Origin: a virus
Lineage: Duplodnaviria > Heunggongvirae > Uroviricota > Caudoviricetes
Virus record (IMG/VR): IMGVR_UViG_3300015157_000027
Location: 1 to 14,389 of that record
Length of the DNA stretch: 14,389 nt
Reading direction: 5' to 3' (one strand)
Shown: in pieces, positions 1 through 14,389 of the stretch
How positions within the stretch are numbered: the stretch's first letter is position 1
Layout of the letters: the number at the start of each line of letters is the position of its first letter
Made by a program: the position numbers and the translations under genes
The notes under the pieces: model-generated
What the model was told of the DNA's origin: nothing
Databases searched by the model: none
Seen by the model: only the letters and a program-made list of their open reading frames with translations

Positions 1-477
1 ATCCTTACCGAACTGGTACTCTCCACCTGGATAGTCGGCATGGGCTATAACGATAGTTTCATGCCCGGTGTTCAGCTCAATGATATAGGGCAGACGCTTT
101 ACCAGCTCCACCAGCGCCCTGGCTAATATTTCCTGATCAGTGTCCAGCATGAAGAACCATTGACCACCATTCATTAGCCAGTTATTCACATTGCCTGCGG
201 GACTTAACGCATCGATCATTAATCGCTCGTGGTTTCCCATAACCGACCGAAACCAGGGCATCTGCAATAGCTCCAGGCATTCAACATTTTCGGTGCCGCG
301 ATCGATAAGGTCGCCAACCGATATCAGTAAATCCTGTGTCGGGTCAAAATCCACACGATGGAGTTCATTCATAAGTAGGGTGCAGCAACCGTGCAAATCA
401 CCAACAACCCATATGTTTCTGTAGCCTGAACCATCAATACGGCTATATAAATTCACTTCATGCAGCGCCTGATTCAT
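1..477 (-). CDS. Serine/threonine protein phosphatase, lambda PPase (ORF221)-like metallophosphoesterase; 3' end runs off the window
   Basis: Reverse-strand translation from ATG at 477 reads [31 protein letters not shown]...[10 protein letters not shown]...MGNHE..., carrying the calcineurin-like motifs GDxHG, GDxxDRG and GNHE and matching by eye the N-terminus of lambda phosphatase. The frame stays open to position 1, so no stop lies in the window, which is why the ORF track omits it. Start overlaps the stop of the upstream gene (ATGA). Confidence 0.85.
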
Positions 478-785
478 GCGGCAACCTTCTCCCGCAGCCA
501 GATACAAACCGGGCCATCTTCAGTGTCATGAATAGAGCCAACAAACCATCCTTCGCCCTCTGGTCGCTCTGGTTCCCAGGCGGCAATATCGGGACCATCT
601 GCGTCCAGATTAAAATGATCTTCATCCATACTGCGAATAGTCCACTGAAGATTATTTTCCTTCATCCAGGCGTCAAATTCCTCAGTGGATATATATTCAC
701 GACCTGCGCAAAACTTTTCATACTCCGGATGTGTCCAGCAGCCATATTCATCACGTTCTACCGGCATTTCTTTAATTGTGTTCAC
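474..785 (-). CDS. Hypothetical protein (103 aa), nin-region small ORF translationally coupled to the phosphatase gene
   Basis: ORF on the operon strand; its stop overlaps the phosphatase start and its start overlaps the upstream ORF stop (4-nt overlaps). No family recognised. Confidence 0.55.
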
Positions 786-1006
786 TCTTCATCCTCCAAA
801 TCAGCAACCGCGTCCATCACATCAGAACCGCGAATAACTTCAAAAGCGCGGCAGGCCATTTGAAATACCCGTTGCTCTTGCGGGTGCGGAGACTCCCAAT
901 ATTTGAAGCCTGGGCGATGCGTGTACCCCATCATGGAATAAAAATCGCCAGCAAGTTCAATCGCGGCATCAACAAGTTCGCGATTTGTCATCGTCTGTTC
1001 TGTCAT
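782..1006 (-). CDS. Hypothetical protein (74 aa), acidic C-terminus
   Basis: ORF in the operon direction with 4-nt overlaps to both neighbours; no recognisable motif. Confidence 0.5.
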   Translation of the reverse strand: MTEQTMTNRELVDAAIELAGDFYSMMGYTHRPGFKYWESPHPQEQRVFQMACRAFEVIRGSDVMDAVADLEDEE

Positions 1007-1278
1007 TTGGTTTTCTCCTGTCTGAACATCACTATCATCAGGTCGCCTTTTGTCGCTATCCTCGCTGTTGTGCCTGGTTCAATGCTGCCAAGTTCAAATG
1101 CGTCATAGAACGCCTCCAACGCTTTCTGGCGTTTTTCCTGTTTGCGGCGCTTTCCCCACTGCTTTAGAAAAACAGAGGCCGCCCACTTCCCCGCACTGAA
1201 CATGATGAAAAACCAACCGAGAAGCGCCAGACCGGTATTCAGGAGCGTATCGATCGTTATTGTCGTGTCGATATTCAC
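1003..1278 (-). CDS. Hypothetical membrane-anchored protein (91 aa): one N-terminal hydrophobic helix followed by a basic K/R-rich segment
   Basis: Translation contains LLNTGLALLGWFFIMFSAGKW followed by KQWGKRRKQEKRQK; overlapping start/stop coupling with neighbours. Confidence 0.5.
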   Translation of the reverse strand: MNIDTTITIDTLLNTGLALLGWFFIMFSAGKWAASVFLKQWGKRRKQEKRQKALEAFYDAFELGSIEPGTTARIATKGDLMIVMFRQEKTK

Positions 1279-1754
1279 TGGCTGCTTCCTCTTCGAAGCT
1301 CATCGGCAAAGTCAGTTGCATGTTCACCGAGTAGTTTCCAGTTATCGCGTATATCAGATGCAAGCGACTGTTCGGATTTTGAGTTACATTTCTGTGCAAA
1401 CATCTCCAATCCCTGCGCCCGGACTTCAGCCAGGAAAGCATCAGTGGTTGGCGTTTCAGGTATCTGTCTCCTCATCCGTTCTATTGCATGATTGAACCCG
1501 AAGTCTTCCGCGAGAGATACGTCATCCATATTGTCATTGTCATCCTCAATATCCCGTGATTCTGGAATTGCAGACTTTATTCCCGCATTCTCCGCCGCCA
1601 GCGCATTAGCACGCACCAGTTGCACTTCCAGTTGCGTTGCCAAATCGCTGATCAGCTTTGCCACACTACGCATATCAACGGCACCACATTCTGCTTTCAG
1701 TTCCGAAGCCATCTCATGCCCGGCGGCAACTAACCCTTTGATATTACTTTCCAT
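1275..1754 (-). CDS. Hypothetical acidic protein (159 aa); possibly Ea22-like phage accessory protein (weak recollection only)
   Basis: Long ORF in the operon direction with a DDNDNMDD acidic tract; preceded by an intergenic region carrying DnaA-box-like 9-mers. Family assignment not verifiable here. Confidence 0.55.
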   Translation of the reverse strand: MESNIKGLVAAGHEMASELKAECGAVDMRSVAKLISDLATQLEVQLVRANALAAENAGIKSAIPESRDIEDDNDNMDDVSLAEDFGFNHAIERMRRQIPETPTTDAFLAEVRAQGLEMFAQKCNSKSEQSLASDIRDNWKLLGEHATDFADELRRGSSQ

Positions 1755-1815
1755 CTTTACCCTCGCTTATCCACATAACTTATTGATAACATTGATAACT
1801 AAAAAGATCGTCGAT

Positions 1816-2160
1816 TCAGAACTCTTCGATTTTCCATCCGCCACCTGCTTTCTTTGGCTTAACCGTTACCCCGATGATTCGGAACGGATACTGATCTGCG
1901 GCGACTTTGGTTTTCACCCTGGCGTCGTCGGTCCAGAAACCTTTCACTTCGTGCAGTTCCATCTCTCCGGTGGCGAGCATCACAGCGAAATCTGGCGTAT
2001 AGAACGTGTTATCAGCTAACCGCAGCTTGATACCCTCGAATCGATACCAGGCGATTTCCCCTGCACGTTTACGCTGCTCAAGATGCTGGCAATACGCAGA
2101 TTCTGTTTTGTTCATCTGGCCTGTTTTGAGTCGACCAAGAGCCTGCATCTGTTTTCTCAT
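1816..2160 (-). CDS. DUF1064-like small PD-(D/E)XK-fold protein (putative nuclease/resolvase-like), nin region
   Basis: 114 aa; YTPDFAV ... ELHEVKG arrangement is consistent with a D...E-x-K nuclease core. Its RBS (GAGGT) lies inside one of the 15-bp operator-like palindromes. Confidence 0.6.
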   Translation of the reverse strand: MRKQMQALGRLKTGQMNKTESAYCQHLEQRKRAGEIAWYRFEGIKLRLADNTFYTPDFAVMLATGEMELHEVKGFWTDDARVKTKVAADQYPFRIIGVTVKPKKAGGGWKIEEF

Positions 2161-2163
2161 GAT

Positions 2164-2240
2164 TTACCTCTGAGGTAATTAAAAACCACATAAGACACGA
2201 AATCAATAGAGTTTAGAATATTTTATTACCTGATGGGTAA
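2164..2240 (-). promoter_or_regulatory. Candidate repressor-controlled promoter in front of the DUF1064 gene: two palindromes (2164-2178 TTACC-TCTGA-GGTAA; 2226-2240 TTACC-TGATG-GGTAA) flanking sigma70-like -35/-10 elements
   Basis: Read on the minus strand: TTGATT (plus 2201-2206), 17-bp spacer, TTTAAT (plus 2178-2183). One palindrome sits about 20 bp upstream of the -35 and the other overlaps the -10/+1/RBS, the same layout as the pL-like promoter at 5268-5345. Confidence 0.5.
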
Positions 2241-2251
2241 TTATTTGAGCG

Positions 2252-2272
2252 TAAAAAAATGCGCTATCGCGC
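2252..2272 (-). terminator. Weak tR2-like intrinsic terminator or attenuator just downstream of the P-like gene
   Basis: On the minus strand: short GCGC/GCGC stem with GATA loop followed by A + T7 (plus-strand A7 run at 2253-2259). Stem is only 4 bp, so low confidence. Confidence 0.3.
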
Positions 2273-2277
2273 TGGTA

Positions 2278-3078
2278 TTACTTGATAAATCCTGCCGCCT
2301 TTCCTCGCCTGTATTCCTCCATCAGCCACTGCGCCGGTGTTATTCCCCCAAGGGTGGCGGCGTTAGGCATGCATCCGAAACTTCGCCCTGGTGGATGGTA
2401 AACGTCTCTCCCTGTGTCCGGAGGTGTACTCATGGGCTCTGGCTTTGCCTGTATGCTGATCACCGGATCGGGTATCTGCTGTCCAGAAGCCACCTTTTTC
2501 GCCCAATCATCGAGCAGCCTGCGCGCATGTTTCTCAACCTCAATCTCGCTAAGCTGGCGCTGATACATTGCACGGCGGGTATCACATACGACCCAGTACA
2601 TAACCGGATGTCGCCACGGGAATCTTTCGGGACTACCAGGATATAAACTTTTTTCCTTGCTGTACCGGTGAAACTCCGCCATCACATCGTCAATGGTGAC
2701 GCCAAGAACCATCTTGCTGTCTTTGCACCACTTGATGAATTGCCCTGGCGACGGCCAGAACGGAGATTCACTGGCGCGGGCGTGGCGCATACCAGCAGAA
2801 ACCTGTTCACGGGTTCGGATCCCACCTTCGGCAAACGCAGCAATCCACTGCTGTTTTGCAGCGACTTCCTGCTCTGGCGTCTTCAGGTTGGTTACCACTG
2901 CCGCCGGAAACAGTTGTTTCAGCTGTTTGAAAAGGGCATCAACAAGCCTCTCTGCTGACATGTTCACCACGTTGTCATTGTTGGTGTACTGATGCTCATA
3001 ACCTGACATGCGAGAAAGGGCTTCTCCGTCACGGTTTTGTATCGCGGTAAAAACGTTGTTCACAAGAAATCCTCCCAT
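2278..3078 (-). CDS. P: Replication protein P-like DnaB helicase loader
   Basis: 266 aa; segment ...LFPAAVVTNLKTPEQEVAAKQQWIAAFAEGGIRTREQVSAGMRHARASESPFWPSPGQFIKWC... aligns by eye with lambda P (...LATFPASL...RRQWVLAFRENGITTMEQVNAGMRVARRQNRPFLPSPGQFVAWC...). Start is ambiguous: ATG at 3078 or an internal Met about 23 codons in. Confidence 0.85.
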   Translation of the reverse strand: MGGFLVNNVFTAIQNRDGEALSRMSGYEHQYTNNDNVVNMSAERLVDALFKQLKQLFPAAVVTNLKTPEQEVAAKQQWIAAFAEGGIRTREQVSAGMRHARASESPFWPSPGQFIKWCKDSKMVLGVTIDDVMAEFHRYSKEKSLYPGSPERFPWRHPVMYWVVCDTRRAMYQRQLSEIEVEKHARRLLDDWAKKVASGQQIPDPVISIQAKPEPMSTPPDTGRDVYHPPGRSFGCMPNAATLGGITPAQWLMEEYRRGKAAGFIK

Positions 3079-3875
3079 GCTTCAGGGCTGTTCCAGTGCG
3101 GAACGTTGTTATCAGGTAATGTTGATTGCTTCTGTCTGCTAATCTGCAGCCGCCTTGCCAGCTTCTGCTCCCACTGTGCCTGATGGTATGCCTTACCCTC
3201 AGCCATCCAGTAAATTCTGAACTCTGCAAGTTCCTGTGCCGTTGGCAGACTGTCCAGGTAGATCCCCTGCAATGAGCTTTTCCGAAGAAAGTCATCTGAT
3301 GGCTGCCATTGTTCATGCATGACAAATTTGCCTAATTGCCCTGGCCCACCAGGAGGAACAAAGTTATTCATCACGGCGTTGTTTGCGCCGGGGTCATGAT
3401 GCACAGAATCCCCGTTTTTTGTCCTGCTCTCCCTCTCTTGGTTAAATGACTGGTTATATGACTGGTTCTGGATCCCGTTTTTGGGATCATTCAACATCCC
3501 GTTTTTGGGATCATTCAACATCCCGTTTTTGGGTATATTCCCGTTTTCGGTAACATTACCGTTTTCGGGTTCATTGCCCCCCTCTCGGTTGCCTTTAATG
3601 TTCCCGTTTTTGGTTATATTAAGAGAGAAAACCCGCACTCTTTTTGTCGCTCCCTTTCTCTCTCCGGTATCTGAAATAAGCCCCATTTTCATGAGCGATA
3701 TAAGCCCGGCCTGCACGGTTTTTTTATTCAGGCAAGTGTCTTTAACGAGGCGTTCTATGCTGGGGTAGCAGAGGTTATATTCATCGGCTCTGTCAGCCAT
3801 CGAGAGCAGTATGAGCTTTAATGATGAGCTACCTGGATCTGTCTCCCAGGCCCAATCTGTTGCATGTCTGCTCAT
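3060..3875 (-). CDS. Replication initiator, O-like (N-terminal wHTH-like domain, central iteron-encoded repeat linker, C-terminal domain)
   Basis: Sits immediately upstream of, and overlapping, the P-like gene; contains tandem DNA iterons in mid-gene that encode a repeated peptide (PKNGMLND x2 and degenerate NGN repeats), as lambda O contains ori. Protein similarity to lambda O itself is not obvious by eye. Confidence 0.65.
   Translation of the reverse strand: MSRHATDWAWETDPGSSSLKLILLSMADRADEYNLCYPSIERLVKDTCLNKKTVQAGLISLMKMGLISDTGERKGATKRVRVFSLNITKNGNIKGNREGGNEPENGNVTENGNIPKNGMLNDPKNGMLNDPKNGIQNQSYNQSFNQERESRTKNGDSVHHDPGANNAVMNNFVPPGGPGQLGKFVMHEQWQPSDDFLRKSSLQGIYLDSLPTAQELAEFRIYWMAEGKAYHQAQWEQKLARRLQISRQKQSTLPDNNVPHWNSPEAWEDFL
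3471..3620. repeat. Candidate origin iterons: two perfect 24-bp tandem units (ATCCCGTTTTTGGGATCATTCAAC at 3472-3495 and 3496-3519) plus about four degenerate copies of the CCCGTTTT(T/C)GG core
   Basis: Direct reading of the sequence. Core has inverted arms ATCCC...GGGAT. Location inside the initiator gene mirrors lambda ori. Confidence 0.65.
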
Positions 3876-3890
3876 GATTAATCTCCGCTA

Positions 3891-4091
3891 TCAGCTTGAA
3901 TGTTGTGGGGAGGAATTAATCATGATCTGCTTAATCTCTGCCCTGATACGACGGTTTGATTCCATGGTGCACTCAACACAGTGTCCGTTGTAAACCCAGC
4001 GTTCACTGTCATGTCCGTGCTTACATGTTTTTCCGGTGTAGTAGCGTTTAAGTCCGCGCTTTGCGGCATCAATACGTGTAATGATTTCCAT
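3891..4091 (-). CDS. Small zinc-finger-like protein (66 aa) at the cII-equivalent position
   Basis: MEIITRIDAAKRGLKRYYTGKTCKHGHDSERWVYNGHCVECT... with C-x-H-G-H ... H-C-x-E-C spacing. Start chosen at ATG 4091 (RBS-like AACAGGG upstream) rather than the ORF-track start at 4154, whose N-terminal extension looks like read-through of intergenic DNA. Confidence 0.5.
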   Translation of the reverse strand: MEIITRIDAAKRGLKRYYTGKTCKHGHDSERWVYNGHCVECTMESNRRIRAEIKQIMINSSPQHSS

Positions 4092-4171
4092 GGTAAGCCC
4101 TGTTATTAGTATTGGGATTACGGTCATTTTGTGCTGACACAAAAAAAAGATCAACCAGATTTGGTTTTTTA

Positions 4172-4186
4172 TTACCTTTGAGGTAC
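4172..4186. promoter_or_regulatory. Operator-like palindrome TTACC-TTTGA-GGTAC (one half-site mismatch) between the cro terminator and the zinc-finger gene
   Basis: Matches the ATTACC-N5-GGTAAT family; on the minus strand it is followed after 16 bp by TTGATC, a 17-bp spacer and a weak -10 (CAAAAT). Confidence 0.4.
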
Positions 4187-4190
4187 GAAT

Positions 4191-4220
4191 AGATATGAAA
4201 AGACCGCCGGGTGGCGGTCT
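4191..4220 (-). terminator. tR1-like intrinsic terminator downstream of the cro-like gene
   Basis: Stem AGACCGCC / GGCGGTCT (4201-4208 / 4213-4220) with 4-nt loop; on the minus strand the hairpin is followed by UUUCAUAUCU. Confidence 0.55.
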
Positions 4221-4241
4221 ACAGAGGGTTGTAGCTGGATA

Positions 4242-4472
4242 TCATGAGTAGAAGAAGTATGCCAGTTCTGCTTTTGAGCGCAGCCATTGTCTTGATTTAC
4301 AGGCTTTAAAAAGCCCATTCATCAATACTTTACCTGGCATTTTGCGCTTACCTGTTAAGTGAGTCTGGATATAGTGACTCGTCGTTCCGGCTTCCTGTGC
4401 GAAGGCTTCACGCTCATCCGGAGTAAGTGCAAGCCAGTGCTTTTTGAAATCGAAATGTCCGTTATCGCTCAT
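4242..4472 (-). CDS. Cro-like small HTH regulator (76 aa), first gene of the minus-strand early operon
   Basis: Divergent from the repressor gene across an operator-containing intergenic region. Sequence FAQEAGTTSHYIQTHLTGKRKMPGKVL resembles the lambda Cro HTH region ([29 protein letters not shown]) in pattern. Confidence 0.65.
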   Translation of the reverse strand: MSDNGHFDFKKHWLALTPDEREAFAQEAGTTSHYIQTHLTGKRKMPGKVLMNGLFKACKSRQWLRSKAELAYFFYS

Positions 4473-4497
4473 AGCTATTGCCTGATATTTATTTCAG

Positions 4498-4571
4498 ATA
4501 ATAAATATTCACCCATAAGGTAACAAAAATCAAGGATAGTTACCTATGAGGTGCATTTACCTGTTGGGTAA
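4498..4571. promoter_or_regulatory. OR-like switch region: three operator-like palindromes (4509-4523 TCACC-CATAA-GGTAA; 4539-4553 TTACC-TATGA-GGTGC; 4557-4571 TTACC-TGTTG-GGTAA) plus a PR-like promoter for cro
   Basis: Minus-strand promoter: -35 TTGTTA (plus 4521-4526), 17-bp spacer, -10 TATTAT (plus 4498-4503); the first palindrome overlaps the spacer/-35. A PRM-type promoter for the repressor is not clearly resolvable; the repressor ORF has almost no RBS, consistent with a short-leader transcript. Confidence 0.6.
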
Positions 4572-4626
4572 TATTGCTTTAAATTGAATCATCTACTGAT
4601 TCATATATGAGGCGATTTTCCAGAAA

Positions 4627-5211
4627 ATGAAAAGTATCCAGGACGTCCGCAGGCAAAATCTCAACGACTTGATCGACCGTGAATTCAATGGTGTTCAGAC
4701 GCGGATGGCAGAAAAACTTGGAACTCAGGCAAATCTGGTAAACCGCTGGGCTCTTGGCAAGAAGGTTATCGGCGACCAGGTTGCGCGAAAAATTGAAGCT
4801 GCCGCCAATAAACCCCGTAACTGGCTTGATATCGATCGCTCGCTTTCTCAGGAAGGTTTTCAGCCTGTCGGCCCGAGTGATATAGGTCAGCTGGCGGCTC
4901 ACAACCTGGAACGCTGGATGAGCGAAAGCCGCGACCTTTCAACGCAGGGAAAACTACACCGCGCATCCGGCGTCGCCCAGGTGACAATCAGCCGCCTGTT
5001 AAACAATGAGGTCAGCGTTTCCATTTCCACCCTGGAGAATGTTGCATCCGCATTCGGGCGTCACGGATATGAATTACTGATTCACCCGCACGACCCCGCG
5101 ACTATCAACTATGACCGCTCGCGCTACGCATTGTTACCTGAAACAGAGAAGGCAAAGATCGAAAGTTACATTGAATTTGTCATCAACCAGAACGAAAAAA
5201 ACAAACAATAA
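4627..5211 (+). CDS. CI-like prophage repressor composed of two HTH (XRE-type) domains, no recognisable S24/LexA-like autocleavage domain
   Basis: 194 aa; HTH-like segments GVQTRMAEKLGTQANLVNRWALGKK and KLHRASGVAQVTISRLLNNE; no Ala-Gly cleavage site or Ser/Lys dyad region seen. Divergent from cro-like gene and followed by a strong terminator. Confidence 0.75.
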   Translation: MKSIQDVRRQNLNDLIDREFNGVQTRMAEKLGTQANLVNRWALGKKVIGDQVARKIEAAANKPRNWLDIDRSLSQEGFQPVGPSDIGQLAAHNLERWMSESRDLSTQGKLHRASGVAQVTISRLLNNEVSVSISTLENVASAFGRHGYELLIHPHDPATINYDRSRYALLPETEKAKIESYIEFVINQNEKNKQ

Positions 5212-5231
5212 AATCATATTTTTCAGTAAGT

Positions 5232-5258
5232 AAGCCGCCTTATGGCGGCTTTTTTATT
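5232..5258 (+). terminator. Rho-independent terminator after the repressor gene
   Basis: Stem AAGCCGCC / GGCGGCTT with TTAT loop followed by TTTTTATT on the plus strand. Confidence 0.8.
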
Positions 5259-5267
5259 GCCTATTCG

Positions 5268-5345
5268 ATTACCTAACGGGTAATTTTTTTAACTCATATC
5301 TATTGACATCAAACCAGATACGCATAATTATTACCTCAACGGTAA
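5268..5345 (+). promoter_or_regulatory. pL-like early-left promoter with two flanking operators (5269-5283 TTACC-TAACG-GGTAA; 5331-5345 TTACC-TCAAC-GGTAA)
   Basis: Consensus -35 TTGACA at 5303-5308; candidate -10 hexamers CATAAT/TAATTA at 5323-5330; one palindrome lies about 20 bp upstream of the -35 and the other immediately downstream of the -10. Confidence 0.65.
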
Positions 5346-5364
5346 CAGACCGAGGTAACAAGTT

Positions 5365-5517
5365 ATGCAGTGGAAAATCATCAACGGTTGGTACTGCGTT
5401 ACTGCATGCGGATTCATGAGCTGGAAGTTCCGCACCTTACAGGAAGGCATTAAGTGGGCTTTCGTCAGCAAAGAAGCTCGCGATGTAGCCAACGATAACG
5501 AGATATGGGAGGGCTGA
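5365..5517 (+). CDS. Small ORF (50 aa) at the first position of the early-left operon (kil-equivalent position); function unknown
   Basis: Not in the ORF track because it is under 60 aa. ATG at 5365 is preceded by GAGGT at an 8-nt spacing; stop overlaps the next gene start (TGATAATG). Translation MQWKIINGWYCVTACGFMSWKFRTLQEGIKWAFVSKEARDVANDNEIWEG. Confidence 0.4.
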   Translation: MQWKIINGWYCVTACGFMSWKFRTLQEGIKWAFVSKEARDVANDNEIWEG

Positions 5518-5519
5518 TA

Positions 5520-5819
5520 ATGAACGTTAAACAGCAGAAAAATCTTCAAAAAATCATGCTGGCATTCGACAAGGACTACCGCCTGTCAGAACAGCTATAT
5601 GACCGACAAGTTGAACTGATTGAGAGCATCCGACTTCATCAACTGTCCTCAACTTTTGACGTTGTAACAGGCAAAGGCGTTCGTCAGGAAGTACTGGAGG
5701 CTGCTAAAGACAGCCCTGAGTTCGAAGAACTGATGGATGCCTATCGGCGAGAGGCAATGGCAATTATCGCCCGCTGGGATCTGGCGGATCAGCTTGATGG
5801 GCAGAGGGACGCGGCATGA
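5520..5819 (+). CDS. Gam-like protein (99 aa), possible host-nuclease (RecBCD) inhibitor
   Basis: Start taken at ATG 5520 (RBS GGGAGGG) rather than the ORF-track 5505. Same size as lambda GamS and sits directly upstream of the exo/bet analogues; C-terminal DSPEFEELMDAYRREAMAIIA resembles lambda Gam [22 protein letters not shown] by eye. Confidence 0.5.
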   Translation: MNVKQQKNLQKIMLAFDKDYRLSEQLYDRQVELIESIRLHQLSSTFDVVTGKGVRQEVLEAAKDSPEFEELMDAYRREAMAIIARWDLADQLDGQRDAA

Positions 5820-13189: not shown

Positions 13190-14389
13190 TCATAAAATAG
13201 ATTTCGTCTTTGTAACAATAACATCTACAAAATCGCCTGCAGATATAGCTGATGGTACTGTATCTGCAAGAGTAATCTTTCCTGAAGAGATGTTTTGCAC
13301 ATCTAATAATTTATTTTCAACCCCATCCGTATATACCAATTTGACATCACTGAATGGAGGGTAATAAGTGACTGTTCCTTGGTATACATATATTTCACTG
13401 CCTGAAATTGATTTCACTACATACCTGCCCCTTACAAGATTAATTTTGATTTCAGATAAATCGGTTTTATAACAGGTAATTCCTGAACCAATGTTAGCCA
13501 TACTAATATCAGTATCACTATAATAAGTAATTGCTTTTCCTTGTTTTAAGGTGAAGTTATCTTTGCTTTTCCTTGGCAAGGATGTGCTATTTTTGTAATA
13601 TCTACCAGTTAAGCATAGCCATGAAAATGCAGTATTCGCTACATTACCACCAGAATACACAGCTAAACGAATTGCACTAACTGGAACCCCTTCATTATTA
13701 ATCCTGATCTTAATGGAAGAAATGTTAGCAACAGTAGCATATCTATGGTTAGATGAATCCCATTGCATAGAAGAAGTTATTGCTTCTGTTTGTGAAGTTA
13801 TGACATTCCCATCTCCATCTAATGCATACAGGTAAATGCGAAACGATGCCGTATCTGCTGAGAATGTAAACATATCACCATTTCTTACTGGTACATCTCC
13901 AGATTCCCATAACAACCCAAAATTCCGCATAAAAGCAAACTTAGAAGAAACTAGGTGACGGATATTATATAAACCATCTACATCTGTTTGATATGCTAAT
14001 ACACCAACTTCTCCATTGTTGGCACTGGATATAAATGGGGTGTTAGCATTTAAAGAAAACAATGTTACTTCATCGGATATATTTTCCTGAACATGAAATA
14101 CTGCATTCCCCTTGCCATTATCAGTTACCTCTACATAAGTGTAAGGTGATGGATTGTATGGTTCATTTGTATAGTAAGGAGAACTTAACCATGAAGCCTC
14201 AATTGAGTTATTCCACGTATATTCACCAAAGTTAATTATCAACTGTTGGTTAGTTGGGGATGATGGATATCGTTCAAAACGAAACCCGTAGAAGTAATTG
14301 TTATCACCTCTTTGAATATCAATTTTACCTGCCCCCTCCATAGTTCCACCATAAAACTTATTGTGGTTATGATGATATGGATTATCAGC
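13190..14389 (-). CDS. Putative tail fibre / tailspike receptor-binding protein, C-terminal part (N-terminus lies beyond the window)
   Basis: Frame is open from 14389 to the stop at 13190 (the ORF-track start at 14341 is internal). Protein is rich in N/S/T/Y/G as in beta-rich fibre proteins; GC is about 37% versus 50-60% in neighbouring genes; it is the last structural-type gene before the lysis cassette. Function inferred from position and composition only. Confidence 0.45.
   Translation of the reverse strand, partial: ADNPYHHNHNKFYGGTMEGAGKIDIQRGDNNYFYGFRFERYPSSPTNQQLIINFGEYTWNNSIEASWLSSPYYTNEPYNPSPYTYVEVTDNGKGNAVFHVQENISDEVTLFSLNANTPFISSANNGEVGVLAYQTDVDGLYNIRHLVSSKFAFMRNFGLLWESGDVPVRNGDMFTFSADTASFRIYLYALDGDGNVITSQTEAITSSMQWDSSNHRYATVANISSIKIRINNEGVPVSAIRLAVYSGGNVANTAFSWLCLTGRYYKNSTSLPRKSKDNFTLKQGKAITYYSDTDISMANIGSGITCYKTDLSEIKINLVRGRYVVKSISGSEIYVYQGTVTYYPPFSDVKLVYTDGVENKLLDVQNISSGKITLADTVPSAISAGDFVDVIVTKTKSIL

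Follow-up and report, generated by a model that had tools for sequence, protein, structure and literature searches.

The window, by which we mean the whole stretch of viral DNA analyzed (14,389 nt), carries at its left end four small genes, g1 to g4, that lead into the ORF of a metallophosphatase. Four consecutive ORFs of 159, 91, 74 and 103 aa, linked by 4-nt stop/start overlaps and feeding into a phosphatase gene, had been described in the initial annotation, and their coordinates and junctions were verified. The features of the region, together with a promoter candidate further upstream, are the following.

1..477, minus strand: NinI/P1-Ppp-type metallophosphatase (ppp), first 159 codons of an ORF that runs off the window (PF00149; phrog_246, NinI-like; NCBIfam PrpA/PrpB-like)
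474..785, minus strand: g4, acidic alpha/beta protein of 103 aa, GTG start (AF2 model)
782..1006, minus strand: g3, acidic three-helix protein of 74 aa, phiV10 gp47 family, ATG start (AF2 model)
1003..1278, minus strand: g2, DUF4752 protein of 91 aa, GTG start (PF15944; phrog_667)
1275..1754, minus strand: g1, chimeric Ead/Ea22-like protein of 159 aa, ATG start (PF13935; phrog_492)
1..1604, no strand assigned: D6-like (P1-type) phage-plasmid segment, with one mismatch in 1604 nt to E. coli plasmid pCR-0543_3
1582..1604, minus strand: mosaic joint, a 23-nt ALAAENAG-coding island common to phiV10-like and D6-like parents, whose alignments overlap by 23 nt
1816..2160, minus strand: DUF1064 gene, annotated as Holliday-junction-resolvase-like (PF06356; phrog_190; 96% identical to phiV10 gp45)
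4498..4526, minus strand: PR-like early promoter candidate (consensus scan, 9/12 matches), putative source of the whole rightward operon

Every junction within g1-g4 is an ATGA or GTGA overlap of 4 nt, as is that between g4 and the phosphatase, whose ATG lies at 477-475; a Shine-Dalgarno-like GGAG/GAGG is found 7-10 nt upstream of each start, within the preceding gene. The same ORFs are called in the RefSeq annotation of related records. Moreover, comparison with 30-40 distinct alleles gives a median dN/dS of 0.23 for g2, 0.07 for g3 and 0.11 for g4, values that point to purifying selection on all three; because of these ratios and of the confident AF2 models of g3 and g4 (pLDDT 93 and 87, respectively), g1-g4 are regarded as real genes. 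Spurious or chance ORFs are ruled out by the same two lines of evidence, and a programmed frameshift or fused polyprotein is ruled out by the Shine-Dalgarno sequence and start that each gene has of its own, as well as by the existence of stand-alone homologues. The description of the block as small, overlapping accessory genes that all point the same way and have no assigned function is borne out.

The four genes sit downstream of the replication genes, and a scan of the coding strand inside the block revealed no promoter- or terminator-like site. The PR-like candidate is located upstream of a cro-like gene and points away from the repressor gene. g1-g4 probably share a transcript with the replication genes once the prophage is induced or a cell is infected, and their translation is probably coupled through the ATGA/GTGA overlaps; a weak terminator-like hairpin between P and DUF1064, read by eye here and annotated in phiV10, speaks against the shared transcript.

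Within its 159 codons the phosphatase contains the motifs GDxHG, GDxxDRG and GNHE, and the C-terminal third, where the GHTP metal ligands of a whole phosphatase (230 aa) would be expected, lies beyond the window. In two loci with the same backbone (L338 and L339), unrelated sequence replaces the gene after codon 158, a breakpoint that the window end falls 9 nt short of; in these loci and in H31 the phosphatase is truncated and g2-g4 are intact, and the phosphatase gene of chromosome CP145099 is flagged as partial.

Phage backbone, phage-plasmid segment and crossover island

The backbone is 96% identical to that of Uetakevirus phiV10, and its last gene before the accessory run is DUF1064. Positions 1582-2400 of the window are 96% identical to phiV10 and positions 1-1604 are 99.94% identical to a D6-like phage-plasmid (L337), so that the two alignments meet inside g1. 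Residues 51-159 of this protein recur at 99% identity in other loci, and phiV10 gp46 shares only 63% identity with residues 1-114; by these comparisons, residues 1-50 of g1 are assigned to the phiV10-type backbone and residues 51-159 to the D6-like phage-plasmid. This chimera is found in identical form on 10 contigs from independent assemblies, and its exact sequence clusters as a singleton. The exact g2, g3 and g4 sequences are each present on at least 423 contigs, from E. coli; counting near-exact matches as well, these proteins occur in hundreds to thousands of contigs of this species.

The joint itself is common. When up to 3 mismatches are tolerated, 237 copies of the 23-mer are distributed over 169 of 340 loci, and their flanks, of 18 types upstream and 20 types downstream, come in 43 combinations, a pattern that identifies this island within Ead/Ea22 genes as a recurrent mosaic crossover point. 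P1-like phage-plasmids swap genes with phages (PMC10879196), and the paper on a D6 variant does not discuss this region. The name 'LygF' is a mere label on one phage record, with no functional information behind it.

Compared with the ppp region of phage D6 and other P1-type phage-plasmids (D6 orf94-orf97), the order DUF4752, g3, g4, ppp and the 4-nt overlaps are the same, at 95-99.9% nucleotide identity; here, however, the block belongs to an integrated phiV10-like podophage prophage, where it lies downstream of the DnaT-like/P/DUF1064 replication genes, and the ppp ORF is truncated in same-backbone relatives. With respect to phiV10 gp46-gp48, the slot after DUF1064 is the same, g3 belongs to the gp47 family and g1 resembles gp46 ('eae-like') at its N-terminus, but the phiV10 slot is devoid of DUF4752, g4 and phosphatase, its gp47 being followed by a single protein that combines Ead/Ea22 and DUF550.

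In phage lambda, the nin region (ninA-ninI) lies between P and Q and is made of non-essential small genes, many of which have overlapping stop and start codons. The position of the present block, between replication and late genes, is analogous, and both regions include a NinI-type phosphatase. The proposal that the block occupies a lambda nin-type slot was nevertheless rejected, the backbone being Uetakevirus phiV10-like and not lambda, with relatives that run straight into the terminase gene. Between operon and terminase, no Pfam-recognizable Q-type gene is called in same-backbone relatives; searches of Pfam and PHROGs matched none of g1-g4 to a nin family, with only the phosphatase being NinI-like.

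Properties of the four proteins

g1 matches PF13935 (Ead_Ea22) over residues 44-111 with 29.3 bits, against a gathering cutoff of 27, and phrog_492 over its full length (3e-51). With lambda Ea22 and P22 Ead it shares the coiled-coil region, including ALAAENAG and the motif TPxTDAFLAEVRAQG, and a layout in which a short N-terminus precedes the coiled coil and a variable C-terminal domain comes last; by the authors' own statement, this last domain differs between Ea22 homologues (PMC10834534). Lambda Ea22 is a prolysogenic, tetrameric protein with such a variable C-terminal domain (PMC7093339, PMC10834534). Like these proteins, g1 is an accessory gene predicted to be expressed early; unlike them, it lies on the replication side rather than in the exo-xis region, the lambda-type location, and arose recently as a chimera from two distinct members of the family. 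Because a phmmer search of g1 against all PDB chains, which should include the C-terminal domain of lambda Ea22, gave nothing at E<=1, a lambda-type C-terminal domain appears to be absent from g1. The protein may be an oligomeric coiled-coil Ea22-type molecule whose C-terminal domain is swappable. The high acidity attributed to this first gene product is confirmed by a pI of 4.6 but is not distinctive, since the values for g3 (4.4) and g4 (4.3) are as low or lower.

The assignment of g2 to DUF4752 is clear (137.4 bits, cutoff 27), with residues 7-89 aligned to positions 1-83 of the 84-position profile. Its layout consists of a short acidic N-terminus, a hydrophobic segment at about residues 12-37, a basic stretch and, at the C-terminus, some 40 aa that are conserved, and this architecture is retained in a homologue with 32% identity. 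The hydrophobic segment is followed by KQWGKRRKQEKRQK, with a charge of about +8 in residues 39-52, and the pI of the protein is 9.8. The view of this gene product as a single-pass membrane protein with a strongly basic tail therefore holds for the basic stretch and for the single hydrophobic segment, although the latter is borderline, with a Kyte-Doolittle 19-residue maximum of 1.59 at residue 12. That a single helix anchors g2 in the inner membrane is accordingly a prediction, in which this small protein would have its C-terminus in the cytoplasm. Literature searches covering DUF4752, the protein accessions, the phiV10 gene names and the phiV10 accessory genes returned nothing relevant.

Contrary to the initial view that none of the four proteins carries a placeable motif, g1 and g2 have Pfam families; g3 and g4 match PHROGs of unknown function. 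g3 stands alone, unfused, in every homologue found; it is also the most conserved of the four genes. The AF2 models of g3 and g4 matched no solved fold in the PDB at a significant level, and a Foldseek search of g4 against BFVD retrieved only uncharacterized phage proteins.

g4 is the stand-alone copy of a domain that is fused to other domains in many phage proteins, and whose family, for which there is no Pfam model, falls into at least 1000 clusters when grouped at 50% identity. The fusion partners include Lar-like domains (3 proteins, among them zinc ribbons in P0238 and P0301), a Tad2-like/DUF2829 domain (1 protein, P0275), Rv2179c-like exonuclease (2), DHH/DHHA1 (1) and Ea22-type coiled coils. 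Like Lar and Tad2, g4 is small, acidic, phage-restricted and predicted to be expressed early, but it has no similarity to either and no significant match in PADLOC or the PDB; the fusions, whose partners are many and mostly unannotated, hint at function and do not indicate membership in the Lar or Tad2 families. In the small acidic and presumably soluble proteins g3 and g4, binding of targets in the host or in rival phages may be envisaged, with modulation of host defense or host physiology as the likeliest class. That g4 represents an undescribed, widespread phage domain binding targets in host immunity or physiology, either alone or fused, with g3 as a second such effector, is a more specific and rather doubtful version of this idea.

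Gene assortment and rival explanations

Among 316 related viral loci, which are close relatives fetched with these same proteins as bait so that sampling bias affects the co-occurrence counts, g1-g4 assort independently. g4 occurs without the other block genes in 40 of 80 loci; in 19 of 80 loci g1 comes after g2, the reverse of the order here, and the pairs g2-g4, g2-g3 and g1-g3 are also found. In 85 E. coli genomes the order g2-g3-g4-ppp is conserved, with 91-99.9% identity, and it accompanies the exact g4 protein in 8 of 8 places among the matches listed, mostly contigs of D6-like size. A conserved four-gene module co-occurring with the phosphatase is not what these loci contain: the genes assort independently, their order is not retained outside the D6-like haplotype, and synteny in related phages, the lack of which had been named as evidence against the earlier reading, is largely not conserved. 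Linkage of g2-g3-g4-ppp in D6-like phage-plasmids can be explained by recent common descent, although it may have a functional reason.

It is improbable, then, that g1-g4 form one functional module acting with or on the Ser/Thr phosphatase, as its regulators, membrane anchor or substrates-adaptors. Such a module would agree with the tight 4-nt overlaps throughout, including that between g4 and the phosphatase, and with the order g2-g3-g4-ppp that is invariant in D6-like phage-plasmids and recurs in the 85 genomes. However, the 4-nt junction persists with unrelated upstream partner genes, so that the overlap is not peculiar to g1-g4, and the block genes and the phosphatase occur apart even in relatives at least 83% identical. 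In 50 of 76 close phosphatase loci no g2-g4 are nearby, and chromosomal hybrids with the same backbone have intact g2-g4 next to a phosphatase ORF that is interrupted no later than codon 158, both of which speak against the suggested action of the block with the phosphatase. Likewise, no phosphatase is found near the divergent g3 and g4 homologues of Serratia, Erwinia, Hafnia and Klebsiella/Raoultella. Because g1 is a recent chimera, the four-gene set is moreover young and rare, the chimera being a singleton cluster and g2-g4 each being present on at least 423 contigs.

Small phage membrane proteins are often toxic or mediate exclusion, and the basic, predicted membrane-anchored g2 is followed by an acidic g3 whose start overlaps the g2 stop, which is what one would expect if g2 and g3 (or g3 and g4) were a toxin-antitoxin, abortive-infection or superinfection-exclusion pair, in which a basic membrane toxin is countered by an acidic neutralizer encoded downstream. 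We give this pairing little credence: more than half of the g2-anchored loci have no g3, and more than half of the g3-anchored ones no g2, which is at odds with obligate pairing, and neither protein matches a PADLOC family. g2 alone is a possible exclusion or toxic protein, a role compatible with the preferred reading of separate cassettes set out below. An assembly artifact, in which a chromosomal phiV10-like prophage and a D6-like plasmid resident in the same host were joined or mixed across shared sequence, is similarly unlikely. Positions 163-1134 of the window carry the plasmid allele (1 mismatch to pCR-0543_3), whereas the otherwise identical L338 and L339 differ at 69 positions within this patch, and the left end of the window is 9 nt from the point at which plasmid and hybrid prophages diverge; the same g1 chimera and gene order are nevertheless found in independent assemblies, including a 232-kb scaffold, and the closed E. 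coli chromosome CP145099 has a phiV10-like prophage in which the C-terminal part of g1 is followed by g2, g3, g4 and phosphatase at 96% identity. Because it recurs in independent assemblies and in this closed chromosome, the architecture is taken to be real; the allele patch at 163-1134 and the completeness of the phosphatase are uncertain.

We consider it likely, with a probability of about 0.7, that g1-g4 are separate exchangeable cassettes in the accessory tail of a phiV10-like E. coli prophage operon, recently recombined from a D6/P1-type phage-plasmid. According to this model, the interval would lie at the end of the early operon that a temperate phage reads rightward, on its replication side, and about 1.6 kb of phage-plasmid DNA would have been spliced into it through a crossover at the ALAAENAG island of an Ead/Ea22-family gene; the incoming DNA would have comprised the distal two thirds of the Ea22-like gene, DUF4752, g3, g4 and ppp from its start to codon 159 or beyond. 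Each gene would encode its own small protein as a separate cassette, and none would need the phosphatase. Our best guess is that the products are separate early host-interaction proteins. None of the four matched PADLOC below E=0.01, the only match being one at chance level (E=0.018); NCBIfam searches at E<=0.1 yielded none for g2-g4 and a single chance-level match for g1, and phmmer searches of all four against PDB sequences gave chance-level matches only. Because these searches were negative, a host-interaction or anti-defense role is argued from context and from a few domain fusions.

In summary, this is a textbook mosaic accessory region, ordinary in kind, which changes nothing as it stands. 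It offers an instance of very recent, clean gene flow from a P1/D6-type phage-plasmid to an integrated podophage prophage (1 mismatch per 1604 nt), and its 23-nt island resembles a general linker for the shuffling of accessory cassettes. g2, g3 and g4 are cheap candidates for anti-defense or host-takeover screens, and the g4 domain merits definition as a family.

Organization and coding content of the run

From the cro-like gene to its left edge, the window carries on the minus strand a series of replication and accessory genes, which continues through the four small ORFs g1–g4 into an ORF for a NinI/Ppp-type phosphatase (ppp).

Genes between the cro-like gene and the left edge of the window
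4472–4242, minus: cro-like gene
4154–3891, minus: small ORF
3875–3060, minus: DnaT/HTH_36 replication initiator
3078–2278, minus: lambda-P-like loader
2160–1816, minus: DUF1064 gene
1754–1275, minus: g1 (159 aa)
1278–1003, minus: g2 (91 aa)
1006–782, minus: g3 (74 aa)
785–474, minus: g4 (103 aa)
start at 477, open at the left edge, minus: metallophosphatase ORF

These coordinates, together with ATGA or GTGA overlaps at all junctions within g1–g4 and at the g4/phosphatase junction, and a GGAG/GAGG-type ribosome-binding site 7–10 nt 5′ of each start, confirm the initial annotation of four small overlapping ORFs running into the phosphatase. On the coding strand of 474–2160, a consensus scan detected neither promoter- nor terminator-like sites; it did pick up a PR-like promoter candidate at 4526–4498, from which g1–g4 would be transcribed early and translated in a coupled manner. 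A short GC hairpin with a T run, missed by the scan, lies between the P-like gene and DUF1064 (2245–2275, minus) and is the counterpart of a putative terminator annotated in phiV10; expression of DUF1064 and g1–g4 may need read-through or antitermination past it. The DnaT-like initiator gene contains six direct repeats of iteron type (3472–3624), spaced at 24 nt and 18 nt, which encode NG-rich repeats and, by analogy with lambda O, are probably the replication origin. The early-left operon includes an MT-A70 DNA methyltransferase gene whose start is overlapped by a PerC-like activator ORF (the pair at 8155–9097, plus strand); an AlpA-like regulator (7797–8045) adjoins them.

Positions 772–12682 are 96% identical to Escherichia phage phiV10 (Uetakevirus), and the layout of tailspike, lysis genes, integrase, recombination genes, repressor, cro and replication genes is of the phiV10/epsilon15 type; strictly speaking, the window does not count as lambdoid. 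The slot 3′ of DUF1064 is the phiV10 accessory region (gp46–gp55), which in same-backbone relatives continues via further Ead/Ea22 and DUF551 genes directly to the small terminase. The proposed nin-type accessory slot is analogous to the lambda nin region in position only.

The four ORFs are real genes. Median dN/dS against 30–40 distinct full-length alleles is 0.23 for g2, 0.07 for g3 and 0.11 for g4; AlphaFold2 models of g4 (pLDDT 87.4) and g3 (92.6) are confident; and the exact proteins occur, mostly in E. coli, in 423 (g2), at least 1000 (g3) and 429 (g4) contigs. Whereas all four had been described as lacking a placeable motif, g1 scores above the Pfam gathering threshold for Ead_Ea22 (PF13935), with a phrog_492 match over its full length, and g2 is a full-length DUF4752 protein (137 bits); g3 belongs to phrog_4132, the family of phiV10 gp47, and g4 to phrog_1372. 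These PHROGs are all labelled 'unknown function'. Searches of the four against NCBIfam, PADLOC and PDB sequences gave no significant match. The acidity noted for g1 (pI 4.6) is not distinctive, being exceeded by that of g3 (4.4) and g4 (4.3). The view of g2 as a single-pass membrane protein with a basic tail is reasonable: a short acidic N-terminus is followed by one hydrophobic stretch (approximately residues 12–37; borderline Kyte-Doolittle score, 1.59), KQWGKRRKQEKRQK and a conserved segment of about 40 residues, a layout also present in a relative at 32% identity. The g3 protein stands alone in all 148 homologues found, which are confined to Enterobacterales. The sole experimental background for g1 comes from Ea22, which in lambda and Stx phage favours lysogeny and in lambda forms a tetramer and has a C-terminal domain that varies (PMC7093339, PMC10834534).

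Recent phage-plasmid sequence joined to the phiV10-like backbone

Positions 1–1604 differ by one mismatch in 1604 nt from pCR-0543_3, a D6-like (P1-type) phage-plasmid of E. coli strain 205, and positions 1582–2400 are 96% identical to phiV10. The two alignments share 23 nt (1582–1604) inside g1, which is therefore a chimera: its residues 1–50 come from the gp46-like gene of the backbone, and residues 51–159 from an Ea22-like gene (231 aa) on the plasmid. The chimera is rare, with a singleton cluster for its exact sequence, but real, being seen in independent assemblies, one of them a 232-kb scaffold. A closed E. coli chromosome contains the downstream block at 96%: the C-terminal portion of g1, then g2, g3, g4 and the phosphatase. 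The four-gene run is thus a mosaic of recent phage-plasmid origin.

The 23-mer at the joint encodes the ALAAENAG motif of the family. With three mismatches allowed, 169 of the 340 fetched loci contain it, 237 times in all. Its flanks fall into 18 types upstream and 20 downstream, which combine in 43 ways; the type found upstream in the window pairs with four different ones downstream, and the type found downstream in the window with five upstream. We infer that this island is a recurrent homologous crossover point that shuffles accessory cassettes among phiV10-like, lambdoid/P22-like and P1/D6-like elements, in line with the published exchange of genes between phage-plasmids and phages (PMC10879196). 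The closed E. coli genome CP145099 (L001 4354–5060) has an insertion of about 700 nt at the ALAAENAG joint, comprising the remainder of a 187-aa ORF plus a small Ea22-like ORF; the island has therefore been used more than once.

From 1135 to 9730 the window equals the same-backbone chromosomal relative L338, except for one 24-nt iteron copy, of which it has one fewer than L338 and L340. Between 163 and 1134 it carries the plasmid allele and shows all of its 69 differences from L338 and L339, relatives otherwise identical to it; this patch could stem from gene conversion involving a D6-like plasmid in the same host, or from allele mixing during assembly.

Linkage to the phosphatase

The initial annotation suggested a small-protein module, possibly acting with the phosphatase. 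Viral loci were fetched with g4, g3, g2 and the phosphatase as baits (up to 80 each), and all six proteins were mapped onto them. With g4 as bait, 40/80 loci have g4 without the others within 2.5 kb and about 25 have g2-g3-g4-ppp; g3 occurs, among other arrangements, alone, with g1 or with g2 only; in 19/80 loci fetched with g2 an Ea22-like gene comes next after it, and in 16 g2 is alone; and 50 of the 76 informative phosphatase loci lack any of g2–g4 nearby, the block being limited to phosphatases at at least 86% identity. Clustering of immediate neighbours placed an Ea22-like gene after g4 in 29 loci and the phosphatase in 25, and the 4-nt overlap at the g2 or g3 start is kept with Ea22-like, DUF7446-like, DUF4406-like or g2 genes upstream. 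No phosphatase was found within 3 kb of divergent g3 homologues in Serratia and Erwinia, nor near divergent g4 homologues in Hafnia and Klebsiella/Raoultella.

The D6-like haplotype alone keeps g2-g3-g4-ppp together; it was found, mostly on plasmids, in 85 complete E. coli genomes out of 5426, and common descent can account for the linkage. In the two chromosomal lineages whose phiV10-like backbone carries the block, g2–g4 are intact but the phosphatase ORF is damaged: in L338 (9278–9877) and L339 its sequence becomes unrelated beyond codon 158 and ends at 199 aa, without the GHTP region, and in CP145099 it is flagged partial in RefSeq. The first base of the window lies 9 nt from where plasmid and hybrid-prophage sequences diverge, so that the completeness of its own phosphatase is not readable from it. 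We conclude that the association with the phosphatase is one of history and not demonstrably of function, and consider it likely (probability about 0.7) that g1–g4 are independent accessory cassettes without dependence on it.

The g4 domain family and proposed roles

A g4 profile built from 43 homologues retrieved 1024 clusters (E ≤ 1e-3; 50% identity). Among the best 144 of these, 79 representatives are at least 150 aa long and carry the domain at either end, one protein having two copies. Its partners, most of which have no Pfam match, include an Ea22-type coiled coil with a TPATDAFL motif (P0215), Lar-like zinc ribbons (three proteins), an Rv2179c-like exonuclease (P0272 and P0276), a Tad2-like/DUF2829 domain (P0275), DHH/DHHA1, KTSC and a winged helix. 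In this survey g4 emerges as a free-standing copy of a phage domain with promiscuous partners, which, to judge from the fused sequences, can also act as the C-terminal variable domain in Ea22-like proteins; the fusions to Lar and Tad2, few in number, hint at counter-defence. In Hafnia prophages (L330 3001–3952), a g4 homologue overlaps the start of a downstream Rv2179c-like 3′-5′ exonuclease gene; with the P0272 and P0276 fusions, this suggests that the domain and the exonuclease may be functionally associated.

As independent cassettes, g1–g4 would each act on their own, targeting the host or competing elements: g1 as an oligomeric scaffold with an effector domain, g2 at the inner membrane, and g3 and g4 as soluble binders. 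Any such specific biochemical role is held with far less confidence than independence itself. In E. coli F2_81, the native type I-E CRISPR2 array (between ygcE and queE) contains a spacer that matches the g3 end/g4 start over 32/32 nt (783–814, minus; L336 1501–1532), next to an interference-proficient ATG PAM (815–817), indicating that an E. coli lineage was immunised against the g3/g4 cassette or its phage-plasmid carrier.

In summary, the region is ordinary, its genes being already catalogued as families of unknown function and its arrangement a typical mosaic; the mapped crossover island, the very recent phage-plasmid to prophage transfer, and the finding of how large the g4 domain family is and how it fuses to other domains are modestly useful, and unsurprising to a phage genomicist.

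What the first reader, a model, noticed from the sequence alone, without database searches (positions are those of the whole stretch)
2164..2277. Third operator-flanked promoter inside the nin region, in front of the DUF1064 nuclease-fold gene
Two perfect copies of the operator palindrome (2164-2178, 2226-2240) bracket a good sigma70-like promoter on the minus strand (TTGATT, 17 bp, TTTAAT), copying the pL layout. The downstream palindrome overlaps the RBS of the DUF1064 gene, and a weak tR2-like terminator lies just upstream. Direct repressor control of a promoter inside the replication/nin region is not part of the classical lambda circuit; it would let the prophage silence or independently fire the nin genes and phosphatase.
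Basis: partly seen in the sequence, partly recalled or inferred. Interest (0 to 1): 0.65.

Follow-up and report, generated by a model that had tools for sequence, protein, structure and literature searches.

The report
Repressor-guarded internal promoter of a prophage
The two palindromes are real repressor-binding sites that flank a probable weak promoter in an epsilon15/phiV10-type E. coli prophage; the cassette is conserved across the whole phage genus and already half-annotated in phage epsilon15, so it is a well-supported but largely ordinary regulatory element.

Summary
Window 2164-2178 and 2226-2240 both match the dyad TTACC-N5-GGTAA perfectly. They are not identical copies. The window has five perfect matches against 0.01 expected; the others lie at OR and pL. 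The layout matches pL to the base: operator, 19 nt, -35, 22 nt, operator, with starts 62 bp apart.

The window is not lambda. It is a Uetakevirus (phiV10/epsilon15-like) early region, and its repressor is a homologue of the tetrameric SPC32H Rep.

The cassette runs terminator, distal operator, A-tract, TTGATT, 17 nt, TTTAAT, then a proximal operator that doubles as the ribosome-binding site, then ATG. It recurs in:
- about 76 of 80 viral contigs with an identical repressor;
- 12 divergent relatives, with repressor identity down to 41%;
- 529 of 5,426 complete E. coli genomes.

The operator arms, the -35, the -10 core and the spacing are conserved. The operator centres and the promoter spacer vary.

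The epsilon15 RefSeq record already marks the distal site as a repressor-binding site.

Promoter activity is inferred, not shown. The window's best -10 lacks the key A at position 2.

Best reading: each terminator-insulated early unit carries its own Rep-guarded promoter. Interest is modest.

The parts
2253..2272 (-). Weak intrinsic terminator after the P-like replication gene (stop codon 2280..2278). Stem GCGC (2272..2269) pairs with GCGC (2264..2261), loop GATA, then A and T7 (2259..2253).
   Evidence: Sequence and fold. Annotated as a terminator in phiV10. Stem and T-run are invariant and the loop varies in 12 divergent relatives.
2226..2240 (.). Distal operator TTACC-CATCA-GGTAA (minus-strand reading), a perfect match to the Rep dyad.
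   Evidence: Arms are invariant in 76 homoimmune loci while the centre varies. The homologous site is annotated as a repressor binding site in epsilon15.
2218..2224 (-). Conserved A-tract AAAATAT directly after the distal operator, in the position of an UP element. It may also act as a bend. The pL cassette has a T7 tract at this position.
   Evidence: for conservation. The UP-element or bend role is inference.
2201..2206 (-). -35 hexamer TTGATT, within the conserved motif CTATTGA that the pL cassette shares.
   Evidence: TATTGA is invariant in 12 divergent relatives.
2178..2183 (-). -10 candidate TTTAAT, 17-nt spacer, 5 of 6 matches but T at position 2. The alternative register is TTAATT at 2182..2177. 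Nine of 12 relatives have TAAATT in that register.
   Evidence: The consensus scan did not call it.
2164..2178 (.). Proximal operator TTACCTCAGAGGTAA (minus-strand reading). It overlaps the -10 by 1 nt, covers the expected transcript start (about 2171-2169) and contains the Shine-Dalgarno GAGG (2170..2167).
   Evidence: Arms and the GAGG/GGGG/AAGG core are conserved.
1816..2160 (-). First gene downstream of the cassette, a DUF1064 protein of 114 aa with ATG at 2160..2158.
   Evidence: Pfam PF06356, E = 3.4e-7. Annotated as DUF1064 in phiV10.
2278..3078 (-). Lambda-P-like replication gene that ends just before the cassette.
   Evidence: Pfam PF06992, E = 6e-57.
4627..5211 (+). Repressor gene (Rep, 194 aa), the presumed ligand of the operators.
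   Evidence: phmmer hit to SPC32H Rep, PDB 5d50, E = 4e-42 over residues 1-190. HTH_3 domain.
4509..4571 (.). OR region between rep and the cro-like gene, with three sites at 4509-4523 (1 mismatch), 4540-4554 (2 mismatches) and 4557-4571 (perfect).
   Evidence: Present in 80 of 80 homoimmune loci.
5269..5345 (+). pL-like cassette, the template of the layout. Operator 5269-5283, -35 TTGACA 5303-5308, -10 AATTAT 5326-5331, operator 5331-5345. It is preceded by the rep terminator at 5232-5251.
   Evidence: Present in 79 of 80 homoimmune loci with the same 62-bp spacing.
4126..4186 (-). Sister element (P2) after the cro terminator. Single operator GTACCTCAAAGGTAA (4186..4172), then TTGATC (4154..4149), 17 nt, CAAAAT (4131..4126), ahead of the small orf, the DnaT-like gene and P.
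   Evidence: Hexamers are conserved and the spacer varies in 6 relatives. The site is in 56 of 80 homoimmune loci.

Best explanation
The interval 2161-2277 is a self-contained regulatory cassette of an epsilon15/phiV10-type temperate podophage. A short terminator ends the replication operon. Behind it a sigma-70-type promoter (P3: A-tract, TTGATT, 17 nt, TTTAAT) restarts transcription into the DUF1064 gene and the ead/eae-like genes further downstream.

Two 15-bp operators (TTACC-N5-GGTAA) for the phage repressor Rep clamp this promoter. One lies 19 nt upstream of the -35. The other covers the -10 edge, the start site and the ribosome-binding site.

In a lysogen, Rep occupies both sites and shuts the promoter. 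Rep is a tetramer with two pairs of DNA-binding domains. The sites are 62 bp apart, about six helical turns, so they lie on the same face of the DNA. One tetramer probably bridges them and bends the AT-rich DNA between them. When the antirepressor inactivates Rep, P3 fires at the same time as pR and pL.

This phage family has a conserved terminator at the end of each early unit, so each unit carries its own Rep-guarded promoter: pR, P2, P3 and pL, plus an operator pair in front of the terminase gene in relatives. This replaces lambda's two repressed promoters and antitermination cascade.

Shown: the sites, their geometry, their selective conservation, and the homology of the repressor.

Inferred: Rep binding at these particular sites, bridging by one tetramer, promoter activity, and the absence of an antitermination system.
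For: 1. Site statistics: 5 perfect dyads against 0.01 expected, all in three intergenic control regions.
2. Geometry identical to pL: 19 nt, hexamer, 22 nt, with operator starts 62 bp apart.
3. Among 83 sequences, pairs of sites 55-70 bp apart were 62 bp apart in 156 cases, 63 bp in 2 and 61 bp in 1.
4. In 76 homoimmune loci the arms, terminator, -35, -10 and RBS are invariant. The operator centres and the terminator-operator linker vary, with pi 0.45-0.6.
5. Twelve divergent relatives from at least 9 genera, with Rep 41-78% identical, keep the terminator stem, both pairs of arms, TATTGA and the AATT core of the -10. The 17-nt spacer and the operator centres differ. This is the pattern expected of a promoter with operators.
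6. The cassette is kept although the downstream gene is DUF1064 in some relatives and a RuvC-like resolvase in others.
7. In Pseudescherichia vulneris the same slot holds a different operator/promoter design, TTGCAA-17-AATTAT with one operator in the spacer and one at the start. This argues that a Rep-controlled promoter is needed at this position.
8. Rep is homologous to SPC32H Rep. That protein binds DNA as a tetramer whose DNA-binding pairs come from different dimers (bioRxiv 10.1101/2021.09.07.459249). It carries a looping-type tetramerisation domain, with the two pairs of middle dimerisation domains about 100 A apart (PMC9986798).
9. The epsilon15 RefSeq record annotates the homologous distal site as a repressor binding site.
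10. Sister elements, P2 after the cro terminator and an operator pair before the terminase small-subunit gene, show the same logic.
Against: - No transcript-start or binding data exist for this site in any paper I could reach. The key SPC32H and epsilon15 papers are not held in the library.
- The window's best -10 (TTTAAT) has T at the near-invariant -11 A position, and the consensus scan did not call it.
- A start about 7 nt after the -10 would give a leader of only about 11 nt, with the Shine-Dalgarno at its extreme 5' end.
- The promoter spacer is invariant in the E. coli set and keeps a conserved TGG in all relatives. A plain sigma-70 spacer should not need this, so another factor may bind there.
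- Bridging 62 bp (about 210 A of straight DNA) with a tetramer whose middle-domain pairs lie about 100 A apart needs strong bending, and this is untested.
- All relatives found share the same operator arms, so the decisive covariation test could not be run. That test asks whether a different repressor specificity comes with different sites here.
Confidence: 0.62

Rival explanations
1. The sites are auxiliary operators without a meaningful promoter. Rep bound at the pair blocks RNA polymerase that leaks through the weak terminator, acting as a roadblock. It may also anchor long-range loops to OR (2.3 kb away) and OL, which would tighten repression there, as with lambda OL-OR looping or the flanking sites of phage 186. 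DUF1064 and the downstream genes would then be expressed by read-through from pR or P2 once Rep is removed.
For: - The window's -10 lacks the -11 A, and the scan did not call it.
- The upstream terminator is weak, with a 4-bp core, so read-through is plausible.
- Crystal contacts of SPC32H Rep suggest octamers, and its tetramerisation domain is of a looping type (PMC9986798).
- The operator pair before the terminase gene in relatives has no convincing sigma-70 promoter by my inspection of the sequences.
Against: - TATTGA at the -35 and the AATT core of the -10 are invariant across 12 divergent relatives, while the spacer between them varies.
- The geometry equals that of pL, which the scan does call as a promoter (10 of 12).
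- Nine of 12 relatives have TAAATT, with both key -10 positions.
- The P. vulneris replacement cassette again contains a promoter-like TTGCAA-17-AATTAT.
- A roadblock would need neither an A-tract nor a fixed 19-nt distance to a TTGA motif.
Confidence: 0.25
2. The promoter is real but depends on an activator or another factor, so it is a middle or delayed-early promoter. A phage protein, for example the PerC-like or AlpA-like regulator of the left operon or the Cro-like protein, would bind the conserved segment ATGTGG(T/A)TTT in the spacer. The Rep operators would add lysogenic silencing.
For: - The 'spacer' 2200..2184 is invariant in 76 loci, and G99 and G100 are invariant in all 12 relatives, which is unusual for a spacer.
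- The -10 is sub-optimal.
- PerC-family and AlpA-family regulators are encoded in the left operon of phiV10, Tyrion and BUCT554.
Against: - No second repeated motif or dyad is evident in the spacer.
- Similar (C/T)GGAT sequences sit before the -10 of pL in several relatives, so shared ancestry of the two cassettes can explain the conservation.
- No data link any of these regulators to this site.
Confidence: 0.1
3. The palindromes act at the RNA level. As hairpins in read-through mRNA they would mask the Shine-Dalgarno of the DUF1064 gene. Alternatively they are a functionless relic of a duplicated pL.
For: The proximal palindrome can form a small hairpin that includes the SD. The centroid structure pairs the arms.
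Against: - The hairpin is weak, -2.6 to -4.6 kcal/mol with z = -1.1.
- The arms never covary. They stay identical to the OR and OL operator arms in every relative.
- The distal site lies upstream of any such mRNA function.
- No Rfam family matches above threshold.
- A relic would not stay invariant at 20 arm positions across genera while neighbouring positions are saturated with change.
Confidence: 0.03

Closest known systems
Predicted repressor-binding sites of Salmonella phage epsilon15 (ATTACC-N5-GGTAAT), as annotated in RefSeq NC_004775.2
   Same: The dyad is the same. The genomic slot is the same, between the last replication gene and the first gene of the next block. The cassette sequence is the same: terminator, operator, AAAATAT, CTATTGA, -10, operator/RBS, ATG.
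   Different: - In epsilon15 only the distal site is annotated. The RBS-overlapping site and the promoter between the sites are not.
- The flanking genes differ: a DnaT-like gene upstream and a RuvC-like resolvase downstream, instead of P and DUF1064.
- The annotation is a prediction, and I could not read the original paper.
The pL-like operator/promoter cassette of the same phage (window 5269-5345) and its equivalents in the genus
   Same: Both have two operators with starts 62 bp apart and a -35 within CTATTGA 19 nt after the distal operator. In both, the -10 abuts the proximal operator and a terminator lies just upstream.
   Different: - pL has a consensus TTGACA and a -10 with A at position 2 (AATTAT).
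- pL has a separate Shine-Dalgarno about 10 nt after the operator, which gives a leader of about 27 nt.
- In P3 the proximal operator itself is the Shine-Dalgarno, and the hexamers are weaker.
Rep/Ant lysis-lysogeny switch of Salmonella phage SPC32H (PDB 5d50, 5d4z)
   Same: The window's repressor aligns over its full length with SPC32H Rep (E = 4e-42). Rep acts as a tetramer on palindromic sites and is removed by an antirepressor rather than cleaved (as summarised in bioRxiv 10.1101/2021.09.07.459249, and PMC9986798).
   Different: - The window's repressor is 43% identical to the Rep of epsilon15, the other Salmonella phage of this genus compared here.
- Which operators SPC32H Rep was tested on could not be checked.
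- No antirepressor gene was looked for in the window.
Lambda OL/OR operators with pL and pR
   Same: A prophage repressor binds dyad operators that overlap early promoters on both sides of the immunity region. The gene order cro, O-like, P, then nin-like genes is lambda-like.
   Different: - Lambda has three adjacent 17-bp sites per promoter, bound by dimers that cooperate pairwise (my own knowledge).
- Lambda has only two repressed lytic promoters and uses N antitermination to pass tR1 and tR2 (my own knowledge).
- Here two sites bracket the promoter at 62 bp, the repressor family is different, and there are extra repressed promoters behind the terminators.
Distal repressor targets in other temperate phages: the phage 186 CI site at pB and flanking sites FL/FR, the TP901-1 OD site, and the mycobacteriophage L5 'stoperators' (my own knowledge, not checked here)
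   Same: In each case the prophage repressor acts directly at sites far from the main switch. It either represses a second promoter (186 pB), assists looping (186 FL/FR, TP901-1 OD), or blocks elongation (L5).
   Different: - The repressor families and site architectures are unrelated.
- L5 stoperators are numerous, asymmetric and orientation-dependent.
- Here the sites are few, symmetric and flank promoters.

Membership tests
Uetakevirus (epsilon15-type) Rep operator | 15-17 bp dyad (A)TTACC-N5-GGTAA(T) | tested here: met
   Both sites match with 0 mismatches. There are 5 perfect matches in the window against 0.01 expected. The same dyad is annotated as a repressor site in epsilon15.
Uetakevirus (epsilon15-type) Rep operator | A cognate repressor of the SPC32H/epsilon15 Rep family is encoded in the same element | tested here: met
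   Window 4627-5211 against PDB 5d50 gives E = 4e-42. It is 43% identical to epsilon15 Rep.
Uetakevirus (epsilon15-type) Rep operator | Selective maintenance of the contacted arms while non-contacted positions drift | tested here: met
   Arms are invariant in 76 homoimmune loci and 12 divergent relatives. Operator centres have pi 0.45-0.6 with 3-4 alleles.
Uetakevirus (epsilon15-type) Rep operator | Physical binding of Rep (EMSA, footprint or ChIP) | not testable with these tools
   No binding data for this site were found.
Sigma-70 promoter | -35 and -10 hexamers at 16-18 bp spacing, with A at position 2 and T at position 6 of the -10 | tested here: inconclusive
   TTGATT-17-TTTAAT scores 9 of 12, but position 2 of the -10 is T, and the scan did not call it. 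Nine of 12 relatives have TAAATT at 18 bp, which has both key bases.
Sigma-70 promoter | Conservation of the hexamers with a variable spacer among relatives | tested here: met
   TATTGA and the AATT core are invariant, and the spacer differs among genera. Within the E. coli set the spacer is invariant.
Sigma-70 promoter | A mapped transcript start | not testable with these tools
   No transcript-start or RNA-seq data are available in the tools. The literature searches found none.
Intrinsic (rho-independent) terminator | A G+C-rich hairpin followed at once by a T-run | tested here: met
   GCGC-GATA-GCGC, then A, then T7. The stem has only 4 bp, and the wider fold gives -8.4 kcal/mol. The stem and T7 are invariant and the loop varies in relatives. 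It is annotated as a terminator in phiV10. The consensus scan requires at least 5 pairs and did not list it.
Lambda-type tripartite operator (OL/OR) | Three adjacent dyad sites that overlap one promoter, bound cooperatively by repressor dimers | tested here: not met
   There are only two sites, 62 bp apart, on either side of the promoter. The repressor belongs to the Rep (SPC32H) family, not to lambda CI.
L5-type stoperators (elongation roadblocks) | Many asymmetric sites spread through transcribed regions in one orientation | tested here: not met
   The sites are symmetric and few. In the window, about 8 recur in relatives and all are intergenic at the heads of units.

The most novel reading that the evidence does not exclude
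Epsilon15-type phages may run their lysogenic silencing on a distributed design in place of lambda's two promoters and antitermination cascade. Every early unit, and perhaps the late unit, would be insulated by a terminator and restarted by its own promoter. Each promoter would be clamped by a single Rep tetramer that bridges two in-phase operators, at 31 or 62 bp, in a micro-loop.

The roughly 110-bp terminator-operator-promoter-operator-ATG cassette would also serve as a portable joint where gene modules are exchanged, for example DUF1064 against RuvC.

The non-contacted operator centres would be under diversifying selection that tunes repression strength among otherwise homoimmune prophages.
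Probability: 0.3. Interest if true: 0.55.

Novelty: new member of a known kind. Interest (0 to 1): 0.33.

Why it matters
If confirmed, this cassette shows how a very common E. coli prophage type keeps genes downstream of its replication module silent. The cassette with its flanks is in about one in ten complete E. coli genomes.

The mechanism would be a separate repressor-clamped promoter behind each terminator, not antitermination from pR. The fixed 62-bp operator pairs give a concrete, testable DNA target geometry for the unusual tetrameric Rep/antirepressor switch. The structure of that switch is known, but a 2023 structural paper (PMC9986798) says its structural mechanism of gene repression has not been extensively characterized.

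In practice, the cassette is a compact, tightly regulated promoter module. It also marks the boundaries of transcription units for annotating these prophages.

Tried and rejected
1. Chance occurrence: rejected. There are 5 perfect dyads against 0.01 expected.

2. A conserved antisense promoter on the plus strand. AAGACA-16-TAGAAT at 2192-2219 was the only hit the scan gave in the interval. Rejected, because the TAGAAT segment falls in a block that differs among relatives, ATTCTA against ATGCGC.

3. A known RNA family. The only hit was a sub-threshold snoRNA match, E = 0.19 and 22.7 bits against a gathering score of 39. Rejected.

4. SD-masking hairpin. The fold is weak and not significant.

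5. Covariation test with heteroimmune relatives. I looked for Rep homologues with a different operator specificity in viral contigs and in species-representative genomes.
   - All 80 viral loci had 100% identical Rep.
   - All enterobacterial relatives, down to 41% Rep identity, keep the same TTACC/GGTAA arms.
   - The more distant hits (Paraburkholderia, Hydrogenovibrio, Thiomicrospira) match only the first 70 residues and show no such sites.
   - The test could therefore not be made.

6. Primary literature. Kim & Ryu 2013 (PMC3807360), Kim et al. 2016 (PNAS) and Kropinski et al. 2007 (PMC2698709) are not held. The vB_EcoP_ZX5 paper (PMC9782041) predicts four promoters, but the passages I retrieved give no positions or operators.

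7. Rapid hypermutation of the operator centres. Partly examined. Loci with identical flanks almost always have identical cassettes. The variation is therefore an evolutionary-scale excess, not phase-variation-like instability.

Full report
**1. What the window is**

The window matches the early, integration and lysis region of phiV10-type podophages (genus Uetakevirus) at about 96% identity. It matches epsilon15 and Enterobacter phage Tyrion at about 80%.

Using the phiV10 annotation, Pfam and the ORF list, the rightward early genes lie on the minus strand in this order:
- cro-like gene, 4472..4242;
- a terminator, 4220..4201;
- a small orf;
- a DnaT/O-like initiator, 3875..3060;
- a lambda-P-like protein, 3078..2278;
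- the intergenic interval of the finding, 2277..2161;
- a DUF1064 gene, 2160..1816;
- ead/eae-like genes.

The repressor gene (4627-5211, plus strand) is followed by a terminator (5232-5251) and a pL-like promoter. The repressor aligns end to end with Rep of Salmonella phage SPC32H (PDB 5d50, E = 4e-42). It is not a lambda CI-type protein.

According to papers that summarise the SPC32H work, Rep binds DNA as a tetramer. Its DNA-binding pairs come from different dimers, and an antirepressor inactivates it (bioRxiv 10.1101/2021.09.07.459249). It carries a p53-like 'looping' tetramerisation domain, with the two pairs of middle dimerisation domains about 100 A apart (PMC9986798).

**2. Check of the observation**

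- Site 2164-2178 reads TTACCTCTGAGGTAA and site 2226-2240 reads TTACCTGATGGGTAA.
- They are not identical, and only the first is a 6+6 palindrome. Both match TTACC-N5-GGTAA perfectly.
- The window holds five perfect matches against 0.01 expected.
- The other three are at the rep/cro intergenic region (4557) and on either side of the pL-like promoter (5269, 5331).
- Weaker copies complete a three-site OR, at 4509 and 4540.

On the minus strand the interval reads as follows:
- stop codon of P;
- GCGC-GATA-GCGC, A, T7 (2272..2253);
- an 11-nt linker plus the flanking A of ATTACC (2252..2241);
- distal operator (2240..2226);
- 19 nt that begin T-AAAATAT (the first T completes GGTAAT);
- TTGATT (2206..2201);
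- 17 nt;
- TTTAAT (2183..2178);
- proximal operator (2178..2164), which contains GAGG;
- ATC, then ATG (2160).

The pL cassette has exactly the same spacing: operator, 19 nt, TTGACA, 22 nt, operator, with starts 62 bp apart.

The weak point is the -10. TTTAAT has T at position 2, where sigma-70 promoters almost always have A (established knowledge). The consensus scan therefore did not list it, though it listed pL at 10 of 12.

**3. Comparative evidence**

*Homoimmune set.* A scan of IMG/VR for the repressor returned 80 loci with 100% identical Rep.
- About 76 of them carry the cassette.
- Among all site pairs 55-70 bp apart in 83 sequences, 156 are exactly 62 bp apart, 2 are 63 bp and 1 is 61 bp.
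- There are about 60 distinct cassette sequences, but the differences are highly localised.
- Invariant in 76 aligned loci: the terminator, both pairs of arms, the -35, the whole spacer, the -10 and the RBS.
- Variable: the centre of the distal operator (4 of 5 positions with pi 0.46-0.60 and 3-4 alleles each), two positions of the proximal centre, and the linker after the T-run.

*Divergent set.* I compared phiV10, epsilon15, Tyrion and BUCT554. I also compared prophages found with a Rep alignment in Superficieibacter, Erwinia dacicola, Pseudocitrobacter, Klebsiella pneumoniae ATCC 13883, Citrobacter werkmanii, C. braakii and Scandinavium. Rep identity ranges from 41 to 78%.
- All keep the same arms and the same cassette.
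- The alignment (A2) shows these columns invariant: the terminator stem and T7, TTACC/GGTAA twice, TATTGA, and T-x-AATT before the proximal operator.
- The terminator loop, the linker, the operator centres and most of the promoter spacer differ.
- Nine of the 12 have TAAATT at an 18-nt spacing, a -10 with both key bases. The window, phiV10 and Tyrion have TTTTAATT instead.

*Mosaic context.* The gene after the ATG is DUF1064 in some relatives (window, phiV10, BUCT554 and others). It is a RuvC-like resolvase in others (epsilon15, Tyrion and others). The gene before the terminator also differs. The roughly 110-bp cassette is thus conserved as a unit across a mosaic joint.

*A natural variant.* In Pseudescherichia vulneris the same slot holds a different design: terminator, TTGCAA, an operator inside the 17-nt spacer, AATTAT, a second operator, then ATG. 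This is again a promoter-like element under two operators.

*Prevalence.* The 241-bp segment around the cassette occurs in 529 of 5,426 complete E. coli genomes.

**4. It is part of a wider pattern**

- After the cro terminator there is a single operator (4186..4172, one mismatch). It is followed by TTGATC-17-CAAAAT.
- Both hexamers are conserved and the spacer varies in six relatives. The site is present in 56 of 80 homoimmune loci.
- In relatives whose loci reach far enough, a further terminator is followed by two adjacent operators, 18 bp apart. They sit directly before the terminase small-subunit gene (Pfam Terminase_2, E = 8e-28).
- Epsilon15 also has an annotated repressor site upstream of gp19.
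- Operators therefore stand at the head of several terminator-bounded units. The finding is one instance of the family's normal architecture.

**5. Mechanism**

*Shown:* the sites, their geometry, the purifying selection on the arms and on the promoter-like hexamers, and the repressor homology.

*Inferred:*
- Rep occupies both operators in the lysogen.
- The proximal one covers the -10 edge, the start site and the RBS. The distal one lies where an UP element or alpha-CTD contact would be.
- A spacing of 62 bp is about 5.9 helical turns, so the sites face the same side. A Rep tetramer has two DNA-binding pairs, so one tetramer could hold both sites and bend the A/T-rich DNA between them.
- Removal of Rep by the antirepressor would fire P3 together with pR and pL.
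- A start about 7 nt after the -10 would give an unusually short leader of about 11 nt that begins at the Shine-Dalgarno.

I rate functional Rep operators at about 0.9 and an active Rep-repressed promoter at about 0.6.

The main rival, at about 0.25, is that the pair acts as a roadblock or looping anchor and that the genes are read through from upstream. A third option, at about 0.1, is an activator-dependent promoter. It is prompted by the conserved TGTGG(T/A)TT in the spacer. RNA-level or relic explanations are very unlikely.

**6. Comparison with what is known, and novelty**

- The closest known item is the homologous site in epsilon15. The RefSeq record already labels it 'protein_bind: repressor, lysogeny' (L002 3045-3061).
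- The epsilon15 sequence also contains the unannotated second site, TTACCTGAGAGGTAA, over the RBS.
- Direct repressor action at distal promoters is known in other phages, for example 186 pB (my own knowledge).
- I found no experimental mapping of operators or promoters for this genus in the accessible literature. [quoted passage not shown]

The finding is therefore a new member, and a somewhat better-defined description, of a known and already predicted kind of element. Interest is 0.33.

**7. Limits**

- All relatives share one operator specificity, so I could not test whether the sites change with the repressor.
- The key primary papers were not readable.
- Promoter activity, Rep binding and bridging remain untested.

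Noticed in passing
window 2231-2235, 2241-2251, 2169, 2172; pL 5263-5268 and 5275-5278; OR site 4540-4554, centre: Among 76-80 prophages with an identical repressor, variation is concentrated in the non-contacted operator centres and in the linker between the terminator T-run and the distal operator. There pi is 0.45-0.60, often with 3-4 alleles. At 4-fold degenerate sites of the flanking genes pi is 0.054 (P) and 0.086 (DUF1064). Diversity inside cro is almost nil. Loci with identical flanks mostly have identical cassettes, so this is not rapid switching. It could be diversifying selection on operator affinity, or deep coalescence at a recombination joint.
   Followed up: partly
window 4126-4186 (minus strand): A second internal cassette lies after the cro terminator. 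It has a single operator GTACCTCAAAGGTAA, then TTGATC-17-CAAAAT, ahead of the small orf, the DnaT-like gene and P. The hexamers are conserved and the spacer varies in six relatives. The operator is present in 56 of 80 homoimmune loci. It is absent from the epsilon15 lineage.
   Followed up: partly
L087 689-721, L088 1525-1557, L089 2180-2212, L090 1191-1223, L091 139-172, L092 2324-2356; also L081, L022, L058 (outside the window): Two adjacent operators, 18 bp apart and preceded by a terminator, sit directly in front of the terminase small-subunit gene (Pfam Terminase_2, E = 8e-28). This suggests that the repressor also guards the entrance to the late operon. I saw no convincing sigma-70 promoter there.
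   Followed up: partly
L088 5343-5375 (Pseudescherichia vulneris prophage): The slot of the finding holds a different design: terminator, TTGCAA, an operator within the 17-nt spacer, AATTAT, a second operator, then ATG of a RuvC-like gene. The operators are 18 bp apart instead of 62.
   Followed up: no
window 2161-2272 and homologues in L001, L002, L083-L092: The roughly 110-bp cassette is conserved as a unit while the genes on both sides are swapped. Downstream is DUF1064 or a RuvC-like resolvase. Upstream is the P-like gene in the window, but the last replication gene differs in epsilon15. Similarity breaks exactly at the terminator and at the ATG, as expected of a module-exchange joint.
   Followed up: partly
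window 3439-3575 (inside the DnaT/O-like gene 3060-3875): There are three adjoining tandem-repeat arrays: period 12 with 2.4 copies, period 24 with 2.6 copies at 100% identity, and period 18 with 3.1 copies. The repeat units contain small hairpins that the terminator scan picked up. They look like origin iterons inside the initiator gene, as in lambda.
   Followed up: no
window 10585-10599: A one-mismatch operator-like dyad, ATACCTTTAAGGTAA, lies about 40 bp upstream of the integrase start (int 9292-10542, minus strand). An ATACC...GGTAA site recurs at the equivalent place in phiV10, epsilon15, Tyrion, BUCT554 and most of the enterobacterial prophages compared. It could be a Rep site that controls int, or part of attP.
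   Followed up: no
window 5-19 and 12511-12525: These one-mismatch matches to the dyad (TTACCGAACTGGTAC and CTACCGCAGAGGTAA) are probably chance. The site at 5-19 does not recur in the 80 homoimmune loci, and the site at 12511-12525 lies inside an ORF beyond the stretch those loci cover.
   Followed up: partly

What the first reader, a model, noticed from the sequence alone, without database searches (positions are those of the whole stretch)
4627..5211. Prophage repressor with two HTH domains and no LexA-like autocleavage domain
The CI-position protein shows two XRE-type HTH segments and lacks a recognisable S24 peptidase region. If correct, induction cannot proceed by RecA-stimulated self-cleavage and would need an antirepressor or another inactivation route; no antirepressor gene is evident in this window.
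Basis: partly seen in the sequence, partly recalled or inferred. Interest (0 to 1): 0.55.

Follow-up and report, generated by a model that had tools for sequence, protein, structure and literature searches.

The report
Known antirepressor-controlled phage repressor (phiV10 Rep)
This gene is the already-described lysogeny repressor of phiV10/epsilon15-type phages. It cannot cut itself after DNA damage and is instead switched off by a small LexA-controlled antirepressor encoded just outside this window, so the finding is correct but ordinary.

Summary
ORF 4627..5211 (+, 194 aa) has two XRE-type HTH-like helical domains and a C-terminal helical arm. It has no S24 peptidase domain and no Ala-Gly/Cys-Gly cleavage site.

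- **Identity:** the protein is 100% identical to phiV10 p40, which GenBank annotates as [quoted passage not shown]. It is also identical to vB_EcoP_ZX5 ORF21, which was tested by overexpression.
- **Solved relative:** it is a full-length, 42%-identical homolog of Salmonella phage SPC32H Rep (PDB 5D4Z/5D50). That protein has a DNA-binding domain, an HTH-like middle dimerization domain and an arm that tetramerizes and binds the antirepressor Ant.
- **The missing antirepressor:** the Ant ortholog (85 aa, 88% identical to SPC32H Ant) lies about 1.3 kb beyond the window's right end in near-identical phages. It has a conserved LexA box and a Rep operator upstream.
- **Operators:** TTACC-N5-GGTAA palindromes flank the gene as OR and OL (10 sites in the window against 0.32 expected).
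- **Correction:** the window carries an intact attP, so it is the unintegrated phage arrangement, not an integrated prophage.

Minor new point: in E. coli records Ant is labelled "hypothetical", and a Bro-N protein has been treated as the antirepressor instead.

The parts
4627..5211 (+). rep: lysogeny repressor, 194 aa. 100% identical to phiV10 p40 and vB_EcoP_ZX5 ORF21; 42% identical to SPC32H Rep.
4627..4836 (+). N-terminal HTH DNA-binding domain (aa 1-70; HTH helices about aa 24-31 and 35-43). 54% identical to the SPC32H Rep DNA-binding domain.
   Evidence: domain role taken from SPC32H Rep literature
4876..5079 (+). Second HTH-like five-helix domain (aa 84-151), the Pfam HTH_3 above-threshold match. 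Corresponds to the middle dimerization domain (MDD) of SPC32H Rep.
   Evidence: (5d4z TM 0.81, rmsd 2.5 A)
5080..5208 (+). C-terminal arm (aa 152-194) with the conserved pattern P..I.YD...YA.LP..EK.KI.S.I.FV..QN. Corresponds to the SPC32H Rep CAD (tetramerization and Ant docking).
4509..4523 (.). OR operator TCACCCATAAGGTAA (1 mismatch to TTACC-N5-GGTAA). Lies between the -35 and -10 of the pR-like promoter.
4541..4555 (.). OR operator TTACCTATGAGGTGC (2 mismatches). Its position is conserved with an SPC32H OR site.
4557..4571 (.). OR operator TTACCTGTTGGGTAA (perfect), nearest to rep.
4498..4526 (-). pR-like sigma-70 promoter (TTGTTA-17-TATTAT) driving the Cro-position gene and the replication operon.
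   Evidence: consensus match only
4242..4472 (-). Cro-position gene, 76 aa (phrog_35 'transcriptional repressor', E 8.7e-13); equals phiV10 p41.
4201..4220 (-). Intrinsic terminator after the Cro-position gene.
5232..5251 (+). Intrinsic terminator directly after rep, which makes rep a single-gene transcription unit.
5269..5283 (.). OL operator TTACCTAACGGGTAA (perfect), just upstream of the pL-like -35.
5303..5331 (+). pL-like promoter (TTGACA-17-AATTAT) for the leftward early operon (p39, p38, RecE, RecT, Xis and onward).
   Evidence: 10/12 consensus match
5331..5345 (.). OL operator TTACCTCAACGGTAA (perfect), overlapping the -10/+1 of the pL-like promoter.
4172..4186 (.). Extra operator-like site (1 mismatch) between the terminator of the Cro-position gene and the next gene.
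   Evidence: homologous site in phiV10
2164..2240 (.). Two perfect operator-like palindromes (2164-2178, 2226-2240) between the P-like replication gene and the DUF1064 gene. The equivalent epsilon15 position holds two palindromes, one of them annotated there as a repressor-binding site.
10585..10599 (.). Operator-like site (1 mismatch) upstream of int. Conserved in phiV10, SPC32H and epsilon15.
10733..10749 (-). Intact attP core ATTGAGTGGGAATGATT, which shows the window is not in the integrated state.

Best explanation
The ORF is Rep, the immunity repressor of a phiV10/epsilon15-type temperate podophage (genus Uetakevirus). It is an ortholog of Salmonella phage SPC32H Rep. Each chain has three parts: an N-terminal HTH DNA-binding domain; a second HTH-like domain that, by homology, serves for dimerization; and a C-terminal arm that tetramerizes the protein and is the docking site for the antirepressor. 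Rep binds 15-bp palindromes (TTACC-N5-GGTAA) clustered on both sides of its gene. OR overlaps the pR-like promoter and OL overlaps the pL-like promoter, and further sites lie at other promoters, so binding shuts off lytic transcription. Rep has no S24 peptidase domain and no cleavage site, so RecA does not destroy it. Induction instead runs through the host: DNA damage cleaves LexA, which frees the LexA box in front of the 85-aa ant gene located between the tail genes and the tailspike gene, outside this window. Ant then binds Rep's C-terminal region and releases it from DNA. What is shown here: the homology, the fold, the absence of S24, the operator enrichment and placement, and the presence and conservation of ant with its LexA box in phages that carry the identical Rep. 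What is inferred from the SPC32H literature: the oligomeric state, Ant binding, resistance to RecA-stimulated cleavage, and the dimerization role of the second HTH-like domain.
For: Sequence and structure:
- Full-length match to PDB 5D50_A 'Repressor', E=4e-42. BLASTP to SPC32H rep gives 42% identity over 196 aa, E=2e-53.
- Foldseek top hits are 5d50/5d4z, described as 'Rep-Ant complex from Salmonella-temperate phage' (TM 0.81, rmsd 2.5 A over the C-terminal 100 aa), followed only by XRE HTH domains.
- The AlphaFold model is all-helical with two bundles and an arm.
- No S24 match at E<=10 and no AG/CG dipeptide.
- All 86 database homologs with Pfam hits on record carry HTH families only; most are about 194 aa, the rest truncated fragments.

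Identity with studied proteins:
- 100% identical to phiV10 p40 and ZX5 ORF21.
- Overexpressing ZX5 ORF21 abolished free phage and cut endolysin and holin transcripts by more than 99.9%. Mitomycin C induced the ZX5 lysogen to 1e9 PFU.

Operators and signals:
- 10 operator sites in the window against 0.32 expected, with 0 of 200 shuffles reaching 10.
- The sites sit at the pR- and pL-like promoters, and the three OR positions are conserved with SPC32H.
- The same motif coincides with the 'protein_bind repressor' features of the epsilon15 record.

Antirepressor:
- phiV10 p24 and the E-1246 prophage gene are 88% identical to SPC32H Ant, E=4e-56 and 1e-57.
- A CTGT-N8-ACAG LexA box lies directly upstream of ant. 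It is intact in 7 of 8 phages from four host genera; the eighth, Klebsiella phage BUCT711, has one half-site changed to ATGT. A Rep operator lies further upstream in all 8.
- Rep and Ant occur in the same phage records, 37 against 35, and in 541 against 529 of 5426 E. coli genomes.

Literature on SPC32H:
- Rep binds DNA as a tetramer, and an Ant tetramer binds two Rep dimers (PMC9638917).
- The architecture is DBD + MDD + CAD (PMC9986798).
- Ant is made after LexA self-cleavage (PMC7380047).
Against: - The window stops about 1.3 kb short of where ant should be, so ant's presence in this particular genome is inferred from relatives.
- Rep is only 42% identical to the protein that was actually studied (33% in the middle domain). 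Oligomeric state, Ant binding and resistance to RecA are therefore extrapolated.
- The primary SPC32H papers (Kim & Ryu 2013; Kim et al. 2016) are not in the held library, so I relied on secondary descriptions and on memory of their abstracts.
- For the E. coli phage ZX5, the only antirepressor tested experimentally was a Bro-N protein, and its overexpression did reduce lysogeny. A second or alternative antirepressor therefore cannot be excluded.
Confidence: 0.9

Rival explanations
1. The Bro-N domain protein (phiV10 p23, ZX5 ORF4) is the antirepressor that inactivates this repressor in E. coli phiV10-type phages, instead of or as well as the small SPC32H-type Ant.
For: phiV10 p23 is annotated 'putative anti-immunity protein' with Bro-N and a partial COG3617 antirepressor domain, and it matches Pfam Bro-N at 1.6e-21. 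Overexpressing ZX5 ORF4 (Bro-N) lowered the prophage titre from 1e9 to 1e6 and repressor transcripts by 75%.
Against: The Bro-N gene is not conserved together with Rep. SPC32H has no such gene between its gene 019 and ant. ZX5 ORF4 is only 39% identical to phiV10 p23 although the two repressors are identical. In the E-1246 prophage the Bro-N gene is a pseudogene, with ISEcp1 directly downstream. I found no LexA box ahead of p23; the only well-placed one in phiV10 is at ant. The small Ant co-occurs with Rep in every genus. The ZX5 experiment was a GST-fusion overexpression, with no binding assay.
Confidence: 0.12
2. The protein is a conventional CI/LexA-like repressor with a divergent, undetected autocleavage domain, and it is inactivated by RecA-stimulated self-cleavage.
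For: It occupies the CI position in a lambda-like immunity region, and phages of this type are mitomycin C-inducible.
Against: No Peptidase_S24 match at E<=10. The model is all-helical while S24 is a beta fold. Foldseek finds no S24 structure. There is no Ala-Gly or Cys-Gly site. The C-terminal 100 residues superpose on the solved SPC32H Rep C-terminal region, which is not a peptidase.
Confidence: 0.01
3. The ORF is not the immunity repressor but an XRE-type antitoxin or accessory regulator. This would fit database labels such as 'YdaS', or 'VapI antidote' in phage BP9.
For: A sub-threshold Pfam YdaS_toxin match at aa 21-61. One phage record labels the identical protein 'plasmid maintenance system antidote protein VapI'.
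Against: No adjacent toxin gene: rep is a single-gene unit with its own terminator. Its flanks carry clustered palindromic operators that overlap the divergent early promoters. The identical protein blocks lytic growth when overexpressed. It is a full-length homolog of a characterized phage repressor.
Confidence: 0.01

Closest known systems
Rep of Salmonella phage SPC32H (PDB 5D4Z, 5D50; Kim & Ryu 2013 J Virol; Kim et al. 2016 PNAS), with its partner Ant
   Same: Full-length homology (42% identity, E 2e-53). The same three-part architecture: HTH DNA-binding domain, HTH-like middle domain and C-terminal arm. The same genome position between OL and OR, and the same TTACC-N5-GGTAA operator half-sites at homologous positions. 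The partner Ant is 88% identical, sits in the same place (divergent from the tailspike gene) and has a LexA box. No S24 domain.
   Different: The sequence has diverged, to 33% in the middle domain and 22% in the linker. Two operator sites are seen at OL here against three in SPC32H and epsilon15. The host is E. coli rather than Salmonella. None of the biochemistry has been done on this ortholog.
phiV10 p40 / vB_EcoP_ZX5 ORF21 / E. coli O157 typing phage 9 and 10 repressors
   Same: 100% identical protein. phiV10 p40 is annotated 'putative transcriptional repressor; two helix-turn-helix motifs', and ZX5 ORF21 was shown to block lytic growth when overexpressed.
   Different: Nothing in the protein differs; only the neighbouring DNA does (about 96-99% identity, with mosaic differences elsewhere in the window).
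Lambda CI, P22 C2 and 434 repressors (HTH N-terminal domain plus S24-like autocleaving C-terminal domain)
   Same: The CI position, divergent from a cro-position gene. Multipartite OL and OR operators flank the repressor gene. The DNA-binding domain is an XRE/Cro-C1-type HTH.
   Different: No S24 domain and no cleavage site. The C-terminal part is an HTH-like dimerization domain plus a tetramerization arm. Inactivation is by antirepressor binding, not self-cleavage.
LexA-controlled antirepressor systems of coliphage 186 (Tum) and the Gifsy/Fels-2 prophages
   Same: The same logic: a non-cleavable repressor, with SOS sensed indirectly through a LexA-repressed antirepressor gene.
   Different: I did not compare either the repressors or the antirepressors of those systems with this protein or with Ant. 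From memory of the Kim & Ryu 2013 abstract, Ant was presented as structurally distinct from those antirepressors. SPC32H-type Ant also acts on the repressor's C-terminal region rather than its DNA-binding surface.

Membership tests
SPC32H-type Rep (Uetakevirus / epsilon15-like phage repressor) | Full-length sequence homology to SPC32H Rep | tested here: met
   phmmer against the PDB: 5D50_A E=4e-42, aa 1-190. BLASTP: 42% identity over 196 aa, E=2e-53.
SPC32H-type Rep (Uetakevirus / epsilon15-like phage repressor) | Three-part fold: N-terminal HTH DNA-binding domain, HTH-like middle domain, C-terminal arm | tested here: met
   AlphaFold model with helical bundles at aa 4-59 and 84-151 and an arm at aa 164-193. 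Foldseek 5d4z TM 0.81, rmsd 2.5 A. Pfam scans of the two halves. Architecture as described in PMC9986798.
SPC32H-type Rep (Uetakevirus / epsilon15-like phage repressor) | Located between OL and OR clusters of TTACC-N5-GGTAA palindromes that overlap divergent early promoters | tested here: met
   10 sites against 0.32 expected. Promoter overlap. OR positions conserved with SPC32H. The motif equals the annotated repressor sites of epsilon15.
SPC32H-type Rep (Uetakevirus / epsilon15-like phage repressor) | A cognate small Ant gene with a LexA box in the same genome | tested here: inconclusive
   The window ends about 1.3 kb before the expected site. The feature is met in phages with a 100%-identical Rep (phiV10, ZX5) and in the prophage that is 99.5% identical to the window's right end: Ant 88% identical to SPC32H Ant, with a LexA box.
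SPC32H-type Rep (Uetakevirus / epsilon15-like phage repressor) | Not cleaved on SOS induction; binds DNA as a tetramer; released by Ant binding to the C-terminal region | not testable with these tools
   These are biochemical properties, known only for SPC32H Rep.
LexA/CI-type autocleaving repressors (Peptidase S24) | C-terminal S24 peptidase domain with a Ser-Lys dyad | tested here: not met
   No PF00717 match at E<=10. All-helical model. No S24 structure among the Foldseek hits. None of the homologs with Pfam hits on record carries S24.
LexA/CI-type autocleaving repressors (Peptidase S24) | Ala-Gly or Cys-Gly cleavage site in the linker | tested here: not met
   No AG or CG dipeptide anywhere in the 194 aa.
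XRE / Cro-C1 HTH (Pfam HTH_3, PF01381) | A profile match above the Pfam gathering score | tested here: met
   Whole protein 38.5 bits against a cut-off of 23. The C-terminal half alone scores 25.6 bits. The N-terminal half alone scores 16 bits, below threshold, but it is an HTH by model and by homology to the SPC32H DNA-binding domain.

The most novel reading that the evidence does not exclude
The second HTH-like domain (aa 84-151) may keep DNA-binding activity in the E. coli phiV10 branch, besides its dimerization role. It has the better Pfam HTH_3 score, and Q107, Q118 and R123 in its HTH helices are invariant within the close family. Each Rep chain would then read two kinds of DNA element. 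A milder version: Rep also represses ant through the operator conserved upstream of it. That would put ant under a LexA-plus-Rep double lock with positive feedback once Ant appears, with the variable Bro-N protein as a second, strain-specific antirepressor.
Probability: 0.07. Interest if true: 0.4.

Novelty: already known. Interest (0 to 1): 0.1.

Why it matters
The finding adds little new biology. The non-cleavable two-HTH repressor and its LexA-controlled antirepressor were worked out genetically and structurally for SPC32H in 2013 and 2016, and this exact protein has carried the annotation 'two helix-turn-helix motifs' in the phiV10 record. The practical value is in annotation. About 10% of complete E. 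coli genomes carry this repressor (541 of 5426), and about as many carry the Ant ortholog (529), yet the listed RefSeq records call Ant 'hypothetical protein'. The one experimental paper on an E. coli member tested a Bro-N protein as the antirepressor and did not cite the SPC32H system. Carrying the Rep/Ant annotation over would correct how SOS induction of these common, serotype-converting prophages is understood.

Tried and rejected
- **Single-sequence AlphaFold model**: pLDDT 45, unusable. It was replaced by a model built on a 34-sequence alignment.
- **Primary SPC32H and epsilon15 papers:** looked up by DOI and PMC id but not held. I relied on citing papers and mark recollection of the abstracts as memory.
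- **LexA box inside the window**: none found, so the SOS input is not here. Found instead at ant in relatives.
- **S24 or cleavage-site reading:** rejected.
- **Antitoxin reading (YdaS/VapI):** rejected on context and on the ZX5 overexpression data.
- **Bro-N protein as the conserved partner:** rejected as the primary partner because it does not co-vary or co-occur with Rep.
- **Internal duplication:** a local self-alignment of the two HTH halves scored 30, a short weak match outside the HTH cores. This gives no evidence of a recent duplication.
- **Exact -35/-10 of the rep (pRM-like) and ant promoters:** attempted by eye, with no convincing assignment, so none is claimed.

Full report
**1. 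The observation**

The ORF at 4627..5211 (+) is real and encodes 194 aa. Pfam reports HTH_3 in two stretches, whole-protein E=1.2e-9. I scanned the two halves separately:
- The C-terminal half (aa 79-194) passes the HTH_3 gathering score, at 25.6 bits against a cut-off of 23.
- The N-terminal half (aa 1-78) gives only sub-threshold Cro/YdaS-type (20.6 bits) and HTH_3 (16 bits) matches.
- No Peptidase_S24 match appears even at E<=10.

The sequence contains no Ala-Gly or Cys-Gly dipeptide, the site where LexA and CI-type repressors cleave. A single-sequence AlphaFold model was useless (pLDDT 45). A model built on a 34-sequence alignment (A1) reached pLDDT 75.8. It is entirely helical: one bundle at aa 4-59, a disordered linker at 74-83, a second bundle at 84-151, and a C-terminal arm with a long helix at 172-193. 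Foldseek against the PDB returned no S24 structure.

**2. What the window is**

The surrounding genes form a lambda-like early region:
- On the minus strand: a Cro-position gene (4242..4472), a DnaT/O-like replication initiator (3060..3875) and a lambda-P-like helicase loader (2278..3078).
- On the plus strand, after the repressor gene: two small genes, a RecE-like exonuclease, RecT, an AlpA/Xis-like gene and a methylase.
- Then, on the minus strand, the integrase, the lysis genes and a tailspike gene that runs off the window's end.

The immunity region is 98.8% identical to Escherichia phage phiV10 (genus Uetakevirus, epsilon15-like podophages) and is present in 541 of 5426 complete E. coli genomes.

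The published attP core ATTGAGTGGGAATGATT (PMC9782041) is intact at 10733-10749. The best chromosomal prophage matches break exactly at window position 10733. The window is therefore in the unintegrated phage arrangement. This is a small correction to the word 'prophage' in the finding.

**3. Identity of the protein**

By tblastn the protein is 100% identical to phiV10 p40, vB_EcoP_ZX5 ORF21 and the repressors of several other E. coli phages. The phiV10 GenBank record annotates p40 as 'putative transcriptional repressor; two helix-turn-helix motifs (PF01381); similar to putative repressor epsilon15p38'.

For ZX5, overexpressing ORF21 eliminated free phage and cut endolysin and holin transcripts by more than 99.9%. 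Mitomycin C induced the ZX5 lysogen to 1e9 PFU.

**4. The solved homolog**

A search of PDB sequences gave a full-length match to 5D50_A 'Repressor' (E=4e-42) and to 5D4Z (aa 89-190). These are Rep of Salmonella phage SPC32H alone (5D4Z) and in complex with its antirepressor Ant (5D50), as the Foldseek descriptions state.
- BLASTP against the SPC32H rep gene product gives 42% identity over 196 aa, E=2e-53.
- By region, identity is 54% in the DNA-binding domain, 22% in the linker, 33% in the middle domain and 44% in the C-terminal arm.
- The model's C-terminal 100 residues superpose on 5D4Z with TM 0.81 and rmsd 2.5 A.

The literature I could read describes SPC32H Rep as follows:
- It has an N-terminal DNA-binding domain, a middle dimerization domain (MDD) and a C-terminal arm (CAD). 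The arm tetramerizes the protein and binds Ant (PMC9986798).
- It binds DNA as a tetramer in which the paired DNA-binding domains come from different dimers. An Ant tetramer binds two Rep dimers and breaks the tetramer (PMC9638917).
- Ant traps the repressor in a non-functional conformation (bioRxiv 2025.11.27.690993).
- Ant is made after LexA self-cleavage (PMC7380047).

From memory of the Kim & Ryu 2013 abstract, which is not held in the library, SPC32H Rep is not cleaved during the SOS response, and a point mutation in the LexA box of ant makes the sibling phage SPC32N constitutively lytic.

So the 'second HTH' is, by homology, a dimerization module built on an HTH-like fold. It is not a second DNA reader.

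**5. The missing antirepressor**

In SPC32H, ant (86 aa) lies between the tail genes and the tailspike gene and is divergent from the tailspike gene. phiV10 has an 85-aa 'hypothetical protein', p24, at the same place, and it is 88% identical to Ant (E=4e-56).

The prophage of E. coli E-1246 is 99.5% identical to the right end of the window. It carries the same gene (88% identical, E=1e-57) 196 bp upstream of the tailspike gene. Projected onto the window, ant would start about 1.3 kb beyond position 14389.

Directly upstream of ant there is a perfect LexA box:
- E-1246 prophage: TACTGTATAAATATACAGT.
- phiV10: TACTGTGTATTTATACAGT.
- SPC32H: TACTGTATGTTTATACAGT.

In phiV10 this is the only well-placed CTGT-N8-ACAG site. 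I aligned the ant upstream region of eight phages from Escherichia, Salmonella, Enterobacter and Klebsiella. The LexA box is intact in seven of them. In the eighth, Klebsiella phage BUCT711, one half-site is changed to ATGT. A Rep-type palindrome about 40 bp further upstream is present in all eight.

Rep and Ant homologs occur in the same set of phage records, 37 against 35 with the same genera. They also occur in nearly the same number of E. coli genomes, 541 against 529. I did not match the genome lists one to one.

**6. Operators**

The palindrome TTACC-N5-GGTAA, allowing one mismatch, occurs 10 times in the window against 0.32 expected, and 0 of 200 shuffles reach 10.
- **OR**, between rep and the Cro-position gene: 4509-4523, 4557-4571, and a two-mismatch site at 4541-4555.
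- **OL**, after rep's terminator: 5269-5283 and 5331-5345.
- **Other sites:** upstream of int (10585), after the Cro-position gene's terminator (4172), and between the P-like gene and the next gene (2164, 2226).
- **Probably chance:** two one-mismatch hits, at 5-19 and 12511-12525. The latter lies inside a coding region; I did not examine the setting of the former.

A consensus scan places a pL-like promoter at 5303-5331 (+), with an operator over its -10/+1. It places a pR-like promoter at 4526-4498 (-), with an operator in its spacer. It also finds intrinsic terminators after rep (5232-5251) and after the Cro-position gene (4220-4201).

The three OR sites are at positions conserved with SPC32H, while the central five bases vary. 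The same motif is enriched in phiV10 (14 sites against 0.65 expected), SPC32H (18 against 0.65) and epsilon15 (11 against 0.49 in the half-genome examined). It coincides base for base with the 'protein_bind: repressor (lysogeny)' features of the epsilon15 record, which also cites 'HHpred: 5d50_A' for its repressor. The operators are therefore known too.

**7. Mechanism, and what is shown against what is inferred**

Shown here:
- The homology, the fold, and the absence of an S24 domain or a cleavage site.
- The operator statistics, and the placement of operators over promoter-like sequences.
- The presence, position and conservation of ant with its LexA box in phages that carry the identical Rep.

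Inferred from SPC32H work:
- Rep binds the palindromes as a tetramer.
- RecA does not stimulate its cleavage.
- LexA cleavage derepresses ant.
- Ant binds the C-terminal region and releases Rep from DNA.

I put 0.9 on this overall account.

**8. Rivals**

- **Bro-N protein as the antirepressor.** The Bro-N protein (phiV10 p23, ZX5 ORF4) is annotated as an anti-immunity or anti-repressor protein, and its overexpression reduced lysogeny. However, it is absent from SPC32H. It is only 39% identical between ZX5 and phiV10 even though their repressors are identical. In the E-1246 prophage it is a pseudogene with ISEcp1 directly downstream. It could be an auxiliary antirepressor, which I rate at about 0.12, but it is not the conserved partner.
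- **Cryptic autocleaving domain.** Excluded by sequence and fold.
- **Antitoxin reading.** Some database labels ('YdaS', 'VapI') suggest this. It is contradicted by the operator and promoter context and by the ZX5 overexpression result.

**9. Verdict**

Interest is low. Two minor points may be useful. First, the Ant ortholog is labelled 'hypothetical protein' in phiV10, ZX5 and the RefSeq E. coli records listed, and the ZX5 study did not connect its phage to the SPC32H Rep/Ant system (zero mentions of SPC32H). Second, Ant is far more conserved than Rep between the E. coli and Salmonella phages (88% against 42%).

Noticed in passing
window 2164-2178, 2226-2240, 4172-4186, 10585-10599: Rep-type palindromes (TTACC-N5-GGTAA) also lie outside the immunity region: after the P-like replication gene, after the terminator of the Cro-position gene, and upstream of int. 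In full genomes they also sit upstream of ant, the lysis operon and the head-gene operon (phiV10, SPC32H, epsilon15). Rep may therefore control most transcription units directly, unlike lambda CI.
   Followed up: partly
window 10733-10749 (-): The attP core ATTGAGTGGGAATGATT is intact, with int on one side and the lysis genes on the other. The window is therefore a phage or circular arrangement, not an integrated prophage. Integrated copies in E. coli chromosomes break exactly here.
   Followed up: yes
L003 11373-13658 (E. coli E-1246 chromosome, NZ_CP025573.1 3096949-3099876): In the prophage closest to the window's right end, ISEcp1 carrying blaCTX-M-15 sits directly downstream of a truncated Bro-N ('anti-immunity') pseudogene. 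An ESBL gene is thus embedded in a phiV10-type prophage.
   Followed up: no
L001 20543-20800 (phiV10 p24); L008 251-508 (ZX5); L003 9970-10227: The SPC32H-type Ant ortholog (85 aa, 88% identical) is annotated 'hypothetical protein' in phiV10, ZX5 and the RefSeq E. coli records listed; the region is found in 529 complete genomes. The ZX5 paper tested the Bro-N protein as the anti-repressor and does not mention SPC32H.
   Followed up: yes
Rep (window 4627-5211) against Ant (L003 9970-10227), each compared with SPC32H: Ant is 88% identical between the E. coli and Salmonella phages, while its target Rep is only 42% identical (44% in the Ant-binding arm). The conserved arm pattern P..I.YD...YA.LP..EK.KI.S.I.FV..QN may be the preserved interface. 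Cross-reactivity between phages seems possible.
   Followed up: partly
L001 about 20484-20524 (phiV10, downstream of ant): A long, perfect 41-nt palindrome, GGAGTGCTTATATTTACCGCAAAGGTAAATATAAGCACTCC, has a Rep-type operator at its centre. It lies between ant and the Bro-N gene and could be a terminator, an operator, or both.
   Followed up: no
window 5816-6715 and 6725-7747 (+): The RecE-like exonuclease and RecT are separate genes here, as in epsilon15. The phiV10 record annotates a single 'recET fusion' (L001 29722-31482).
   Followed up: no
window 12871-13224 (-): A 117-aa ORF whose sequence looks hydrophobic (no membrane-helix prediction was run) occupies the slot between the tailspike and the holin genes. 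phiV10 and SPC32H carry O-antigen acetylase or serotype-conversion genes there. Similarity to phiV10 stops at about window position 12682, so this is a mosaic, possibly serotype-related, module.
   Followed up: no

What the first reader, a model, noticed from the sequence alone, without database searches (positions are those of the whole stretch)
13190..14389. Compositionally foreign (about 37% GC) receptor-binding-type gene
GC drops from roughly 50-60% in the lysis and replication genes to about 37% across the whole visible part of this ORF, indicating recent acquisition from a lower-GC source, as expected for a swapped host-range module. Its function is inferred from position and amino-acid composition only, so it could instead be a different horizontally acquired surface or accessory protein.
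Basis: seen in the sequence. Interest (0 to 1): 0.45.

Follow-up and report, generated by a model that had tools for sequence, protein, structure and literature searches.

The report
Swapped AT-rich phage tailspike receptor module
The AT-rich stretch at the end of the window is the outer, sugar-recognising half of a temperate E. coli phage's tailspike, a host-range cassette that is traded between unrelated phages; this is a well-known kind of feature, although what this version binds is unknown.

Summary
Window 13190-14389 has 35.2% GC (GC3 25%) against 48% for the rest (z = -7). It lies on the minus strand and encodes the C-terminal 399 aa of a ~771-aa tailspike of a Uetakevirus-type (epsilon15/phiV10-like) temperate phage; the window crosses attP.

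The same module, from the GAKGDGITDDT motif to the stop codon, sits at 89-99.8% DNA identity behind three other anchors: Uetakevirus, P22-type head-binding and Pollockvirus (N4-like). A 47%-identical version occurs in T7-like Vectrevirus. The backbone is in 557 of 5,426 E. coli genomes, the module in 15.

The closest tested relative is Pasteurella phage PHB02 Dep-ORF8 (~34% identity), a putative capsule depolymerase.

The receptor is unresolved. O166 hosts are enriched (3/15, P=1e-5), but eight typed hosts carry at least five O-loci.

Low GC is not unique: two unrelated modules on this backbone have the same GC3, and it matches Pollockvirus core genes. Verdict: ordinary, a new member of a known kind.

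The parts
13190..14389 (-). C-terminal 399 codons plus the TGA stop (13190-13192) of a ~771-aa tailspike. These are residues 373-771 of the full-length protein (P0007 numbering; window aa = P0007 aa - 372). The gene's 5' half lies beyond the window end.
   Evidence: The frame is open to 14389. PHROG 18162 matches at E=9e-212 over profile positions 403-800 of 800. The full-length 771-aa gene is seen in L001 at 9591-11906. P0007 is 99% identical.
14186..14389 (-). Last rungs of the right-handed parallel beta-helix (P0007 aa 373-440). They carry the most conserved motif of the family, Y-H-H-N-H-N-K-F...T-M-E-G...R-F-E-R. Candidate catalytic or substrate-binding residues: H379 (14369-14371), N382 (14360-14362), E390 (14336-14338), R409 (14279-14281), E411 (14273-14275).
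   Evidence: Secondary structure of the AF2 model. N382, E390, R409 and E411 are invariant, and H379 is 96-97% conserved, in 64 full-length homologues of median 31% identity and in the 60-sequence alignment A4.
13586..14134 (-). First post-helix beta-sandwich domain (P0007 aa 458-640). It has conserved D462, N467, R556 and D563. Its function is not established; glycan binding or trimer packing is inferred.
13193..13543 (-). C-terminal beta-barrel or sandwich domain (P0007 aa 655-771).
   Evidence: AF2 pLDDT is ~90. It is present in most full-length family members (profile coverage reaches ~position 593-600 of 601). It has no informative solved relative.
12871..13155 (-). Small 94-aa predicted membrane protein directly downstream of the tailspike (phrog_1443, function unknown). 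Its 5' two-thirds (12916-13155) are co-transferred with the RBD into some P22-type prophages.
   Evidence: PHROG hit at E=1.4e-54. Annotated as a 94-aa CDS in L001 and L002. DNA shared between L001 and L002 runs down to window 12916. No Pfam or NCBIfam family.
10837..12661 (-). Lysis cassette downstream of the tailspike, as context: holin (12245-12661), holin (11950-12258), GH19 endolysin (11331-11960) and Rz-like spanin (10837-11334). GC is 45-55%.
   Evidence: Pfam and PHROG hits. GC per gene. Phage phiv142-3 (Uetakevirus) has the same gene order.
9292..10733 (-). Integrase (9292-10542) and the attP region (about 10600-10733), as context. The window is the unintegrated, circular-form phage junction.
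   Evidence: Homology to the integrated prophage's lysis end starts at window 10733. Window 9000-10732 maps 40.5 kb away at the other prophage end in AST20. Integrase domains.

Best explanation
The feature is the distal half of the receptor-binding module of a tailspike.

Architecture. The full protein (~771 aa) has a Uetakevirus-specific N-terminal anchor of ~200 aa that fixes it to the tail. This anchor lies outside the window. A ~570-aa module follows, beginning at the GAKGDGITDDT cap motif. It consists of a short right-handed parallel beta-helix, then two beta-sandwich domains.

Mechanism (inferred). The spike, presumably a trimer, binds a surface polysaccharide of E. coli and cleaves it. 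That lets the short-tailed virion work down to the outer membrane. The cleavage site is predicted on the last helix rungs, where E359, E390 and E411 with R409, Y336, N382 and H379 are invariant or nearly so across the family. Several of these residues are encoded at 14273-14371.

Origin. The module is a mobile cassette. It recombines at the cap motif upstream, and either at the stop codon or inside the small downstream ORF. This has placed it on Uetakevirus, P22-type and Pollockvirus (N4-like) backbones. Its AT-richness matches AT-rich virulent coliphages, which are its likely compositional home.

Shown: the composition step, gene identity, modular mosaic, fold class and conservation pattern. 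Inferred: enzymatic activity, trimer state, which glycan is bound, and the direction of transfer.
For: Composition and junction:
- Window part: GC 35.2%, GC3 25%, z=-7.
- In L001 the anchor is 46% GC and the module 36.4%.

Identity as a tailspike:
- PHROG 18162 'tail fiber protein' at E=9e-212.
- The anchor (aa 1-179) is homologous to the anchors of the solved depolymerase tailspikes Dpo31/Dpo36, E=4e-35.
- Residues 1-214 are nearly identical to the Uetakevirus phiv142-3 tail fibre, and unrelated after that.

Mosaic:
- The last 579 aa are 97% identical in a protein with a PF09008 P22 head-binding N-terminus.
- DNA shared between the two prophage types is L001 9317-11297, 97.8%.
- The Pollockvirus version is 89-92% nt identical with the same upstream junction.
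- Vectrevirus and T7-like versions are 46-47% aa identical.
- The backbone is in 557 genomes, the module in 15.

Fold:
- The AF2 model is confident over residues 196-771.
- Top Foldseek hits are tailspike depolymerases: DpK2, Det7 gp208, K2-2 TSP, Depo32, CBA120 TSP4, E~1e-7.

Catalysis:
- Invariant Y336, N382, E390, R409, E411 and >=96% conserved E359, H379, N380, N403 in 64 homologues of median 31% identity.

Functional precedent:
- PHB02 gp17 is Dep-ORF8; the published primers map exactly to it.
- It aligns at 33.7% identity over 99% of the window protein.
- The recombinant protein made translucent spots on 31 of 31 capsular type A P. multocida strains and not on capsule-deficient mutants (PMC6090149).

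Framework:
- Anchor/RBD modularity and cross-genus HGT of E. coli tailspikes are established (PMC10408124).

Composition source:
- Pollockvirus core genes have GC 33-41% and GC3 18-34%.
Against: - No direct evidence of enzymatic activity or of the receptor for this protein.
- The only Pfam hit (PF12708) is below threshold and covers just the cap motif.
- No solved structure is a sequence relative of the catalytic rungs or the C-terminal domains, even with a family profile.
- The structural models are monomer predictions from a 17-sequence alignment. The three conserved glutamates were not shown to be spatially adjacent, because coordinates could not be inspected.
- Host serotypes do not point to one O-antigen. 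The eight typed hosts are O166 (3), O99 (2), O17/O44/O73/O77/O106 group (1), O120 (1) and an unnamed rml+wecB locus (1).
- The direction of transfer (virulent to temperate phage) rests on composition only.
Confidence: 0.9

Rival explanations
1. It is a tailspike module as described, and it is specific for one O-antigen, O166. The non-O166 hosts would then reflect replacement of the O-antigen locus after lysogeny.
For: - O166 wzx-wzy is present in 18 of 5,426 genomes and the module in 15. The overlap is 3 (AST20, JNE070796, AST240), expected 0.05, hypergeometric P=1.4e-5.
- The three O166 hosts carry it on two different prophage types, which suggests independent acquisitions.
- Uetake- and Lederbergvirus prophage RBPs usually match the host's O-serogroup (PMC10408124).
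Against: - Five of the eight typed hosts are not O166.
- Modules >=99.5% identical to the window occur in O99 (E-1246, fS10a) and O17/O77-group (PS_131_S11) hosts.
- PS_131_S11 acquired the module twice, on two prophages.
- The same 95.0% variant is in AST240 (O166) and in 100117 (an unnamed O-locus).
- The three O166 strains are all from Japan, so sampling may be clonal.
Confidence: 0.25
2. It is a tailspike module whose receptor is a glycan other than the O-antigen, shared across serogroups. Candidates are a K-type capsule, enterobacterial common antigen, colanic acid or an LPS core structure. It may act as a lyase on an acidic polymer.
For: - At least five O-locus types among eight hosts carry near-identical modules.
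- Pas et al. list several E. coli RBP subtypes, including that of Uetakevirus phiv142-3, found across serogroups, and suggest a non-O-antigen receptor (PMC10408124).
- The only tested homologue acts on a capsule (PMC6090149).
Against: - From my own knowledge, characterised Uetake- and P22-type tailspikes target O-antigens.
- No capsule or other shared locus was examined in the hosts.
- At 34% identity to Dep-ORF8, substrate specificity is unlikely to be conserved.
- Conserved glutamates suit a hydrolase at least as well as a lyase.
Confidence: 0.3
3. The low GC is not a sign of foreign origin. It would result from the amino-acid composition of beta-helix and beta-sandwich proteins (rich in N, I, Y, K, S, T), or from local selection.
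For: - The protein is rich in Asn, Ile, Tyr, Ser and Thr.
- GC1 is also depressed, at 40.5% against 52-63% in the neighbours.
- Unrelated RBDs on the same backbone have the same low GC.
Against: - The strongest drop is at synonymous third positions: GC3 is 25% against 39-57% in the neighbours.
- A 43%-identical homologue (P0004) has 50.7% GC and GC3 57%, and the PAR RBD on the same backbone has 46% GC. The fold therefore does not require AT-richness.
- The GC step coincides with a recombination junction.
Confidence: 0.07
4. It is not a virion receptor-binding protein. It would instead be another horizontally acquired surface or accessory protein, a moron, as in the reader's fallback.
For: - RefSeq annotates the 771-aa protein as 'hypothetical protein'.
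- No Pfam or NCBIfam family covers the visible part.
Against: - It is fused in frame to genus-specific tail-anchor domains in four phage lineages.
- It occupies the tailspike slot in each genome.
- It has a tailspike beta-helix fold and a PHROG tail-fibre assignment.
Confidence: 0.02

Closest known systems
Pasteurella phage vB_PmuP_PHB02 gp17 (Dep-ORF8), a putative capsule depolymerase
   Same: It is the closest experimentally tested sequence relative, at 33.7% identity over 99% of the 399 visible residues. It is likewise the C-terminal part of a podovirus tail fibre or spike. The recombinant protein acts on the host's surface polysaccharide (PMC6090149).
   Different: The host is P. multocida capsular type A and the backbone is T7-like, with a 968-aa protein. 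Identity is too low to transfer substrate specificity. The chemistry of Dep-ORF8 itself (hydrolase or lyase) was not determined in that paper.
Uetakevirus tailspikes (epsilon15 / phiV10 / phiv142-3 type)
   Same: The backbone, gene order and N-terminal anchor are the same. Residues 1-214 are nearly identical to phiv142-3 Orf6. The anchor length agrees with the 205-aa phiV10 anchor used by Pas et al..
   Different: The RBD beyond the GAKGDGITDDT motif is unrelated to that of phiv142-3. The phiV10 and epsilon15 RBDs were not compared directly here.
P22-like (Lederbergvirus) tailspikes such as P22, Sf6 and HK620
   Same: The architecture is the same: a head-binding anchor followed by a beta-helix RBD. 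This very RBD is found fused to a PF09008 head-binding domain in 9 E. coli genomes. Sf6 and HK620 spikes are weaker structural matches.
   Different: There is no sequence similarity of the RBD to the P22, Sf6 or HK620 RBDs beyond the cap motif. The beta-helix is shorter (~245 aa) and is followed by two beta-sandwich domains.
Solved beta-helix depolymerase tailspikes: Depo32 and DpK2 (Klebsiella K2), Det7 gp208, CBA120 TSP1/2/4, Phi92 gp150 colanidase, K5 lyase
Cross-genus RBD exchange in E. coli phages (Pas et al. 2023, PMC10408124)
   Same: This is the same phenomenon: a conserved anchor and a horizontally exchanged RBD shared between temperate and virulent genera. Some subtypes are spread over several serogroups.
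   Different: This RBD subtype, and serogroups O166, O99 and O120, do not appear in the main text of that study. Here the junction for temperate phages falls on the GAKGDGITDDT-coding stretch, whereas the conserved DNA motifs they report were found only in lytic genera.

Membership tests
Modular phage tailspike / receptor-binding protein (anchor + RBD) | An N-terminal anchor domain conserved within a phage genus, fused to an exchangeable C-terminal module | tested here: met
   Residues 1-214 are nearly identical to Uetakevirus phiv142-3 Orf6 and unrelated after that. The same C-terminal 579 aa follow a PF09008 head-binding domain and a PF18668 N-terminus in a Pollockvirus. The anchor lies outside the window.
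Modular phage tailspike / receptor-binding protein (anchor + RBD) | Right-handed parallel beta-helix (pectin-lyase-like) core | tested here: met
Modular phage tailspike / receptor-binding protein (anchor + RBD) | Encoded at the tailspike position of the virion-gene cluster | tested here: met
   Same slot and gene order as phiv142-3, L001, the P22-type L002 next to a DNA transfer protein gene, and the second tail-spike slot of Pollock.
Modular phage tailspike / receptor-binding protein (anchor + RBD) | Homotrimeric assembly on the virion | not testable with these tools
   Only monomer predictions were available.
Tailspike depolymerase (enzymatically active RBP) | Conserved acidic or basic catalytic residues on the beta-helix | tested here: inconclusive
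   E390, E411, R409, Y336 and N382 are invariant, and E359 and H379 are >=96% conserved, in 64 homologues. Their spatial clustering and roles were not verified.
Tailspike depolymerase (enzymatically active RBP) | Demonstrated cleavage of a host surface polysaccharide | not testable with these tools
   The only evidence is indirect: the homologue PHB02 Dep-ORF8 (~34% identity) produces translucent spots on encapsulated hosts (PMC6090149).
PHROG 18162 (tail fiber protein) | Significant full-length match to the family profile | tested here: met
   E=9e-212, 706 bits, protein 1-399 against profile positions 403-800 of 800.
Pfam PF12708 (Pect-lyase_RHGA_epim) | Score above the gathering threshold of 27 bits | tested here: not met
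   20.6 bits, covering only residues 198-221, the cap motif outside the window. The 399 visible residues have no Pfam or NCBIfam hit.
Serogroup-specific O-antigen RBP subtype (sensu Pas et al. 2023) | Hosts and lysogens carrying the subtype share one O-serogroup | tested here: not met
   Eight of 15 hosts were typed: O166 x3, O99 x2, O17/O44/O73/O77/O106 group x1, O120 x1, unnamed x1. O166 is nevertheless enriched (P=1.4e-5).
Horizontally acquired, compositionally foreign segment | A composition step, including synonymous sites, that coincides with a mosaic junction | tested here: met
   GC3 is 41.7% in the anchor and 27.9% in the module, and 24.7% in the window part. The junction at L001 11297 is the same against L002 and L023.
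Horizontally acquired, compositionally foreign segment | An identifiable donor with matching composition | tested here: inconclusive
   A Pollockvirus contig carries the module at ~90% nt identity, and its core genes have GC 33-41% and GC3 18-34%. The direction of transfer was not established.

The most novel reading that the evidence does not exclude
This receptor module recognises a surface glycan that is independent of O-serogroup. That would explain near-identical copies in prophages of O166, O99, O120, O17/O77-group and untyped hosts, and two copies in one strain. It would give temperate podoviruses a serotype-independent entry route. A related reading is that AT-rich RBD cassettes on temperate coliphages (GC3 ~26% in three unrelated modules on one backbone) are drawn one-way from a pool kept in AT-rich virulent phages such as Pollockvirus.
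Probability: 0.25. Interest if true: 0.5.

Novelty: new member of a known kind. Interest (0 to 1): 0.25.

Why it matters
Tailspike receptor modules decide which strains a phage can infect. They are the parts used to retarget phages, tailocins and diagnostic probes.

This module belongs to a large family: 2,668 cluster representatives at E<=0.001. The family has no curated Pfam or NCBIfam model and no solved structure, and RefSeq labels this protein 'hypothetical'.

The work here gives it:
- a fold;
- a domain map;
- a short list of invariant residues to mutate;
- a tested distant relative;
- four phage backbones on which it functions.

The last point is useful for engineering. It also flags the module as one of the E. 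coli RBD subtypes whose host distribution does not follow a single O-serogroup. As biology it is an expected example of tailspike modularity and does not represent a new mechanism.

Tried and rejected
1. Curated families. Pfam, NCBIfam and PDB sequence searches on the visible 399 aa returned nothing. A 60-sequence family profile against the PDB hit only the N-terminal cap motif of pectin-lyase-like proteins, so it gave no clue to hydrolase versus lyase.

3. One module, one O-antigen. I located the O-loci of eight host genomes. The hypothesis is rejected as a simple rule because at least five O-locus types were found, though O166 is enriched. Seven hosts were not typed.

4. The known O77 subtype. 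PS_131_S11 is in the O17/O77 group, so I asked whether this was the CBA120 TSP3 subtype. It is not: similarity is confined to the cap motif.

5. Pasteurella phages or another low-GC bacterium's phages as donor. I consider this unlikely, because identity is only ~34% and PHB02 gp17 is 40-42% GC.

6. Literature. 'PDP21', for the host of the Vectrevirus homologues, returned only noise. O166 with tailspike gave only a reference-list mention. 'Tailspike' with 'lower GC content' gave nothing specific.

7. Prophage of O6:H16 strain M9682-C1. The fetched stretch missed the prophage, which is shorter than expected.

Full report
**Observation**

The composition claim is correct. Window 13190-14389 is 35.2% GC, with GC1 40.5, GC2 40.3 and GC3 25.0. 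The rest of the window is 48.2%. All 400-nt windows from 13201 onward are 33-37%. Against 120 other 1,200-nt windows (mean 48.3%, SD 1.9, minimum 43.2) the feature is at z = -7.0.

The ORF is on the minus strand. Its stop codon is at 13190-13192 and the frame stays open to the window edge. The ORF lister shows only an internal ATG at 14341. The window therefore holds 399 C-terminal codons of a longer gene.

**Genomic context**

The window is an unintegrated temperate phage genome that crosses attP. Its content is:
- P-like helicase loader and O-like replication initiator, a cI-type repressor, RecE/RecT and a methyltransferase;
- integrase at 9292-10542;
- Rz, GH19 endolysin and two holins;
- a small membrane ORF;
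- the AT-rich gene.

Homology to an integrated copy in E. coli AST20 (L001) starts at window 10733. The integrase side maps 40.5 kb away in the same genome. Phage phiv142-3 shares the lysis cassette and gene order and is classified as Uetakevirus, the epsilon15/phiV10 genus.

**Identity of the gene**

- The 399 aa match PHROG 18162 'tail fiber protein' at E=9e-212, over positions 403-800 of an 800-position profile.
- The full gene in L001 encodes 771 aa and RefSeq annotates it 'hypothetical protein'.
- Residues 1-179 are homologous to the anchors of the solved depolymerase tailspikes Dpo31/Dpo36, E=4e-35.
- Residues 1-214 are nearly identical to the phiv142-3 tail fibre, and similarity then stops.
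- There is no Pfam or NCBIfam family for the visible part. The only Pfam signal is a sub-threshold PF12708 hit on the GAKGDGITDDT cap motif.

**A mobile module**

- In nine E. coli genomes the last 579 aa are 97% identical but follow a PF09008 P22-type head-binding domain.
- DNA shared between the two prophage types is L001 9317-11297, at 97.8%. That covers tailspike residues ~203-771 plus most of the small downstream ORF.
- In four other genomes the downstream junction is at the stop codon instead.
- A contig 97.7% identical to phage Pollock (Schitoviridae, Pollockvirus) carries the module at 89-92% nt identity in its second tail-spike slot. The upstream junction is the same.
- T7-like Vectrevirus phages carry a 46-47% identical version.
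- The Uetakevirus-type backbone is in 557 of 5,426 complete E. coli genomes, and the module is in only 15.

This matches the anchor/RBD modularity and cross-genus exchange described for E. coli tailspikes (PMC10408124).

**Fold and likely chemistry**

The window part comprises:
- the last helix rungs (aa 373-440);
- a beta-sandwich domain (aa 458-640);
- a C-terminal beta domain (aa 655-771).

The wider family is large, with 2,668 representatives at E<=0.001. Across 64 full-length homologues of median 31% identity, Y336, N382, E390, R409 and E411 are invariant, and E359, H379, N380 and N403 are at least 96% conserved. I infer that these residues form the catalytic or substrate site. Several are encoded at 14273-14371. 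A family profile still reaches PDB entries only through the cap motif, so hydrolase versus lyase stays open.

**Closest tested relative**

tblastn against phage genomes finds Pasteurella multocida phages at 33-34% identity over 99% of the query. The hit in PHB02 is gp17. The published Dep-ORF8 primers map exactly to its ends. The recombinant protein produced translucent spots on 31 of 31 capsular type A strains and not on capsule-deficient mutants (PMC6090149). This supports a polysaccharide-degrading role for the family, but it does not identify the E. coli substrate.

**Receptor**

I tested whether the lysogens share an O-antigen.
- AST20 carries O166 wzx and wzy.
- O166 is present in 18 genomes and three of them carry the module (expected 0.05, P=1.4e-5).
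- Other hosts differ: the O17/O44/O73/O77/O106 group (PS_131_S11, which has two copies), O99 (E-1246 and fS10a), O120 (S87) and an unnamed rml+wecB locus (100117).
- Modules at least 99.5% identical occur in three of these O-types.

Either the O-loci were replaced after lysogeny, or the receptor is not the O-antigen. Pas et al. report the same pattern for several E. coli RBP subtypes, including that of phiv142-3. The receptor is unresolved.

**Origin of the low GC**

- The GC step coincides with the module junction: anchor 46.0% (GC3 41.7), module 36.4% (GC3 27.9).
- Third positions carry most of the signal. In addition, a 43%-identical homologue has 50.7% GC. Amino-acid composition alone therefore does not explain the drop.
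- The property is not unique. On the same backbone, the unrelated RBDs of phiv142-3 and of strain B19429 have GC 36% and GC3 ~26%, while strain PAR's RBD has 46%.
- In the Pollockvirus contig the module is not foreign. Core genes there, and in phage Pollock, have GC 33-41% and GC3 18-34%.

AT-rich virulent coliphages are therefore a more likely compositional home than a phage of a low-GC bacterium. The direction of transfer remains an inference.

**Verdict**

This is a new, uncharacterised member of a well-known kind, an exchangeable beta-helix tailspike receptor module. Interest is modest.

Noticed in passing
window 9292-10733: The window crosses attP and so represents the circular or unintegrated form of a ~40.5-kb Uetakevirus-type phage. 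In strain AST20 the same phage is integrated next to yfgI, with the lysis end at ~2,864,961 and the integrase end at 2,905,446. The integrase-side sequence is present in 557 of 5,426 complete E. coli genomes.
   Followed up: yes
window 12871-13155 (minus strand): A 94-aa predicted membrane protein (phrog_1443, no Pfam or NCBIfam family) sits directly behind the tailspike. It is partly co-transferred with the RBD into P22-type prophages; the shared DNA reaches window 12916. It also occurs at ~90-93% nt identity in many lambdoid phages. It is a candidate superinfection-exclusion or receptor-modifying moron, but its function is unknown.
   Followed up: partly
NZ_CP145099.1 (E. coli PS_131_S11), ~4.916 Mb and ~3.352 Mb: One strain carries the same RBD twice: on a Uetakevirus-type prophage at yfgI and on a P22-type prophage (99.8% identical to the window). 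Its O-locus belongs to the O17/O44/O73/O77/O106 family.
   Followed up: partly
L019 2524-4653; L022 5082-7688; L020 5484-8255: Unrelated RBDs on the same Uetakevirus-type backbone show the same AT-richness: phiv142-3 RBD at GC 36.2% and GC3 25.6%, and the B19429 SGNH-hydrolase RBD at GC 35.9% and GC3 26.2%. The PAR RBD does not (GC 46%). Low GC3 looks like a recurrent property of RBD cassettes.
   Followed up: partly
L023 777-3050 (Logan SRR6474912 contig, 59.7 kb): A Pollockvirus (N4-like, 97.7% identical to phage Pollock over portal to capsid) carries this RBD at ~90% nt identity in its second tail-spike slot. The surrounding core genes have the same low GC (33-41%, GC3 18-34%).
   Followed up: yes
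P0001 (Escherichia marmotae, 668 aa): A copy of the tailspike in E. marmotae diverges into unrelated sequence after '...GRYYKNS' and ends early. This looks like a frameshift or disruption of the C-terminal domain.
   Followed up: no
L010/L012 (E. coli E-1246, 2,566,275-2,571,117) and L013 (fS10a): The O99-family O-antigen locus of these hosts has four extra genes next to gnd: a UbiA-family prenyltransferase, an SMR transporter, an epimerase/dehydratase and a DUF7024 protein. No wzzB is annotated between hisIE and ugd. This may be a glycan-modification module.
   Followed up: no
L020 4414-5559 (E. coli PAR prophage): A 381-aa plus-strand hypothetical ORF lies between the holin and the tailspike and overlaps the tailspike's 3' end by ~75 nt. 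This is the position where some Uetake- and Lederbergviruses carry O-antigen-modification genes.
   Followed up: no
window 3800-4800, 5000-5600 and 10400-11000: There are milder GC dips, to 41-43%, around the repressor/immunity region and the attP region. None comes near the 35% of the tailspike module.
   Followed up: no
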